From NCBI GenBank assembly GCA_963696385.1, contig CAVOKF010000003.1, positions 416,001 through 480,000 on the forward strand: DNA of 64,000 nucleotides. The letters run 5' to 3'. The notes beneath the pieces are model-generated. The model was not told where the DNA came from. It ran no database searches and saw only the letters and a program-made list of their open reading frames with translations. Within the stretch, counting starts at the first letter, position 1, and the number at the start of each line of letters is the position of its first letter. Source of the stretch: an uncultured delta proteobacterium. GTDB lineage: Bacteria > Myxococcota_A > Polyangia > Polyangiales > Polyangiaceae. Below are positions 1 through 64,000 of the stretch, piece by piece. The position numbers and the translations under genes are program-made.

Positions 1-212
1 GGACTGTGAAGCTGCGCGATCGCCCGTGCTTCGAACTCAAAGCGCGTTCGGAAATTCGGGTCCGCCTGCGAATCGCTCGTCATGAACTTGACCGCACAGC
101 GGACCTGCAGAGTAAGGTGGTCGGCAAGCCATACCGACCCCATGCTTCCGCGACCCAACTCGCGAACGAGTTTGAAGCGATTCGCGACAATACTGCCAAT
201 GGTAGGTGTCAC
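1..212 (-). CDS. Ser/Thr protein kinase, N-terminal part (truncated by the window edge)
   Basis: Manual translation from GTG at 212: [43 protein letters not shown]...[15 protein letters not shown], giving the Gly-rich loop and the AVK lysine. Not in the ORF track. Confidence 0.9.
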
Positions 213-681
213 GCTCTCACTCGCGCCCCCGCGTGGCTCGCTCAAAAAATGCTACCAGAAGCCCTACCACGGGTAGGGTACTGGGTCCAGAGGTGGTCTC
301 GCTCCGCATCGTCACCACGGGTGAGCACACGGTGTGCCCGCGCAGCTCAGCAGCTCGACCGCCTCCGGGAACCTCTGATTGTTCGGCGGGCCAACGCGCG
401 CGCGCGCACCTCGCCCCAGGCGCGGATCGGACCGCGCCCGGCCCTTTCTTGGTGGTCACCCTCGGCCTCCGACTCGGCCTCGGACCGTAGCGGCCCGAGC
501 GGGTCGAGTTCGTCGCCCCGCTCGGCGGCGCGAGCGGCGCCATGATCGGCGTGTCGCGGTCGATGCATGGGGACCCCAGCGTGGCGGCCCGCATCAGCTT
601 TTTTTTCCCAGGATGGAAAAGCGGCCGATGCCCCCCCACGTGAGGATCGGCTGGGTGAAAGCCTTGGGGCCGCTGGACCGA

Positions 682-1122
682 TCAGGGCCCTTCGACGACG
701 CGAAGCACAACGCGCGCCACACCGCGCGATCGAATCCCGATCTTGTCGGCCGCGGCACGCGAAAGATCGATAATTCGCTCCGGGTGCCCGAAGGGACCTC
801 GGTCCGTGATTCGAACTCGGACCGACTGTCCGCTCTCGACGCAGGTCACCTCCACCCAGGTCCCGAATGCAAGGGTCCGGTGCGCGGCCGTCATTTGCCG
901 TGGGTCGAACACTTCGCCGCTCGCCGTCCGCCGACCGGCGAGCCGGCCGCCGTACCAACTTGCGGTTCCGCGCTGAACCTCCAATCGCGGATTGAATCGC
1001 GGCGGCTCCGCGATGAATTCCTGGGGAGCCTCGCGAGCCGGAGGCTCCGCGTCGCGGTGCGCACACGCTCCGAGCGCCGTCAGGGTCCACCCTAAGGCGG
1101 CGACGAATCCGCGACGCCGCAT
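682..1122 (-). CDS. rlpA: RlpA-family lytic transglycosylase lipoprotein (DPBB domain)
   Basis: Lipobox LGAC; GTASWYG...TASGEVFD...TAAHRTL and DRGPF...IIDLS motifs. Confidence 0.9.
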   Translation of the reverse strand: MRRRGFVAALGWTLTALGACAHRDAEPPAREAPQEFIAEPPRFNPRLEVQRGTASWYGGRLAGRRTASGEVFDPRQMTAAHRTLAFGTWVEVTCVESGQSVRVRITDRGPFGHPERIIDLSRAAADKIGIRSRGVARVVLRVVEGP

Positions 1123-1206
1123 CGGGCCGTACGTCTAGACGATCGGTCGAGGGATCGCGACACGCTCGCGGCCCCCCCGGGGGAGAAAGCCGTGCTCGCG
1201 CGGCAC

Positions 1207-3952
1207 CTAGTGGGCCTCGGCCCAACTCTTTCCCCAGCCCACGTCTACCACGAGCGGGACGGCGAGCTTGATGACGCCCGACATTCGCCCCCGAATGCGC
1301 TCGCCCGCCTCGGCCGCGTCGGCCTCCGGGACTTCGAACACGAGCTCGTCGTGCACGGTGAGCACCAAGGGCGTTCGCAGCGCTTGCTCACCGAGCCCAA
1401 GATCGACCATGGCGAGCTTCAGGATGTCCGCCGCCGTCCCCTGAATCGGTGTGTTTCGTGCCACACGCTCCGCCTCGAGCCGCAGCGCGCGATTGGCGGA
1501 GTGCAGGTTCGGCAAGAATCGGCGTCGTCCGAGCAGCGTGCGAACGGATTCGGCTTGGCGTGCCGCCTCGACGGTGTGATCCATGAACCTCGCCACGCCC
1601 GCATAGCGAGTGAAGTACGCGGCGATGAAGCGGGCGGCTTGCTCGCGAGCCACGCCGAGCTGTTTGGCGAGCGCACTGTCGCCCATGCCGTAAATCACGC
1701 CGAAGTTGATCGTTTTGGCCGCGCGCCGCTCGTCGGCCGTTACCCTGTCGCGCGCCTTGTCGAAAACGAGTGCGGCGGTGCGCACGTGAACGTCCTCGCC
1801 CGTCGCGAACGCATCGATAAGCTCGCTATCCTGCGCGAGGTGCGCCAGGACGCGCAGCTCGATCTGCGAGTAGTCGGCACTCAAGATGACGTGCCCCGGC
1901 GGCGCCACGAACGCCGCCCGAATGGCGCGGCCCACACCCGTTCGGATGGGGATGTTTTGCAGGTTTGGGTCGCTCGAAGACAGCCGACCCGTTGCGGCCA
2001 CTGCCTGATCGAAGCGCGTATGGATACGACCCGTGTTCGGGTCGACGCACTTCGGAAGCGCATCGATGTACGTCCCCTTCAGCTTGTCGAGCTCCCGAAA
2101 CGCGAGGATGCGCGACGGCAGCGCATGCGCATCGGCGAGAGCCTCCAGCGCGTCGGCGTCGGTCGATCGCCCCCCCTTCGGGGTGCGTTTCACGACCGGG
2201 AGCCTGAGCTCGTCAAAGAGGATTTTTTCCAATTGATCCCGCGAGCGGATCGCGAAGTCCCGGCCCGCCAGGGTCTTGCATTCACTTTCGAGATCCCGGA
2301 GCTTCTGCTCCACCGTGCGCCCGACGGCTTGCAGAGTCGCCACGTCCACGAGCACGCCCCGCAACTGCATCGCACAGAGGACACTCTCGAGCGGCATCTC
2401 GACATCCCGCATCCATCCGTCGAGTCCGTCGCCGGCGAGGCGCGACTCCATGCGCGCGCGGAGATCGAGTGCCATCTCCGCGCTTGCCGCCGCGAGGGGT
2501 GCGGCTCGTACCACGTCCAGCTCTTCGAACACGGCGCGAGAACCTCGCGACTTCGGCGAAGGTTCGTCGTACCGCGTCACCCGGACGCCGATTCTCTCTC
2601 GGCCAGATCGTTCAGACCGTTCGGCGCCTCGGGGTCCAGCAGGTACGCCGCGATCATCGTATCGAAGGCCGGGCCCCCGATCGTCACCCCGACACGCGCC
2701 AAAAGCGTCATGCAACGCTTGAGATCGTGACCCACCTTCGTGACACTCGCGTCCGCCAACAGCGGAGCCAGCCGCGGTCGAACGCACTGCCATTGGAGCT
2801 GAGTCGGGCATCCTAAGTACCGGTGCGCAAGCGGAATGTAGTGGCCACGACCTGCCTCGGTCGCGAGCGACACGCCCACGATCTCGGCTCGCGTAGCGGC
2901 CGGACCCGTCGCTTCGACGGCGATTCCGATCACGGCCTTGCGGCGCGCCTCGGCCACGACCGCTTCGAGCGACTCGATGTCGAGCACGCAGCCGTACACG
3001 CGTACGGCAGGCACCGCTTGAACGGCCGTCTTCGCCGGCGAACCTTCGCGCTCGCCGTCCGAGAGTTGATCAAGCTGGCCCAGCTGACGATGAAACTCCA
3101 GTTCGGTATACAGAGCACGCAGCGCGGCTATGTCCGCCCCGCCCCAAAGCAATTTCTTTGGTTCCAATCCAGAGGGGCGTCCACGTCGAGCGTCACGAGC
3201 TTGAGGGAGACGCGCGCGTCGGCCTCGTGCTGGCGCAAGCTCTCACGCAGCTTCGGCTTCGACACGTCATCGAGCGCGCCGAAGATGGCGTCGAAGGAAC
3301 CGAACTTCGCGAGAAGATCCGAAGCCGTCTTGGGTCCCACGCCGGGGACGCCCGGTACGTTGTCGCTCGTATCGCCGGTCAGCGCGAGAAAGTCACGCAC
3401 TCGACTGGGCGGCACCCCAAGCTTTTCGCGCACCTCCGCTGGACCGTAGACCCTGTCGCGCATCGAATCCCACAAGACGACTCGATCGTCGTCGTCGCGA
3501 ACGAGCTGCATCAGGTCCTTGTCGGCACTCACGATGACGACGCGCAGTCCTTCGGCCAACGCCCGTTTCGTCACGGCGCCGATGAGGTCGTCCGCTTCGA
3601 GCCCGTCCTTGCGGAAACACGCCGCGTCCCAAGCGTGCACGATTTGCTCGACGCGATTCATTTGCTGCGAGAGATCCGGCGGCGGTGCCGGACGTGTCGC
3701 CTTGTATCGAGCATCGACCTCGTGACGAAACGTCGGCCCTTTCGAATCCATGGCGACCGCAAGCCTGTGGGGCCGACGCTCGGTCACGATTTTTTGCAGC
3801 ATGTTCACCGTGCCGAGCACGGCATGGGTCGGCTCGCCGCGCGAGCTCGATAGGGGTGGCAGCGCGTGGTACGCGCGAAATACGTATCCGGAAATGTCGA
3901 CGAGATAGAGCGCGTCGGGCGCGCCGCGGTCGGGCAGCCTGGCCGCGCTCAT
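1207..3952 (-). CDS. polA: DNA polymerase I, split over three frames by two apparent 1-nt deletions (~3164, ~2592)
   Basis: 5'-3' exonuclease (LVDISGYVFRAYHA, EADD, GDTSDNVPGVPGVGPKTA) in 3128-3952; 3'-5' exo-like part in 2577-3167; polymerase motifs TGRLSSSDPNLQNIP, ADYSQIELR, AKTINFGVIYG, VHDE in 1207-2811. Confidence 0.95.
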
Positions 3953-4114
3953 TCTCGGCTGCGATCCAAAGCGACGGCCCCGGCGCGAGCCAAGGCACGC
4001 GACCTCGCCATGCCGCCGGAGAACCCGACCCTCGACGCCTCGCAGAGCATGCGCTGGGCTTGTTAGCGGGCCGCATGAGACTCGTCTAATGTAGTGGCGC
4101 GGCGGCGCGCTTTG

Positions 4115-5536
4115 ATGAGCGATACGAACCTCCCCTTGCGCGGTCTGGTCGCTGGAAAGTACGAGCTGGTCCGTCTCATCGGTCGCGGCGGCATGGGGTA
4201 CGTCTGGGAGGGACGGCACGCGACTTTAGCGACGCGCGTGGCCATCAAGTTCGTCGACCCGGAGTACGCTGACAGCGCGGAGGCTCGCGCGCGTTTCGTG
4301 ACGGAGGCCCGCGCCGCGGCCACGATTCGGAGCAAATACGCCATTCAGATCTACGACCATGGGTTGACCGACGACGGGCGTCCGTACATCGTCATGGAAC
4401 TCTTGGCCGGGGAACCGCTCGATCGCCGACTGGAGCGGCTGGGTCGGCTGCCGCTAGGCGAGACGGCCCGACTGCTCGGGCAGGTCTGCCGAGCACTGCA
4501 GCGTGCGCACGACGCGGGCATCATTCACCGCGACCTCAAACCAGAGAACATATTTCTCGTCAGCTCCTCCGACGACGACGAGGAGATCGCGAAGGTTCTG
4601 GATTTCGGCATCGCCAAGTTCAAGGGCCTTCCGGGCGGACCGGCTGTGACGAGCAGCACAAGGACGGGAGCCGTGCTCGGTACCCCCTTCTACATGTCGC
4701 CGGAACAAGCGCGCGGGTTGCGCGACATCGACCACCGGACCGACCTTTGGTCGCTCGGCGTGATCGCGTACAAATGCGTCACCGGCATGTTGCCCTTCGA
4801 CGGCGAGAGCGTGGGGGACCTGCTGGTCAAAATCTGCACTGCCCCCCTTCCGGTTCCCTCTGTGACGCTGCCCGGACTGCCGGTCGGGTTCGACCGATGG
4901 TTCACGCGTGCACTCGAGCGCGAGCCCGGCCGGCGTTTCGGGTCGGCGTCGGAGCTCGCGGACGCCCTCGCCGCGACGGCGGGCATCACCGGGGCGGGCG
5001 CCCGCGCCCATCCGTCCGGCGCCCGTCCGATCGACGCGGTCGCGCCGGGGGAGTCGGCGTCGAGCGATGCCTACGAGGCTTCGGCGGCGGGCACTGGAAC
5101 GTCGGCGCCATTCATCGCCCCATCGACCGCGCCCGCGCGATCCACGCGCGCCAAGTGGATCGGTGTCGTCGCTTCGGGCGTGCTCGGGGGTACCGTCGGG
5201 GTCTTGGCCGTCGTGAGGGTCGTGTCGACGGCCCCATCGAGCCCCCAGAGAGTCGTCGAGTCGCCCATCCCCATTTCGCCGGCTTCGCCGGCACCCCCGG
5301 TCTCGGTCGGGCTCCCTCCCCCATCTGCGACCGCCGCGGGTCCCGTCGGTCCGAACCCGCCGTCGGTCCCGTCGCTCGCGACTGTCCGTACGCCGAGACC
5401 TCCGAGTGGGGCCGTCGTCCTCAAGCCCGTAGCGAGCGCGCCAACGGCGGCGTCGGCACGGCCGGCCCCTGCCCTCGCCTCGTCGTCTGCGGTGCCGGCA
5501 ACTTCCAAACCGATGACGGCGGATCCGGGGTATTGA
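4115..5536 (+). CDS. Membrane Ser/Thr protein kinase (Pkn-type) with Pro/Ala-rich C-terminus
   Basis: GRGGMG, VAIK, HRDLKPEN, DFG, GTPFYMSPEQ; one TM segment. Confidence 0.95.
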   Translation: MSDTNLPLRGLVAGKYELVRLIGRGGMGYVWEGRHATLATRVAIKFVDPEYADSAEARARFVTEARAAATIRSKYAIQIYDHGLTDDGRPYIVMELLAGEPLDRRLERLGRLPLGETARLLGQVCRALQRAHDAGIIHRDLKPENIFLVSSSDDDEEIAKVLDFGIAKFKGLPGGPAVTSSTRTGAVLGTPFYMSPEQARGLRDIDHRTDLWSLGVIAYKCVTGMLPFDGESVGDLLVKICTAPLPVPSVTLPGLPVGFDRWFTRALEREPGRRFGSASELADALAATAGITGAGARAHPSGARPIDAVAPGESASSDAYEASAAGTGTSAPFIAPSTAPARSTRAKWIGVVASGVLGGTVGVLAVVRVVSTAPSSPQRVVESPIPISPASPAPPVSVGLPPPSATAAGPVGPNPPSVPSLATVRTPRPPSGAVVLKPVASAPTAASARPAPALASSSAVPATSKPMTADPGY

Positions 5537-5565
5537 CGTACCGATCGCCGGCCAAGGCCCTCCTC

Positions 5566-6882
5566 ATGCGAGTCCTTCCTTTCCTGGTCTCTGCGGCGGC
5601 CCTTGTCTGGAGCGGCGTGGCCGGCGCTCAGGTAAGCGACGCGGAACGCGCAGCCGCGCGGGAGTTGTTCAAGCAGGGCGACGAACTTCAACGAGCCGGA
5701 CGCTTCGCCGAAGCCCTCGACAAATTCGAACGCGCGCAGCAAGTGTTCGGCGCGCCCACCAACCAGCTTCGGGTCGCGGAATGCGACGCCGCCCTGGGGC
5801 GCCTGGTCGAGTCCGCGGAAGCGTATCGCGCGGTGGTGCGAACCGTGCTGCCGGTTGGGTCCCCCCCGGCGTTCCAAGCTGCGGTCGATCAGGCCAAGGC
5901 CGAGCTCGGACAGGTCGAACCGCGGGTACCGCGACTGACCGTCCAGGTGCAACCGACGGTCGACCGCGCCGAGCTGCGGATCGACGGCCAAACCGTCCCC
6001 TCGGCTCTGATCGGTGAACCGATGCCGCTCGATCCGGGCCGGCATCAAGTCGCGGTCAGCGCTCCGGGATACGCTCCGGCCGAACAGGTCATCGAGCTCA
6101 AGGAGCGCGAAAGCCAACCCGTTCGATTCGTACTCCGGTCGATGCCGACGGCGGCGCCGCCCCTGCCGCCACCGCCGCCCGCGCCCGCAAGCGCGCCGCC
6201 TCCGCCTCCACCGGCTCCGCCCTACGCTTCCGCCGCTTTAGTGCCGGCACCCCGTAGTGTCTCCGTCAATCGGCCGGTCTCGCGGCTCGGGCTCCTGTTG
6301 GGCGGTCACCTCGGCGGAGAAGTCTTGTCCGGCACCGTGCCGGTCGGGGCCGGGAAATCGGTCAACGCCGATGCGATCGCGTCGGCCGGCTTCGCATTCG
6401 GAGCGGACGCCGGCTTTCGCTTTGCGCGTCACTGGTTGGTGGGCGGCGTCGTCGAGCATGCGAGCCTCGGTCAAGGCAATCGCTCCGAACTCGGTTCCGG
6501 CGTCGCCGTGAGCTCCGACACGACGCTCGTCGGAGTCACCTTCGGTTTCATCGGCAATCCGGACTGGACGAGCTTTTATGGGGAGGTGGGCATTGCGAAT
6601 CGGTGGTTTCACTATCGGTCCACATGCCCCGGAGTCGGGGTAACGAGTTTCTGCGGTCCGATCGCGCCCGCGGACTACACGGACAGCAGCGCGGAATTCA
6701 CGCTGGGCGCAGGCGTCTGGATCCCAGGTGGCCGCTCGTTCCGGTTGCTCCCCAAGGCGACGCTGGGCTTAGGGGCGTTCAATCAGCCCGACCAAGACGC
6801 GGGCGCCGCCACGGCGACGAGCGCACCGTGGCACACGTTTTTCATGATTGGCATTGCGGGATTTTACAACCTGGACTTCTGA
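5566..6882 (+). CDS. Secreted TPR + PEGA domain protein with C-terminal beta-barrel-like region
   Basis: Signal peptide; AARELFKQG TPR-like helices; PEGA (LDPGRHQVAVSAPGY); terminal aromatic YNLDF; usual partner of myxobacterial kinases. Confidence 0.75.
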   Translation: MRVLPFLVSAAALVWSGVAGAQVSDAERAAARELFKQGDELQRAGRFAEALDKFERAQQVFGAPTNQLRVAECDAALGRLVESAEAYRAVVRTVLPVGSPPAFQAAVDQAKAELGQVEPRVPRLTVQVQPTVDRAELRIDGQTVPSALIGEPMPLDPGRHQVAVSAPGYAPAEQVIELKERESQPVRFVLRSMPTAAPPLPPPPPAPASAPPPPPPAPPYASAALVPAPRSVSVNRPVSRLGLLLGGHLGGEVLSGTVPVGAGKSVNADAIASAGFAFGADAGFRFARHWLVGGVVEHASLGQGNRSELGSGVAVSSDTTLVGVTFGFIGNPDWTSFYGEVGIANRWFHYRSTCPGVGVTSFCGPIAPADYTDSSAEFTLGAGVWIPGGRSFRLLPKATLGLGAFNQPDQDAGAATATSAPWHTFFMIGIAGFYNLDF

Positions 6883-7120
6883 TGCACCGGTCGCCGCCTA
6901 CCCAGGTATCCCCCCCGATCGCGCAGTCGCCCGGCCCGCCCTTGCGGCACAACCCGCCATTTTGGCACAAGCGGCCGCCCGTGCCCCCCGAACGACAGGA
7001 CGCCCCCTCTGGACCGAAGACGCCTTGGACGTCGTCGACGGTGACTGCTTCTGGCCATAGCCTTAAGCGGCGTTCGCGTTTAGACTGGCGGTTGGCTCGT
7101 TTGGGGGTGAGAGACGATCA

Positions 7121-7489
7121 ATGACGAAGGCCGAGATCGTCCAGGCGCTCTACAGCAAAGTGGGTGGGTTCTCTCGCAAAGAGTCCGCCGAGCTCGTGGA
7201 CCTTGTCTTCGAGATGATGAAGGAGACACTTGGCCAGGGTGAGAAGCTGAAGGTGAGCGGCTTCGGCAACTTCGTCTTGCGCGACAAGCGGCAGCGACCG
7301 GGTCGGAACCCCCAGACCGGCCAACCGATCAACATCACCGAGCGACGTGTCCTCACGTTCAAGGCCAGCCAGATTTTGAAGCAAGCTCTGAACTTACGAA
7401 TCGACGCGGCCACCGCGAATGGCAGCGGCGCCGCGGCCACCGTCCTGGCCTCAAGCGGAGCCGCGGACGCGCTGGTGGCGAAGGATTGA
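7121..7489 (+). CDS. ihfA: Integration host factor subunit alpha
   Basis: MTKAEIV...LKVSGFGNF...RPGRNPQTG...RRVLTFKAS; followed by the usual MerR gene. Confidence 0.92.
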   Translation: MTKAEIVQALYSKVGGFSRKESAELVDLVFEMMKETLGQGEKLKVSGFGNFVLRDKRQRPGRNPQTGQPINITERRVLTFKASQILKQALNLRIDAATANGSGAAATVLASSGAADALVAKD

Positions 7490-7510
7490 TCGAGGCACCG
7501 GGGCGGTCCA

Positions 7511-7936
7511 ATGGTGGCGACGAGTCCGGCAGCCCTTCCCACGAAGCCGTACTTCCGAATCGGCGAGGTCGCCGAGCTGGTTGGTGTCGAGCCTCACGTG
7601 CTCCGCTACTGGGAGCGCGAGTTTCGCGCGATTCGCCCGACGAAGAGCGCAAAGGGCCAGCGTGTGTATTCTCGGCGCGACGTCGAAAATCTCATGCGAG
7701 TCAGGGACCTTCTCTATCAAGAAGGTTTCACGATCGCGGGTGCGAAAAAACGGCTCGGCCGGGGCTCGCTGGATCTTCACACGCCCGAAGTGACGGCGCC
7801 GCCGCGGAGCATCGAACCGCCGCTGGCACGGTCCCACGAACCGCGTGCGGACCCCGACAAAGCGCGCGAGCAGCTGCTCGCGATGCGAGGCGACATCGAG
7901 GATTTTCTCGCCAAGCTCGGTCCGCCGACCCGCTGA
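7511..7936 (+). CDS. MerR-family transcriptional regulator (ihfA-linked)
   Basis: YFRIGEVAELVGVEPHVLRYWEREF...QRVYSRRDV. Confidence 0.92.
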   Translation: MVATSPAALPTKPYFRIGEVAELVGVEPHVLRYWEREFRAIRPTKSAKGQRVYSRRDVENLMRVRDLLYQEGFTIAGAKKRLGRGSLDLHTPEVTAPPRSIEPPLARSHEPRADPDKAREQLLAMRGDIEDFLAKLGPPTR

Positions 7937-7985
7937 TCTCACTTACGCTCGAGCCAAGAAGTGATTATAACGCGCGCCCTACCCC

Positions 7986-10169
7986 ATGCACAGGCGCCGC
8001 CGCTCGCACGCGCTGACTCTCCTGGCGCTCGTCGCGCCCCTATTTTCCGCGTCCGCCGTCCGCGCGCAAAGCACCGCGCGACCCGCGGCGGCTGCGGATT
8101 CGGCCGCCCCCACTGCCGCGCCATCGGCGAGTAGCCCTTCGCCGCAAAGGCCTCCGCTCATTACGCCCATCGCGGCGCCGACGGCCGCGAGCAGTCCGGC
8201 GGCACCGACGGCCGCGGCCGGTCCCGCGGCGGCGACGACGAGCCCGTCATCGCCTTCTTCGCTGGCGCCGGGCCGGCCGCCGACGGGGGTCATTAGCCCC
8301 GCACGCGACCAGCAGGACCTCGCCGCCCAGGGCGCCCAGCGACCGGACGCCGGCGAGCTCGCCGGAGGCGCCAAGCAGACCTTCAGCGACGATTGGTGGG
8401 GCCGGGCACGGCCGATCATCGAGTTTCACGGCTTCTTTCGCACACGCGCGGAGCTCTTTCAGAATTTCGGGCTCGGCCGACACAGCAGCAGTCTTCAGGG
8501 GAACGACCCGCAGTACCTTTGGCCGCAGCCGCTCGACAACTCCTACACGGTCATCAGCCCCGGGGGCGACGCCGGAGGATCGCGCAGCGTGAACGTGTGC
8601 GGCAACGCATCGCCGCCAACCGCCAATTGCTACGACAAGAGCGAGTCGAGCGCCAACATGCGTTTGCGGCTCGATCCGGAGATCGACATCTCGGACAACC
8701 TGAGGATCGTGACCGAGGTCGATCTTCTCGACAACGTCGTGCTCGGGTCCACCCCAAACTCCTACGCGACACAACCAGCGGGCTCGTCCACCACGGGAAC
8801 GAGCAACGCGCTGAAGACCCCGACGGGCTACCAGTCCGCCGGCTACAATGCGTACGCGCCCGTCGGGTTCTTCGCCACGACCCAAGGGCCGCCCACGGCA
8901 GGCGTCAACTCCACGACGAACTCGATCGACGTTCAGCGAGTCTGGGGCGAGTACATGACTCCCGTCGGACAGCTTCGCTTCGGGCGAATGCCAAGCCAGT
9001 GGGGTCTCGGCATGGTCGACAATGCCGGCGACGGCATCGACAGCGACTACCAAACCACCGTCGACCGAATCATGTTCGTCACCGGGATCAAGTCGATGGA
9101 TGTGTTCTTCGGCGGCGCGTGGGACTTCATTTCCACCGGTCCGACGGCGCTTCCCGGAGCCAGCACCTCGACCGTATGGGACGTTTACGGCGGGCAACCG
9201 TACAACACGTGCAACCGCTGCAACGTGGGCGAATGGGCCGCATGGGTTGCGCACCGCACCAACCCCGACCTCCAGCGATTGTCGCTGACGCGCGGCGACG
9301 TGGTGATCAACGGAGGACTCTACGCCAAGTTCCGTCGTCAAGACATCGACGTCGCCTCCGGAAGCGGCGAGATCCCGCAAACGGTCGACTCCACGAACCC
9401 GAACGACCTCGAGGCGCGCAAAGCCTGGGCGTTTACGCCGGACCTGTGGGTGCAGATGCTTTGGCGCAAATTGCGATTCGAGGCCGAGGCTGCGATGATC
9501 TGGGGCGAGATCGGGTCCCTTCCCGGTCTCGAAGAGGCCACGGTCGCCAACCCCGTCGACATTCGCGAGTTCGGCGTCGTCACGCAGACCGAGTACCGTG
9601 CGATCGACGACAAGCTCGATCTCCAATTCGGCTTCGGCTACGCGAGCGGCGATCCCTGGGCATACAACTCCGCGGGATCGGGCGTGCAAGGTCAAGGCGC
9701 ACTGCAACCAAACGGAGCCGGTGTGCAGGATGAGTTCAACAACGGACCGATGTCGACGTTCCGCTTTCATCCCGATTATCGCATCGATCTCATCTTTTTT
9801 CGCAACATCCTCACGCGGGTCGAAGGCGCGTACTACTTCCGCCCGAGCGTCGACTACGACTTCATTCGCCACTCGGACGGCGAGAAGATCGGCGGCGGCC
9901 TCGCGGCCATCTACAGCCGAGCCAGCGAGTTCGTCCAAACTCCCGGTCATCAGAGCGACCTCGGGATCGAGTTCGACGGCCAGCTCTACTACCAGTCGAA
10001 GGATGGGTCGCTCAACGACGACCCCAGCAAAATTGGCGGCTTCTACGCCATGCTGCAGTACGGCGTCTTCTTTCCCTTCGGTGGACTGGCCTATCTCGGC
10101 ACTCAGCCGTTCAACGCAAGCCTTTCCGCGGCACAAATCGCGCGTCTTTTCCTCGGCATCGTCTTCTGA
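7986..10169 (+). CDS. Myxobacterial outer-membrane beta-barrel protein (TIGR04551-like)
   Basis: Signal peptide, Pro/Ala linker, GFFRTRAELF, LRFGRMPSQWGLGM, FRFHPDYRIDLIFFR, terminal F; family assignment from recall. Confidence 0.7.
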   Translation: MHRRRRSHALTLLALVAPLFSASAVRAQSTARPAAAADSAAPTAAPSASSPSPQRPPLITPIAAPTAASSPAAPTAAAGPAAATTSPSSPSSLAPGRPPTGVISPARDQQDLAAQGAQRPDAGELAGGAKQTFSDDWWGRARPIIEFHGFFRTRAELFQNFGLGRHSSSLQGNDPQYLWPQPLDNSYTVISPGGDAGGSRSVNVCGNASPPTANCYDKSESSANMRLRLDPEIDISDNLRIVTEVDLLDNVVLGSTPNSYATQPAGSSTTGTSNALKTPTGYQSAGYNAYAPVGFFATTQGPPTAGVNSTTNSIDVQRVWGEYMTPVGQLRFGRMPSQWGLGMVDNAGDGIDSDYQTTVDRIMFVTGIKSMDVFFGGAWDFISTGPTALPGASTSTVWDVYGGQPYNTCNRCNVGEWAAWVAHRTNPDLQRLSLTRGDVVINGGLYAKFRRQDIDVASGSGEIPQTVDSTNPNDLEARKAWAFTPDLWVQMLWRKLRFEAEAAMIWGEIGSLPGLEEATVANPVDIREFGVVTQTEYRAIDDKLDLQFGFGYASGDPWAYNSAGSGVQGQGALQPNGAGVQDEFNNGPMSTFRFHPDYRIDLIFFRNILTRVEGAYYFRPSVDYDFIRHSDGEKIGGGLAAIYSRASEFVQTPGHQSDLGIEFDGQLYYQSKDGSLNDDPSKIGGFYAMLQYGVFFPFGGLAYLGTQPFNASLSAAQIARLFLGIVF

Positions 10170-10304
10170 CCCGACGGACGCTCGATCGCGCGCTATAAGA
10201 AGCGCATCGCGGGTGACACGAGGTGAATCGCCGGATGGATCGGCGAGCCACGGTGAGCTCGTCCGACGGGCGAGCCGTTCAATCACTTGGGGGCGGGAAG
10301 CGGA

Positions 10305-11654
10305 ATGGCGAAGATTCTCATCGTCGACGACCAGCGCAACATGCGCACGACACTCGCGATCATGCTGCGCGAAGCCGGCTACGAAGTCGACGAAGCCGCG
10401 GACGGCGAAGAAGGGACCGATCGAGGCGCGACGGGCGCTTACGATGTGGTGCTCACCGACTTGCGCATGGGCAACAAAGACGGGATCGACGTGTTGCGTT
10501 CGACCAAAGACGCTCACCCGCTTACGGAGGTGATCGTCATGACGGCGTACGGCACGATCGAGAGCGCCGTCGAAGCGATGCGCGTCGGCGCGTACGACTA
10601 CATTCAGAAACCGTTCACGGAGCAAGAGCTGCTCGTGAAGGTCACCAAAGCGGTGGACAACCGCCGCCTCGCGGGCGAAGTCACGTTTCTCGCCAGAGAG
10701 TTCAGGGACCGCTACAAGTTCGAAAACATCATCGGACAGTCGCGCGCTGTCCGCGAGGTACTCGGACGCATCGTACGGGTGGCGCCGACCGATGCCATCG
10801 TGCTCATCACGGGCGAGAGCGGAACCGGCAAAGAGCTCGTAGCGAAAGCGATTCACGCCAACAGCAAGCGCGGCGAGCGCCCCTTCGTGCCCGTCAACTG
10901 CGCAGCCATCACGGAGACGTTGCTCGAGAGCGAGCTGTTCGGTCATGCGAAGGGGTCGTTCACGGGCGCCGTCAGCGCCCGAAAAGGACTGTTCGAGGAA
11001 GCGGATGGAGGCACGTTTTTCTTCGACGAGATTGCCGAAACGCCCATTACGTTCCAGGCGAAGCTGTTGCGCGCGATCCAGGAGAACGAGGTGCGCCGGG
11101 TCGGCGAGAACAAGCCCATCCAGGTGAACGTTCGGGTCATCGCCGCCACCAACCAGGACCTTTTGACCGCCGTGGCCGAGAAGCGCTTCCGGCAGGACCT
11201 CTACTATCGGCTCAACGTCGCCCGCTTTCAATTGCCGCCGCTTCGCGAACGTCGCGAAGACATTCCCGATCTCGTGAATTTTTTTCTCGAGAAGTATGCG
11301 CGCAAGATGGGCGTCAGACCCCGGCTCCACGACAACGTCATGGACGCCCTGACGCCTTATGAATTTCCCGGCAACGTCCGCGAGCTCGAGCACATGATTG
11401 AACAAGCCGTGGCCCTGGTGCAGAACGGAGTCATCACGGCGGATGATCTTCTGCCGCCCGCGCCGAGCACCCCGCTCGCCCCATCCAACATGGGGGGCCG
11501 AGCGCTGGCCGTCGTCGTCGATTCCGCCGAGCGTGCCGCCATCGAGGGAGCCCTTCGCGAGAGCGACGGAAGCCGGGAACGAGCGGCCGATCTTTTGAAC
11601 ATCTCGCCTACGACTCTATGGCGAAAAATGACCCGACTGGGCATCACCTTCTAG
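10305..11654 (+). CDS. Sigma54-dependent response regulator (NtrC/AtoC family)
   Basis: REC domain; GESGTGKE; ESELFGHAKGSFTGA; FRQDLYYRL; Fis-type HTH. Confidence 0.95.
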   Translation: MAKILIVDDQRNMRTTLAIMLREAGYEVDEAADGEEGTDRGATGAYDVVLTDLRMGNKDGIDVLRSTKDAHPLTEVIVMTAYGTIESAVEAMRVGAYDYIQKPFTEQELLVKVTKAVDNRRLAGEVTFLAREFRDRYKFENIIGQSRAVREVLGRIVRVAPTDAIVLITGESGTGKELVAKAIHANSKRGERPFVPVNCAAITETLLESELFGHAKGSFTGAVSARKGLFEEADGGTFFFDEIAETPITFQAKLLRAIQENEVRRVGENKPIQVNVRVIAATNQDLLTAVAEKRFRQDLYYRLNVARFQLPPLRERREDIPDLVNFFLEKYARKMGVRPRLHDNVMDALTPYEFPGNVRELEHMIEQAVALVQNGVITADDLLPPAPSTPLAPSNMGGRALAVVVDSAERAAIEGALRESDGSRERAADLLNISPTTLWRKMTRLGITF

Positions 11655-12001
11655 GGTCCATTCCGCACGTCGTGCGCCAACACTACGTGCAGGCTTTTCC
11701 TGGATCGGCCACGAGCCAGCCGCAGGATGGGCTTTGCGGGTACGGGGCCGGCCCGGAAAGACAAGGCTCGTGGACGGTTTGGCTGCGCAGAAGCACGCCC
11801 GCAGATGGACCGGGGGGGCTTCCGAAGCGGACCCCTCGTTCACCAGCCGACTGACCCGAGCGGTCTGCGGATGTGCTCCAACCGCGTTCCTCGACCTTCT
11901 TTCGTTCACCCATGAAGTGTAGGGTGCAAAGATGAAACGTGATGGTTACATTGGGGACGCTGCTGGGGCGACAAGTCCGTGAATTTCACGGATGAGTCGC
12001 A

Positions 12002-12017
12002 CGGCATGCACGTTGCT
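12002..12017 (+). promoter_or_regulatory. Sigma54 (-24/-12) promoter
   Basis: CGGCATGCACGTTGCT has the exact GG-N10-GC spacing, ~70 nt upstream of the ATG at 12088 and downstream of a bEBP gene. Confidence 0.7.
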
Positions 12018-12087
12018 TACGGCCGTACCGGGCACGGAGCGGGTGCCAAACCGTGGACCCCCGGCTCCGCGCCGAAGAATCCGGAAA

Positions 12088-12501
12088 ATGGGTGACCTCT
12101 TGACTCGCCTGCTAGTCGTCGAAGACGATGCCCGTCATGCCCGCGTCGTAGCCATCGGCCTGCGCATCGAGGGGTTTGACGTGGAGGTGACGGCCAACGC
12201 CGACGCGGCCATGCGCCTTCTGTCGACGGAACATTTCGATGTGGCGGTCATCGACCTGATGCTTCCGGGCACCAACGGAATCCAATTGGCTCGGCTGGTC
12301 CGCGAGCTTCATCCGGTGACGCGCGTCGTGCTCACGAGCGCGTACCATCTGAGCGAAAGGCAGCTCATTCGCGCCGATTGCGGTGCGGTCGGGTTCGTGC
12401 CCAAGCCATTCGACCTGAGCGAGCTCGCGCGCTTCCTCAAGAGCAAGTTACCGAATGGGGATCCCGACCGCCCTTTCGCAGCGCCGGGCGCGGCAGCCTA
12501 A
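12088..12501 (+). CDS. Single-domain response regulator (CheY-like)
   Basis: LLVVEDD, IDLMLPGTNG, TSA, VPKPF. Confidence 0.9.
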   Translation: MGDLLTRLLVVEDDARHARVVAIGLRIEGFDVEVTANADAAMRLLSTEHFDVAVIDLMLPGTNGIQLARLVRELHPVTRVVLTSAYHLSERQLIRADCGAVGFVPKPFDLSELARFLKSKLPNGDPDRPFAAPGAAA

Positions 12502-12572
12502 CGTAGAGCTTCCCGCGCGACCGGTTCACTTGACGGGTCGCGCCCGTGGCGCCTTGCTAACGCGCGAACCCG

Positions 12573-13679
12573 ATGCGCGTCGACGCGTTCCAGTACGAAC
12601 TGCCGCTCGAGTTGATCGCGCAGCATCCTGCGGAGGATCGCGAGCAGGCGCGACTCATGTTCGTACCCCCTGGGGAGGCTCCGGAGCACCGTCTCATCGC
12701 CGATTGGCCGGATCTCGTTCCGCCGATGGCGCTCGTGGTCCTCAACGACACCCGCGTCATCCCCGCGCGCCTCATCGGACGGAAAAAAGACACCGGTGGC
12801 CGCGTCGAGATCTTGCTCGTGCGGTTCAGCGAGGAGCGCGAAATTCTGGTCGGGCCTGGCGAAGCTCGCGTCGCGAAAGTCTGGGAAGCGCGCGGAAAGG
12901 CCGCCAAGCCACTCAAGCCGGGCACCGACGTCGAAGTCTTGCGGCGCGACGATGCGGCGCGGCCGGCGCTCATCGCCCGATTGCTCAGACGGGCCGACGA
13001 CGGGTTGCTCGAGGTCGCCCTTTGGGCCCCCGATGGCGCACCCTTTGACGATGCGCTCCGCTGTTGCGGACGCGTGCCGCTGCCCCCTTACATTCGTAGA
13101 GCGGAAGGGCCGGACGACGGGAACCGGTATCAGACGGTCTACGCGCGCTGCGATGGTGCCGTCGCGGCGCCCACAGCCGGTCTTCACGTCACGAACGCTT
13201 CCCTGAAGCGGCTCGCCGCACGAGGCTGCGAGGTCGCATGCATCACTTTGCATGTCGGTCTGGGGACGTTTCAGCCGGTGCGGGTCGACGACCTCGACCA
13301 GCACCCGATGCACTCGGAACGGTACGTCGTGCCCCGGTCGACGGCGGAAGCCATCGCCCGAGCCCGGAGCCGCGGTGCTCCGGTCTTCGCCGTGGGCACG
13401 ACTACGGCTCGCGCACTCGAGAGCGCGGCGGATTGGAGTCGGCCAGGCGGAGTTCGCGCCGCGATCGACGAGACGCGCTTGCTCATCCAACCGGGCTACG
13501 CGTGGCAGGTCGTCGATGGCCTGCTCACCAACTTTCACCTGCCCCGTTCGACGCTGCTCGCCCTCGTCTGCGCGTTCGCCGGGACCGCTCCCGTGCTCGA
13601 CGCCTACCGTCTCGCCGTCCGTGAGCGCTACCGGTTCTTCTCGTACGGCGACGCGATGCTCCTACGGAGGAGCAGGTGA
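12573..13679 (+). CDS. queA: S-adenosylmethionine:tRNA ribosyltransferase-isomerase
   Basis: LPLELIAQHP, NDTRVIPAR, YQTVYA, AAPTAGLH, TNFHLPRSTL, FSYGDAM. Confidence 0.97.
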   Translation: MRVDAFQYELPLELIAQHPAEDREQARLMFVPPGEAPEHRLIADWPDLVPPMALVVLNDTRVIPARLIGRKKDTGGRVEILLVRFSEEREILVGPGEARVAKVWEARGKAAKPLKPGTDVEVLRRDDAARPALIARLLRRADDGLLEVALWAPDGAPFDDALRCCGRVPLPPYIRRAEGPDDGNRYQTVYARCDGAVAAPTAGLHVTNASLKRLAARGCEVACITLHVGLGTFQPVRVDDLDQHPMHSERYVVPRSTAEAIARARSRGAPVFAVGTTTARALESAADWSRPGGVRAAIDETRLLIQPGYAWQVVDGLLTNFHLPRSTLLALVCAFAGTAPVLDAYRLAVRERYRFFSYGDAMLLRRSR

Positions 13680-14839
13680 CTCCAACCACTGCGGGGTTCG
13701 GATTTCGGGTGCTCGCTGTCGACGGTCCGGCCCGACGCGCGGTGTTGCGAACCGCTCACGGGGTCGTCGACACGCCCGCCTTCATGCCGGTCGGTACCCA
13801 GGGAAGCGTCAAGACTCTGTCTCCCGACGAGGTCGCTTCAACCGGCGCGCGCATCGTGCTCGGCAACACTTACCACCTCATGCTCCGCCCCGGTGCCGAT
13901 ACGATTGCGACGCTCGGCGGACTTCACGCGTTCACTCGTTGGCCGCACACCATGCTGACCGATTCGGGGGGGTTTCAGGCGTACTCCCTCTCGACCTCGC
14001 CTCCGGGAGCCCGCGGGACGGCTCCGCTGGTCCGCGCCACCGAGGACGGGTTCGCCTTCAAGTCGCACATCGACGGTTCGGCTCACGCGCTCACCCCCGA
14101 GAGCGCGGTTGGCGTGCAAGCCCAGCTTGGCGCCGACATCCAGATGCCGCTCGATGTTTGCCCGCCGGGCGACGCATCCCGCGAGATCGTCGAGCAAGCG
14201 GTTGCCCGGACGACGCGTTGGGCCAAGCGGGCCCTTGCCGTCCCACGTCCACGTGGACAAGCGCTCTTCGGGATCGTCCAGGGCGGCTGCTTCGCGGACT
14301 TGCGCCGCGCGCACGCCGACGAGCTCGGGGCCTTGCCCTTCGACGGACTTGCGCTCGGCGGGTTCTCGGTCGGCGAATCGATCGACCAAATGCACGAGGC
14401 GGTCGGCGCCGTTGCATCCCGGCTCGACGCAGAGCGGCCCCGATATCTGATGGGGGTCGGCTCGCCTCGCGACCTCGTGCTGGCCATCGGCGCGGGCATC
14501 GACCTCTTCGACTGCGTCTTGCCGACGCGCAATGCGCGCAACGGCCAGGCGCTCACGCGCAACGGGCGGATCGTCGTGAAACAGGCGCGATGGCGGGACG
14601 ATCCGCGCCCAATTGACGAGCGCTGCGCTTGCGCCTGCTGCGCGGGAGGCTTTTCGCGCGGCTACCTCCGGCATCTGTACCTCGCACGCGAGATTCTCGT
14701 TTTGCGGCTTCTGTCGCTCCACAACCTTCATTGGTACGGCGAGCTCACGCGCGATGCGCGATCGGCCATCGAGAGCGGGCGGTATGTCGCGTGGTCCCAT
14801 AGGGTTCTGGCCGACCTGGCGGGCGACGGATCCGGGTGA
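13676..14839 (+). CDS. tgt: tRNA-guanine transglycosylase
   Basis: TPAFMPVGT, NTYHL, TDSGGFQ, GIVQGG, YLMGVG, DCVLPTR, CxCxxC...H zinc site. Confidence 0.97.
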   Translation: MTPTTAGFGFRVLAVDGPARRAVLRTAHGVVDTPAFMPVGTQGSVKTLSPDEVASTGARIVLGNTYHLMLRPGADTIATLGGLHAFTRWPHTMLTDSGGFQAYSLSTSPPGARGTAPLVRATEDGFAFKSHIDGSAHALTPESAVGVQAQLGADIQMPLDVCPPGDASREIVEQAVARTTRWAKRALAVPRPRGQALFGIVQGGCFADLRRAHADELGALPFDGLALGGFSVGESIDQMHEAVGAVASRLDAERPRYLMGVGSPRDLVLAIGAGIDLFDCVLPTRNARNGQALTRNGRIVVKQARWRDDPRPIDERCACACCAGGFSRGYLRHLYLAREILVLRLLSLHNLHWYGELTRDARSAIESGRYVAWSHRVLADLAGDGSG

Positions 14840-14884
14840 CGGCAAACGTCGGCCCGCGTACCCTGGCTGAAGAGCTCGGGATTC

Positions 14885-16531
14885 ATGTCCAGCGACGAGA
14901 AGCGGCCGATCGGAAAGATACTTCTGCAGCGCAAACTCGTTTCGCAGAGTGAGCTCGACGCGTCTTTGCGAACCCAACGCACGTCGGACAAGCCTGCGCC
15001 CCTGGCCTCGCAGCTGGTCGAAGAAGGCAAGATCGACGAGGTCGAGGCACTCCGCGCGCTGTCGGAGCAACATGGCGTGCCCGGCATCGATCTCTCGCAG
15101 GTCGCCATCGTGCTCGATCAGTTGCACGTCGTGCCACGAGAGCTCGCCGAGACGCACCGCATTTTGCCGGTACTCGTCCGAGGTGACCGAATCTTTCTGG
15201 CGATGGGGGACCCTCACGGCAAGCGTGTCATCGATGAGCTCGAGTTCGTGACCGGCAAGAAGGTCTACGCCTACATCGCCATGCACACTACGCTGATGAA
15301 GACCATCGGCCTGGCTTACGATGCCAAGGAACGTGGGGAGCGTCACTACCTCGGGCCGCGCGTTCCGGACGAGACCCTCCGGCAGCTGGGGCTCGTTGCC
15401 GCGAGCCCGCAACGGGATCCGCCGGCCATGCCGCCGCCGCTGCCGAGCCCCGGTACCGCCGCCGGCAAACCCGCCGCGCCGCCCCGGCCCGGCGCGCCCG
15501 CGCCTGCGCCTGCGCCTTTAGCCAAGCCAGCGAAGCCTCCTCCGCTTCGTCCACCGCCTCCGTTGCCCGCGGCGTTGGCGGAACCGCCCAAGCCCCCCTT
15601 GGTCGTCGACGAGGCGGTCGCATCCGCTGCGGAAAGGTCCGAGCTGTCGACGGCGGAATTCGGCATCGTCGACGGCGAAGTTTCGAGCGTAAGCAATCTG
15701 CCCGAGGACATGCGGGCGGGCTCATCGCGAGCCGCTACGGCGACGGCGTTGGGATCGGGAGCGGGCAAGCTCATTCTCGTGGTCGACGACGAAGAGGAGA
15801 TTCGAAAGCTTCTCAAACGACTGCTCACCCAAAAAGGGCACCGCGTCATCGAGGCCGATCGAGGGTTGCTCGCGCTGCGACTCGTCAAGGATCACGTGCC
15901 GGACCTCATCCTGCTCGACGCGATGCTGCCGGAGCTGCACGGCTTCGACATCGCCCGACGCATCAAGGGAAGCGCCAAGTACGGCAGCATCCCGATCATC
16001 ATGATGAGCGCCGTGTACAGAGGCTGGCGCATCGCAGAAGACTTGAAGCAAAACTACGGAATCGAAGAATATCTGGAAAAGCCGTTTCGCATTTCGGACG
16101 TGCTCGAGATGGTTCAACGCTTGCTCACGCGCGTGCAAGGCGCCGCGGACGGGCGGGACCCGGAGTACCTCTCGGCTGAGGCGGAAAAGGCGCTGCGCGA
16201 CGGAGTGGCCGCGTACCAGGTCGGTCAGATCGACCAGGCCATCGAACATCTGAAGCATGGAGTGTCCATTGATCCGCTCGCCTACCGGCTCCGCTTTCAT
16301 TTGGCCCTTCTCTACGGAAAGAAGGGCCAGGTGTACGAGGGGATTCAGGAACTCGAACGCGCCGTGGATCTCAATCCACGGCATTTCGCGGCACTGAAGA
16401 ACCTTGCCGTCCTGTACGAGAAGGCGGGATTCAAGAACAAGGCCGTGGAAATGTGGGAGCGGTGCGTAGCGGCAGCTCCCGATGAGGGCACGCGAAAATC
16501 CATCCGCGAGCGCTTGCACCAGCTGATCTGA
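14885..16531 (+). CDS. Response regulator with N-terminal MshEN/T2SSE_N domain, Pro-rich linker, REC and C-terminal TPRs
   Basis: IGKILLQRKLVSQSELDASL; ILVVDDE...LLDAMLP...KPF; TPR-like C-terminus. Confidence 0.8.
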   Translation: MSSDEKRPIGKILLQRKLVSQSELDASLRTQRTSDKPAPLASQLVEEGKIDEVEALRALSEQHGVPGIDLSQVAIVLDQLHVVPRELAETHRILPVLVRGDRIFLAMGDPHGKRVIDELEFVTGKKVYAYIAMHTTLMKTIGLAYDAKERGERHYLGPRVPDETLRQLGLVAASPQRDPPAMPPPLPSPGTAAGKPAAPPRPGAPAPAPAPLAKPAKPPPLRPPPPLPAALAEPPKPPLVVDEAVASAAERSELSTAEFGIVDGEVSSVSNLPEDMRAGSSRAATATALGSGAGKLILVVDDEEEIRKLLKRLLTQKGHRVIEADRGLLALRLVKDHVPDLILLDAMLPELHGFDIARRIKGSAKYGSIPIIMMSAVYRGWRIAEDLKQNYGIEEYLEKPFRISDVLEMVQRLLTRVQGAADGRDPEYLSAEAEKALRDGVAAYQVGQIDQAIEHLKHGVSIDPLAYRLRFHLALLYGKKGQVYEGIQELERAVDLNPRHFAALKNLAVLYEKAGFKNKAVEMWERCVAAAPDEGTRKSIRERLHQLI

Positions 16532-16587
16532 GCACTCGCGAATGCCACCCGTTCCCTGCTAACGTAGTGCGGTCGAGGACCGTCGGC

Positions 16588-18165
16588 GTGAAGTTCCTCT
16601 GCGATCAATGCAAGGCCAAGTACCAAATCGCCGACGAGAAGGTCGTCGGCAAGACGGTACGAATGAAGTGCCGCAAGTGTGGCCACCTGATCGAGGTGCG
16701 TGCCGCCGTCACTGAGTCCAGCGTCGCGAGTGTTCCTCCGGCTGGCCCGCCGTCGGCCAGTGGACGGCCTGCGTCGAGGCCGCCGAAGCCGGCCCCCCCT
16801 CGATCCACGTCGCTGACGGCAAGTTTCACTTCGGCACGGTCTGCCGCGCCGAAGCCTGACCGTCTTCCGGGCGCACTGGCGGGGGCCTTCAAGACGACGG
16901 TGCAGCGCGAGGAAGAGGTGTCGGCACCGTTCGACATGTCGGAGGTCTCGCCGAACGACGACTGGTACGTCGCCGTCAACGGCGTCCCCGTAGGACCCGT
17001 CCGCGTTGGCGAGATCCGTCGCAAGGCATCGCTGGGCGCCGTGAACGAGGACTCACTCGTCTGGCAGGAAGGATTGGACGAGTGGCGGCCCCTCCGTTCG
17101 TTTCCGGAGCTTGCTGCCATCGTTCGGCAGGCCGTGTTGGGAGCGCGCCCCTCGCTGCCGCCTCCACCGCCCGAGACACGCGGCAGTCATCCGCCTCCCG
17201 GGCGTCCTCTCTCTACGCGGCCGCCGGCACCGAGCGCCACGGCAAGGGCGGCCATGCTGCCGCGTGCCGCGCCGATCGGAGCTCCGCCTCGAAGCAACGT
17301 GGTTCCGATTACGTCGCGGTTGGCGACGGCCGAAAGGCTCGCCACGCCACTCCCGGGCCCCGCCAGCCCTGGACCGGGTGCCGCGTCCCCTCTCGCCGCC
17401 GAAAGGCACGCGGTCGCCGCGATCGCCCCCGATCCTTTCTCCTTTCCGGCCGCTCCGCCGAACGCACCGCTAGCCGTCTCGGGCGATAGCGCGGCATCGG
17501 TTCCTTCCTCCGCGGAGCGCAGCCGACGGGCCGTACCGTGGATGCCCATCGCGATGGTCGCCGCCGCGGGGGCCTTCGGTATCACGGCAGCCATCTCGAT
17601 TTTCCTGCGGCCTGCAACGCCCTCCCCGCAGCCGATGGCCGCCGCTCAGGCCCCCATCGCGACGGCCGCACCACCGACTGCACCCATCGCCCCGGCGGAA
17701 TCATCCGATCCGCCGACCATCGCTGCGCCTCCGACCAAAGCGCAAGTTGCGTGGACCGGCGCGCACGCCTCATCGAGCTCCAGCGCATCCAACGGGCGCT
17801 CTCTCGATCTGCACGGGCTGACGCAGAGCGCGCCCGTGGCACTCGGCGACGATCCGGGCATCGGCGCCGGAGCGGCCGCGGCGGGCCAGTGCCTCTCCCA
17901 AGGTCAAATTCTCCAGGTCATCGGTCAGCATCAGGTGGCCGTCCGCCGGCTGTGTTGGGACCGCAATCCGACCGCCAGACCCTCGGTCGGTATCGCCGTT
18001 TCGATGACGGTCGCGCCGGACGGCACGACGCAAAGCGTGTCCGCGTCCGGCGATGACACAGCGGTGGCCAAGTGCATCGAGAACGACATCCGAAGCAACT
18101 GGCGCTTCGGGAGCGTCGGCTGCTCGCAGCGGATCAGCATCCCGTTCAAGTTCGTCCGACAGTGA
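16588..18165 (+). CDS. Zinc-ribbon + GYF_2 membrane protein (AgmX/GltJ-like)
   Basis: MKFLCDQCKAKYQI...CRKCGH; WYVAVNGVPVGP...LVWQEGLDEW; TM segment; Cys-containing TonB-C-like terminus. Confidence 0.75.
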   Translation: MKFLCDQCKAKYQIADEKVVGKTVRMKCRKCGHLIEVRAAVTESSVASVPPAGPPSASGRPASRPPKPAPPRSTSLTASFTSARSAAPKPDRLPGALAGAFKTTVQREEEVSAPFDMSEVSPNDDWYVAVNGVPVGPVRVGEIRRKASLGAVNEDSLVWQEGLDEWRPLRSFPELAAIVRQAVLGARPSLPPPPPETRGSHPPPGRPLSTRPPAPSATARAAMLPRAAPIGAPPRSNVVPITSRLATAERLATPLPGPASPGPGAASPLAAERHAVAAIAPDPFSFPAAPPNAPLAVSGDSAASVPSSAERSRRAVPWMPIAMVAAAGAFGITAAISIFLRPATPSPQPMAAAQAPIATAAPPTAPIAPAESSDPPTIAAPPTKAQVAWTGAHASSSSSASNGRSLDLHGLTQSAPVALGDDPGIGAGAAAAGQCLSQGQILQVIGQHQVAVRRLCWDRNPTARPSVGIAVSMTVAPDGTTQSVSASGDDTAVAKCIENDIRSNWRFGSVGCSQRISIPFKFVRQ

Positions 18166-18261
18166 TCTCCGGGCCAGTCAGCGGACGCCATCCACCAAGA
18201 CGACGGGCTAAAGGGATTCGGGTTCCTCGCGAACGTGTTCCTCGCTACAAGGAGACCCGAG

Positions 18262-19080
18262 ATGGACAAGACTCGTGTTCGGGTGTTCATGAGTCTCTGC
18301 ATGCCTGCGCTCGTCGCTTTCGCAGGGGCATGTCGATCGAGCACCACCGTTCCGGCCAACGCCCCGGCGACCACGGCGGCGGGAGCCGCCGCGGCTTACC
18401 CGGCGCCGCCGCCCGGCTACCCGGGGGCTTACCCCACGACGTCCTCGATCGGGGCTCCCGCATCCGTCGCATCGGGGTACGCACCTCAGCCTGGTTTGGC
18501 CCCGCTGCCGCCAACCGCCCCGCTACCGGGCTACCCTACCGCACAGCCCCCGCCAACGGCGACGGCCGCATCGAGTGCGTCTCCAGTCGCCTCTTCGGGG
18601 CCTCTCGCCCCGGCGGACCCGAACACGTTGCAGGCGATCTTGGCCGGAATCCAAGGCGCGCTGCAGGGAACGCTCGTACTGCCGGGATCGCTGCCGGCCG
18701 ACGGTACCGAGGCGGGGCTAAAGGCGCGGGCGCTTCGCTTGGCGCCGGGTATGCAGCCGGAAGGCGAGCAGCTCAAACAGAACCTGACCGAAGGCCAGCA
18801 CGCGGTGATGATCGTCACGCTGCAGGCGGGCAAGTGCTACTCCATTCTTGGATACTCGCCGCCGGGCGGGGTGAAGGACCTGGACCTCAACCTGCTCGCG
18901 CCGCCGTTTTTCTTGACCCTCGCCGGGCAGGACCTGACGCACAACAGCGCGCCATCGATCGGCGCCGCGCCGAACCCGATGTGCCCGGTCATCGCGTTCC
19001 CGTTGCAGTATAAGCTCGATGTCTTTGCCCGACTCGGATCCGGCCAAGTTGCCGTCCAGCTCTATTCCAAGGCGAAGTAA
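18262..19080 (+). CDS. Putative lipoprotein (Pro-rich N-terminus, beta-sandwich C-terminus)
   Basis: Lipobox AGAC; GKCYSI...DLDL motif common in myxobacterial lipoproteins. Confidence 0.6.
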   Translation: MDKTRVRVFMSLCMPALVAFAGACRSSTTVPANAPATTAAGAAAAYPAPPPGYPGAYPTTSSIGAPASVASGYAPQPGLAPLPPTAPLPGYPTAQPPPTATAASSASPVASSGPLAPADPNTLQAILAGIQGALQGTLVLPGSLPADGTEAGLKARALRLAPGMQPEGEQLKQNLTEGQHAVMIVTLQAGKCYSILGYSPPGGVKDLDLNLLAPPFFLTLAGQDLTHNSAPSIGAAPNPMCPVIAFPLQYKLDVFARLGSGQVAVQLYSKAK

Positions 19081-19209
19081 AGTCGCCGACGGCAGGCGGC
19101 CGCTTTAGCGGCAATGCGACTCACGCGGGCCGAAACACCCGCGAGGGCCTCGGGGGGGCACGCCTCGCGCTATCGGCAACGTTGCGGGCACGGAGGCCGA
19201 CAGGGCGGA

Positions 19210-20257
19210 GTGACGGCTCTGCACGAAATCACGCGGCTCGAATCCAGCCTATCCCTCTCGCTTGCGCCGGGATTCCCGAGCGCCACCGTGCATTTTTTTT
19301 CGGGGCGGACGCCTGGAGGCCGAGCACGCGGTCGCCGTGGTGGGCGCCCGTAACGCGACCCGCGACGCAATTCGCTTCGCCGAAAGGCTTTGCGCTGGCC
19401 TGGTTCGGGCCGGCGCAGTCGTCGTGTCCGGGGGGGCGCTGGGCATCGACGCCGCCGCGCATCGAGCTGCGATCCATGCCGGTGGCCGGACATGGGTCAT
19501 CGCGGGGACGGGACCGGATAGGTGCTATCCATCGGATCACGCTGAACTTTTCGATACAATCGGCGCGGGCCCCGGCGCGATGGTCTGGCTGTTCGGGCCC
19601 GGTCCTCTTCCGCGCAGCTCATTTCTCACCCGAAATCGCGTCCTCGTCGCCCTCGCCGACGCGGTGGTCGTCGTTCAGGCAGGCCTTCCGTCCGGAGCGC
19701 TTCATGCGGCATCGTGGGCCCGACGGTTGCAGAAGCCGTTGTGGGTCGTCCCGGCCGCGCCCTGGTCGAAGGGGTTCGAGGGATCGATGCGCCTGCTCGG
19801 CGAGGGGGCAAAGCCCCTCACTTGGCCGGCCGAACTGCTCGCGTCGTTGAATCTGCAAGCCGTTGACGGGCTCGTGCATCCGGCCGAGGAAACGGGAAAC
19901 AATCGCGATCATCCCCGACACAAGCAAGCATTTTCATCCAATGAGATCCATATATTAGACGTCCTGTCGAATGTTTCACTTCACATCGACGCCATCGCGG
20001 CTCGGAGTGGCGAGTCGGCCTCAGCGGTCGCGGCGGCGCTCTTGACGCTGGTCTTGGAGAACGTAGTAGTAGAGTCCCCGCCCGGCTTCTTCCGCCGACG
20101 AGATTCCCGGGAACGGGTCCGGTTCGGCGGCCTAAGTGAAGGAAAAGCTCCTGATGGCAAAGACACTCGTGGTCGTGGAGTCGCCCGCGAAGGCCAAGAC
20201 CATCAAGAAATATCTGGGGGCCAACTTCGAGGTCGTCGCCTCCAAGGGTCACGTTAA
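19210..20257 (+). CDS. dprA: DNA-processing protein DprA (apparent frameshift ~19248; true stop probably near 20135)
   Basis: YPSRL..., [34 protein letters not shown]-terminal wHTH; adjacent to topA. Confidence 0.9.
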
Positions 20258-22602
20258 GGATCTTCCCGAAAAAGCTGGGCGTCGACATCGAAAAGGGCTT
20301 CCAGGAGACCTACGAAGTCGTCCCCGGCAAGGAGAAGGTCCTCCAGGAGCTCAAAGTAGCCGCCCGGGGCGTGGACGAAGTCTTGCTTGCGACCGACCCC
20401 GACCGCGAGGGCGAGGCGATTGCCTGGCACATTGCAGAGGAGCTCAAGTCGAGCAAGAGATTGACCAAACGTGTCGAATTCCACGAAATCACGAAAAAGG
20501 GCGTCGAATACGGCGTCGCTCATCCGAGAGAGCTCGACAAGAACCTGTACGATGCCCAGCGCGCGCGTCGCGTCCTCGACCGAATCGTGGGCTACGACGT
20601 GTCCGCACTCGTGTGGAGCAAGCTCGCCTTCGGGCTGAGCGCGGGGCGTGTCCAAAGCGTTGCTTTGCGGCTCATCGTCGACCGAGAACGCGAAATCGAG
20701 GGATTCGTACCGGTCGAGTACTGGAACTGCGGCGCGGCGCTGGCGGCCGTCAACGGCGGCTCGAACGGGCACACGTTCGTCGCGCGACTCGCATCCCGTG
20801 GCGGGGACAAGATCGCCGTCAGCAACAGCGATGAAGCCGCCCGGGTACGAGCCGCTCTCGAGGTCGCGACCTACACCGTCTCGAAGGTGACGCGGAGCGA
20901 ACGCAAGCGCCACCCGCCCGCGCCGTACACCACGAGCAAGCTGCAGCAGGATGCAGTCAATCGGCTCGGTTTCGGGGCGAAGCGAACGATGCAAGTCGCG
21001 CAAGGGCTTTACGAGGGCGTCGACCTCGGCAAGGACGGCGGTCCCGTCGGCCTCATCACGTACATGCGCACCGACTCGACGCGGCTCTCGCCGGACGCGG
21101 TCAACGACGCCCGAGGCTTCGTCGCGGCGCGATACGGCGCAGCATGGGTTCCGGCGCAGCCGAACGTGTTCAAGTCCAAGAAGAACGCCCAGGACGCGCA
21201 CGAGGCCATCCGTCCGACGTCGCTCGAACTGCCGCCCGACGCGGTCCGTCGGCACCTCAAAGACGAGCAGTTCAAGTTGTACAAGCTCATCTGGGACCGC
21301 TTCGTGGCATCTCAAATGACACCGGCGGTCTACGACCAAACGAGCGCCGAAATCGACGCCGCGGCCCCCGAAGGCATTTCGGGAGGCGTCACCTACGGTC
21401 TGAGGGCGAGCGGCCGGGTGCTCAAGTTCAGCGGTTGGCTCGAAGCGTACGGCAAAGGCGAATCGACCACCAAGGCGGGATCGCTCGCCGGTGAAGGTGA
21501 GGGCGACGACGAAAGGGCGCAACGCACCAACGGCGAGGCCCGTGACGCAAAGGATCTTCTGACCGACGATGCCGAGGCGACCTTGCCCGAGTTGGCGGAA
21601 GGTCAAGTGCTTCGCTTGGTCACTCCGCCGGGGGTGATCGCGGAGCAGAAGTTCACGCAACCCCCGCCGCGATACTCCGAGGCGTCGCTCGTCCGTGAAC
21701 TCGAGGAGCGCGGTATCGGTCGACCGAGCACGTACGCCGAGATCATCAGCAAGGTGCAGGCGCGCGACTACGTGGAAAAAATCGACGGTGGGCGGTTTCA
21801 ACCAACGACGCTCGGGAAGTTCGTCGTCGACGGCCTCGTGAAAAGCGAGCTCGATTTCATGGACCCGGCGTTCACGTCGAACATGGAAGAAGAGCTCGAC
21901 GAAGTCGCTGCGGGTCACGAAGAGCGAGTCGACTTGTTGAAACGCTTCTACAAGCGCTTTCGCACCCAGCTCGATCTGAGCAAAAAAGGCAAGCGCTGGA
22001 ACCCGGAACCGGAGCCCACCGATCAGCGGTGCGACCTGGATGGCGGGGTCATGTTGAAGCGCTGGTCGCGCAACGGTTGGTTTCTGGGGTGCGAGAATTA
22101 TCCCGTGTGCAAAAGCACCCGCGATCTCGGCGCCGACGGGCTGCCCGCACAACCCCGCGCGACCGGCATCGACTGCGACAAATGCGGCAAACCGATGGTC
22201 ATCAAGAGCGGCCGTTTCGGCGAGTTCTTGTCGTGCACCGGCTACCCGGAATGCAAGAACGCGAAGCCTGTTCCCCTCGGAATCAAGTGCCCCAAATGTG
22301 GCGGCGACCTCATCGAGATTCGCCCCAAGAAGCGCGGGGGAAAGACCTTTTACGGCTGCTCGAACTACAGCGACGAATCCATCAAGTGCGACTTCAAGCT
22401 CTGGCAAAAGCCCCTCACCGAGCCGTGCCCGGACTGCGGAGCAACGTTTCTCCTGCTGGGCGGCACGCGGGCACGGCCCGCCATCGTGTGCGCGAACAAG
22501 GAGTGCGGATACAAGCGCCCGGTCGGCGAGCCCCCACCCAATGCATCGGCACCGATTGGCGGCATCCCGGACCACGAGCAGACGCCGAGTGCGACGGCCT
22601 GA
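20154..22602 (+). CDS. topA: DNA topoisomerase I (apparent +1 frameshift ~20266)
   Basis: [48 protein letters not shown]-terminal Zn ribbons. Confidence 0.97.
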
Positions 22603-22656
22603 AGGGGCCGACCGCGCAAGGTGCTCTTTCTCGAATGACGCCGAATCGTTGAGCGC

Positions 22657-22998
22657 ATGGTGACTCGGTTGGGGTCGCAAGACGCCTTCGACATCGCCGC
22701 GCGCGCCGTCGATGAAACGAGCGATGAGGCCTTCGATCGCACCGCGTTCGCTCTGCACGCGCTCGACCTGGTGAATCCGGGGCGATGGACTATCGCCATC
22801 TGCGAGGGAGCCGCGCATATGCGAGTCGAGACCGGCCCGATCTGGGGGCAGCGCAACCGGCGATGGGCCTTGCTCGCGGTCCCGCCGAAAGCCTCGAAGC
22901 GAGCCATTGCCCTCGCCGTGGCCGAAATGACGCAGTGTCCTGCCGCGTACGCGCTCGATGTGCTGATGGACGAAGCCTCACGGGCGGTGCTCGGATGA
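22657..22998 (+). CDS. Hypothetical protein
   Basis: Clean ORF, ATGA-overlapped with greB. Confidence 0.6.
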   Translation: MVTRLGSQDAFDIAARAVDETSDEAFDRTAFALHALDLVNPGRWTIAICEGAAHMRVETGPIWGQRNRRWALLAVPPKASKRAIALAVAEMTQCPAAYALDVLMDEASRAVLG

Positions 22999-23471
22999 GC
23001 GAGACATCCGGCGCTTACATCACGCGCGAAGGCGCCAAACGCCTCCAGGACGAGCTCGCGCGCCTGCTCGCTCACGATCGCGCCAAGATTGTAACGGAGG
23101 TCGCGGATGCAGCGGCCCAGGGGGATCGAAGCGAAAACGCCGAGTACATCTACGGCAAGAAGAAACTCCGCGAGATCGACCGTCGGATCCACTGGCTCAC
23201 CAAACGGCTGGAGACCATTACGGTCGTCGAGCCACGGGAGGTGGTCGCCGGAGTCGTGTTCTTCGGGGCCTACGTCGAGGTCCAGGATGAAAGCGGCGCG
23301 AGGACGACCTATCGGATCGTGGGCGAAGACGAGATCGACCTTGATCGCGGATGCGTGTCGTACAGGTCCCCGATCGGCCGAGCCGTGCTCCGACGCCGGA
23401 TCGGAGATGCCGTCCTTCTCGTTCGCCCGAGTGGACAAGTCGAACTCAGGATCGTTGCGGTGCGCTACTAA
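22995..23471 (+). CDS. greB: Transcription elongation factor GreB
   Basis: YITREG, AAQGDRSENAEYIYGKKKLREIDRRI, YRIVGEDE, SPIGRA. Confidence 0.92.
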   Translation: MSETSGAYITREGAKRLQDELARLLAHDRAKIVTEVADAAAQGDRSENAEYIYGKKKLREIDRRIHWLTKRLETITVVEPREVVAGVVFFGAYVEVQDESGARTTYRIVGEDEIDLDRGCVSYRSPIGRAVLRRRIGDAVLLVRPSGQVELRIVAVRY

Positions 23472-23497
23472 CGCACATCTTGCATACCGACTCTGAA

Positions 23498-23539
23498 GTC
23501 CGCTGCACACGTGCAGCGGACCACGCCGCCAGGCGGCGT
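23498..23539. terminator. Tandem perfect inverted repeats between convergent genes
   Basis: GTCCGCTGCAC-AC-GTGCAGCGGAC followed by ACGCCGCC-A-GGCGGCGT; no U tract. Confidence 0.5.
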
Positions 23540-23687
23540 CGACGGGACTCCGACGGTTTCTACGGGCCGTTCCCGCATTTTCCTGCGGGAAAGGCTCGCC
23601 CGAGCGAAGCCGCCCCCGCGGCTTCTCGCTCTAGCGTCCTGCAATCGAGGCGATCCGAATGATTCCACGGATCTCGAAGACAGGACA

Positions 23688-25373
23688 CTAGCTCTTCTCG
23701 GCGAGAATGATGGTGCGAGGGGACTCATCGCCAAAGAACACCCCCGGCGTCTCTACACGACCACTCACTTCGCGAACTTTGAAGCCTTGTTCGTGAAGAA
23801 TTTTTCCGAGCTCGTGCAAGCTGTAGACTCGAATCGAGTATTCGATCTCGCGTGAACGGCCGTCATCGAGCATCACGGTTCGCTTCACCTTCAGGCGGCT
23901 CGTGATGAAGTCGACGTTCATTTCGTCCATGCACACGCAGCCGTCCCCTTCGAACCATGCAAGCGATGGCGCGTGTCGGATCAGAAAATCGCGGTTGACC
24001 ACGTCGAGAAGAAACCTGCCTCCGGCTTTGAGGGCTCGACCAATCCGCTCGACCACGTTGCAATTCTTGTCTTCCTCAAAGTATCCGAAACTCGTGCTCC
24101 AGCAGTAGACGCCATCGAACTGTTCCTCAAAAGCCATCTCGCGCATGTCGCCCTGCACGAAATTGAGTTTGGCTCCTCGTTCTTGGGCATCTTCGCCCGC
24201 TCGGGCAAGCATCGCGAGCGACAGGTCAAATCCGACCACCTCGTAGCCTCGACGAGCGAGTTCCGTAGCGTGACGGCCTGTGCCGCAAGCAAGATCCAAC
24301 AATGTGCCGTTGCGTTCCACTCCGAGACTCTCCTCGACGAATGTCACCTCGCGACCGATCTGCGCGTCGGTGACCTTTTCGGCGGCCCGCAAGTAGTCGT
24401 CGTTGAAGAGCTCCTCCCACCATAGCCTGGGCTTACGCCGCGCCCCCGAAGCATCGGTCTGCTGCGAGGGCATGCTCCCGACACGCGGCGGCACGATGAC
24501 GAGCGAAGGACGAAGTCCGCGCGAAAGTGGAGCCTTCGAAACGGGGACGAGGGCCGGCGGCGACGCAGCGCGAATGCGCATCGGCGCAACAGGCGACGCG
24601 GGGCCCGCGGGCAGCGTATCGAGCGCCACAACGTCCTCGGCGGCGACCTCGGGAACCTCACCGGGATCCGAGCGACGCCCTGCGTCGTCGGCGTAGGCCT
24701 CGAGGCCGTCGGCCGCGGAGTCCGCTAGGGGACGAGCCGCGGGGCCATCCTGTGCCGGGATCGGAGTCGGGGTCGGTGTCGGAATCGGCGTCGGAATGGG
24801 TGCCCCGGTTGCGGGCGGCAGCGGGGTCGAGGGTGGCGACAGGACGACGCGCGGCGTGAGTGGCAAGGCGAAATCGTCGTCGAACTGCACCTCGACCTCG
24901 TCGTCCGACTCCAGGTCGAGCGGTGCAATCATTCGGGGTGTCGTCGGCTCCGCATCCGGCACCCTGTCGGCCTGAAACCGCAGGTCGCTCGCTTCCGATC
25001 GATTCGGTGGGTCCTCCGGATCGGACGGGGGTGGTTCCGAAATCGTGATGATTCGCGTTGGGGTAACCTGCGGACGCGACGGATCGACGGCCGAAAACGT
25101 CGGCTCCGAAGGAGCCTGCGCGCGCGCGGCCCCTTCCGGCACGAGTTTGGGGCGCGAGATTTCGTCGTCCGGAATGCGCAGCGCATGCCGCCTTCGGCCC
25201 GATCCCGATTCGGACGACTCACGCGACGGCGGGCTGGACGCGCTAACGGCCGCCGCGCCGGAGCCGGACTCCGCATCGGCGGATCTCTCTGGGACCACCG
25301 GGCTCAAACTCTGAACGGTCGTCGCCCCCTCCACCGGCTGGGCCATCGGCACCGCTTGGCGGTCCTCGCCCAT
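23688..25373 (-). CDS. Class I SAM-dependent methyltransferase with long disordered N-terminus
   Basis: LLDLACGTGRH, GFDLS, GDMR, TSFGYF, LKAGGRFLLD. Confidence 0.88.
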   Translation of the reverse strand: MGEDRQAVPMAQPVEGATTVQSLSPVVPERSADAESGSGAAAVSASSPPSRESSESGSGRRRHALRIPDDEISRPKLVPEGAARAQAPSEPTFSAVDPSRPQVTPTRIITISEPPPSDPEDPPNRSEASDLRFQADRVPDAEPTTPRMIAPLDLESDDEVEVQFDDDFALPLTPRVVLSPPSTPLPPATGAPIPTPIPTPTPTPIPAQDGPAARPLADSAADGLEAYADDAGRRSDPGEVPEVAAEDVVALDTLPAGPASPVAPMRIRAASPPALVPVSKAPLSRGLRPSLVIVPPRVGSMPSQQTDASGARRKPRLWWEELFNDDYLRAAEKVTDAQIGREVTFVEESLGVERNGTLLDLACGTGRHATELARRGYEVVGFDLSLAMLARAGEDAQERGAKLNFVQGDMREMAFEEQFDGVYCWSTSFGYFEEDKNCNVVERIGRALKAGGRFLLDVVNRDFLIRHAPSLAWFEGDGCVCMDEMNVDFITSRLKVKRTVMLDDGRSREIEYSIRVYSLHELGKILHEQGFKVREVSGRVETPGVFFGDESPRTIILAEKS

Positions 25374-25375
25374 CG

Positions 25376-26266
25376 TCAGGTCCCCTGCCCGTTCGGTGAT
25401 GCACGAAGACCTGCGGCTTGCAGGCCGGAACCGGATGCTCGAAGAAGCGCCTGTCCGTAGCGAATCGGCCCTTCGCTTGCGAGCCAAGCTCCGGCGGTCC
25501 CCTCCTCGACGAGGACGACGGCCGTCGACCCGAGGTGAAAGGCCCCAATCTCTTCGCCACGAGCGATCCGGATCGGAGGGTCTACAACGTGATCTCCGAA
25601 GGGCACGTCTCGAGCGTCCACGCCGATCACCGTGATGCGGCCGACGATCATGGCGACGACCAGGACGACCCCGACACGGCCGAGGCCTGCGTCAGCGTCG
25701 ATCTCGATGAGCACCCGGCGGTTGCGGCACAGTAGGTTGGCGACATGGCGCATCCCGACCGCGTTCACCGGGAAATAATCCCCCGGAATGGAACGGATAC
25801 GGCGGATCTCGCCCCCGACGGGCGCGTGCACACGATGGTAATCGCCAGGCGACAAGTACACGACGAAGCCGGCCCCAGCCGAGAAGCGCTTCGCTTCCTC
25901 GGCGTCGCCGACGAGTTCCTCGACCGAATAGGCTCGGCCCTTGACGACAAACTCGGATTGCGAGTCGATTCGGACCATGGACTCGATCCGCCCGTCGGCC
26001 GGACTGACCACCGTCTGCGGGTCGGGGGCGACCGGCCGCACGCCTTCGCGCAACTTTCGGGTGAAGAACGCATCAAAGCTCGGCCACGTGCCTGACCCGG
26101 CCGCCTCGTCGAGTGCCACATGGTAGGCGTGTGAGTAAAGACCCACAACTGCGCGCCCGATGACCGGCGACCACCGATGGTCCGCAAGACGGCCGAGCGC
26201 TTGACCGATGCGGGCGCGTGGAAGGACGCGCAGGATCTGGGCGGTGACATAGGTGGCGGCGCTCAT
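25376..26266 (-). CDS. psd: Phosphatidylserine decarboxylase proenzyme
   Basis: FFTRKL, SPADG, YLSPGDYHRVHAP, FHLGST autocleavage motif. Confidence 0.93.
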   Translation of the reverse strand: MSAATYVTAQILRVLPRARIGQALGRLADHRWSPVIGRAVVGLYSHAYHVALDEAAGSGTWPSFDAFFTRKLREGVRPVAPDPQTVVSPADGRIESMVRIDSQSEFVVKGRAYSVEELVGDAEEAKRFSAGAGFVVYLSPGDYHRVHAPVGGEIRRIRSIPGDYFPVNAVGMRHVANLLCRNRRVLIEIDADAGLGRVGVVLVVAMIVGRITVIGVDARDVPFGDHVVDPPIRIARGEEIGAFHLGSTAVVLVEEGTAGAWLASEGPIRYGQALLRASGSGLQAAGLRASPNGQGT

Positions 26267-26630
26267 CGGTGAGGGCGCCGGTCGCCCGCGAGGAGCGATG
26301 AGCGGCCCAGAGCCACGGGTTGGGTCTCGGTTGTGTTTTGGCAGCGGGCGACGCTGGGCGCCCCTCGGTAATCATGGTACGCGCGGCCATCGGGGCCGGT
26401 CAATCTCCTGGAATTTCGCCCGCTCGGTCGTGTGTTTTCCGTTTCCTTTGGTGCTGCGGATCGGTTCCGCGGTCGCGCGGCTACACGGCGTAAACGAACC
26501 CCCTAGCTTTGTCTTTTCCGGGCTCCGCCGGCTAGCCCCTCCCCCGACGCCGCCCCCGCGATCTCGTCAAGGGCCCATCCCGCAAGAACCCTTGCACTTA
26601 TTTTATTTGCGCGACTTGCGGAATGGACCG

Positions 26631-28247
26631 CTAGTCGCCTTCCGATTCGAACGGCGGCCCAGAAAAGGCGCGAGCCGCATCGCACAAGGAACCCGATGCA
26701 TCCGCGGAAACGACGGAGGTCGACGGATCGGCCCCCTCGCATACTGCCTCGGGATCGAGCGGATCCGCGGACAGCGCTTCGCCAAAGGCCGCACTCATCG
26801 AAGGTGCATTGCCCACTCGGCGCGCCCAGCGACCACGCAGGGCCCACCAGGGACCGAATGACGAACCGACGCGACGCACGTCGGCCACCAAGGGGCCAAC
26901 CTCGCCGGACCGGTTCGCCGCTTCGAGGGCACGGCCGCGAAGCCACGAGACGCTCGGGTCCATGGGCGAGCCCTCGGGGCCCTTCGAAGCGGCGACCGAT
27001 CGACTCGCTTCGATTCGGTCGAGCTCTTTCAGCGCGTCGTCGGCGTGGCCCCTTGAAAGAAGCAGCTCGGCGAGACGAACCCGCTCGCGAAGATCGCGAA
27101 GCGCCGCCGTGCTCTTCGCTTCGCCGCCGAGATCGAACAGCGGGGGCCATGGCGCGCGCGGGCGCGATGCCATCGCCGCGCGCCAACGGCCGTCCCACGT
27201 CTTGAGATCCGCTCCGCTCGCGGCAACGAGCGCCGCGTTCGGGTCCCTGCTATCTCGCACCGCCCGCAGGAGCTTGGGGAGAGCCCCGTCCCCTTCGCTG
27301 TCGACGTAAAATCGCACGAAACTCGTGACTTCGGCGAACGCGACCATCGCGGCGTCGGCGCTCGGGAGCATCGCGATGCTCGGTCCGAGCTTGTCGAACG
27401 CAACGGTCAAACCGCGATCCATGCCATGCTGGACGACGGTCTCCGGCGACGGCAGATCGTCGAACGGTCCCGCCTCGCGCCACCGGATCTCTTGTCGCTT
27501 CGCCACGCCTTCTTGCAGCCACAGGGGCGCTCGATCGCGTGTGATGCGCGTGACGGCCAGATGCGTGAGCTCGTGAGCGATGGTGTCGCGCCAGGGAAAG
27601 CCGTGACGCGTCGCGCGCGGGCTCAACAGCGTCACGCGTCCCCACTTCGCCACCGCGACGGTCCCGGTCGTTTTGGCACTCTCGTAGGGCAATCCCGTCA
27701 TGGCCGACAGAGACAGCAAATCCCGGACGACCACGACTCTCGTCGGGAGCGGCCAGTCGACCTGCAGATCGCGCGAGAGGGCATCGCGTACCTCCGCCAC
27801 GGTGTCGAACAGCAGCGGCGCCAGCGGCGCGTCGTTGTCGTCTTGCCACCGCACTTCGATTCCGCGCGCCTCGTCTCTCGAGGTCATCAGCGAGGCCGTC
27901 ACCCTCTGACAGCCCCGCGCGATGTCCGCCAGCGCTTCGCCATCTCCAATTCGTTGCACGTCCGAGCGTCCAAGGATCGCCGCTGCTCCGTCGCAATCGA
28001 GCTCGTAAAGCGCCAATCGTGCGCGCTCGAGCGCGAACCGGGGATCGTCGGTGATTCGCTGCAGGGCGCCAAGATCGCGACGCGCGTCGTCGAAGTCAAA
28101 GCCGACGATCAACAACTGCAAGCGCTGGGCGAGGTCGACTTGCGCCCGCGAAGGCCTCGCCGCAACGATCCCGAGCGCCCCGAAGAGCACCGCCGCGGTC
28201 CACGCTGTGAACCCTCGCAGTCTCGTGCCGGAACTTCGCGCGTTCAC
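26631..28247 (-). CDS. Secreted peptidase MA-like metalloprotein with TPR-like region
   Basis: Signal peptide; AHELTH and PLWLQEGVA. Confidence 0.75.
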   Translation of the reverse strand: MNARSSGTRLRGFTAWTAAVLFGALGIVAARPSRAQVDLAQRLQLLIVGFDFDDARRDLGALQRITDDPRFALERARLALYELDCDGAAAILGRSDVQRIGDGEALADIARGCQRVTASLMTSRDEARGIEVRWQDDNDAPLAPLLFDTVAEVRDALSRDLQVDWPLPTRVVVVRDLLSLSAMTGLPYESAKTTGTVAVAKWGRVTLLSPRATRHGFPWRDTIAHELTHLAVTRITRDRAPLWLQEGVAKRQEIRWREAGPFDDLPSPETVVQHGMDRGLTVAFDKLGPSIAMLPSADAAMVAFAEVTSFVRFYVDSEGDGALPKLLRAVRDSRDPNAALVAASGADLKTWDGRWRAAMASRPRAPWPPLFDLGGEAKSTAALRDLRERVRLAELLLSRGHADDALKELDRIEASRSVAASKGPEGSPMDPSVSWLRGRALEAANRSGEVGPLVADVRRVGSSFGPWWALRGRWARRVGNAPSMSAAFGEALSADPLDPEAVCEGADPSTSVVSADASGSLCDAARAFSGPPFESEGD

Positions 28248-31156
28248 CGCAGCAGACCCTCCGCGTAGCGCTGTACGGCATCCCTGAGGGCTCCCGTCGA
28301 GGGCTGTCCGAGCCCGCGCATGACCCGGCGCCGAAATTCTTCCGGGCCCTTATGTTCTCCCGCGTTCGGGATCGCGACCGCGTCCCGACTAGGGCCCTGC
28401 CCGTCTGCGTCATCGCCCGCAGAGCGTCCCGGGTCATCGTCGCCTTGAAGCTGCTGGTGCGCCGCCTCGAGGGCGCGCTGTGCTTGTCGCTGCAGGTCGA
28501 GACCCCTGTCGGCATCGCCCTTATGCAGTGCGCGGGCCGCGTCGCGCGCAGCCCGCTCGGCATCCTCAATCGACTCGACCGCTTGTTGCGGAAATGATGC
28601 CTGGCCGCGCCCCCGTTGTGCGAGCTCTCGCGCTTGGTCGGCGAGGCGTTCCTCCTCCTCGCCTCCTTGCTCGAGTCGATCGCGAGCCCGCTCGGAGGCG
28701 CGCCTGCGCAGCTCGACTCGCTGTCCTTCGGCCCACTGCACCTCCCCTTCCATCTTGGTGCGTGCCTCGTCCACCTCTCGCTGTCGTTCCCCATTCGGGT
28801 CCTCCAGCCAGCCTCTTCGCTGCAGCATTCGCTTGGCTTCGTCGAGCGAGCCCACGGCACTTCGCCCACTCTCGACCGCATCGTCCGCCCTTCCATCTTC
28901 GAGCGAGCGCGCCATCTGCTCGGCGAGATCGCGCGCCGCCGAGCCCTTGCTGGTCCACGAATCGCTGCCCATGCCAATGGCGGGCAGTCGCCGCGCTGCA
29001 TCGCGCACCGCCCGGGCGTGGCGCTTGGCCGAATCGCGCAGCTGCTTCATCTCCTCGTCGCTCATCGCGCCCGCGAGCGCCTGTTCGACCTTGTCGATTT
29101 CGCCGGCATGCTCTTGTGCGAGCCGCTCCAGCTCTTGAGCCGCGGCGTTGAAAGCTTGCTCGACGTCATCGGAGGGCGCACCGTCGTCGGCGGACGTATC
29201 GCGAATTCCACCCGATTCTCCACCGCCCCGGCCCCGGCCTCCGCGCGCATCGAACGAGGGATCGGGCTGTCTCAGCCTTGCCGCGAGATCGCGGGCGGCC
29301 AGTTCTGCATGCGCAAAATCGCGCTCGTCACGCGCGCGTTTCACGCGCGCGAGATCGGCGCCGACAATCTCTCCGAGGTCACGTCCCAGCGATCCTAGAC
29401 GTCGCAGGACCTCGCCGCCGGCAGAGAGCACGGCCGTCGCCGCGTCCAAGCGCGCGACGCCGCGCGAGCGGGCATCCGCGGCGTCGTTTTGCACCTGGCT
29501 GGCTCCGCGCGCAAGATCCTCCGCGACGTCGGCCAGCTCCTTGCTGGAGCTGCGCGCGTCGCGCATTCCGAGCCCTCGCACGATTGCATCCGTGACCAGC
29601 AGGTAACGCTCCGTGGCTTTGACGGTATCGGCCTCCGACGCGCTCGAAGGGTGGCGTAGCTCTGCATCCGCCGCGTCGCGCATCAGCTGTTGCTTCGCGA
29701 CGAGCATCGCGCGAACGTGCGCTGGAACACGAACGCCACCGAATGTCTCGGCCAACGAGTCCGTCAGCACTTGCTGGCTCTCAACCACCCTTGTCTGGCT
29801 CTCGATGGCGACCTCTTGACGCTCCTTCAGCGAGGGCCGGTCACCGTTTTCGATGCGCCATGCGAGTGTATCGACGAGTGAATCGCGCAACCGGCGAAGC
29901 ACGTCGAGAAGCCGGGCTTCTGGTTCCCCTATATCGGGCGGAATGACGGTAATCGCGTCGCTGGCGCCCCACTTGGGCCCGTTCAACGGGTCGTTGTCTT
30001 TCGCTTCGACGGTAACGGCCACCGGCGCGTGACTCTTCGCTAGGAAGCCGTCACGCAGCCGCAGCACGCTGCCACCTTTGAAGCTCGTCGTGTCGCCGTC
30101 CAGCCGCGCCAACACGCGCCGCTCTTCGCGCACGCCAGAGCGCAAGACAAGATGGATTTCGCGCAGCCCGTTGTCGTCGGTCACGCTGTAGCGGACGGCA
30201 ATGTCGTCGACGGCATCGATGAGCCTCATCTGTCTGGGGGCGCCCTCCAGTTCGACGGTGGGTGCACGGTCAGGAACGGAGTCGACCGCGAGCGCGCGAG
30301 ACTCGGCGATGACGACATCGCCAAAGCGCGCGACGACGCGCAGGCTGGCGCTCTGCGTCAGCAACCAGCGCGCAACGACCGCCCCCGATCCATCTTCGAC
30401 GAACGGCTCCTCGGACCTGCCGTCCGTCAACAGCAGCAACCTGCCCGGATGGGTCGGCAAGCCCCGCAGCGTCATCGCCGTGCCGTAGGGCAGAACGAGG
30501 GGAGTCGATGCGGGCTCGTGGACCTCGCTTCGGTGAAGGTACTCCGGAGGGCGTGCGTCGAGCTCGACGTCGTCGAGCCAACCCATACTCAGCGGCGCAA
30601 CGCCTCGTCGCGCGACGAGGACGTCGGCTCCCTCCAGCACCGACCACGCTCGCGCGAGCCCGATGCCGAGAACGCAAGCACCCGTGACGAACGCCGCCGC
30701 ACCCACTCGAGCGGCCGATCGCGATGCGTGCTCAATCACCTCTCGAGATGGAATCTGCGCCAGAGCGCGCTCTAGATGGACCCGGGCCAGCTCGGCGGAG
30801 GTGCCGTCCGAGCGCGCTTCACCGCGGGGCCCGAGCAGCGAGAGCGCACGCAGCACCCGATCGGCGCGCCCCCGGTCGATACGGCTTATCGGTCCGGAGA
30901 GAATGCGGGTCGGATCGCTCCGCCGCCGGCCTTCCACGAACCGCCACAGGAGGCTGAACGCCGCGCTCGCGACCATGGCCGCCGCGGCTGCGATCCGCCA
31001 CGGCGGCGTGCCATGGCGCGCACAGAGCAAGGCGAGGACGACCACCGAGGCGCTGAGGGCTACCGACAGCCCGCGGCGCGAGGCGGCCGTGACCGAACGC
31101 CGCGCTTCGGTGAGCTCGACGAGCGGAGCAATGAAGTCGGCCGCCACGCGATCCAT
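28244..31156 (-). CDS. Membrane-anchored coiled-coil protein (DUF4175-like)
   Basis: N-terminal TMs, DDNGL, EAKDND, long coiled coil, ends AVQRYAEGLLR; start moved to the ATG at 31156. Confidence 0.65.
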   Translation of the reverse strand: MDRVAADFIAPLVELTEARRSVTAASRRGLSVALSASVVVLALLCARHGTPPWRIAAAAAMVASAAFSLLWRFVEGRRRSDPTRILSGPISRIDRGRADRVLRALSLLGPRGEARSDGTSAELARVHLERALAQIPSREVIEHASRSAARVGAAAFVTGACVLGIGLARAWSVLEGADVLVARRGVAPLSMGWLDDVELDARPPEYLHRSEVHEPASTPLVLPYGTAMTLRGLPTHPGRLLLLTDGRSEEPFVEDGSGAVVARWLLTQSASLRVVARFGDVVIAESRALAVDSVPDRAPTVELEGAPRQMRLIDAVDDIAVRYSVTDDNGLREIHLVLRSGVREERRVLARLDGDTTSFKGGSVLRLRDGFLAKSHAPVAVTVEAKDNDPLNGPKWGASDAITVIPPDIGEPEARLLDVLRRLRDSLVDTLAWRIENGDRPSLKERQEVAIESQTRVVESQQVLTDSLAETFGGVRVPAHVRAMLVAKQQLMRDAADAELRHPSSASEADTVKATERYLLVTDAIVRGLGMRDARSSSKELADVAEDLARGASQVQNDAADARSRGVARLDAATAVLSAGGEVLRRLGSLGRDLGEIVGADLARVKRARDERDFAHAELAARDLAARLRQPDPSFDARGGRGRGGGESGGIRDTSADDGAPSDDVEQAFNAAAQELERLAQEHAGEIDKVEQALAGAMSDEEMKQLRDSAKRHARAVRDAARRLPAIGMGSDSWTSKGSAARDLAEQMARSLEDGRADDAVESGRSAVGSLDEAKRMLQRRGWLEDPNGERQREVDEARTKMEGEVQWAEGQRVELRRRASERARDRLEQGGEEEERLADQARELAQRGRGQASFPQQAVESIEDAERAARDAARALHKGDADRGLDLQRQAQRALEAAHQQLQGDDDPGRSAGDDADGQGPSRDAVAIPNAGEHKGPEEFRRRVMRGLGQPSTGALRDAVQRYAEGLLR

Positions 31157-31176
31157 CGTAGCAAGAGCGGGCGTAC

Positions 31177-32790
31177 TCAGTACGTCGGGTCTGCAGTGCT
31201 GGACGAGTTCGGGACTGGAGGTGCCGGCGGCGGCGCTGGCCACGCCGGCAGCGTGCTCGGAAACCCGCTCGGTAGTGAGCTCGGGATGGCAGGAAAACCC
31301 GATGGCAGCGGCAATGCGGTCGGGAGAACGCTCGGGAACCCAGCAGGAAACGGAGGTAGCCCGTTCGGCAGCACCGATGGAAACGCGATAGGCGACGCCG
31401 GAGCCGAGACCCCCGCCGCCGACACGGCCGGCCGAGCGGGAGGCGTCGACCGCGACGGCGCTGCCGTGGCACGCGTTGGCGCCAGCACGGGCACATCGGT
31501 GCGGGTGAGTACCGGCGGCGCTTCGGTCGTCGGAACCGGAGGGGCGTTGGTCGGAACCGAATCGACCGCGGTAACTGGCGTGGGAGCACCGCCACCGGAG
31601 TTGGCCCCGCGGGTACCGATCCAGAGGGCGATCAGCCCGACGCCGAGCACCAGCGACAGCACCAGCAGCCCGGCCATGGCCGCGCGAGTGCGGTCCGGAT
31701 GCGCCATCCGAATCGGCGACGCCGCCATCTCCAGCGCTCCGGCATACGAGGACGGCGTCAGTGCCGTCGCGATCGGGGGAGCTCGGATGGTGTCGACGTG
31801 GGGCTCTGACTCGACGATACCGGCGGACGCGGTCTGACGACCGCCCCCGGTCGACGGCACCGCGATGCGCGCACCCGTCAGATCCACGGTCTTGCCCGGG
31901 TGTGCCCGACGCAGCAGCGACGACGATCCGGTCACGGAACGCCGTCCGAGCGCACTCTCGAGCGTTAGACGCATATCGGTCGCAGTCGGGAACCGAAGTT
32001 CTGGACGCGCGGCCATCGCGCGGTGAACCAGCCCGGCGATTTCGCGTGGAGTCTCTGCGGCGGCCTGGACGAGCGGCACGACATCCCCCCGCTCCACCTT
32101 GACGGCGATGACGCGCGCGTCGTCGCCGCCCACCGGTCGCACGCCGGCGATCATCTCGTACAGCATGACACCAACCGCGTAGAGATCGGACCGGGCATCG
32201 ACCCGGTCCGCGCTTCGCGCTTGCTCCGGCGCCATGTACTCGGCCGTTCCCATCACGACACCGGCAACGGTCAGGTTTCTTTGTTGGAGCTCTGTGCGGC
32301 GAACCTTTGCGATGCCAAAGTCGATCAGCTTGAGAATGGGCTTGCCGGCGGCAAACGTCACAAGCACGTTCTCGGGCTTGAGATCCCGGTGGATGACGCC
32401 AAGCGCGTGTGCAGCCTCGAGCGCACGGAGGATCTGCCCGGCGTACTCGCACGCGGTCGCTACGGCGAGCCTTCGCTGTCGATCCAGAATGCTCGACAGC
32501 GACTCGCCCTCGAGCAGCTCCATGACGATGTACGCATGCCCATCCGGCGTGCGATCGACGTCGGTCACCTGAACGACGTGTGGGCTTCGAATCTGCGCGG
32601 CGACGCGCGCCTCTTGCAGGAAACGCTCGACGAGGCCGGTCCGCCGTCCGAGCTCCGGGTGAAGGAGTTTGACCGCCACGCGAGTTCCGAGCATGGCGTG
32701 CTGTGCTTCGTAAACGGAACCCATTCCGCCGTCGCCCAGCGGGCGCACGAGCCGGTACTTTCCGTTGATGACGCTACCGACATCGATCAC
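31177..32790 (-). CDS. Membrane Ser/Thr protein kinase (Pkn-type)
   Basis: GDGGMG, VAVK, HRDLKPEN, DFG, GTAEYMAPEQ; TM segment. Confidence 0.95.
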   Translation of the reverse strand: MIDVGSVINGKYRLVRPLGDGGMGSVYEAQHAMLGTRVAVKLLHPELGRRTGLVERFLQEARVAAQIRSPHVVQVTDVDRTPDGHAYIVMELLEGESLSSILDRQRRLAVATACEYAGQILRALEAAHALGVIHRDLKPENVLVTFAAGKPILKLIDFGIAKVRRTELQQRNLTVAGVVMGTAEYMAPEQARSADRVDARSDLYAVGVMLYEMIAGVRPVGGDDARVIAVKVERGDVVPLVQAAAETPREIAGLVHRAMAARPELRFPTATDMRLTLESALGRRSVTGSSSLLRRAHPGKTVDLTGARIAVPSTGGGRQTASAGIVESEPHVDTIRAPPIATALTPSSYAGALEMAASPIRMAHPDRTRAAMAGLLVLSLVLGVGLIALWIGTRGANSGGGAPTPVTAVDSVPTNAPPVPTTEAPPVLTRTDVPVLAPTRATAAPSRSTPPARPAVSAAGVSAPASPIAFPSVLPNGLPPFPAGFPSVLPTALPLPSGFPAIPSSLPSGFPSTLPAWPAPPPAPPVPNSSSTADPTY

Positions 32791-32833
32791 GACAAACTCG
32801 CGCCAGCCTAGCACCGCCTCGCCGTCGGCAACG

Positions 32834-33937
32834 TTACGCCGCTCGCTTGACCCACTCTCGTTCGCCCAAGATGCGGCCGACCGTATCGGCGTCGGCGATG
32901 GCCGCGAATACGGGGCGTAATCCCTCGACGGCGGTCTCCTCGCTGCCGAACGCGCCGCTCGGCGCCAGGGCCCTCGCCTGGGGTCCGTCGAGCACGAGAA
33001 ACACGTCGTGCAACTTCTTCGAGGGTGCGTCGATGACGTACGCGATGTGTGAGCGATCGAGCGATAGCTCCTCTTCGCCGCGCCGGATGAGGACGCGGGC
33101 ATCGGTGACGAAGTACCGCGTTTGACGCGCGAGACGCATCGGGCGCAGGAAAGCGGCATCGGCAACGCCCGCTGCGACCGTCAGCAGCAGCAGCATACCG
33201 AGCCCCACACCAGCGACCAAGACTACGGCCATTGCCGGGCTCAATGTGTGCAGACGAAGCACGCGGGCCAACGAAGGGACGCCGCGGAGCATCGAGCGGA
33301 CGAACATGAGAAGCAAGAAGGCGCCGATTGCCCCCGTGGCCGCCCGCCGACCGGTCCACGGCGACGCGAGAGGGGCGGCCGACCAAAGGACTCGCTCCCC
33401 GGGATCCAGGCGCTGCGCGAGGGGTCGCTCGCCACTTCCGAGCGGGGCGCTCGGCTCGACGCCTCGGATCAATGCCCACAGCCGGTCGGGGGCGGAAACG
33501 TCGTGGAGCGTCAACGACAGCGTTCGACGCAGTGCCCCGGTCGGAACGGCGCGGACGAGCACGAGGTCGCCGAGTGAAGGATCCCCCGTGTTCCAGCGCG
33601 TCAGAGCATAACTGATTTGCCGGCTCTCGATCGATCGGCGGATGCGGCCGCGCTGCCAAATTACGTGGCGCTCGGTCACTACGTACTCCACTTGGGATCG
33701 CCACCATACGGGGACGCGCCAGATCGCGAGCCCGATTCCGGCGCACCAAGCGGCAAAAACCACCATTCCCCCTACCGGTAGCTCGAGCGACTTCGAGACC
33801 ACGACGGCGTAGCAAAGAGTGACCGCCGCGACGACCGCAGATCCGGCCGCCATCGCTTTCTGTGCAAAAGGGACCGATAGCCCCTGGCAGCGCCCTTGCC
33901 AGAGGATGCGCTCGCCGTAGAGCGAGTCTCGAGACAT
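32834..33937 (-). CDS. Membrane protein with two bacterial PH-like repeats
   Basis: Two repeats of GER(I/V)LW...2TM...Y(V/F)VT(E/D). Confidence 0.65.
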   Translation of the reverse strand: MSRDSLYGERILWQGRCQGLSVPFAQKAMAAGSAVVAAVTLCYAVVVSKSLELPVGGMVVFAAWCAGIGLAIWRVPVWWRSQVEYVVTERHVIWQRGRIRRSIESRQISYALTRWNTGDPSLGDLVLVRAVPTGALRRTLSLTLHDVSAPDRLWALIRGVEPSAPLGSGERPLAQRLDPGERVLWSAAPLASPWTGRRAATGAIGAFLLLMFVRSMLRGVPSLARVLRLHTLSPAMAVVLVAGVGLGMLLLLTVAAGVADAAFLRPMRLARQTRYFVTDARVLIRRGEEELSLDRSHIAYVIDAPSKKLHDVFLVLDGPQARALAPSGAFGSEETAVEGLRPVFAAIADADTVGRILGEREWVKRAA

Positions 33938-33994
33938 CAAGAGAAACCTTGCGCTTCGCACCGCCGCCTGTCCAGGGGACGCGTGCAGTTCCAG

Positions 33995-34984
33995 TCAGCT
34001 TGGAAGAGGGCGGGCCGGGAACCGCTCTCTCGCGCCCCGGGCATAGGCCCGTTTGACCAGCGCGTCGCATAGCCGCGGCATGGCCCAGCCTGCGGCCGCA
34101 CCGGCTTCAGGGAACAGGCTCGTAGGTGTCATTCCTGGCAGGGTGTTGACCTCCAGGAGGGTGACCGCAGCGGATGCACCATCGTCGCCGACGATGAAAT
34201 CGACCCGCGATAGGTCCCTGCAGCCGAGCTCGCGATGGGCCTCGATGGCGACCTGGCGAACGGCCTCGAGAACGTCGGGCGGCAGTTGCGCCGGGCAGAC
34301 ATGCACGCTTCGCCCCGGCGCGTAGCGCGCCTCGTACGTGTAGAACGCCTCGCCGGGAGAGAGGATCTCCGTCGGCGGCAAGGCCATTGGCTCGCCCAGG
34401 TCGAGAACCCCGCAGGTCACTTCTCGGCCGCGCGCGAAGTGCTCGACCACGGCAACATCGTCGATGGCCCACGCTTGCTCGATCGCGCTGGCGAGATCCT
34501 CGAGCGGGGACGCAGCCTCGAGCCGCGTGACGCCAATCGCTGATCCGTGCGACGACGGTTTGACGACCAGCCGCGCACCGACCTCACGACGGGCCCGCGC
34601 GGCTGCGGCACGCGCGTCGCCCCGCGATACGGCAATTCCCCGCGCGGCGGGAAGGCCCGCCCGCTCGAACAGGACTCGCGCCACGTGCTTGTGCATGGCG
34701 AGCGCGCTCGCAAGGACACCCGATCCGACGTAGGGCAGGTCGAGCACCTCGATGAGTCCTTGAACGGCGCCATCCTCGCCGACATGGCCATGAGCGACCG
34801 GGAAGACGACGTCATAGCCACCCGTGCGGAGCGATTCACCGAGAAATGCGTCCAGCTCCAGTCGCACCGCTCGATGTCCGGCCTCCACGAGCGCCCGCGC
34901 GACCCCGGTCGCAGACGCACGGCTGACTTCGGCCTCCGTGGACGGCCCGCCTTGAATGACGGCGACGGTCAGACTCTTGGGCAC
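33995..34984 (-). CDS. ddl: D-alanine--D-alanine ligase
   Basis: GGPSTEAEVS, HGHVGEDG, PYVGSG, RVDF, LEVNTLPGMTPTSLFP. Confidence 0.95.
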   Translation of the reverse strand: MPKSLTVAVIQGGPSTEAEVSRASATGVARALVEAGHRAVRLELDAFLGESLRTGGYDVVFPVAHGHVGEDGAVQGLIEVLDLPYVGSGVLASALAMHKHVARVLFERAGLPAARGIAVSRGDARAAAARARREVGARLVVKPSSHGSAIGVTRLEAASPLEDLASAIEQAWAIDDVAVVEHFARGREVTCGVLDLGEPMALPPTEILSPGEAFYTYEARYAPGRSVHVCPAQLPPDVLEAVRQVAIEAHRELGCRDLSRVDFIVGDDGASAAVTLLEVNTLPGMTPTSLFPEAGAAAGWAMPRLCDALVKRAYARGARERFPARPLPS

Positions 34985-35019
34985 GCGCGGCTCCTCGTGG
35001 TGGCTTGGTGGCCGACCGC

Positions 35020-35487
35020 TCACTGCGGCCGACTGCCGCCCGACGTCGTCCTGGGCTTCAGCGCGGCCGACATGTCCACGAGCTCGATGCCCAGCTGCTT
35101 GCTGAAGTCGAAGATCCTCGGATCGCGATAAAACTCTCCGAAGTGCACGCGGACAATCCCCGCGTTGGCGATGAGCCGAAAGCATCCCCAACACGGGCTC
35201 GCCGTGACGTACATCGAAGCCCCCTCAATGCGCACTCCATGGCGCGCAGCCTGGACGATCGCGTTCGCCTCGGCGTGCACCGTGCGAACGCAATGCCCGT
35301 CCTCCATCAGGTGGCCGTCGTCGTCGCAGTGGGCAAGACCCCGGATGCTGCCGTTGTAGCCCGTCGCGAGAATGCTCTTGTCGCGGACGATGACAGCCCC
35401 GACAAACTTGCGATCGCAGGTCGAGCGGGTGGACACCTCGTGCGCGATGTTCATGAAATACTCGTTCCACGAGGCGCGCTCGCGCAT
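35020..35487 (-). CDS. dCMP deaminase family protein (ComEB-like)
   Basis: RSTC, GYNG, HAEANA, PCWGC. Confidence 0.93.
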   Translation of the reverse strand: MRERASWNEYFMNIAHEVSTRSTCDRKFVGAVIVRDKSILATGYNGSIRGLAHCDDDGHLMEDGHCVRTVHAEANAIVQAARHGVRIEGASMYVTASPCWGCFRLIANAGIVRVHFGEFYRDPRIFDFSKQLGIELVDMSAALKPRTTSGGSRPQ

Positions 35488-35748
35488 GGCCAACGGTACC
35501 ACGAAAGACGCCTGCTTGGACCGCTCCGAGGAACGCGAAGTCGCGCCCCCCTGGCGCGGTTCCGACCCGGATCTCTCATCCCCCAGCCAACATGGCGTCC
35601 AGCAAGTCATGCACTCGACTCCGGGCGCGCTCCTCGCGTCGCGACGCGACGCGGTTGCGGCCCGAGCCGATCCCTCGTCCGCCGACACCGCGCACTGCGC
35701 TCCCCGAAGTAGATCCCTCCCTGAGCCTGGCGTAAAGAGCGGGACGCG

Positions 35749-36270
35749 ATGTCTCGGAAGCCTCTCCATGCCGCCGTCGTTGCGTTCGTCATCTCGCTAG
35801 CCCTCGTGATTTCGCTTCCTCTTCGAGCCGACGGAGATCCCCAAGCCCTTATCCACGGGCTCGAACACGATGTCGCGCATCGTTGCGTCACGGCCGAAGC
35901 CCTTTCGAACGCGCGCGACGCGCTCGAGCGGGCGCGTCGCTTCCGCGACCTCCACGACGACCCGCGCGCGCGGAACGCCGAGGCCCTGGCCCGCGAATGG
36001 GCCGAGGTTGGCCGAGACCTGGCTCGCGCCGTCGACGCTGAGGGACACGCCGCGCAAATACGGCGCCGAGCGATGGAGAGCCAAGCTCGACTCGAGCGTA
36101 CCCGAGCGCTCGTCGATGAAGCCGTGGCGCGCATCGGACGGCTGCAGGCCGAGATCGCGGAAACTCAGGGACCCAACGACCGTGCGATCGCTGCCGCAGG
36201 GGCCGACGGCGGCGTCGCGTCCCCGCCGCCCCCGATCCCCCAGCCAACCCCGGAGATCAAGAAGCCGTGA
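35749..36270 (+). CDS. Secreted helical hypothetical protein
   Basis: Signal peptide and coiled coil; GTGA overlap with the next gene. Confidence 0.6.
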   Translation: MSRKPLHAAVVAFVISLALVISLPLRADGDPQALIHGLEHDVAHRCVTAEALSNARDALERARRFRDLHDDPRARNAEALAREWAEVGRDLARAVDAEGHAAQIRRRAMESQARLERTRALVDEAVARIGRLQAEIAETQGPNDRAIAAAGADGGVASPPPPIPQPTPEIKKP

Positions 36271-37361
36271 GGGGCCTCGTCGCGGTGGCGATCGCGGCGA
36301 GCGGCGCAGTCGCCTGCGGCGCGCCGGCGATACGCGTCCCCTCGGTCGACGACCTCGATCGCGTGCGCACGACGGAAACGATGCGGGAGGCGGCAGCGCT
36401 CGCCCCGGACCTCTACGCCCGCGCCGAATTCGAGCGCCAGTTGGCCCGGCACGCCCACGCGACCGGGGACGACATCGACGCGAACCTGCACGCCGAGGAT
36501 GCGCTGGCCGCTTACACGCACGCCTTCGCGGTCGCTCGCATTTCGCGGGCTGCCGCCGAGCTGGCGGACGCCCAGAAGGCGCTCGACGCGGCAACCGGAG
36601 AGGAGCCCTCGCTCGACGCCGCGCGCGCGAAGCTCGAGAGCGACGCCGAGCAGCTCGAGAAACGGGTCCAAGCGATCCGCGACCGTCCCCTCGGGACGCC
36701 CAACGGCAAAGATTCCGCCGAGCGCGAGGCCGCGCGATGGGCGCAAGCCCGATCGCTGGTCGTCGAAGCGCGGCTCATCTGCGACGCCGCGCGCCTGATC
36801 GCATCCGGGCAAGACGATGTCGTCGGCGCACAGCGCGACGTGGCCGCGCAGGCCAAGCGGATTGCCGAAGCGCCGCGATCGGTGCCGATCGACCTTGCCG
36901 CGCATCTCCGCGCCCGATGTCTCGACGTTCTCACTCGCGTGCGCCGAACGACCGTCGACGCCGTCGGGCGAACCGACACTCTTCTGTCCGACCTTTCCGC
37001 GAGCGGAGGCTGGGATCCCGCACGAGACGAGCGCGGCGTCATCATCACGTTGCGCGACGCTTACCGTGGGCTGCAGTTGAACGAGGCCGCCGCCGGAAGA
37101 CTACACGAGCTGGGGCGGATCGCAGCGGCTCACCCTGCGTTCGCGATCCAGGTCGTCGTTCACGACGCTTCGGCGCCGCGCACGGACGCGGGCGACTTGC
37201 GGCGCGGCCAAGCGGCGGTTCAGGCCCTGCTGTCGGGCGGAGCCGTCCCGTCGAGAGTGCAAACCGAGCTCGCACACGCCGACGACCCCATCGCCGATCC
37301 CGGCGATCCGCGTCAGCGGGGGTATAATGAACGGCTCGACGTCGTTTTCGTGGGCCCGTGA
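36267..37361 (+). CDS. Lipoprotein with coiled coil and OmpA-like C-terminal domain
   Basis: Lipobox AVAC; RDERGVIITL...YNERLDVVF. Confidence 0.65.
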   Translation: MRGLVAVAIAASGAVACGAPAIRVPSVDDLDRVRTTETMREAAALAPDLYARAEFERQLARHAHATGDDIDANLHAEDALAAYTHAFAVARISRAAAELADAQKALDAATGEEPSLDAARAKLESDAEQLEKRVQAIRDRPLGTPNGKDSAEREAARWAQARSLVVEARLICDAARLIASGQDDVVGAQRDVAAQAKRIAEAPRSVPIDLAAHLRARCLDVLTRVRRTTVDAVGRTDTLLSDLSASGGWDPARDERGVIITLRDAYRGLQLNEAAAGRLHELGRIAAAHPAFAIQVVVHDASAPRTDAGDLRRGQAAVQALLSGGAVPSRVQTELAHADDPIADPGDPRQRGYNERLDVVFVGP

Positions 37362-37474
37362 CACGCGATCTCTTGGTCCTACCTTGAGACAGGGCCGAGC
37401 CGACGAAATCCGGGGGTCGATGAGTCTTGGTCCGATCGTCCACCGGCGCCGGTGGGACGGCGGACCGACACGGC

Positions 37475-38191
37475 CTAAAGGCTCGACGTCGCGGGCTCCA
37501 TCACGAGCTTGTAGCCCAAACCGTAGACGGTCAGAATGTGCTGCGGCTTATCCGGGCTTGTTTCGATCTTCTTTCGGAGTTTCACGATGAAGTTATCGAC
37601 CGTCCGATTGGTCGACGACGTCTCGAGGCCCCAGATCTTCGAGAGCATTTCGTCGCGGCTCACGGGCTGTCCCGCACGCTCCGCGAGCATGCGGAGCAGT
37701 TCGACTTCGTAGAACGACAGCGTGTGCTCGCGGCCGCGCGACGTGAGGGTCTGCGACGCGAGGTGGACGAGCGAATGGCCGATCGTGAGCGTCTCGGGCA
37801 CGTTCGCCGCAGCGCGAGAAGCGCGGCGGAAGATGGCCCGCATCCGCGCGATGAGCTCGTTCACGCTGAACGGCTTGGTGACGTAGTCGTCGGCGCCCGA
37901 GTCGAGGCCGCGAATCTTATCCATTTCCTGCGACCGAGCGGTCAGCATGACGATGGGCACGTGCGGGCGAATGCGCCGGAGCTGCTCGCAGACCGCGTAC
38001 CCGTTCAAGTCGGGGAGCATCAAATCCAAAATCACGGCATCCGGCGCTTCCGTGCGCGCGAGCGATACCCCCTCGTGCCCCTTGCCTGCCGAGATGACCC
38101 GAAAGCCCTCGAACTCGAGGGCGTCACGCAGCCCCAGAACGATGTGCGGCTCGTCGTCGACGACGAGGATGGTCTTCTTCGCCGTCGTCAT
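37475..38191 (-). CDS. OmpR-family response regulator
   Basis: REC plus winged helix (RTVDNFIVKLRKKIE...TVYGLGY). Confidence 0.95.
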   Translation of the reverse strand: MTTAKKTILVVDDEPHIVLGLRDALEFEGFRVISAGKGHEGVSLARTEAPDAVILDLMLPDLNGYAVCEQLRRIRPHVPIVMLTARSQEMDKIRGLDSGADDYVTKPFSVNELIARMRAIFRRASRAAANVPETLTIGHSLVHLASQTLTSRGREHTLSFYEVELLRMLAERAGQPVSRDEMLSKIWGLETSSTNRTVDNFIVKLRKKIETSPDKPQHILTVYGLGYKLVMEPATSSL

Positions 38192-38262
38192 CCGTTGGGA
38201 GCTTACCTATACCTCACCCGGACAGCGGACGTGACGTCCAGCCACGGCCGTTCGGTGCAGCG

Positions 38263-40881
38263 TCAGTGTCCCGCGCCGGCCGTGGTGATGCTCTGCTCGA
38301 TGCACTGCAAGCTCGCCGTCGCACCCTGGGGCGGCGATCCGGTCGGGAAAATAATGGCCTGCGCACACCCTTTGACGCCGGTGACGTAGCACCAGCCCGG
38401 ATCGGTCGTCTCCGACTCGCAGGACCCGTTCGTGAAGTCGGCGCCGCTCGCCAAGACGCCGGGCGACGACGTGCCGGTCGGGATGAGTTGCTGAAGAACA
38501 CAGACCGACTGTGCGGCCGGATCCTGCACCCCGGACTTTTTGCCGCCGTTGGCCATGTACGTGGCCTCGGCCGTTGCGCAGAACTTGGTGAGAACGGCGG
38601 ACTCCGGCACGCTCAGGCCGCCGGCCGTGCACGTCGGATTCAGACACGTGCCGTCGTTGTTCGAGGGCATCTGGACGAGAATCAAGCACGGAACGGCCGC
38701 CGATCCCCCAGTCCCGGCGGCGAGCGGCTCGGGCAAGCACTGATTCGTCAGGGCATTCTTCAGCCGGTTGATGATCGTCGCGACCGCGGGCCGATAGCCG
38801 TAGTTGGGATCATCGCCCGTCATGTTGTCCGCCACGTCGATGGGGCAGAGCGACGAGACGATCCCTTGATTGCCCAGCAGGCGCGCCACCTGAAGCTCGC
38901 GGATCGTAGGATAGGCCTTCGCCGACACTTGCTGGGTCGGAGTCTGCGCGTTGCATAGCGGAGGAACTTCATCGGGGGTGAGACCGGTGGCAACACCCGG
39001 ACAGTCGCACTGGTAGTTGTTCTGGGTCTGCGTGCAGTCGCGTGGGGTCGCGAGCGGGAAGATGCACGCGTATTCCCGGTCGACCGCCAACACGTGCGGC
39101 GCGTAGGGCGTCATGCTCGTCGCGACGTACGGCATATTGGTCGTCCATTCGCGGCCATTCGTCGCGTCCGTTCCGTTCGCCGAGTTCGCCGCCGCAAGAG
39201 GATTGGTGCCCCCGGAATCGAAGGTCACGCCCGTGATGGTGGTTCGATCCACGTACGATTCGTACATGTGCGGATCGATCCCGTTGTAGTCGAAATTCGA
39301 CGGATCGTTGGACGGCGTGCTGATGGTGACAGTCGCGGGGCCTTGGCCGAGAATCCTCACCCAGTCGTTCTGGTTCAGCTGGCTATTTTGCGCGCTGTTC
39401 GGATCAAAATGCAGGAGTTTGTTCGGAACACCGCCGATGATCGCGTAGAAGATGAGGTCCGACGTGCGCGTCCCGACCTGGAGATTGCACAGGGTGGACG
39501 CCGAGATGTTCCCCGTGAGGGTCGCGCCGCTCGGAAGACTCGCCGCGAAGAGCGGGTTGGTGCAGTCGTTGGTGCCCACGTAGTAGTTCGCTCCTGCCGG
39601 ATACTCCCCCGCGCGATCCGGAACGACCGGCGACGACAGCCCGATGACGTACCGCTGCCACGGATACTGCGGGTCGATGCCGTACTTCGCCCGCATGTGC
39701 ACGTGCCGAAGGTTCGGGTCGTAGCCCCAATCGTTGAGCGCCGTGTACCGGGTCCCGGTATTTCCTTGCGTCGTGCATTTCGGATCGGACGGGCCGGTTC
39801 CCCCGTTGCCCCCCGTGCACTCGGGCGTGCCCATCGGCGGGTCGAAGCCCGCCCCCATGAAGAGGTAGCCGGCCCCGCCGAGCGACCGAACGTCAATCTC
39901 CGAGTCGTTCTCGTCGCTGAGGACAATCACGGCCACAAGCGAGTCCGGACGCAGAAAGTCGGCCCGCTCTTGCAAAATCGTCGTGTCGACCCCGCTCCAC
40001 TGGGCTTGATCGTTGCCCGTGCCGCCGACGACTAGGCTCGCATACGGGTCCGGCTGAACGAGGAAGCGATACCAGCTCTCGAGCTGCGATTCGATGCCGC
40101 AGCCGTAGATGCCGGCGCCCTGCACCATCTCCGTGAAGTCGCCGACCAAGGTGCCAGGCATGCCCGGCATGCCCTGCGAGGGCTCCGGCATCAATCCGGT
40201 AGGAAGGGGGTTGGCCACTCCCATGTTCGCGGCGGTCTGCGGAAACCAGTCGAGAAACCCGCTCGGCGAAGGCATGTACGACGCCACGACCGCGTTGGCG
40301 ACACTGCCTTCGGTGGCCGTGGCCATCCCGGCACCGTAGGTCAGTGAACGCGCGATGAGGTGCCCTTGGTCGTCGTTGTGGGCGGAGAGGTTTTGAAAGG
40401 GCGCCGATGCCATGAGGCTCGCCTGGCAGATGATCTCACCGCCTTGGCCCGGCTGCTGGTCGCTCAGCCGCTGGCCCAACGACGATGTCACAATGCCGAG
40501 GTGCAGGTTATGCACCGCCGGAAATTCGGGCTGGGTGTTCGGGTACATCGCGCAACTCGCCACGCCGTTGGCAATCGTCGAAGGCCCGGAGGAGATCGTC
40601 CCGGTCGCGTTATCGACGCAATTGGGCGTCAACAGGCGACTGATGAGGTCGGGAATGGCTTGAGCCAGATAGGTCTGCTTGTCGCCCATCGACGCCGAAT
40701 TATCGATGTCGAAGAGGATGTCGATCTTGTCGACGCTCTGATTGCGAACCGTGCTCGTGAAGTTGGTGCTCGTCTGCGGCTCGGACGTCGCCACCGGCCG
40801 CGACAGACAGCCCCCGGCCACGATGCCGAAGCCGGCGACAAACAACGCGGCGAGCGCACCATGCCTGATCATTGCATTCAT
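38263..40881 (-). CDS. Large Cys-rich lipoprotein with VWA-like motif (Polyangiaceae-type)
   Basis: GAGGAG RBS; lipobox GGC; KIDILFDIDNSASM; GCGIESQLESWYRFL; FLRPDSL...SDEND. Confidence 0.7.
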   Translation of the reverse strand: MNAMIRHGALAALFVAGFGIVAGGCLSRPVATSEPQTSTNFTSTVRNQSVDKIDILFDIDNSASMGDKQTYLAQAIPDLISRLLTPNCVDNATGTISSGPSTIANGVASCAMYPNTQPEFPAVHNLHLGIVTSSLGQRLSDQQPGQGGEIICQASLMASAPFQNLSAHNDDQGHLIARSLTYGAGMATATEGSVANAVVASYMPSPSGFLDWFPQTAANMGVANPLPTGLMPEPSQGMPGMPGTLVGDFTEMVQGAGIYGCGIESQLESWYRFLVQPDPYASLVVGGTGNDQAQWSGVDTTILQERADFLRPDSLVAVIVLSDENDSEIDVRSLGGAGYLFMGAGFDPPMGTPECTGGNGGTGPSDPKCTTQGNTGTRYTALNDWGYDPNLRHVHMRAKYGIDPQYPWQRYVIGLSSPVVPDRAGEYPAGANYYVGTNDCTNPLFAASLPSGATLTGNISASTLCNLQVGTRTSDLIFYAIIGGVPNKLLHFDPNSAQNSQLNQNDWVRILGQGPATVTISTPSNDPSNFDYNGIDPHMYESYVDRTTITGVTFDSGGTNPLAAANSANGTDATNGREWTTNMPYVATSMTPYAPHVLAVDREYACIFPLATPRDCTQTQNNYQCDCPGVATGLTPDEVPPLCNAQTPTQQVSAKAYPTIRELQVARLLGNQGIVSSLCPIDVADNMTGDDPNYGYRPAVATIINRLKNALTNQCLPEPLAAGTGGSAAVPCLILVQMPSNNDGTCLNPTCTAGGLSVPESAVLTKFCATAEATYMANGGKKSGVQDPAAQSVCVLQQLIPTGTSSPGVLASGADFTNGSCESETTDPGWCYVTGVKGCAQAIIFPTGSPPQGATASLQCIEQSITTAGAGH

Positions 40882-41147
40882 GAATCGTTGCTCCTCACAA
40901 GACGACGTTCGCGCGACGACCCGTCGCCGCGCCACTCACTCAATCGCACACGAACCCGCACGCGACGGCTCGGGACAAGCGCGATGCGGTCCGTAAACTA
41001 CCACAGAACCACGCCCGCTTGGGACGAACACCACACCCGTATGAGCCGCAAGCCGACCGCTCGTTGCGACCGCGCGGCCGATCGGGAAGCATGGTTCGTG
41101 CCTCTCTCGGAAGGGCCTCTAAATGAGAGAGAGGCCGCCCCGTGTAG

Positions 41148-43169
41148 TCAACTTCGTTGGCGATTTGGTTCCAGTGTTGGCACGGCTGCGGCGAGCGGCT
41201 CCGGCTTGGGCCATGCCGCCCGGAGGGCCTTCACGTGACGGGCACCGACTCCCGGTACCGCCAGAAGCGTCGCGTCATCGGCCGCGCGGATGGCGGCGAG
41301 GTTGCCGACATGCCGCTGAAGCGACTTTTTCGCTTTGGGGCCCAGGCCTTTCACGTCGTCGAGCGGCGAATGCAGGCGCCGCGCTTTGCCGGCCCGCATC
41401 CGCGCGCGATTCGAGAAGCGGTGGGCTTCGTCGCGCAACCGCGCGAGCAGAAAAAGTGAGGTGGTCGTGCTCTTGAGCGCGATGGGGTTTCGCTGACCGG
41501 GGACGTATACGCGATCGACCAACGTCTCGCCGGCGAGACTCTCCCGCTCTTTGGCGAGCGCAACCATCGCAAGATCGTGAAGGCCGAGGTCGTGCGCCGC
41601 GGCCAGCGCGACCGCCAGATGGCCCCGTCCCCCATCGACGACGAACAGATCCGGCGCGTCCCATCCGGAATCCGACGATCGACGGGTCGGGGCGCCGTTC
41701 GGCTCAAGAATGCGCCGGAAGCGCCGCGCCAGCACTTCGTACATCGAGCCGTAATCGTCGTTCAGATCGGCGGCGCTCTCGCGGCGCGCAACCCCGCGGA
41801 CGTTGAACGAACGGTAGTGCTTCTTGTCGAGTTGCCCGTCGGTCATCGTGACGATCGCTCCCACTGTGTCGCTGCCGCCGAGATGCGAGATGTCGCAGCA
41901 CTCGATTCGCCGCGGAAGGACCGGCAGCCTCAGGCGCTGCTGCAGATCGCGAAGGCGGTCCTGGATGTCATCGGCCTGCCGTTGCTTCTCACCGAACGAA
42001 TGGCGCGCGTTGTCGTTGGCCATCGCGAGTAGGTCGACACGATGGCCCCGCTTCGGCAAGAGAAGCGCGACGCGGTGACCGGCCCTGTCGGCAAGCCATT
42101 CGGCGATGCCCGCCAGGGCTTCGGGCTCGCAGGGTAGGATCACCTCGTCGGGCAGAAGAGCCACCGGAGTGTCGGCCTCACCCTCGTGGCGTGGGCCAAC
42201 GAGCGCGGCCCCGTAATGCTGGGCCAGGAAGGCCGCGATGATCTCGTCGTCCGGGATTTCGGCCTGTTTGATCGAGTAGGTCCCGACGTCGGCAAGCTTG
42301 CCCGCGCGAACGTGCAAAAGCGCGATCTCGACGAGTTCCCCTTCGCGATAGAAGCCGACCACGTCGCGGTCCACGTCGTCGACCGTCACCACGCGCTGCT
42401 CCTCGCGCACCTTCTCGATGGCACGAAGTTGATCTCGATACACGGCGGCCAGCTCGAACCGCATCTCGCGTGCTGCGGCCTTCATCTTCGCGTCGAGCTC
42501 ACGCGATAGCTCGTCGTGCCGGCCCTCGAGAAACTTGGCGACGGCATCCGCCTGCTCCGCATACCAGGCGGAATCGACCGGTAAGACGCATGGAGCCGGG
42601 CACCGCTTGATCTGAAACTGCAGGCAAGGGCGCTTTCGGCTCGCGAACTCGACGTCGCTGCACGTCCGAAGCTGGAAGTGCTTGTTCACGAGATGCAAGG
42701 TGCGCCGCGCCGATGTTGCCGAGTGGTACGGGCCGAAATACCGTGCCCCGTCGGGGGTCGGCCTCCGGACCACCTGGAGCCGCGGCCATTCGTCGGCGCG
42801 ACCGACCCCCATCGATTCGGCAGGCGATTTGCGGGGCGCAGAGCCCAGCCGGATGGTGATGAAGTCCTTGTCGTCCCGGAGCTTCACGTTGTAGCGAGGG
42901 CGGTGCTCCTTGATGAGGTTGTTCTCGAGGATCGTGGCTTCTTTTTCGTTGGCCGCAACGATGGTTTCAACGTCGCCGAGCAGGTGATGCAAGAGCGGGA
43001 TGAAGGCGCGGCGATCCCCGGTCGCGTCTTGAAAATAGCTGCGTACGCGCGCCCGCAGGCTCTTGGCCTTCCCGACATAGAGGACGACGCCCTTCTTGTC
43101 CTTGAAGAGGTACACGCCCGGTTGAGCCGGAAGACCGTCGAGTTTTTGAACGACCGCGTCGGGGATCAT
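41148..43169 (-). CDS. uvrC: Excinuclease ABC subunit C
   Basis: GIY-YIG (PGVYLF...YVGKAKSLR), FGPY, FELAAVYRD, ECCDISH, DGGRG, RDEAHRF, HhH. Confidence 0.97.
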   Translation of the reverse strand: MIPDAVVQKLDGLPAQPGVYLFKDKKGVVLYVGKAKSLRARVRSYFQDATGDRRAFIPLLHHLLGDVETIVAANEKEATILENNLIKEHRPRYNVKLRDDKDFITIRLGSAPRKSPAESMGVGRADEWPRLQVVRRPTPDGARYFGPYHSATSARRTLHLVNKHFQLRTCSDVEFASRKRPCLQFQIKRCPAPCVLPVDSAWYAEQADAVAKFLEGRHDELSRELDAKMKAAAREMRFELAAVYRDQLRAIEKVREEQRVVTVDDVDRDVVGFYREGELVEIALLHVRAGKLADVGTYSIKQAEIPDDEIIAAFLAQHYGAALVGPRHEGEADTPVALLPDEVILPCEPEALAGIAEWLADRAGHRVALLLPKRGHRVDLLAMANDNARHSFGEKQRQADDIQDRLRDLQQRLRLPVLPRRIECCDISHLGGSDTVGAIVTMTDGQLDKKHYRSFNVRGVARRESAADLNDDYGSMYEVLARRFRRILEPNGAPTRRSSDSGWDAPDLFVVDGGRGHLAVALAAAHDLGLHDLAMVALAKERESLAGETLVDRVYVPGQRNPIALKSTTTSLFLLARLRDEAHRFSNRARMRAGKARRLHSPLDDVKGLGPKAKKSLQRHVGNLAAIRAADDATLLAVPGVGARHVKALRAAWPKPEPLAAAVPTLEPNRQRS

Positions 43170-43680
43170 CGTCCGCCCCACAAACGTTAAGACCGTACCG
43201 GCTTTCCACGAGCATCGCGGAACCCGGCTTTGGCGAACTCACCGGCTCCGCCCTTAGCCCCATACGGATTGGCAGCCGCGCCGAGAGCCCATTCGAGGTC
43301 GCTATGCAAATCGACATCGACGATCCGGGGTAGCGCTGCTCGCCGCAGCGGGGGGGCTTTCGGCGGCTTCATCCAACGCCCGACCCCGACCCGCTTTGAG
43401 GTTACGTTCGGATCCACCGACGCCCGGAGCTGCTCGAACTGGCGAACCACGAACGCGAGCGGCGCTCGCTGCGGGTAACGGATGCACCCGCCCAACGCGC
43501 ACTGCTCGCTCCGGGATGCGACGGGCAACGCCGTTCTCGAACACTCCCTTTCGATCGGCACCCCGGGGCGCGCACACTGCTGGCCTGCAAGCGCCGAATC
43601 CAAGGGGGCCCCGAATCGCATGGCCTGGCTATTGGGTAAGCGCCGGAGGGCGGGGTCGTCAAACGGTCGTCACGACCGCC

Positions 43681-44334
43681 CTAGGGCGCGACCGGTTGGG
43701 TCCGAAAGGTCAGCGTCTTGTCGCTCGTCGCGATTTGTCGCACAAATAGTTGCGCAAAGCTTCCGAAGAGCGCGTCACCCGGCCCGATCCCCGTGCTGCC
43801 GGTGGGTCGTGACATCCAACGTCCGATCTGATCGATCATCTCGGGCGAGACCGGGTTGACGTCGACGACCACCGCCAGAAAGTACGGCTCCCCGGGCGCG
43901 AGAAGACCGCGCCTGGCGACGGCAAGGTCTCTCGCCTCCGTGCACACGCGCAGCACCCCGTCGAGCACAGCAGCCTGGTCGCGCTCACGCTCCGGCTCGC
44001 TCACGTGGACCCTGAATACTTCATCCCAAAGGTCGTAGACGACACGGCACACGCGCGGAGCGAGGGCCACCGGCGCATCCTGCCCTTCGCGGTAGACGTA
44101 CGCTCGCATCGCGATCACCATGGGAAGGCCGCTCGAGAGCTTCTTGGCGAGCGCCGGATCGGCGAGCACGTCTCGATACGAAAAGCTGGCGCGCAGCAAA
44201 TCACGATCCCAGGCGTAATTCGCCAGCCGCAGCGCGAGCGCCGCCGGATGCGGGGGGCGCTGCTGCGCGTCCGCGTCGACAGGTGCCATGACGGCAATGG
44301 CACTGGCCAACGCGAGAGCGCGCAGCCCCCTCAT
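43681..44334 (-). CDS. Secreted protein, DUF4390-like
   Basis: Signal peptide; LSSGLP, YDLWDEVF motifs. Confidence 0.6.
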   Translation of the reverse strand: MRGLRALALASAIAVMAPVDADAQQRPPHPAALALRLANYAWDRDLLRASFSYRDVLADPALAKKLSSGLPMVIAMRAYVYREGQDAPVALAPRVCRVVYDLWDEVFRVHVSEPERERDQAAVLDGVLRVCTEARDLAVARRGLLAPGEPYFLAVVVDVNPVSPEMIDQIGRWMSRPTGSTGIGPGDALFGSFAQLFVRQIATSDKTLTFRTQPVAP

Positions 44335-45977
44335 GGCCCGACCGCCCCTTGAGCTTGACCACGAACGGGAATGAGGCCCACCAGGTTGGCGACGCCGACG
44401 ACGAAACCACCGACCTGGGTATCGATCCGCAAACCCGCATTGAACGTGAGATCGATCGGAACGGTCGCGAACCCCCGATACCCACGCGCAGGCGCGACGA
44501 AGTCCTCTTCGTTCGCGATTCCGTAGACGCCCAAACTCGCGAAGAAGTCGACCCCGTAGATCGAACGGGTGCCTCGATAGATAGGAATGCGGTACTCCGC
44601 ATTGAGCTTGGCGGCGTAGTTGCCGTAGCGGATCTCGACCACGTCCGTCCCGAAGAAGTTCGGCGCCGGCCTTCGATCAAAGTTCAGGTCGAGCACCCGA
44701 TCAGGCAAGAGATCGCTCAAGTCGCCGACGTAAAAGCGCTCGAAGAGCGGTGCGTCGCCGAAAATGGCCCCGGCAAACCCCTGGAGCTCGAGGACGTGCC
44801 CCCACGGCAGCGCCACCCATTGCGACGCGCGAAGGACGATCTTCGTGTAAGGGTAATCGCTGCCGAACGGTGTCAGCGACGCGTCGACGCTCGACAGGAT
44901 GTATCGTCCGCTCGTCGTCAGAAAGGGCTCGTCGCGCGTATCGTTGACGATGGTCGCGCCCAACGTAGACAAGACGCTCGCCCCCGACGGGAGCATGAAG
45001 TCGATGGGCTCGACGTCGAGGCCCCGGTAGTCGCTCGCGGCCAGCGGCAATGTCGCGTTGATTTTTTCGAGGCGATAATCGAAAAATATCTGGGAAGAGA
45101 TGCCGAGGTCGTGACCGAAACCCACGCGTCCACCGAACCGCTTGTATTGCGCGACGGCATAGTCCTGAGTTGACTTCTGGGTCGGATCGTCGACGAGCAC
45201 ATCGCCGTTGCCGAAGAAGTCACGAGCGTTGTTGTAGAGGAGCTCCCCCTCGGCGATCCAGTTCGAGCGCAAAAACAGCGGGTCGGTGACTCGAACGCGC
45301 AGGGCGAGTTGGCCGTCGGCCGACTGCGCATAGCCACCGCCGAGGGCGATCCCCGTGCCCGCCAAGTTCGTCTCGGTGATCTTGATGCCGCCGTACGCCG
45401 TGAGCGGCTTCTTGTTGCCGTTCGCCTCGAAGTCCTCGGACAAGCCGAGCCACACGTCGTCGATGATCAGCGTGTTGCGCTCGATGACATCGACGACCAG
45501 GACGACCGCACCGCGGCGCGTTCCCCGACGCAGCGACAGCTGCACGTCGCGGAAGAAGCCAGTGCCTAGCAAACGAAACCGGGTGAACTCGAGCTCGCGG
45601 TCATTGACGTCGAGCACGTCGCCGGCACGAAAGGGAACGTAACGGAGCACAACCCGAGCGAGCGTCGTCCGATTGCCGCGCACCTCGACGCCCTCGAGTG
45701 TGTACTTCAGGCCGACCGCCCCCGGGGGTCGTACCGCCTCGATTCCGATCGCCGACGCTTCGGCGACCCGCGGGGCCGCCGAGCGCGGCGCCGAACCGGC
45801 CACTGGCGTCCCCAAAGTCGGCGGCGGCGGCGAAGGGCCAGAAGGAACCGTCGACAGCGCATCCGGCGACGCGCCGCCGCCCCACGTACGAACTGCCTGC
45901 GCGCGACCGAGAGAAGGCGCACCCATCCCGTGAACCGCGAGGACCGCGAACGCGAAAGAGAGCGGGCCCCGTCGCAC
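44331..45977 (-). CDS. Omp85 (BamA/TamA-family) outer-membrane protein with one POTRA
   Basis: VEVRGNRTT POTRA; ETNLAGTG; PLFERFYVG; NAEYRIP. Confidence 0.85.
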   Translation of the reverse strand: MRRGPLSFAFAVLAVHGMGAPSLGRAQAVRTWGGGASPDALSTVPSGPSPPPPTLGTPVAGSAPRSAAPRVAEASAIGIEAVRPPGAVGLKYTLEGVEVRGNRTTLARVVLRYVPFRAGDVLDVNDRELEFTRFRLLGTGFFRDVQLSLRRGTRRGAVVLVVDVIERNTLIIDDVWLGLSEDFEANGNKKPLTAYGGIKITETNLAGTGIALGGGYAQSADGQLALRVRVTDPLFLRSNWIAEGELLYNNARDFFGNGDVLVDDPTQKSTQDYAVAQYKRFGGRVGFGHDLGISSQIFFDYRLEKINATLPLAASDYRGLDVEPIDFMLPSGASVLSTLGATIVNDTRDEPFLTTSGRYILSSVDASLTPFGSDYPYTKIVLRASQWVALPWGHVLELQGFAGAIFGDAPLFERFYVGDLSDLLPDRVLDLNFDRRPAPNFFGTDVVEIRYGNYAAKLNAEYRIPIYRGTRSIYGVDFFASLGVYGIANEEDFVAPARGYRGFATVPIDLTFNAGLRIDTQVGGFVVGVANLVGLIPVRGQAQGAVGP

Positions 45978-46625
45978 GCGGGCCGCATCCTATCCGGTCC
46001 GTCTCCACCTTGCTGGCTGACGCTCGAGTGCAACCAGCCGTTTTCAGCGAACGCGATACCCCGATCGCGTCTGCCATCGAAGTCGAATCCGAACAGGCGA
46101 ACGCGGATGCGGCGACGTCTCGCTTCCAACGACGCAAATGTTGTGCCGACTCAGGTGATCGGCGCGCAGACGTCACCCCTCTTGCAGCAGCGCGAATCGC
46201 CGCCCGTACACAGGTGCGTGGCGGATCGAGGTCTGCGCCACCGGCAGGTGTCAACAGGGGCCAACCGCTCCGATGCGGAGTGGGTCGACGGTTGAATGAC
46301 CGGCCCTGGTGCGATACGGATGGTCGCGCTGTCGGGCTGTGGAGTCGGCCGTAATCGCGGCGCAGTGCATGCGTTGCCAGTGACTGCTGCGGGGCGCGTG
46401 CGCCGCCGGACCCCTATTCCTGCGGATCGATAAGGAGGCAGGCGATGCGGGCAAGGGCGTTCTCACGGCAGTCGGCCACGTTACGAGCGAGATCGCACAG
46501 TTGCGCATTCCAAAGCATGCGTCCGATCGCGGTGAGCACGGCCAGATGGCATACACGGGCACACCGAGCACGCGCCCGCGCCGTACGACAGAATCGGCGG
46601 CGCCTCGGGGAAATCCGAGGCGGAA

Positions 46626-47009
46626 ATGACTCGAGTATTTCTCATCGGTCTCGCGGGCGCGCTGGGTACGCTCTCGCGCTACTTCGTGGGCATTTTTGCT
46701 GGTCGCGCTCTGGGCGCGGACTTCCCTTACGGCACGCTCATCGTCAACGTGCTTGGCTGCTTTCTCATTGCCGTGGTCTCGCAGCTCGCACTATCGACGA
46801 CGCTCATTTCGCCGACGCTGCGCATGACCCTGACGACGGGGTTCATGGGAGGGTTCACGACCTACTCGAGCTTCAACTACGAGACGACGAATCTGCTCCG
46901 CGAGCGCGCCTGGGCGACCGGCTTGCTGAACGTCGGGATTACCATGGTGGGCTGCTTCGTCGCGGGACTGCTCGGGCTCGCTGTCGCGCGCCGCATCGCT
47001 GGTTCCTGA
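46626..47009 (+). CDS. crcB: Fluoride channel Fluc/CrcB
   Basis: GALGTLSRY, FPYGTLIVNVLGCF, TGFMGGFTTYSSF. Confidence 0.96.
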   Translation: MTRVFLIGLAGALGTLSRYFVGIFAGRALGADFPYGTLIVNVLGCFLIAVVSQLALSTTLISPTLRMTLTTGFMGGFTTYSSFNYETTNLLRERAWATGLLNVGITMVGCFVAGLLGLAVARRIAGS

Positions 47010-47026
47010 AGCCTTTGGAGGGCATC

Positions 47027-47407
47027 ATGCGCGTTCTCGATGGCGAACAGTTTCTGGTCCGCATCTTCATCGGCGACTCGGAGCGGTGGCATCATATGCC
47101 GCTCGACCGCGCGCTCCTCGAGCGGCTGCGTCGCGAGGGGTTCGCCGGCGCGACCGTATTCCACGGCGTCGCTGGGTTCGGCGCAGCCAGCGTGATTCAC
47201 ACGGCGCACCTGGTCGATCTGTCGGGCGACCTGCCCGTCGTCATCGAGGTGGTCGATGATCGAGCACACGTGGACAAGCTCATCGCGATCCTCGACGAGA
47301 TGCTCGTCGGCGGCGCGCTCGTCACGATGGAGAAGGTCCGTGTTCTCAAGTACGCGGCAGGCAATCACGGGACACCGCCCCCCGCTGCGCCCTCTTCGCC
47401 CGGATAA
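47027..47407 (+). CDS. DUF190 (PII-like) protein
   Basis: RIFIGDS, GATVFHGVAGFG, LSGDLPVVIEVVD; usual crcB partner. Confidence 0.9.
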   Translation: MRVLDGEQFLVRIFIGDSERWHHMPLDRALLERLRREGFAGATVFHGVAGFGAASVIHTAHLVDLSGDLPVVIEVVDDRAHVDKLIAILDEMLVGGALVTMEKVRVLKYAAGNHGTPPPAAPSSPG

Positions 47408-47500
47408 GCGCCCAAAGCCGAGCGATGGCCATGAAATGGGCTCAAGCCAGTTGCGCACGGGATGACAGGCCCAACGCGTTCGCAGACTCTCGTACGACCG

Positions 47501-48622
47501 TCATGCGCGACGCACGAAACGGTCCTTGTCGGCGAGCCGCGCGAGCAGACGCTCGATGCGAAGCATCCAGGCAAGGTTCGATTGCGCGTGCGCGTAATCC
47601 ATTGCGGCGTAGAGGTGCGTTTGTTCGAGGTCCAACCGTTCGGGCGATCGCTCGAGGAGCGGGATATAGTGCTTCAGGAAGCGTGCTTGCGGAAACCGGG
47701 TGCGCTTCGCCACGGCGCAGCGAACAACCGCGTGCAGAGCATATCGATCGGCGAAAGGCGTTTGAACCATATGCCAAGCCCGAAGCCGCGCAAGGGCATG
47801 CTCAGCCTGCAGTTCGGATCGCACGCCCGCGAGCTTCGCGAGCGACCTGGCGTCGACGTGGTCGCCCGCGGTCTCGGCTAGAACGGTCAGCATTCGGCGC
47901 TCGATTCGTTCCATTCGCTTCCACGCCCACTCGACCAATGAAGAAACCTCAGGCAAGTCGTCTTCGTGATCGATGACTCGAACGTCGGCGACGCCGCGGT
48001 CGCACAGCCAGCCGCGCAGCTCGTTGACGGTCGTCGCTCCGGATCGTACGAGCGCTTCGGCGATGTCGAGCGCCAGCGGGTTCTGACGCAGCCACGGCGT
48101 CAGCGCACGGACGCGTGAAAACGCGGTTTTTCCCGCTATTGCTTGGGGCGCGACAACGGGAAAGATGGTCACTCCCGAAAGCAGGCAGCGCCGCGCCGTG
48201 AGGACCCACGTAACCGGCGCGGACCCGAGTTCGTTGAGAAGCCTTGCGACAGCGGCGTCGTTTTCGTGATTGTCGAGGACGATGAGTCGCGCCTCTTGCG
48301 TAGCGAGCCACCGGCAGAGCGAGCTAAACAGAATCGCGGGATCGCCGCGCGGCACCCGGAAGCGAATCGCCAACATTTCCGCAAGCGTTCTCGCGTCCCA
48401 GGGCCCGGAACGAAACCAATGTGCTCCGCCGGCGAAGCGTGCCTTAACGCGATGGCCGACCGCGCACGCGAGCATCGACTTGCCGCTGCCGCCTGAGCCG
48501 ATGAGCGCGATTCGCGCAGGCTTCCCCGGGCGGAGCGATGCCGAGAGGGTCGCTAGCTCCATGACCCGCCCTTTGAGGCCGATCGGTCGGGGCGGAAACA
48601 GGCCGGTGTCCGATTCGTGCAC
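47501..48622 (-). CDS. STAND/NB-ARC-like P-loop NTPase with no obvious effector or repeat domain
   Basis: GAGGAG RBS; Walker A GSGGSGKS; Walker B LIVLDN; LTAR sensor; NPLAL; wHTH-like RYALHAVVR. Confidence 0.75.
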   Translation of the reverse strand: MHESDTGLFPPRPIGLKGRVMELATLSASLRPGKPARIALIGSGGSGKSMLACAVGHRVKARFAGGAHWFRSGPWDARTLAEMLAIRFRVPRGDPAILFSSLCRWLATQEARLIVLDNHENDAAVARLLNELGSAPVTWVLTARRCLLSGVTIFPVVAPQAIAGKTAFSRVRALTPWLRQNPLALDIAEALVRSGATTVNELRGWLCDRGVADVRVIDHEDDLPEVSSLVEWAWKRMERIERRMLTVLAETAGDHVDARSLAKLAGVRSELQAEHALARLRAWHMVQTPFADRYALHAVVRCAVAKRTRFPQARFLKHYIPLLERSPERLDLEQTHLYAAMDYAHAQSNLAWMLRIERLLARLADKDRFVRRA

Positions 48623-48954
48623 GACCGCTCCTCATACCGCCCGGAAAGCGGCAGAAGCAACCGCTTCTGGGGTTTCGAGGGTTGGCGCTCGCCGCCCTCT
48701 GGATCGGGTTCCTGGGCTTGCTCGACCTGCTGCCCCCAGCGCGAGGTGGGCACGCGGTCGGCGGGCGCCAAATCCTGTTCAGCGGCTCTGCGAGGATCGC
48801 CGGCAGCAGGTCGCAGCCGAATGATCACCGGGGGTGCGCCGAGGGGTGATCGGCGGTACAGGGGGTGCCCGCAACGCGTGCCGCGCCTCTTGGTAGGCGA
48901 GCGAAGAGCACACGCGCAAAGTATACGTCGCAGTTATCGAGACTACAGATTTTT

Positions 48955-48992
48955 GCCCCCGTAGCTCAGAGGATAGAGCAGCGGTTTCCTAA
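48955..48992 (+). pseudogene. 5' half of tRNA-Arg(CCT), truncated after the anticodon loop (probable attL)
   Basis: GCCCCCG TA GCTC-AGAGGATA-GAGC A GCGGT TTCCTAA; the expected ACCGC strand and T arm do not follow. Confidence 0.88.
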
Positions 48993-49006
48993 TTCGGGGC
49001 ATCCGG

Positions 49007-49092
49007 CGCCCGTCGGGACGCACGAAAGCCTGGGAAAAAAGGCAAATGGTGCGTGTTTGACGGGCGATCAGACAGTGGCGAATAGTGGCGAA
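49007..49092. repeat. Putative att arm: inverted repeat plus tandem direct repeats
   Basis: CGCCCGTC(49007)/GACGGGCG(49059) and ACGCAC(49018)/GTGCGT(49049); AGTGGCGAA at 49074 and 49084. Confidence 0.6.
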
Positions 49093-49585
49093 ACGCGCGA
49101 GATGGGACCGCTTGGTTTGCAGGGCGGGACACTAAAGGACGTTTCGCTGGACGCGCTCTTGGCCGAGCTCGCACGGCGTCGGTGAGGTCCCTCGTGGGGA
49201 CTTCACGAAGTGAGGCAATAATGAAGTCCGTCTGAGGGACATCATTCGGCTGGCCGCGTCGTCACGCAAGCGACCATGAAGCTCGCGGAGCTCTACGCCG
49301 AGGAGACGAGCGCCAGTCCTGGGGTCAAAGCGCAATTATTTGATCGCGAACAAGCAATTCGTCCCGGCAAGGCGGCCGTAGCGGAGGTGCACGAGAAAAA
49401 GATGCTGGCTTGTACCGCCAATTGGCTCTCATGATGCCCCCCATCAATTGCGGAGCCATACGCAATGATTCCCGCATGTTAGCGACGATCTGGTCTAGCT
49501 AAGAATTGTAACCGTCGCTGCGCAAAACGGGTGGGAGATTCGAGCTCTTTCGGGGTCGTCCGATTCGGTGCCACTAGGTTCGGTC

Positions 49586-49840
49586 ATGCCCGAACCCGCA
49601 TTACTTCCGTTGCGTGACGCCCTCGTCAGGTATCCAGGCATCTCGCTGGAGACCGCCCGCCGCCTCATACGCGACGGGAAATTACCAGCCGTCCTCATTG
49701 GCCGAATCTATCTGGTCAGTCCGGCCGACGTCGCGAAACTGTTCGCGCCCAAGCTGCGCAATGGACCGGCGCCCCGCAAGCCGCGAGAGAGCGAGACCGC
49801 CAGGGCCGAGCGGCAGTTGACGGAGGCGGGTCTCCGCTGA
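49586..49840 (+). CDS. Excisionase/AlpA-like HTH protein
   Basis: GISLETARRLIRDGKLPAVLIGRIYLV is a typical HTH_17/Xis pattern. Confidence 0.82.
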   Translation: MPEPALLPLRDALVRYPGISLETARRLIRDGKLPAVLIGRIYLVSPADVAKLFAPKLRNGPAPRKPRESETARAERQLTEAGLR

Positions 49841-49845
49841 CGCAC

Positions 49846-50301
49846 ATGAGTACTCCGCCATCGTTCGTAATCTATTGCGACTCGCGCGAGCAAACTCCGC
49901 CTCCGTTTCCTGATGGTGTCGTACTCGAGCGGGTCACTATGTCCGAGGCGGATTACACGTCGCCGAAGCTACAGGGGATCGGAGTCGTCGAACGCAAATC
50001 CACATCCGACTTCGCGAGCTCGATCACGCACTCGAGAGAGAGATTCGACGACGAGGTCCGGCGACTGAAGGCGTATCGCTGGAAGTGCATCATCGTCGAG
50101 GGGAGCCTCCACGACGTCTATCGATGCACGACCGCGCACCCGCATTCGATCATCGGCTCTATTGCATCGTTCTATGCGCGGGCTGATATCCCGACGATTT
50201 TCGCGGGCAATGCCGCAGGTGCGGGCCGACTCATCGCTGGCATTCTCCGTCGCTGGGAGGAGCGCATATTGGCAGAGCGCGCCGAGAGGGGGGCCGCATG
50301 A
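49846..50301 (+). CDS. ERCC4-domain structure-specific nuclease
   Basis: DSREQ, ADY, VERKSTSDFASSI, ERFDDEVRRL, IIVEG. Confidence 0.88.
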   Translation: MSTPPSFVIYCDSREQTPPPFPDGVVLERVTMSEADYTSPKLQGIGVVERKSTSDFASSITHSRERFDDEVRRLKAYRWKCIIVEGSLHDVYRCTTAHPHSIIGSIASFYARADIPTIFAGNAAGAGRLIAGILRRWEERILAERAERGAA

Positions 50302-50510
50302 CTCGAATGCTTGGCTCGCCTGAAAATCAAGCGCGCGTATACGCCAGACGCGCCGCTGGCAAACCGCTCGACGATAACGATCTCGCGGTGATCGGCGAGC
50401 TGCCGGACGACCCTTCAGACGGTTGCATATCAGCACTCGAGCTCGGCGACCAGACTCCCGAGGACATCGCCGAAATCGAACGCCTCGTCAAAGAAAAGAT
50501 GGGCGCGTAA
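50298..50510 (+). CDS. Small acidic hypothetical protein
   Basis: Start/stop overlaps on both sides. Confidence 0.6.
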   Translation: MTRMLGSPENQARVYARRAAGKPLDDNDLAVIGELPDDPSDGCISALELGDQTPEDIAEIERLVKEKMGA

Positions 50511-52078
50511 TGGCCAGCATAACGCCGATCGAGAGCAGGCGCATATTGGAATTGGTCGACGGATTTCCGAAGACGGATTCTGGCAATGCCGAAAGGCTTA
50601 TCGCGCTCAGCGGTCGAGAGCTCCGATACGTGCGTACGTGGTCGAAGTGGATCGCCTGGAATGGCAAACATTGGACGCTGGACGAAGGCGCTCCGCACCG
50701 CGCAGCGAAGGCCATGGCCCGCGCGCTCATGAAGCAGGCGCAGCGAATCGATGATCCAGACGCGAGAAGCGCGGCCGTCCGATATTCACTCAAGTGCGAG
50801 GGCAAGGCGTCGATTGAGGCAATGGTGTCCTTGGCTCGTTACGAGCTGGCGGTTGCCATTGGCCACGAAGAGCTCGACGCCGATCCGTGGCTGCTCTGCG
50901 TTCGCAACGGCACAATCGACCTCAAAACGGGTGAGCTTCGGCCGCATCGGCGTGAGGACCTCATCACCAAGATTGCGCCCATTGACTACGACCCGGCCGC
51001 GACATGCAATCGGTTCGAGCGATTCGTATCCGAGATCATGGCGGGCGACGCTGCGCTCGTCACATTCATTCACCGGTTTCTCGGCTACTGCATGACCGGC
51101 GACGTTCGCGAGCACATTCTCGCCTTCTGGCACGGCGAGGGCGGCAACGGCAAAAGCATGCTCGCCGATCTCGTTCTCTTCGTTATGGGCGATTACGCCT
51201 GCAAAGCAGCGCCGGACCTTCTTTTCAAGGGTGAACACTCGGAGCGTCACCCGACCGAGCTTTGCGACTTGTACGGGCGGCGACTCGTCGTTTGCAACGA
51301 GACGACGAGCGGGCGCTCGTGGGACGAGGCGACGGTGAAGGACATCACCGGCGGCGACCGCATTCGAGCGCGGCGCATGCGCGAGGATTTTCGGGAGTTC
51401 AGTCCGAGCCATAAGCTGCTCGTTTTCGGGAACCATCGACCGCGTATCCGATGCGTAGACAAGGCGATGGAGCGACGGCTCCGACTCGTGCCGTTCGCCG
51501 TCAGCTTCATCGGACGTGAGGACAAGGACCTCAAGCAAGCGCTCAAGGCCGAGGGCCCTGGCGTGCTGGCATGGCTCGTCCGTGGATGCCTTCAGTGGCA
51601 GGCCGAGGGCCTTCCCGACGTCGCCGCGGTCCGCGACGCGACGCAAGCCTATCTCCGCGACGAAGACACACTCGGTCAATTTTTCGACGGCGAGTGCGTC
51701 TTCGACCCGACGGCCAAGATCAGCCGCAAGGAGCTCCGAGACCGCTATGTGGCGTGGTGCGACGACCGCGACGAGCGTCCTGTCAGTCCAAAAACGATCG
51801 CGGATGCCATCACAAGGCGCGCCGTCGTCCCGCGCAAGGTTTGGACAGCGAAGGGGCCTCGTGACGGATGGGCGGGAATTCGGCTCGCAAATGAGGCCGA
51901 ACGAACGACCGCTAGCGACATAGTGACGCCTAACGAGGAAATCCCGGTTCAACGCGATCAGAACGTTTCTCGTGAGATAACCCGGGAATTGCCGACTATG
52001 CCCACTAGCTCGCTAGACGGCGACCAAGAGGACTTCGGCGACTACCTCGAGCGCGAAGGAATTGGGGGTGAGGAGTGA
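50510..52078 (+). CDS. P4-family D5_N + SF3 helicase with wHTH (no primase domain)
   Basis: TDSGNAERL, WNGKHW, NGTIDLKTG, GEGGNGKS, KDITGGD, GNHRP, RRLRLVPF. Confidence 0.92.
   Translation: MASITPIESRRILELVDGFPKTDSGNAERLIALSGRELRYVRTWSKWIAWNGKHWTLDEGAPHRAAKAMARALMKQAQRIDDPDARSAAVRYSLKCEGKASIEAMVSLARYELAVAIGHEELDADPWLLCVRNGTIDLKTGELRPHRREDLITKIAPIDYDPAATCNRFERFVSEIMAGDAALVTFIHRFLGYCMTGDVREHILAFWHGEGGNGKSMLADLVLFVMGDYACKAAPDLLFKGEHSERHPTELCDLYGRRLVVCNETTSGRSWDEATVKDITGGDRIRARRMREDFREFSPSHKLLVFGNHRPRIRCVDKAMERRLRLVPFAVSFIGREDKDLKQALKAEGPGVLAWLVRGCLQWQAEGLPDVAAVRDATQAYLRDEDTLGQFFDGECVFDPTAKISRKELRDRYVAWCDDRDERPVSPKTIADAITRRAVVPRKVWTAKGPRDGWAGIRLANEAERTTASDIVTPNEEIPVQRDQNVSREITRELPTMPTSSLDGDQEDFGDYLEREGIGGEE
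51911..52009. repeat. Imperfect inverted repeat in the helicase 3' end, candidate replication origin
   Basis: GCTAG-CGA-CATAGT ... ACTATG-CCCA-CTAGC, with inner ATCCCGGTT / AACCCGGGAAT. Confidence 0.5.
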
Positions 52079-52480
52079 CCGCCCCGACCTGCCTTTGGCC
52101 TAGTCCCGGAATGGCAGGCCCCTTCGCTGTTCTCGATATCCCCTGCAAGGACATCGATGCCACAACGGTTCAGCAAACCGTTGCAGACGCTTGTTTTCAG
52201 CGCCTTTCCTCGTCAAAGGACGATATAGCGAATCGTCCTGCGAAACAGCCCGCGGAATCATTGATGATTTTGGCGCTGGCCAACGTACTCGAGCCTGCCC
52301 CGTATCCGCGGCTCAGCGGACCCCTCGGCGGGCGGAAGCGCCGCATGGTGCGGCGACTCGCGACGGCGACCGGCGTGGTGCCGGAGGAAGTCTCCGGTCC
52401 GGACAAGGCTGTTTCACACCGCATGAATCACGGCCGTCGCCGCTTGAGGATTACGCGTTTCCCGATTGGAGGATTACCCC

Positions 52481-52639
52481 ATGAGACGTCGCAAACGACA
52501 TAAGGCCTCTCAGGTGCGCCCTGGCGAGCGCGCGAACAGGGTGCCGCCGCCAATCGAGGTGCCGCTCCGGTTGCCGCCATTGCCCCGCGAGTTTGTCGCC
52601 CTCCGCGCCGACGAGCGCGTTGCAGGCAAGGTCAAATGA
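52481..52639 (+). CDS. Small basic protein (52 aa)
   Basis: GGAGG RBS; MRRRKRHKASQ...; ATGA overlap with the next gene; not in the ORF track. Confidence 0.5.
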   Translation: MRRRKRHKASQVRPGERANRVPPPIEVPLRLPPLPREFVALRADERVAGKVK

Positions 52640-53181
52640 CACCCGAACAGAGGGTCGACCCGCGGCGGTTTATTCTAACGCCGGAGCGCCGAGCGATCGT
52701 GCTCGCCTCAGCGACTATTCGGGCCGCTGCCGAGTCGATCGGGGTCACACGGGCCACCCTGAGCTCAGCCGTCAACCGCGACGCCGCGCTGGTCGCAGAG
52801 CTCGCGCGCAAGCGCCAGGCCGAGCGCGATGCAGTCCGCGAAGCCGCGCCGCCGAAGCCGCGCAAGCAGCGCGATGCCGACTCGTTCGACAGCCGTCCGG
52901 TCATTCGAGCCGAGCAGATCGAGGGTGCTGTCCTCGCCGCCGCGACGGCCGTTACGGGCGCGCTGCCGGCCGTCGACAGCCGAGGTCCGCGCTGGGCCGG
53001 TGGAGAGCATTGGTCGCGGCTTAGGGCCGCGTTCCACTGCTTGCCGGAGATGGCCCGGCGCGAGGCAATCACTCGCCTCGTCCTCGAGGAAGCCGAGCGC
53101 ATCGAGGCGGATCGCGGCCTCGAGTGGCGCCCCGCCGAACGACACCAGGGCCAAGTGAGGGCGGGGTCACATGATCACTGA
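52636..53181 (+). CDS. HTH DNA-binding protein
   Basis: TIRAAAESIGVTRATLSSAV HTH. Confidence 0.65.
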   Translation: MTPEQRVDPRRFILTPERRAIVLASATIRAAAESIGVTRATLSSAVNRDAALVAELARKRQAERDAVREAAPPKPRKQRDADSFDSRPVIRAEQIEGAVLAAATAVTGALPAVDSRGPRWAGGEHWSRLRAAFHCLPEMARREAITRLVLEEAERIEADRGLEWRPAERHQGQVRAGSHDH

Positions 53182-53668
53182 CCTCTTGACGGACGAGCTG
53201 ACGCAAGCGCACCTCGCGCTGCTTTTGCACCAGCTTTGGGATGAGTACTTCGAGCCCAGGCCGCGGCCTTTGCTGTTGCCGGTGATCGATGAGGGACTTG
53301 TGGAGTGCGCCAACATCCAGCGCAAGGGCACGATCTTCGTGATCACGTTCGACCGGACGACGCTGGATCTCGGTGTGGGCCGGCGGTGGCTGGTCGACGT
53401 TGCTCTGCATGAGCTCACGCATGTGCCGAGCTATCCCGAGCGCGCCTCGCACGGGCCGGGCTTTTACGCCGAGTGCTGCCGTCTTTCGCCGCTCATAGGC
53501 CTCGAGTTTTTGCCGTGCGAGGACACGGTCCACGAGTGGCCCCACAACATGCGACCCGATGGCTTTTACGAGGGGACTTATTTCGACGCGGACAGGATCG
53601 GATCGGCGTGGCTTGTCGACGTTCGCGATGCGTTCGCGTCGGTGGCCGCGCTCGAGGTGGACCCATGA
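53171..53668 (+). CDS. SprT-like Zn metalloprotease
   Basis: ALHELTH...HGPGFYAECCRL. Confidence 0.7.
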   Translation: MITDLLTDELTQAHLALLLHQLWDEYFEPRPRPLLLPVIDEGLVECANIQRKGTIFVITFDRTTLDLGVGRRWLVDVALHELTHVPSYPERASHGPGFYAECCRLSPLIGLEFLPCEDTVHEWPHNMRPDGFYEGTYFDADRIGSAWLVDVRDAFASVAALEVDP

Positions 53669-53757
53669 CTGCGCTCGATCATGGCAGCAATCATCCCGAC
53701 CGTGAACACGGCCAGACCCATGATGGCAAGGCCAACGATGTAGGTGTACTCGCCCAT
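53578..53757 (-). CDS. Small single-TM protein (59 aa)
   Basis: AGGAG RBS; MGEYTYIVGLAIMGLAVFTVGMIAAMIERS...; manual translation. Confidence 0.5.
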   Translation of the reverse strand: MGEYTYIVGLAIMGLAVFTVGMIAAMIERSHGSTSSAATDANASRTSTSHADPILSASK

Positions 53758-53759
53758 GT

Positions 53760-53933
53760 TCAGCTCCTGCTCCTGGTTCGCTCAATGATGGCGCCGAAAC
53801 CGGCAAAAAACAACCCCAAACCAAGAACGACCACGGTCCACCTCCACGACGGTAAGCCGGCCGCGATTGTCTTTTCTAGCACGCCCAGGGCCGCGACGAG
53901 CACACCAGCCTCCCGCAGAAAGTCGCCCGACAT
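53760..53933 (-). CDS. Small two-TM membrane protein (start uncertain)
   Basis: FLREAGVLVAALGVLE...WTVVVLGLGLFFAGFGAIIER. Confidence 0.55.
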   Translation of the reverse strand: MSGDFLREAGVLVAALGVLEKTIAAGLPSWRWTVVVLGLGLFFAGFGAIIERTRSRS

Positions 53934-53993
53934 CTCTGCCAAGCCTTTAGGCGCCCCCATCGGGGCCATTCCTAGCACATCCGTGGGGACTCC

Positions 53994-54566
53994 ATGGCAA
54001 TAAGGAGTGGACACGGCAACGGCGCCGGCGTGCCCCGGATCGAGGTCCTGCCTCCCGACGAGCTGCCGGATCCGGCTCCGATACCGGACGAGAGCGGTCC
54101 GATTGTGCGCCGCTCGAACGGCACGTTCGCCGATGGGGAGTCCGCCAGGCGGGCCGGTCGCAAAGGTGGCCAGCGCACGCAGCTATTCAGCCGCATCCTT
54201 CGTTCGTTGGGTTTGGCCGAGCTCTCGGCTGACCACGCGTTCTACGCCTACGAGGTGGCCGGCAAAGACTTTGCCGATGCCTACATTTCCCGCCTCACGA
54301 CCATGTTTGGCGAGTGCGGCGAGGGACCCGCCAGCATCGTGAAGACCGCCGGGATTCAGCTCGCATCGAGTCGTTACCTCTACGACCAGGGCAAGCTGAC
54401 GGGCGACGCCGAGCTCCTGGGCCAAGCGTCCAAGATGGGCAACGACCATCGCCAGAACATGCTTGCGAGTTACGAGCTCGCCGCACGGGAAGCTCAGGCG
54501 CGCGAGGCCTCCGTTCCAGACGGCGTCGATGCCCACTGGTGGTCGGACAAGAAGGGCAAGCGATGA
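53994..54566 (+). CDS. Putative terminase small subunit
   Basis: Immediately upstream of and overlapping TerL; RRSNGTF...ARRAGRKGG motif then helical region; largely positional. Confidence 0.6.
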   Translation: MAIRSGHGNGAGVPRIEVLPPDELPDPAPIPDESGPIVRRSNGTFADGESARRAGRKGGQRTQLFSRILRSLGLAELSADHAFYAYEVAGKDFADAYISRLTTMFGECGEGPASIVKTAGIQLASSRYLYDQGKLTGDAELLGQASKMGNDHRQNMLASYELAAREAQAREASVPDGVDAHWWSDKKGKR

Positions 54567-56323
54567 AGTTCACCGAATTCACCGACGACATCGGCCTGAG
54601 CCTCACGCCGGCACAACGTGTACTCTGCAAGGTTTCGTTTGATGGGACCGACCCTTGTGCGCTTGAGGGCGCGGAGCGGGAGCTTGCGCGAGTTCTGTTC
54701 GGCGAAGTCGATACGGTGCCCGCGTTGGCCCGGCGCACGATCGTGCTGACCCTTGGCCGAGGAAGCGGAAAGACGACCATCGCAGCGGCGTACGGTCTCT
54801 ATCGAATGGTGACCGCGGACCTCTCGAGGTGCGGGCCCGGTGACATTCCGCACATGATCGCGGTCGCCCCGACGACGCGAACGGCAAAGCTCGTCGTTGG
54901 CATGGCCCAGGAGCTCACGCAGTGGTCGAAGGCATTGCGTCGGCGCGTCGAATCGGAGACAAAAGAAGGATTCATTCTTCGACGTCCCGACGGCAAGCGC
55001 GTTGCTTTCTCGGCGTTCGCGGCGAGCCGTGGCGGCGCATCCGCCCGCGGGCTCTCGGTCCTCTCGTTCGTGCTCGACGAGAGTGAATTTTTTCAGAGCG
55101 ATGCGGAGTTCGTGGTCACGGACCGTGACGTCTACGGCGCGATCGTCCCCCGTCTGATGGCGGCCGGCGCGGGCGTACTGATCTCGACGCCGTGGCCCGT
55201 GCCCACCATGACGGCCGAACTGCGCGAGAAGAATTTCGGCGCCCCCTCGACGGCTCTGTGCGCAGTGGGTCCGACGCTCGTCATGCGCCCCGGCGACGAA
55301 ACTATCGAGTCGCTGGTCGCCGCCGAGCGAGAGCGCGACCCAGACAACGCGGCGCGCGAGTTCGATTGCGACGCGTCCGCGACCAGCGGCTCGAGCACTC
55401 TCTTTACCGCCGAGATGATCCGCGCATGCGTCGACATGAACCTGGCGCAGCCGTCGCCACGCGTCGGAAGCTATCACCCGAGTTTCGGTTGCGACGTCGC
55501 GTTCGTGCGCGACTCGAGCACCCTCGTCGGGTCGGTCGACAAGGAAGGCGTCGTCGAGGTGCAAACGATTCTTGAAAAGAGGCCAGAGAAAGGCCAGCCA
55601 CTTCGCCCAAAAGAGGTCGTCGACGACTTCGCGAAAGTGATTACTGATTATGGCGCGGTGAGTGTTTGGGGTGATATTCACTATAAGGAATCGGTCCGCG
55701 AACATCTCGAACCGTATCAGATCGAGTTTTGCGACGTGCCCGCTGGCGCAAACGGCAAACAGGAGACGTACCTGCACGCCCGCAAGATGCTAAGCGAGGG
55801 CCGCGTCCGCCTCCCGAACAATCCGCGCTTTCTTGCTCAGTTGAGAAGCATCGTCAGCAAGCCGATGTCCGGCGGAGGTTTGCAGATCAGCGCACCGCGC
55901 CGCGCTGGACTCGCACACGGCGACATCGTCTCGGCGTTCGTGGCGTCGCTCTGGGCTGTCAAACAGGGAGAGCAGCCGGACTGGTTGCGAGCGATGGTCG
56001 CCCTGGATCAGCGGAACGGCGTGTTGTTCGACGGCGGCAATTCTAAGATGTGCAATGAGCGATACGTGAATGCGTTGGCCGCGATTATCGGGTGGCGGAA
56101 GCGCCATGGCAATCTGCGAAAGGATACGCACACGCTCGACGTGGGCAACGACGGTACATATACATTGGTACACGCCAATTATCTGAACGGTGTAGCGCGG
56201 TGGCGTTCCAAGGACCGTTTCGGCAACGTGGTCTTCGATCCGCATTGCGAGCCGGGCTTCAAACATCAGATGGCTTGGATCTGGACAGAACTTTACTCGA
56301 ATCGTGGAGGCGAAGCGCCATGA
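54563..56323 (+). CDS. Terminase large subunit with ~110-aa C-terminal extension
   Basis: LTPAQ; Walker A GRGSGKT; Walker B FVLDESEF; ISTP; RNase-H GCDVAFVRDSS; HGDIVSA. Confidence 0.88.
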   Translation: MKFTEFTDDIGLSLTPAQRVLCKVSFDGTDPCALEGAERELARVLFGEVDTVPALARRTIVLTLGRGSGKTTIAAAYGLYRMVTADLSRCGPGDIPHMIAVAPTTRTAKLVVGMAQELTQWSKALRRRVESETKEGFILRRPDGKRVAFSAFAASRGGASARGLSVLSFVLDESEFFQSDAEFVVTDRDVYGAIVPRLMAAGAGVLISTPWPVPTMTAELREKNFGAPSTALCAVGPTLVMRPGDETIESLVAAERERDPDNAAREFDCDASATSGSSTLFTAEMIRACVDMNLAQPSPRVGSYHPSFGCDVAFVRDSSTLVGSVDKEGVVEVQTILEKRPEKGQPLRPKEVVDDFAKVITDYGAVSVWGDIHYKESVREHLEPYQIEFCDVPAGANGKQETYLHARKMLSEGRVRLPNNPRFLAQLRSIVSKPMSGGGLQISAPRRAGLAHGDIVSAFVASLWAVKQGEQPDWLRAMVALDQRNGVLFDGGNSKMCNERYVNALAAIIGWRKRHGNLRKDTHTLDVGNDGTYTLVHANYLNGVARWRSKDRFGNVVFDPHCEPGFKHQMAWIWTELYSNRGGEAP

Positions 56324-56655
56324 GAACTCGTATCGGAAGGCGCCAACCGTACATCCCCGCGCGACGGCCGATCGGGGCGGACCGCTTCGACGGTCTCATT
56401 CCGGAATTGATCCAGAACGTGATGCAAACGGACCTCGCCGAGGTACGGGGGATCCGTGGTGAGCTCGAAGAATCGGAGGAGCACAACTTCCACTTCGAAT
56501 CGTGGCCGGACGGTCGAATGGCGGTCAGCACGATGGCCAAGAACCCCGAGGTCGCCAAGTGGCATACAAAGCTCAAGGGCGACATCGAGTTCACCGACAA
56601 CGCAAGCAACTTTTTTAGGGCTTGTGCATACAGAATACGGGCGCGCAACTCATAG
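56320..56655 (+). CDS. Hypothetical protein paralogous to the TerL C-terminal extension
   Basis: GGAGG RBS, ATGA overlap; alignment given in findings. Confidence 0.7.
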   Translation: MRTRIGRRQPYIPARRPIGADRFDGLIPELIQNVMQTDLAEVRGIRGELEESEEHNFHFESWPDGRMAVSTMAKNPEVAKWHTKLKGDIEFTDNASNFFRACAYRIRARNS

Positions 56656-56681
56656 GCGATTTACCATTATCGAGGGTTCAC

Positions 56682-58097
56682 ATGACGACCAATGTCCAGC
56701 TACCCAGGATCCCAACCCGCACCGTCGGCGGCATGTTGGTGCACAGCCAAGAAGAGGGCATACGCCGGATCCGTGAGGCAGCCGCGGCTCATCGGCCCGC
56801 CTTACCCAAGGTGGCGAAGCTCGTCACGTTGGACGAGAAAATACTCCGCGACATCAATCCAATGATCGACCCCGAATCGGTGGTTCCGTTTTGGGGACCG
56901 CTCCCGACGATCATCCGACAGGGCGACGTCGAGATCGCACGGCTCGAACACATCGGCGACGCGCGACCGACGCACGATCTGTGTGCCGAGCTGCGAGGGC
57001 TCGCGGCGGACTCCGGTGTCGAAGACGACCTCAGCGAAACGTCCGAGGACCATGTTACCGAAGGTGAGGCAGCGGTCCGGGCGATCTTGCGATTCCGGCC
57101 CGAGCTGACCGGCATTCGCCGCTTCTCACGGCCCGATCTGGCGGTCGATATGTGCGCCGTGGACGAGGGTCGCGCGTGGGGACTCAGTGCAGAGCGGATC
57201 GCGGCCCTGGTCGGGCACGCGGTCACGTCGGGGCGTCGATTGAAGGCGCCGTGCTCTCGTGCTCGCGAGCTCGAGGCCGCGGCACGGATCGCGAACGAGA
57301 AGATCGAACAAGAGGCGCAGGCGGCGCAGCGCGCGTACGCCGAGGCGAACCGCGTCGAGTCCCGAACGATTAAGTCGCTTGGGTTGCAAGGCTTGCAGAT
57401 CGATTTTGGGTTGCCCGGGGTGTCGCGCCCCGCGGAACTCGGTGCGGCTACTTGGATCGATAACCTCGCCGTGTGGCGTTCGATCCCTGGGATCTCGATC
57501 CCTCAGGTCAAATTCGCGGTGGGGTCCACGCTCGATCCCAATACGATCGTCACGGCCAACGCTGCGATGCTCGCGTCTGTCGGATTTCCAGACATTGAGA
57601 CATACGGTCTCGTCGTCCGCATCCTTCAAAAATACCTACCGGACAGACGCACTGGCCCGGTCGACACGTTTTCGAAAGTACATCTCGAGGCCGCGCGCGA
57701 ATGCGTACGCCCGCTCATGCCGTATGTGTACTCTACACGTACAGGACTCGGGTACATGCCTCGACTTGTCACGGAGATCGCGGTCAGGGGCTTCATGGTC
57801 TCTCCACCCGCCGCGGTCGCGTTGATCTGGTCCGAGCTCTTGGATCAAGAGAGCATGTCGGCACATCGTCAGATTCCGGTGCAGGCGGGCGCAATCGGGA
57901 CAACGCATCCGCCGATCCGGATCTTGCAGGATCCCAATATGCAGCAGATCGACAAGATCGACCTGCGAGTGACTAGGCCTGTTGAGCGGACGTACGCCGG
58001 GGCGACGAGCAAAGATCAGTTGGCCTCCTGGGCCGCGGAGGCCGCAAGCGGCGGCATCGTCGAAGTCGGATCTCTACTTTCGAAGAAAGGTAAGTGA
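56682..58097 (+). CDS. Hypothetical protein (471 aa) with central coiled coil
   Basis: GAGG RBS; long intact ORF; I recognise no portal or capsid motifs. Confidence 0.7.
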   Translation: MTTNVQLPRIPTRTVGGMLVHSQEEGIRRIREAAAAHRPALPKVAKLVTLDEKILRDINPMIDPESVVPFWGPLPTIIRQGDVEIARLEHIGDARPTHDLCAELRGLAADSGVEDDLSETSEDHVTEGEAAVRAILRFRPELTGIRRFSRPDLAVDMCAVDEGRAWGLSAERIAALVGHAVTSGRRLKAPCSRARELEAAARIANEKIEQEAQAAQRAYAEANRVESRTIKSLGLQGLQIDFGLPGVSRPAELGAATWIDNLAVWRSIPGISIPQVKFAVGSTLDPNTIVTANAAMLASVGFPDIETYGLVVRILQKYLPDRRTGPVDTFSKVHLEAARECVRPLMPYVYSTRTGLGYMPRLVTEIAVRGFMVSPPAAVALIWSELLDQESMSAHRQIPVQAGAIGTTHPPIRILQDPNMQQIDKIDLRVTRPVERTYAGATSKDQLASWAAEAASGGIVEVGSLLSKKGK

Positions 58098-58102
58098 ACG
58101 CC

Positions 58103-58837
58103 ATGGGACAAAATATGAGATACGAATCGACCTCGCGAGACCCCGCACCCAACCCCGAATACGAGAGGGGCGTCGCAGACGTTCGTCGCAAAGAGCTTGC
58201 GCGGATCGGTTACGAGATCCCCGCGAACGCGTCGCCAGCCTACGTCGACGGGGTCTACGGGGTCGCCGTCAAGAAGGGGCAGGTTCGCTCGGACGCCGCG
58301 CCGCGATTTTTGGATCCGCTCGATCTCGTCTTCGCTGGAGGCGTCGAGGCGCGCTCGGACGCGATGCTGACCGAGAGCGGAGTAGAGACGAACACCGCTA
58401 CTCAAGAGGAGACGCTCGCCTCAGCCGACGAACAGCGACAGGCCGGATTCGCCCAAATGCAGGCAAAGTTCGAACGCGGCCTCGAAAATGCGACCTATGG
58501 GTATCGTCCGGCACGGGGGCACGACGGCTCGTTTCCCGGGGGGTCAAGGGGCAATAACGCGAGCACGCCACCGGGCGATCCGGAGTGGGGTCAGCGCGCT
58601 CGGGAGTCGGCTCCGCGAGTTCCGCGCGAGCAAACAGAGCACGGGCGCTCTGCCTTCGGTGGAGGCAACGAGGGCTCTTTCGAGGGATCGTTCGGCGGGG
58701 GGATGGCCACGCCTGACGTCTTCGGCGAGGGCGACTCGACGACGGCCGACGCTCGCGACGCCATGATCGCGCGCGCGCGCGACGCGTGGCGAACCCCGCA
58801 AGGCCCGCGGGCGATGGGTCGCACGCGAGGTGCATGA
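58103..58837 (+). CDS. Putative head-scaffold-like protein (resembles the C-terminal part of DUF2213 proteins)
   Basis: SPAYVDGVY...RSDA and terminal ADARDAMIARARDAW; resemblance from recall. Confidence 0.5.
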   Translation: MGQNMRYESTSRDPAPNPEYERGVADVRRKELARIGYEIPANASPAYVDGVYGVAVKKGQVRSDAAPRFLDPLDLVFAGGVEARSDAMLTESGVETNTATQEETLASADEQRQAGFAQMQAKFERGLENATYGYRPARGHDGSFPGGSRGNNASTPPGDPEWGQRARESAPRVPREQTEHGRSAFGGGNEGSFEGSFGGGMATPDVFGEGDSTTADARDAMIARARDAWRTPQGPRAMGRTRGA

Positions 58838-58840
58838 GCC

Positions 58841-59164
58841 ATGACGTCAGCCGTGTTTGACCGTCGTGACGCCTTGACCGGGACACCAGTTGTGCCGGAG
58901 CCGACGGCGCCGATGCAAACCGACGATGAATTTCGCGCGACCGCGGAGACCAAGCGGGATTCCCTCACGTTTCGCAAGGACGCCGCCGACGTCCTCCGAT
59001 CGCTCAAGGCGCTGCGCCCAGGCGACAGGCGAAATCTGTACGCATGGCTATTTTGGAATGAGGTTGCAGACCTAGGACCCAATGCCGAAATCACGTTCGG
59101 CGGAATGCGTATCCGAACCGGCGCCAACACGCTCGCCGGGGCACCTGTGGAGAAAAACAAATGA
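58841..59164 (+). CDS. Hypothetical protein
   Basis: GAGGT RBS; RRDA, KRDS, RKDA motifs. Confidence 0.6.
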   Translation: MTSAVFDRRDALTGTPVVPEPTAPMQTDDEFRATAETKRDSLTFRKDAADVLRSLKALRPGDRRNLYAWLFWNEVADLGPNAEITFGGMRIRTGANTLAGAPVEKNK

Positions 59165-59337
59165 GCCAAGAATTCGTATGTTCAATCGACGCGACCGTGC
59201 CAGCCCCTACCGCGGAAGCCCAGGTCAAACTCGAGGTCGCCGCGTCCGTTGACGCCTCGGTGGATCTCGCTCCGGCCACACCGGCCGGGTTACGATGGAA
59301 CGAATCAAATTGGGATGAAGCGACGTGGGGGGTCTAG
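59161..59337 (+). CDS. Small protein (58 aa) with terminal Trp repeat WNESNWDEATW
   Basis: GGAG RBS, ATGA overlap; manual translation. Confidence 0.55.
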   Translation: MSQEFVCSIDATVPAPTAEAQVKLEVAASVDASVDLAPATPAGLRWNESNWDEATWGV

Positions 59338-59339
59338 CC

Positions 59340-60605
59340 ATGTCCGGCCAACCCCCAATCGGGACCTGGGCGACGACGACCGACTACCCTCCGGGTTCGA
59401 GCCCGTGGAGCGGTAATCCCACGAAGATCCAGCCAACCCAAACGTATTGGATTCCGGCGACCGGCGTGAGCGCCCCCGAACACAATTACATCATCAACCA
59501 GCTCTACGCGGAACTTGCCGCCGTCGAAGCCGCGGGCGGATCGGCGCTCGTTGCGCAGAACTGGCAATCTGTCATCGCCGCGGGGCCGGCGAACGCGAAC
59601 GCCCTCGCGTGGAATCCAATATTGAGCAGCGGCGGCGCGTTCATCACCGTCGAAAAGAACTCTGGGCCGCTCTACCAGTTCGTATACAACAGCGGCGCGG
59701 ACCTCGTTTGGACGACGCTTGGCTCGACATTCAACGTGAACTCGAGCTCGCCGAACGTTACGGCACTCGCGTGCGGTCCCGCGCAAGGCGTAACATGGGC
59801 GAGTTTTATCAATTCGAGCAACGTCGGATATCTATGGTCGTGCACCGTCGGCGGTTCTACGGACGCGCTGCTAGGTACAGGTAATGTATCCAACATGTAT
59901 CTAGCCGCTGCCGCAACGTCCGGCGTCGACTGGGGCGTTCTCGCTATCGCATCCGGCACGTCCGGCGATTCAGCGCTGTACTTCCTGACCGCCACCGGCG
60001 CGACGGGCTTGTCGACCGGCCTCACCGAAGCGCAATGGGCCGTTGCGTCGAACGGGTCGCTCGTCGTCGCAGTTGGCACCGACCGGATCGTGTATTCCAT
60101 ATCGTCCTCCAGCGGAACGTCCGGCACCGTCTCAACAGCGAATATCGCCTCCGTGCTCGGTACCGATCTGCCAATCTCCATGGCGTACGGCACGAGTACC
60201 ACGTTCCCCTCCGGCGCGTTCATCCTTTGCTGCTCCACAACGACAAGCGGACAGCGTCGCTATTACGCGAGTCAAACCGGTACCGGCGCGACTTGGGTTT
60301 CGCTCGGCGTCGCGACGACCTCGGCGGCGGCTGAAGTCTCGCAAATCGTCGCGTGCGGAAGCCTTTGGCTCGGACTCGTATCGCTGGCCGGCGGGGTCGC
60401 TGGAGTGATCATGGCCCCGAACGGCATCGACTTCGGTGGATCGGCCACGGGCAACTGGCAATCGACCCAGACTCGCGTGGTCCCGAGCGGATCCGCGGAA
60501 CCGATGATCGCCGCTGGGCCCACCCAGGCCGCGATTGCGATGGCAGATGGCGGCCCAACGTTCCGGTTCAGCCAGATCAGCGGGCCCGGCACGGCGTTGA
60601 CGTGA
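59340..60605 (+). CDS. Tail-fibre/receptor-binding-like virion protein
   Basis: N-terminal WA...PWSGNPTK...WIP...APEHNYIINQL, then an S/T/G/A-rich beta region; no signal peptide. Confidence 0.55.
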   Translation: MSGQPPIGTWATTTDYPPGSSPWSGNPTKIQPTQTYWIPATGVSAPEHNYIINQLYAELAAVEAAGGSALVAQNWQSVIAAGPANANALAWNPILSSGGAFITVEKNSGPLYQFVYNSGADLVWTTLGSTFNVNSSSPNVTALACGPAQGVTWASFINSSNVGYLWSCTVGGSTDALLGTGNVSNMYLAAAATSGVDWGVLAIASGTSGDSALYFLTATGATGLSTGLTEAQWAVASNGSLVVAVGTDRIVYSISSSSGTSGTVSTANIASVLGTDLPISMAYGTSTTFPSGAFILCCSTTTSGQRRYYASQTGTGATWVSLGVATTSAAAEVSQIVACGSLWLGLVSLAGGVAGVIMAPNGIDFGGSATGNWQSTQTRVVPSGSAEPMIAAGPTQAAIAMADGGPTFRFSQISGPGTALT

Positions 60606-60637
60606 CCATGGCGTCGCACCACCAGCAGGAGTACGCA

Positions 60638-61087
60638 ATGCGCAGCAGCAGGTTTTTTCCTCTCCTCATCCTCAGCGCTCTCGTCATCACGGCGGCCGTC
60701 GCGCGAATCGCAAGCGCGCAAGTCGTCCTACTCAACAATTTCCAGGGCCCGGAGGTCGTCGGACCCTTCACCACTGTTGGCTCCGGCAACTACCAGGTTG
60801 CCCAATTCACCGTCCTCCCGAATCACAATGTATACGTGAGTATCGGGTGCGACGCCATCGACACCGTAAACACCGCGGCCAATTCCTGGCGCCGAGACGT
60901 CTACGTGTTCGATAATAGCGGCGGCATTGCGCCAGCCGTCTTCCAGACACCCGAAAACTACACGACGAGCATCGCCATATCTAGCAATTACGGAACCCCG
61001 GGGGGCAATGCGCTAACGCTCGATTTTGAGACGACGGCATCGGACGCGCTTCGCGTCATATGTGTACTGTACTCGTTCTCGAATTGA
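60638..61087 (+). CDS. Secreted beta-rich protein
   Basis: AGGAG RBS; signal peptide ending ASA-Q; two Cys. Confidence 0.65.
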   Translation: MRSSRFFPLLILSALVITAAVARIASAQVVLLNNFQGPEVVGPFTTVGSGNYQVAQFTVLPNHNVYVSIGCDAIDTVNTAANSWRRDVYVFDNSGGIAPAVFQTPENYTTSIAISSNYGTPGGNALTLDFETTASDALRVICVLYSFSN

Positions 61088-61088
61088 C

Positions 61089-61274
61089 ATGGCCTCGCAC
61101 CGTCCAATTGGCCTTTCGCGTTGGGAGCTTGAGCACGGCGCTCAGCCCGAGGCTTGCCCGATTCCTGAGAGGGTCGAGGGATTTTGGCTCGGACCTGCGG
61201 GAGCGTGGCGCGATAGGGCGATAGCGGCGGAAGCGAAGTTGCTAGAGTTACTTCGCAGTCTTCGCAGCGCGTAA
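61089..61274 (+). CDS. Small hypothetical protein
   Basis: Starts 1 nt after the previous stop; WRDRAIAAEAKL helix. Confidence 0.5.
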   Translation: MASHRPIGLSRWELEHGAQPEACPIPERVEGFWLGPAGAWRDRAIAAEAKLLELLRSLRSA

Positions 61275-61307
61275 ACAGGCCACTGCGAAAAATCGTATAT
61301 CGGTCAC

Positions 61308-61336
61308 TTGACGGGATTGTCGATAGGCAGTATATC
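61308..61336 (+). promoter_or_regulatory. Sigma70-type promoter
   Basis: TTGACG-N17-TATATC in an AT-rich patch. Confidence 0.6.
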
Positions 61337-61341
61337 TATTC

Positions 61342-61495
61342 ACGTCGACGGGACGCTAAGCCGAGGACGACGCAAGGCCTGCCAAAGTGGCCACGGAGCG
61401 AGAGCAGTCACGGCTCAGAAAGTGACGGTCCAGCTGGGCGACAGCCGAGCCAGAAACCCCGAGCGGCGAAAGCTCCCGGGGTTTCGCCCATTTTC
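61342..61495 (+). ncRNA. Candidate structured ncRNA (~150 nt)
   Basis: Between a promoter and a terminator-like hairpin; contiguous stems, GNRA loop, possible pseudoknot; no RBS-led ORF. Confidence 0.55.
61453..61494 (+). terminator. Intrinsic terminator-like hairpin (possibly bidirectional)
   Basis: GAAACCCCG...CGGGGTTTC 9-bp stem followed by GCCCATTTT; a convergent gene ends at 61495. Confidence 0.6.
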
Positions 61496-61968
61496 TACTG
61501 TTCTCCTGGCCCCCTTTTCGGAGCGCTGAGCGCCTGATTCTTGGCCGCGACAATAAGGCCGGCGAGCTCGGCCAGGCCGTCATTGCCTGCTTGGCCTGAG
61601 AATTTGACTCCACTCCACTCGATGTTCGGCGTCATATTTTTTGTGAACCCCTCGCGATGAGGGCGCCCACCGACCACGATAGTTCCGTCGCTTCCGTGAC
61701 GCGCGAAAGATACCTCGACCTGATACCAGCGCGTGCTGTCCGCGTCGCGCGCCGCGTCTTGGTTGAGCGTTACCGATAGCACGATACCGGCGGATGGCTG
61801 CTTGCTGATCTCGTATGTATGAGACCCGGCGACGGCTTCTTCGAGAGCCGTGATTAGGTCTTTGATGCCATTTACTGGCCATCGTACGTCCAGATTTAGT
61901 TCGCCTTGGACGTTCACACTTTCAGTTCCGTCTAGGATTTTTACTGCGCGCTCGATGTCGTACGCCAC
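61495..61968 (-). CDS. Hypothetical cargo protein (157 aa)
   Basis: GGAGGGG RBS; more AT-rich ORF. Confidence 0.7.
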   Translation of the reverse strand: MAYDIERAVKILDGTESVNVQGELNLDVRWPVNGIKDLITALEEAVAGSHTYEISKQPSAGIVLSVTLNQDAARDADSTRWYQVEVSFARHGSDGTIVVGGRPHREGFTKNMTPNIEWSGVKFSGQAGNDGLAELAGLIVAAKNQALSAPKRGPGEQ

Positions 61969-61983
61969 CTGCCCCTCCGTTCG

Positions 61984-62259
61984 CTAAGTCGCTTCCCCAG
62001 CGTGTTGCTTCCTGCACGGCCCCATGGAGAACGATAGGCATTTGTCGCAATACTGCGGCCCGTTCGTTGGCTGCCGAGATCCGGTGCTCTTGGCTTCTGC
62101 GCGCTCCGCAGACTCCGCCTCTTGCACGAGTGCACCGACCACGGCATCGGCGATCTTGATCGCCCTCCGCGCGATTCCCGTTGCGTCGCCGTTCGGGTCT
62201 AACGCGGATCCGGACACGGCGCGGAGAATCAATTCTGTACGAAGTTGATGTTCGTTCAT
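61984..62259 (-). CDS. Hypothetical protein with C-terminal CxxC...CxxxH
   Basis: YCDKCLSFSMGPCRKQH; strong RBS. Confidence 0.65.
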   Translation of the reverse strand: MNEHQLRTELILRAVSGSALDPNGDATGIARRAIKIADAVVGALVQEAESAERAEAKSTGSRQPTNGPQYCDKCLSFSMGPCRKQHAGEAT

Positions 62260-62287
62260 GCTTCCCCTCCGTTCTGACCCCGTATCT

Positions 62288-62470
62288 TTACGGTTTTGGG
62301 TTCATATCGTCCCATTTTTTGATGAGTGGTTTGACTGTTTTCGTAGCTCTGCGTCGGAGCCAGTCGGCAACTTCAACGTCATCGATGCCGGCGACCCGCG
62401 CGAGCGCACCCAGTCTCTCCACGATCCATTGCAGGTCGGCCTTCGTAAGCTTCACTTCGTCATCCACCAT
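62288..62470 (-). CDS. Small hypothetical protein (60 aa)
   Basis: MVDDEVKLTKADLQWIVERL...; strong RBS. Confidence 0.6.
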   Translation of the reverse strand: MVDDEVKLTKADLQWIVERLGALARVAGIDDVEVADWLRRRATKTVKPLIKKWDDMNPKP

Positions 62471-62492
62471 GGCTGGCCCCTCCGTTCGCGCC

Positions 62493-62568
62493 ATGGTCTC
62501 ACCGCCTGACGGGTGGTCAACGAAAAGTTTGCGAGTGGCTTGCGCTCACGCGCTCACGCGCTTATGCT
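62493..62568. promoter_or_regulatory. Divergent sigma70-type promoters with tandem operator-like repeat
   Basis: Plus strand: TTGCGC(62540)-N17-TATGCT(62563) with GCGCTCAC x2; minus strand: TTGACC(62520)-N16-GACCAT with TG extension. Confidence 0.55.
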
Positions 62569-62574
62569 CTCATC

Positions 62575-62859
62575 GTGGCTGCAAAGAAGAAGGAGATCAA
62601 AGTGCAAATCACCGAACGCGCGCTGGTTCAACGCATCAACCGCAAGCTCGCGCCGAAGGCCGAAGACCCCCGTTCCCATAAACGATTGTGCAAGTCGAAG
62701 GGCTTTTACGACGGGCCCTTGAAGCACTTCAACGAGCTCGGGGAATTCTACGTCCTCGACCTAGGCACGAACACGGTCGAGCGCACCGACGTCGACATCG
62801 TGGAGCTCGCGAAGGAGCTCAACGCACTCGCCCCGTGGGAAGCGCTCGCAAGCAACTGA
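62575..62859 (+). CDS. Phage-type hypothetical protein (probably leaderless)
   Basis: ITERALVQRINRKL...LGEFYVLDL...VDIVELAKEL; GTG lies 6 nt after the -10. Confidence 0.7.
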   Translation: MAAKKKEIKVQITERALVQRINRKLAPKAEDPRSHKRLCKSKGFYDGPLKHFNELGEFYVLDLGTNTVERTDVDIVELAKELNALAPWEALASN

Positions 62860-62931
62860 CACGATAGCGCCCCCCGCGCCGCGCTAACGGCCGGGAGGCA
62901 TGGCCCAACCCCGAACGAACCGGAGTCGAAC

Positions 62932-63144
62932 ATGCAACCATTAGCCCATTTTCAAGCAGACGAACCGCCTACGCGCCCGACGGCGCATATCCCCGCATCC
63001 GCCCTCATCGCCTTCCGCCGCATCGGTCGGCTTGCGGAGCTGGCCAGCGAGCGGCTTTCGACCGACCCCGATGCGGACGCGATCCTCGAGGCCATCGGCG
63101 AAATGGAACGCATCCGCGAGATTTGCGCGGAGGTGGGCCGATGA
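62932..63144 (+). CDS. Small hypothetical protein
   Basis: GGAG RBS; overlap with the next gene. Confidence 0.6.
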   Translation: MQPLAHFQADEPPTRPTAHIPASALIAFRRIGRLAELASERLSTDPDADAILEAIGEMERIREICAEVGR

Positions 63145-63443
63145 CGACCCGCCTAGCCCTCATCTTCGCCGCTGCCCTCGTTGGCTGCGGCGGCGCCGCC
63201 GAGTCCGAGCCGTCGCCCCCCGCGGTCGACTGCACGCTGTTTCCTGACGAGACGACCGAAGCGGAAACGAACCTGCCTCTATACATTACCGACGCCGGCG
63301 TGAACCTCGATGGGGCAGCATTGCCCGACGGGTGGGCGTTCGTACCGCCATTCGCCGAACCGGGTAACCTCGATAACTGCGGGTGCGGAGTATACGGGCC
63401 CGCGCCGTATTTTCTCGTCCTCGGCCTCTGCGGGAGCCACTGA
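63141..63443 (+). CDS. Small Cys-containing lipoprotein
   Basis: GGAGGT RBS; lipobox LVGC. Confidence 0.65.
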   Translation: MTTRLALIFAAALVGCGGAAESEPSPPAVDCTLFPDETTEAETNLPLYITDAGVNLDGAALPDGWAFVPPFAEPGNLDNCGCGVYGPAPYFLVLGLCGSH

Positions 63444-63444
63444 C

Positions 63445-63672
63445 ATGAGCGCCCGACCGAACCACCATCGCGACGCTGCCGTCATGGCGACCATGCAGGC
63501 GAGATTCCGCGTCGACAACGCCGTCAAAATCTACGGCGCCCGCGTCGCCAAAGACGCAAACGCACGCGTCGCGATGACGCTGCTAGACATTCTCGATCCC
63601 ATGTTGCGCGCCATCGAGGGGCTATTGCACGAGCCTCTCGATCTCAGCGCCGCGCCCACCGAAGAGCCGTAA
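63445..63672 (+). CDS. Small hypothetical protein
   Basis: GGGAG RBS; start at the ATG at 63445. Confidence 0.55.
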   Translation: MSARPNHHRDAAVMATMQARFRVDNAVKIYGARVAKDANARVAMTLLDILDPMLRAIEGLLHEPLDLSAAPTEEP

Positions 63673-63742
63673 CCGTAACCGAAAGGCCGAAACCGGGGCT
63701 TGCCCCGGTCCACGCGTTATGCGCGTGCTGACGAGGCCGAAC

Positions 63743-64000
63743 ATGGGACGAGCGCTTTCCGGCACGGTCGAATGGCGAGGCACCCCGCCGCGGTGGTGGG
63801 CCCGCATCACGGTCCGCACCGAAGACGGCGGAACACGCCGAGTTTGGGTCGACCTCGAACGGCCGGACCTACGCGACACGCCCGACGACAAGCGGACGGC
63901 GAAACGGCTGGCCCTCAAGCGCGCCAAGCTCGCCGCACGCAAAACGTACGTCGGGGTCGAGCGGGCCGCGGCGCCCAGGGTCACGCTGGCCGAGCTCGAA
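63743..64000 (+). CDS. Probable tyrosine integrase, N-terminal arm-binding region (truncated)
   Basis: MGRALSGTVEWRGTPPRWWARITVRTEDGGTRRVWVDL...TLAELE, open to the edge; catalytic domain not visible. Confidence 0.7.
   Translation, partial: MGRALSGTVEWRGTPPRWWARITVRTEDGGTRRVWVDLERPDLRDTPDDKRTAKRLALKRAKLAARKTYVGVERAAAPRVTLAELE

Follow-up and report, generated by a model that had tools for sequence, protein, structure and literature searches.

The window, i.e. the whole stretch of 64,000 nucleotides that was analysed, carries an integrated element of about 16.2 kb. Its extent follows from a pair of 40-bp repeats, the first at 48953-48992 and its partner outside the window, at the equivalent of 65094-65133, within a tRNA-Arg(CCT) gene. 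Around the large terminase (TerL) the following features of the element were located:

48953..48992, no strand: attL, a perfect direct repeat (blastn-short of the flanks and ARAGORN)
50510..52078, forward strand: D5_N/DUF5906 primase-helicase-type replication gene (Pfam PF08706 2.3e-35, PF19263 6.9e-11)
53994..54566, forward strand: small-terminase-slot gene, 190 aa, assigned from position alone; its 3' end overlaps the TerL start
56682..58097, forward strand: portal-slot ('portal-like') protein, 471 aa, placed by gene order and without known family
59325..60605, forward strand: 426-aa Ser/Thr/Gly-rich protein (phmmer E=4.5e-9 to L058:8112-9479)
63719..64000, forward strand: 5' part of a tyrosine integrase, which runs past the window end towards attR and tRNA-Arg

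The replication gene has close homologues upstream of TerL in the sister loci L051 and L071, and an IMG/VR scan with this D5 primase gave four loci, none of which has relatives of TerL, the portal or the free-standing ORF described below. In 21 related loci a homologue of the small-terminase-slot gene precedes TerL; the protein itself has zero matches in Pfam, PHROG and NCBIfam. Family searches with the 426-aa protein were likewise without match; its homologue in the sister locus L058 comes after the protease, i.e. in the slot of the capsid protein. The full integrase ORF, taken from the genome, matches Pfam PF00589 (3.5e-7; 30.6 bits at a cut-off of 27.1). Tail genes could not be recognised in the element. 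With its size of about 16 kb, its location at a tRNA, an integrase, a primase-type gene and packaging and head genes of its own, it is similar to capsid-forming satellites of the cf-PICI type, a likeness by gene content of an element known here from its genes alone; unlike in cf-PICIs, most of its head genes are without a family. A second, paralogous element of 16 kb is present in the same genome, and between 54070 and 57246 the two cannot be aligned at the DNA level. This part comprises TerL and its small neighbour:

54563-56323, forward strand: TerL, whole gene, 586 aa, with the stop codon at 56321-56323
54563..55936, forward strand: TerL core, residues 1-458, ATPase and nuclease, last residues HGDIVSA
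55937..56320, forward strand: C-terminal extension of TerL, residues 459-586
56150..56281, forward strand: stretch of 44 aa within the extension that contains the motif of an earlier note on this DNA; similarity to the free-standing ORF within chance
56306..56310, forward strand: GGAGG, Shine-Dalgarno-like, 9 nt 5' of the ATG of the free-standing ORF, read from the sequence
56320-56655, forward strand: free-standing ORF (free ORF), 111 aa, the ATG of which overlaps the TerL stop (ATGA)

By family profiles as well as by its Walker and nuclease motifs the 586-aa protein is a large terminase. It matches the profiles phrog_2 (terminase large subunit, 8.1e-17) and phrog_9 (1e-8). Pfam at E<=0.1 yielded no direct match except a weak AAA_19; several relatives bear PF03237 or PF17289. 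The translation contains a Walker A motif (GRGSGKT, residues 65-71), a Walker B-like LDE (171-173) and the HGD triad (452-454) that opens HGDIVSA (452-458). In an alignment of 21 TerL sequences G65, G69, K70, E173 and D311 are invariant, and D172, H452, G453 and D454 are nearly so.

Behind HGDIVSA the protein continues in frame, as the earlier note had stated, though for 128 aa and not for about 110. No stop codon separates the continuation from TerL, neither in the window element nor in the paralogous one, and in both it is open without an internal stop, so that an assembly artefact is unlikely. The first part of the extension is a helix segment common to several relatives (W-x-R-A-M ... R-x-G). 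The second part, about 100 aa which are predicted to be beta-rich, is present only in the window element and the paralogous element. This end sets the protein apart from the other TerLs examined: the alignments of all 121 relatives (34-63 % identity) end between query residues 433 and 493 and none goes past 493, and among 401 genomes of the order only the window's own has the extension, in two copies, the other 400 having none. A word search of 5.8 billion proteins with residues 440-586 gave 0 relatives, and an IMG/VR scan with the extension gave no match. Between the two elements the extensions are 44-47 % identical, their TerL cores only 20.4 %, and relatives of both cores lack the extension. 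Thus, the extension is a mobile module that was transferred between two unrelated TerL cores, and the data support a real, selectively conserved module.

The next gene is free-standing, as had been noted before, and is linked to TerL by the ATGA overlap. In the paralogous element a G-rich run occurs at the position matching GGAGG, so that overlap and Shine-Dalgarno-like site exist in both. The family has three known members, namely the window copy (free1), the copy of the paralogous element (free2) and P0003, which are 39-55 % identical to one another. P0003 is a mosaic with an N-terminal half 74.5 % identical to free1 and a C-terminal half 64.8 % identical to free2. Reading frame, start overlap and this level of identity are retained where the DNA is unalignable, which argues for a function of the free ORF. 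These observations support a real gene that is conserved in all three known members and whose translation is coupled to that of TerL in both elements. A programmed frameshift joining TerL to the free ORF was considered and rejected; no slippery heptamer precedes the stop, and in the paralogue the free frame is closed upstream.

The family is rare in all collections searched. An HMM search of 1.84 billion representatives found P0003 and the paralogue P0123 as the only members, in addition to three giant repetitive proteins with short-stretch matches. A word search of 5.8 billion proteins found one relative; this search, like the one with TerL residues 440-586, is insensitive at 44 % identity, because the genome's own paralogue was missed. 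At the level of the order (401 genomes) the window's own genome and three weak matches were obtained, one of these in a non-phage context and the two others (E~0.003) within open frames 675 and 571 aa long. IMG/VR scans with the free ORF were without match, and no Pfam, PHROG or NCBIfam family was reached at the thresholds used; a sub-threshold NCBIfam match concerns TrbB (E=0.016, 14.7 bits at a cut-off of 499).

The earlier note had proposed that one domain is duplicated within the element, the copy fused to TerL docking the motor on a helper portal and the free copy acting as decoy or adaptor. The strings which it quoted are exact in sequence and coordinates (TerL from residue 530, nt 56150; free ORF residues 64-106). 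However, in pairwise comparison the extension and the free ORF are no more similar than expected by chance: the Smith-Waterman score of 30 is reached in 351 of 2000 shuffles, and with the whole TerL the score is reached in 132 of 500. BLASTP aligns 24 aa at E=1.2 in a single comparison. In the six pairs of two extensions and three free ORFs the best reaches 33/1000 shuffles and the window's own pair 187/1000. HMMs searched against 90,111 six-frame genome pieces retrieved nothing in either direction, i.e. neither TerL among the 554 matches of the free-ORF HMM at E<=1000 and neither free ORF among the 528 matches of the extension HMM. Hand-picked segments by themselves give 39/2000 shuffles, the segments being picked post hoc.

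Profile comparison is kinder to a common domain. A full-length hhalign of extension against free ORF is collinear across 77-79 columns, with a borderline P=0.0097 or 0.017 (2/200 column shuffles), and both proteins share the spacing F-x7-F-[KR]. Against this, the region with the motif of the earlier note scores 12.7, which is reached in 19 of 150 shuffles. The N-terminal halves of the free ORF and the extension share just a six-column F-D-G match (6/150 shuffles), and those of the free ORF and the tails of sister TerLs show no similarity (123/150). AlphaFold2 gave pLDDT 50.1 and pTM 0.22 for the free ORF (alignment of three rows) and pLDDT 40.2 for the extension (two rows); at pLDDT 40-50 the folds cannot be compared. 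In these unreliable models the first three elements (helix, strand, strand) coincide in the hhalign register, but the later ones differ, with strands opposite helices. A language-model look-up with the free ORF led to small clusters, some members of which bear GpA_nuclease or TerL_nuclease (scores 0.80-0.89, a lead only). Neither statistically nor structurally is a duplication of one domain inside the window element shown. Indications of a decoy or of interference are absent, and there is no reason to invoke a helper portal since a portal-slot gene of the element itself follows immediately downstream. Altogether, a duplicated domain acting against a helper portal is quite improbable. The adaptor half of the proposal fared better than the decoy half and gains indirect support from the comparison with sister loci.

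The assignment of the downstream gene itself depends on such loci. The 471-aa protein and six relatives have no match in Pfam, PHROGs or NCBIfam; a sequence search of the PDB gave nothing below E=0.65 and the ESM Atlas nothing, and an IMG/VR scan with the portal pair was without match. In L058 the order is TerL, a homologue of the 471-aa protein, the head maturation protease (phrog_530 8.2e-60, DUF2213 8.1e-35) and the homologue of the 426-aa protein. From this gene order the 471-aa protein is a putative portal. Four sister loci (L020, L051, L058 and L071) have a TerL with a long tail of one common type, and all four have the portal-slot homologue, which starts at or near the TerL end (the two genes overlap by up to 292 nt or lie up to 239 nt apart). 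Among 41 loci with 1500 nt or more of downstream sequence, the tail type tracks the type of portal (4/4 vs 1/37), in a tally of loci that are kin and not independent samples. The free-ORF HMM detects no copy in the four sister loci.

It is the extreme C-terminus of the free ORF that connects it with these tails:

56551..56649, forward strand: final ~33 residues (78-110) of the free ORF, which match the C-terminal end of the sister TerL tails

The match spans about 21-33 residues with the core pattern F-x7-F-R-x-x-V ... R, and in both protein classes it is placed at the very C-terminus. In hhalign the C-terminal block of the sister tails matches that of the free ORFs with P=4.8e-5 and score 26.4, a score not reached in 150 column shuffles (maximum 14.7); the full alignments give P=3e-4 and 0/200 shuffles. 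Pairwise, the L058 tail and free2 reach a score of 53 (z=6.8, 0/1000 shuffles), and the same tail and P0003 are matched in 1/1000. The window copy is the weakest member of the family, its best pair with a sister tail being reached in 14 of 1000 shuffles. An HMM of the tail block searched against 3026 sequences places free2 first among the non-members (E=0.0019) and gives E=0.23 for P0003 and E=1.5 for the window copy. Among the 90,111 six-frame pieces free2 ranks third (E=0.067), with two unrelated pieces scoring at least as high, and the window's free ORF is absent among the 470 pieces listed at E<=100. In the reverse search of 3021 sequences the free-ORF HMM gives the TerL of L058 no better than E=4. 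The comparison is based on three free ORFs and seven tails, the tails having been chosen once long tails were noticed, and the matching stretch is short, Ala/Arg-rich and probably helical in a high-GC setting. At the level of the family, the free ORFs match the C-terminal peptide of the sister-type TerLs; for the window copy by itself the match is weak. A MAFFT alignment of the extensions with the sister tails was discarded, as it contradicts the hhalign register.

Both elements with a free ORF have a TerL with another type of end and not the sister type. A given element therefore carries the peptide at the end of either TerL or the free ORF, and in no case at the end of both. Because the window element and the second element are paralogous, finding extension and free ORF together in each of them amounts to roughly one observation.

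Chance or composition might account for the peptide match, or the 3' end of the ORF may be the relic of an older TerL 3' end left after recombination; the free ORF would then have an unrelated role, e.g. nucleic-acid binding via its basic N-terminus. This is a serious though doubtful explanation. The shortness and composition of the match, the whole-genome E-value of 0.067 and the poor scores of the window copy fit it, the unalignable segment 54070-57246 represents a patch of recombination between the window element and its paralogue, and P0003 is itself a mosaic. However, the shuffle controls are clean (none of 150, 200 and 1000), the motif is placed at the extreme C-terminus in two protein classes, and the gene has kept its frame, its start overlap and its identity across unalignable DNA.

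A docking function of the peptide would have precedents in phages. In passages of PMC5290284, P22 TerL without residues 483-499 is described to lose binding to the procapsid portal, and lambda gpA and T3 gp19 are cited alongside P22 gp2 for C-terminal portal-binding tails. Like the P22 gp2 tail, the sister TerLs end in a conserved peptide, the type of which tracks the type of the portal-slot gene. Unlike in P22 gp2, the matching peptide of the window element ends a separate protein of 111 aa. The last 133 aa of lambda gpA are without similarity to the free-ORF profile (P=0.18).

The sister TerLs end in the same peptide, next to the same portal-slot gene and without the ORF, and at this end the window TerL has the module of about 100 aa; it is therefore proposed that the docking peptide has moved to the free ORF. 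The 111-aa protein would be a small subunit made together with TerL via translational coupling at the ATGA overlap, and it would most likely work at the junction of terminase and portal. Its N-terminal peptide, which is conserved and probably disordered, may grip the TerL extension, and its C-terminal peptide may insert into the portal. The docking peptide would in this way have passed from TerL to a separately encoded protein, working in trans. That the free ORF supplies TerL with its portal-docking peptide in trans is a possibility we hold tentatively. A more specific form, in which the peptide has been split onto a coupled 111-aa subunit that connects the portal with the novel domain at the C-terminus of TerL, and in which extension and free ORF travel as a cassette for unrelated TerL cores, is rather doubtful. 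Complex prediction of the 471-aa protein with the free ORF gave a score of 0.00 twice, run without controls and to be read neither for nor against binding.

The location of the gene also recalls lambda gpW, the head-tail adaptor Ad1: a small gene between TerL and the portal slot that overlaps the TerL stop by four bases, as in the lambda layout (A 711-2636, W 2633-2839, B 2836-4437, with four bases common to A and W). The free ORF may accordingly be a head-completion or adaptor protein that binds the portal only after packaging, at the site vacated by TerL, and closes the head or accepts the tail. TerL would dock by its own extension, and the likeness of the peptides would reflect the same portal cleft, by descent or convergence. 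The low-confidence AlphaFold2 model shows the order helix, hairpin, helix, which would be gpW-like. Similarity to gpW itself is absent, with hhalign P=0.19 across 11 columns and no match in Pfam or PHROG; furthermore, the free ORF has 111 aa vs 68 aa in gpW, the slot is empty in sister elements, and the missing sister-type motif in the window TerL is left unexplained. Such a post-packaging role is unlikely. Among the points in its favour is the binding mode of known adaptors, which hold the portal by C-terminal tails and to which the free ORF with its conserved extreme C-terminus is similar: the passages concerned report that the C-terminal tail of P22 gp4 inserts at the interface of portal protomers, that the portal 'stalk' binds both gp4 and TerL, which thus share a portal region (PMC5290284), and that the C-terminal tail of the P74-26 adaptor binds the portal clip (PMC12407722).

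Docking of the terminase with the aid of a small partner is comparable in concept to lambda gpFI, with which the free ORF shares the description of a small non-terminase protein helping the loaded terminase to engage the prohead. Lambda gpFI is a packaging chaperone which promotes the joining of terminase and prohead and whose target is said to be the capsid protein. Unlike the free ORF, it is encoded past the capsid gene and not between TerL and portal, and the likeness is set by description.

How the pentameric terminase grips the dodecameric portal is structurally still poorly resolved, and to our knowledge the docking determinant in known systems is the end of TerL itself. If the peptide match is due to chance, the free ORF would be a small and ordinary orphan gene that occupies the gpW slot in a 16 kb element as yet unclassified. 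A TerL end of about 120 aa that is movable between cores of 20 % identity bears in any case on the annotation and classification of terminases. The same short peptide, found on TerL or on a small protein in sibling elements, would offer a genetic handle on the docking residues and could reveal whether docking of the motor and later binding of the adaptor share a portal cleft. If true, the split of the docking peptide would make motor docking a three-part system, the protein counterpart of a motor-portal adaptor.

The large terminase subunit (TerL) and the small gene behind it, here called the free ORF, lie in an integrated element of the window with the following features.

48953 to the equivalent of 65133: integrated element, about 16.2 kb long, with a perfect 40-bp direct repeat at its two ends
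48953-48992 and the equivalent of 65094-65133, just past the window end: the two copies of this repeat
54563-56323, plus strand: TerL, 586 aa, with PHROG terminase large-subunit matches (phrog_2, 8.1e-17)
56320-56655, plus strand: free ORF, 111 aa; start codon and TerL stop overlap in ATGA, with GGAGG 9 nt upstream
56682-58097, plus strand: 471-aa ORF in the portal slot, the next gene after the free ORF
59325-60605, plus strand: 426-aa Ser/Thr/Gly/Ala-rich protein of no family, with a homologue after the head protease of the related locus L058
from 63719, plus strand: tyrosine integrase (PF00589, 3.5e-7)
C3 64601-80899, inverted on the same contig: sibling element with a 44-bp repeat, at tRNA-Gly(CCC)

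The second copy of the 40-bp repeat falls within a tRNA-Arg(CCT) gene. The element further encodes an ERCC4-type nuclease and a D5_N/DUF5906 primase-helicase. Both elements, each about 16 kb, combine a packaging/head module with an integrase and a D5-type primase; because this module is present and recognisable tail genes were found in neither, the two look satellite-like. They are mutual mosaics, ranging from 96 % DNA identity (window 53550-54070) through 75-80 % (57246-59285) down to unalignable. No DNA similarity to the sibling was detectable across 54070-57246, a stretch that begins within the TerS-slot gene, takes in all of TerL and the free ORF, and ends inside the next gene. The 96 % identical patch is 521 bp long with much more diverged flanks and spans an 84-aa hydrophobic minus-strand ORF (53760-54014) together with the opening codons of the TerS-slot gene; recent gene conversion, a conserved packaging/regulatory site, or both may lie behind it. 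Identity of the portal-slot proteins of the two elements rises from 43-50 % at the N-terminal end to 87 % at the C-terminal end.

In translation TerL shows GRGSGKT at residues 65-71, LDE at 171-173 and HGD at 452-454, and past HGDIVSA (452-458) its frame stays open for 128 more residues. In the sibling TerL this extension recurs, likewise in frame and uninterrupted by stops. The cores of the two TerL proteins are 20.4 % identical (86 of 422 aligned residues), the extensions 44.0 % (47.3 % from residue 472). Relatives of the window TerL (n=121, 34-63 % identity) all cease to align at query residues 433-493 and carry unrelated tails reaching 6 to 229 residues past the aligned part; the three relatives of the sibling TerL from IMG/VR (43-47 % identity) end their alignment at 412-433 and have short helical tails. 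Similar extensions on dissimilar cores whose relatives lack them mark the extension, as judged from sequence, as a module carried by two unrelated TerL cores. A profile search of 401 genomes of the order picked up the extension in the window's own genome only, with two copies there. Across the TerL relatives P0004-P0122 and the related loci L010-L093, what follows the H-G-D ... V-S-A helix is hypervariable, at 6-229 residues, with recurring tail classes such as a helical charged P-G-[ST]-P-E-W tail of about 65-75 aa, found with podovirus-type portals of about 650-720 aa.

The sibling free ORF (112 aa, 41 % identity, E=3.7e-16) shows the same ATGA overlap and likewise a G-rich run upstream; both the extension and the free ORF are real and conserved. 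The free-ORF family had three members in everything searched: the window's copy, which is the most divergent, the sibling's (identical to P0123) and the metagenome protein P0003. The latter (109 aa) is a mosaic that shares 74.5 % identity with the window's copy in its N-terminal half and 64.8 % with the sibling's in its C-terminal half. This chimera suggests a protein of two separately exchangeable halves.

The earlier note had read the extension and the free ORF as one duplicated domain. Its strings and coordinates are exact, the TerL string beginning at residue 530 (nt 56150); the proposed similarity did not exceed chance in pairwise, HMM or motif-region hhalign comparisons. The note's observation holds only in part, and its interpretation is only partly supported. 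Of the refuting outcome that the note named, a non-significant alignment with differing folds, the first half was observed. The Smith-Waterman score of extension against free ORF (30) was reached by 351 of 2000 shuffles, that of whole TerL by 132 of 500, and among six extension/free-ORF pairs the best was reached by 33/1000 and the window's own by 187/1000. BLASTP on the stretch concerned gave 24 aa at E=1.2 in a single comparison. Against 90,111 six-frame genome pieces the free-ORF HMM returned 554 matches at E<=1000 with neither TerL among them, and the extension HMM 528 with neither free ORF. Full-length hhalign gave a collinear alignment of 77-79 columns (P=0.0097-0.017, probability 3-4 %; score reached by 2/200 column shuffles); the C-terminal halves with the proposed motif were matched by 19/150 shuffles, and the N-terminal halves share only a six-column F-D-G match (6/150). 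In the unreliable AF2 models (pLDDT 50.1 for the free ORF, 40.2 for the extension) the first helix and the next hairpin coincide in the hhalign register, after which extension strands face free-ORF helices. The accompanying idea, duplication with the free copy acting as a decoy or adaptor against a helper portal, is improbable, as a portal-slot gene is present in the element itself and nothing hints at interference.

A better supported link, again at the level of sequence, joins the end of the free ORF to the tails of sister TerLs. The few long-tailed relatives (L051, L058, L071, P0037, P0043/L020, P0006, P0005) have their first helix in common with the window extension (hhalign P=2.2e-7, 30 columns) and finish with a conserved block whose core reads F-[ST]-x3-[ST]-x2-F-R-x-A-V-x2-Y-R; the free ORFs carry the same core pattern at their own extreme C-terminus. 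The two C-terminal blocks align over 33 columns (hhalign score 26.4, P=4.8e-5) at a score reached by 0/150 column shuffles (maximum 14.7), and the full alignments at P=3e-4 (0/200). The window-type extension does not match the tail block (hhalign score reached by 62/150 shuffles, HMM empty). Among 3026 sequences the tail-block HMM ranks its eight members, then the sibling free ORF as first non-member (E=0.0019), with P0003 at E=0.23 and the window's copy at E=1.5; among the 90,111 genome pieces the sibling free ORF is third (E=0.067), and the window's is absent from the 470 pieces listed. The best pair, L058 tail and sibling free ORF, scores 53 (z=6.8, 0/1000 shuffles), followed by L058/P0003 (1/1000), P0037/sibling (3/1000), L071/sibling (7/1000) and L051/window's copy (14/1000); 12 of the 21 pairs were reached by more than 100/1000. 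The match is short and Ala/Arg-rich, the tail set was picked after inspection, and in the reverse search the free-ORF HMM scores the L058 TerL no better than E=4. Chance resemblance, or a leftover of recombination that has another role, is a possible explanation, about as likely as the docking in trans favoured below.

In 5 of 84 related loci the gene directly after TerL encodes a homologue of the 471-aa protein; it starts between 292 nt inside and 239 nt past the TerL end in the four with the tail block (L020, L051, L058, L071); the fifth, L036, has a Cys/His-rich tail. In the L036 TerL (3485-5605), followed by the same portal-slot gene, a zinc-ribbon-like end (C-x2-C ... C-x2-H) replaces the shared C-terminal block. 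Tail type tracks portal-slot type (4/4 against 1/37, counted over the 41 loci whose downstream sequence reaches 1500 nt or more, which are kin and not independent), and the free-ORF HMM found no copy in the four tail-block loci. Each of the six elements with known context therefore carries the C-terminal motif a single time, either on TerL or on the free ORF.

The portal-slot family (about 470-500 aa; the window protein and those of L004, L020, L036, L051, L058 and L071) had no match in Pfam, PHROGs, NCBIfam or PDB sequences for the 471-aa protein and its six relatives. The 471-aa protein is called portal-like solely from its place among the genes. L058 has, in sequence, TerL, 471-aa homologue, head maturation protease (phrog_530, 8.2e-60; DUF2213, 8.1e-35) and a homologue of the 426-aa protein, which there occupies the capsid-protein slot, yet in composition looks more like a fibre/surface protein. 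More distant TerL relatives have a recognisable podovirus-type portal downstream (PF12236 in L023 and L029, the latter above the Pfam cut-off; PF23899 in L027, sub-threshold). The L020 TerL (459-2525) has a tail identical to P0043 except for the last ~15 residues and then runs for about 115 Arg/Ala/Pro-rich residues overlapping the next gene; its lost end turns up in a different reading frame (piece 2065-2220), which makes a frameshift or an assembly error likely.

P22 TerL without residues 483-499 is described as losing procapsid portal binding, with the same reported for T3 and lambda (PMC5290284), and the C-terminal tail of the P74-26 adaptor is described as binding clefts of the portal clip (PMC12407722). 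By analogy with these precedents the conserved end block of the sister TerLs would most simply be their docking peptide. We tentatively favour docking in trans via the free ORF, because in this lineage the peptide sits on a separate protein made together with TerL, whose own end is another module. The free ORF would hold the TerL extension, perhaps by way of its 25 N-terminal residues, which are conserved and probably disordered, and would contact the portal with its C-terminal peptide. The main alternative, a somewhat less likely one, makes the free ORF a head-completion adaptor in the slot of lambda gpW: the layout fits lambda A/W/B, including the 4-base overlap with TerL, whereas the sequences are dissimilar (P=0.19). 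This gpW-like slot is repeatedly occupied by unrelated small genes. Small ORFs in L023 (2345-2671, 108 aa) and L029 (5574-5846, 90 aa) overlap the TerL end and precede the portal; neither has a family match, and the free-ORF HMM run over the loci misses both.

Nothing in a narrow full-text search described a separate small protein that carries a TerL-type C-terminal peptide. Docking in trans via the free ORF would be a new variant of terminase-portal docking, which is the result that survives, modestly supported, and the TerL tail class may serve as a quick predictor of portal type.

Follow-up and report, generated by a model that had tools for sequence, protein, structure and literature searches.

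A candidate small RNA with conserved ends and a variable middle beside the cargo genes of two tRNA-integrated elements in a myxobacterial genome

The window, that is, the whole 64,000-nt stretch of DNA analysed here, belongs to contig C3 of a genome of 6.9 Mb, and from position 48953 to its end at 64000 and beyond it is occupied by an integrated phage-like element of ~16.1 kb (C3:464953-481133) at a tRNA-Arg(CCT) gene. Two copies of a 40-bp direct repeat, one of which lies within tRNA-Arg(CCT), give the bounds of this element (Table 1); in the window itself, ARAGORN calls no tRNA or tmRNA gene. Between the repeats are found genes for an ERCC4-type nuclease, a D5-type primase-helicase, a terminase large subunit, and an integrase, along with several further proteins without known family that are probably structural. 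The integrase frame stays open from its start past the beginning of the tRNA-Arg gene (window-equivalent 65096), and the integrase of the sister element described below is 439 aa long. The candidate RNA unit lies between the gene for a 61-aa protein, the last in the rightward structural block, and a convergent 157-aa cargo gene, the stop codon of which abuts the hairpin module at the 3' end of the unit. For the cargo and neighbouring proteins, no family was found in Pfam, PHROGs, or NCBIfam, and the Atlas placed them in unnamed clusters only.

Table 1. Features of the tRNA-Arg(CCT) element and of the candidate RNA unit, in window coordinates
Feature	Position	Strand	Remark
Left copy of 40-bp direct repeat	48953..48992	+	5' part of the tRNA-Arg(CCT) gene
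ERCC4-type nuclease	49846-50301
D5-type primase-helicase	50423-52078
Terminase large subunit	54314-56323
61-aa protein gene	61089..61274	+	last gene of the rightward structural block
Conserved non-coding spacer	61275..61341	+	promoter-like pair; from sister comparison
Predicted RNA 5' end, ACGTCGACGGG	61342..61352	+	10/11 kept in sister
Variable body	61353..61427	+	75 nt here, 53 nt in sister
CGTCG/CGACG	61343/61368	+	present
GGCC/GGCC	61376/61389	+	present
GGA/TCC	61395/61429	+	present
GCGAGAGC (GC-GAGA-GC)	61398-61405	+	present
GTCAC/GTGAC	61407/61422	+	present
GCTG/CAGC stem		+	present
Conserved 3' module	61428..61494	+	66/67 identical in sister, plus one inserted base there
Module closing stem, short	61427-61429 with 61486-61488	+
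Module small hairpin, GCUgGGC-GACA-GCCgAGC	61433-61450	+
Module long hairpin	61453-61485	+	GAAA loop, then AUUUU
GAAACCCCG/CGGGGTTTC, then ATTTT	61453-61461/61477-61485	+	9-bp hairpin, present
Convergent 157-aa cargo gene	61495..61968	-	family unknown; stop codon 61495-61497 abuts the module
Integrase	start 63719
Right copy of 40-bp repeat	window-equivalent 65094-65133		with whole tRNA-Arg(CCT); just beyond the window end

The same genome carries a second element of this kind, 16.3 kb in length (C3:64601-80900), which is inserted at tRNA-Gly(CCC) and delimited by a repeat of 44 bp. Each of the two sister elements encodes a nuclease, a D5 primase-helicase, a large terminase, unknown structural genes, and an integrase. 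In gene set and size, the two ~16-kb elements recall capsid-forming satellites or very small phages. The sister is syntenic around the unit, with genes for a fibre-like protein, a secreted protein, and the 61-aa protein, followed by the non-coding unit and a convergent gene, which encodes a lipoprotein-like protein of 193 aa unrelated to the 157-aa product and has its stop codon within a few bases of the module. The hairpin thus takes the same position beside the cargo stop codon in both elements. The 61-aa gene is 75% identical to its sister in amino acids and 73% in nucleotides, and its 50 mismatches are distributed over the three codon positions as 14/5/31, that is, 31 of the 61 third positions differ. 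Homology between the two elements breaks off precisely at the module's right-hand edge, in the T run, and different cargo lies beyond. When 62575-63144 is compared with the sister, the accessory block between the module and a conserved protein of ~70 aa (62932-63144) proves unrelated; genes of the variable block encode proteins of 157, 91, 68, and 94 aa here, and the 193-aa lipoprotein-like protein and a 74-aa ribbon-helix-helix-like protein there. Such unrelated accessory blocks are the pattern expected of co-resident elements carrying different accessory or immunity modules.

When the two copies of the unit are compared, its ends are conserved and its middle is variable. The stretch 61275-61352, comprising the spacer and the predicted 5' end, is 90% identical (69 of 77 aligned positions, one gap), and the module 99%; given that about half of the third codon positions have diverged in the gene next to them, these values suggest, as far as a comparison of two sequences can, that both are under constraint. 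Between them, the body is 38% identical with 22 gap columns, the random level for a segment that cannot be aligned, and the variable bodies have no match anywhere else in the genome. It should be noted that patchy perfect identity is general in this element pair: exact runs of 118, 74, 56, 54, and 53 nt are found elsewhere, some within genes, and the longest exact run of the module, 48 nt, ranks sixth among those shared by the two elements, so that the identity of the module may reflect recent exchange rather than selection. The best-conserved patch between the elements, at 53550-54010 (96% over 521 bp, with the exact runs of 118 and 74 nt), apparently encodes two small membrane proteins on the minus strand just upstream of the terminase region, and its conservation shows either recent exchange or strong constraint.

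The conserved spacer contains a promoter-like pair, TTGACG (-35, 61308-61313) and TATATC (-10, 61331-61336). It was judged against the sigma-70 pattern, in which hexamers near TTGACA and TATAAT stand 16-18 nt apart and the -10 element has A at position 2 and T at position 6; TTGACG matches the consensus at five of six positions and TATATC at four of six, with 17 nt between them. In the sister, the -35 element is intact, the -10 element differs by one change (TATACC), and the distance is 16 nt. Four substitutions and the sole 1-nt indel sit in the 5' half of the stretch between the two elements, where a promoter tolerates change, a distribution that fits a promoter. A consensus scan of 60500-62500 calls no promoter-like site, because the near-invariant T at position 6 of the -10 element is absent from both copies. 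A transcript initiated here would start at ~61342, a position deduced only from the distance to the -10 element, and in both copies a small hairpin can form at its 5' end by pairing with a GACG that follows shortly downstream.

An earlier, sequence-only reading of this DNA had proposed an elaborately folded RNA between the promoter and the terminal hairpin. All the sequence features that it listed, from the promoter pair through the 9-bp hairpin, are present (Table 1), and the variable body contains every stem of the junction that it described. This core, namely the junction closed by GGA/TCC, the GC-GAGA-GC and GTCAC hairpins, and the pseudoknot, is nevertheless situated in the unalignable, partly deleted segment and folds no better than shuffled sequences. 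The segment 61342-61430 has a z-score of +0.59, with 139 of 200 shuffles as good, and the equivalent segment of the sister scores +1.16; the GTCAC hairpin is missing from the sister copy, as is the GGCTC loop, so the proposed pairing of GGCTC with GAGCC is lost there. Given these values and its absence from the sister, the core is neither conserved nor exceptional. Over the longer stretch 61338-61500, the plus strand folds at -62.7 kcal/mol compared with -56.7 +/- 4.3 kcal/mol for shuffles (z -1.39, 21 of 200 as good), and the minus strand gives a z-score of 0.00.

The only part of the unit that folds above chance is the 3' module (61425-61497, z -2.59, one of 200 shuffles as good), which contains a stable hairpin. 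Its small hairpin and all of its loop bases are identical in the two copies; these are the only true copies compared, and the module is nearly identical in both. The tail reads AUUUU here and AUUU in the sister, a run of three to four U, and short T runs flank the hairpin on both strands. In the consensus scan of 60500-62500, no terminator is called on it, since the T run is short, with fewer than the five T in eight that the scan rule demands. A covariance model of the module, run on 150 related genomes (151 with the window's own), detects similar hairpins at E ≤ 0.1 in 16 of the 150 (17/151 when the window's own is included). The best of these look-alikes scores 36.5 bits, compared with 103-106 bits for the two true copies, and the likeness is concentrated in the long hairpin. 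Those inspected sit at gene ends, one beside a tRNA gene and another with a transposase gene on one side and a convergent gene on the other; they are treated as terminator look-alikes, and no homology to the module is claimed. In an alignment of seven sequences fitted to the module model, five of which are matches chosen by that model, 95.7% of cells pair and nine of 22 module pairs change on both sides; as the sequences were picked by the same model and are maybe unrelated terminators, these figures speak to the recurrence of such hairpins only and show no RNA family. The two most module-like matches, L055 (1313-1592) and L061, come from two other genera of the family (G427 and G309) and share a block of ~280 nt, 83% identical between differing flanks. 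At the edge of this block lies a hairpin ~88% like the long hairpin of the module, the rest of the block being absent from the genome studied here, and in L055 its neighbours are an rve-type transposase gene and a convergent gene; the block may be one end of a mobile element, or else a 3' region that is conserved.

No known RNA family is recognized in this region. Rfam 15 gives no match at the gathering score in the whole 64-kb window, nor any family match at the locus of the sister copy (L002). At E ≤ 10, only Six3os1_3, SNORA43, and GHRLOS were returned in 61100-61700, with 10-14 bits against thresholds of 40-80; matches to these animal lncRNA and snoRNA models are at chance level. The resemblance to the raiA motif suggested earlier, as well as the c-di-GMP-I, C4, and ribozyme candidates named with it, finds no Rfam match at either setting. 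A type I toxin-antitoxin system with a convergent antisense RNA, which would call for a small hydrophobic toxin gene with an mRNA overlapping the RNA, was also considered and rejected: the products of the convergent genes, 157 and 193 aa long, are unrelated, and the genes end before the RNA without overlapping it.

Searches for further copies returned little. By blastn, 61280-61500 yields only fragments of 23-26 nt (E 0.003-0.005) in four of 60 related genomes, the two best of which fall inside coding sequence, and a phage collection contains no match to the RNA region. The hairpin pattern occurs in 25 stretches of genome contigs, none of them with the upstream part of the module; the module and promoter patterns are not found in viral contigs, nor the module pattern in metagenome contigs. 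Alignment of the 61-aa protein finds no locus in genome contigs or in viral contigs, and a degenerate pattern for its C-terminus has no hit in either collection. Among 5.8 billion proteins, the 61-aa protein has a single relative, the 37-aa fragment P0001 on a 16,232-bp JGI contig. P0001 is near-identical to it, with one E-to-D change in 37 aa, and given that the contig is about as long as the 16.1-kb element, it may represent an excised circular or packaged form. A 491-aa protein of the element is found in two of 401 genomes of the order, and a profile built from three sequences of it detects matches in seven of the 31 from the genus, both counts including the genome of the window; for this protein, IMG/VR yields no locus. 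The element family is thus rare, and the 61-aa gene and the RNA are absent from all nine distant-relative loci examined, with one inspected gap in a distant element looking coding. Four sequencing runs are listed as containing the stretch, all of them DNA from soil metagenomes of one study, and from 61212 to 61514 their contigs show no difference from the window.

The explanation that we tentatively place first, while giving it somewhat less than an even chance, is that the element encodes a small RNA, conserved at both ends and free to vary between them, the terminator of which would also serve the convergent cargo gene. Transcription from a sigma-70-type promoter (TTGACG-N17-TATATC) would begin near 61342 and give an untranslated RNA of ~153 nt, or of ~131 nt in the sister (130-155 nt overall), and the 3' end of this RNA would be a Y-shaped hairpin domain with a short U run behind it (61428-61494). 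Given that conserved ends around a free middle are also the layout of OmrA/OmrB, the working parts would be the conserved 5' end, the small conserved hairpin before the terminator, or both, with the RNA acting by base pairing and the middle serving as a spacer. The module hairpin would, in addition, terminate transcription of the convergent cargo gene; should it do so, the unit would insulate the structural genes from the accessory genes. From the stand-alone RNA proposed in the sequence-only reading, the non-coding and conserved unit, the promoter-like 5' part, and the stable 3' hairpin are retained, whereas the elaborate fold is not.

A hairpin abutting a convergent stop codon is, however, explicable without an RNA gene. 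It is possible, if on balance doubtful, that there is no functional RNA and that the 67-nt module is a bidirectional terminator for the structural and the cargo genes, in which case the spacer would be 3' untranslated or regulatory DNA, the middle unconstrained filler, and any short transcript a by-product. Such a terminator would be expected where, as here, the unrelated cargo genes of the two elements both stop only a few bases from the module, and the similar hairpins of related genomes, found in those inspected at gene ends, point the same way, as does a middle that is both unstructured and unconserved. Downstream of the 61-aa gene, moreover, no other stable hairpin precedes the module (spacer z -0.19), so transcripts of the structural genes would end at the module too. 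What termination leaves unaccounted for is the identity of the small hairpin and of the loop bases, which exceeds its needs, and a spacer that is 90% conserved beside coding sequence at 73% and changes in a promoter-like manner.

It is unlikely that the conservation acts at the level of DNA, with the two ends either serving as linkers where related elements swap accessory modules, their likeness maintained through recombination or gene conversion between the co-resident pair, or forming a protein-binding site for replication, packaging, or recombination. The abrupt end of homology at the right edge of the module, with different cargo beyond, would suit an exchange point, and perfect-identity patches occur elsewhere in the pair, also inside genes. 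On the other hand, 67 nt with non-homologous sequence on both sides offer gene conversion a poor substrate, no repeated word of more than 12 nt connects the region with other parts of either element, and the att sites, being located at the tRNA genes, are distant from the module.

Less probable still, and in our view very unlikely, is a specificity RNA in which a constant 3' scaffold, a fixed 67-nt protein-binding part, carries a hypervariable and replaceable body of 50-75 nt that chooses a rival element or host transcript, each sister element thereby having its own target of immunity or interference. This would explain why two sister elements of one cell have identical ends and unrelated bodies: they share a genome, their differences lie precisely in the body and the block of regulator and cargo genes next to it, and the scaffold is fixed. 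Yet complementarity remains at chance level in searches by words and by duplex energies, which likewise give no support to the antitoxin or immunity role suggested earlier. Complementary words between either RNA and either element reach at most 12 nt, as expected by chance, and the variable body paired with the variable block of its own element at -46.2 and -43.9 kcal/mol in the two elements, not beyond the best of ten shuffled bodies. The Rfam C4 model, moreover, finds no match, and the body, 53-75 nt long, is unstructured and differs in length between the copies.

That the region encodes a protein, through the 73-aa ORF at 61308-61529 on the plus strand or the 85-aa ORF at 61356-61613 on the minus strand, both of which are open in the window, is already contradicted and so improbable that it can be set aside. 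The plus-strand frame, which starts at the TTG of the -35 hexamer, reads TTG ACG GAG TGG CGA TAG in the sister and thus stops after five codons; this ORF, the conservation of which at the protein level would have spoken against an RNA, is not conserved. The minus-strand frame extends into cargo sequence that is missing from the sister, and peptides read from a minus-strand ATG at the module edge are unrelated between the copies after codon 6. Neither ORF has a PHROGs or Pfam match, and the 73-aa product is absent from a collection of 15 billion proteins. Since no frame is kept and the 1-nt insertion in the sister module shifts all frames on both strands, the comparison of the two copies shows what is, judged by its reading frames, a non-coding stretch.

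If the RNA is real, it would be among very few regulatory RNAs known from myxobacterial mobile elements, although mobile-element small RNAs are a kind already known, and it would give compact access to a family that is rare and uncharacterised, namely tRNA-integrated elements of 16 kb with a primase-helicase, a terminase, and an integrase. If the module is a terminator only, the finding is an ordinary one. Either way, the elaborate fold and the link to raiA should not be carried forward.

Among known systems, the antisense immunity RNAs of P1/P7 (c4) and P4 (CI), together with guide RNAs, are the comparators for a specificity RNA. Like the c4 and CI RNAs, the candidate would be a small RNA carried by an element that is temperate or satellite-like, and the differences between the two copies would fit heteroimmunity; unlike them, it has no Rfam C4 match, no complementary target found in the same element, and no downstream gene on the same strand. 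Bidirectional intrinsic terminators occur between convergent genes, and the module resembles them in its GC-rich hairpin directly after a convergent stop codon and in the short T runs on both strands. It differs from them in the extra conserved small hairpin and in a base-for-base identity that includes the loops, whereas neighbouring silent sites have diverged.

Small RNAs of prophages are also relevant: AgvB and AsxR are reportedly prophage-encoded anti-sRNAs of E. coli, and svsR is said to be another prophage-encoded small RNA of this species. The Pas sRNAs, according to the source, are prophage-encoded small RNAs of E. coli as well (bioRxiv 10.64898/2026.05.13.724894). These prophage sRNAs have been detected experimentally and in many strains, whereas the unit described here is read as sequence from two copies in one metagenome-assembled genome; in common with them, it is a short non-coding unit in the accessory part of an integrated element and occurs in more than one related element.

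The closest parallel in layout is provided by OmrA and OmrB of Enterobacteria, which the source describes as paralogous units with near-identical 5' and 3' ends, an unrelated centre, and a promoter and hairpin terminator of their own (PMC2588501). The two systems have no sequence relation; the host is a myxobacterium, the units are on a mobile element rather than on the chromosome, and the layout is here one read from sequence. The proportions differ too, the conserved 5' end being only 11 nt and the conserved 3' part far longer (67 nt). What the candidate shares with OmrA/OmrB is the arrangement of paralogues with conserved ends and a divergent centre, with 10 of 11 positions kept in the 5' end, 38% identity in the centre, and 66 of 67 positions kept in the module.
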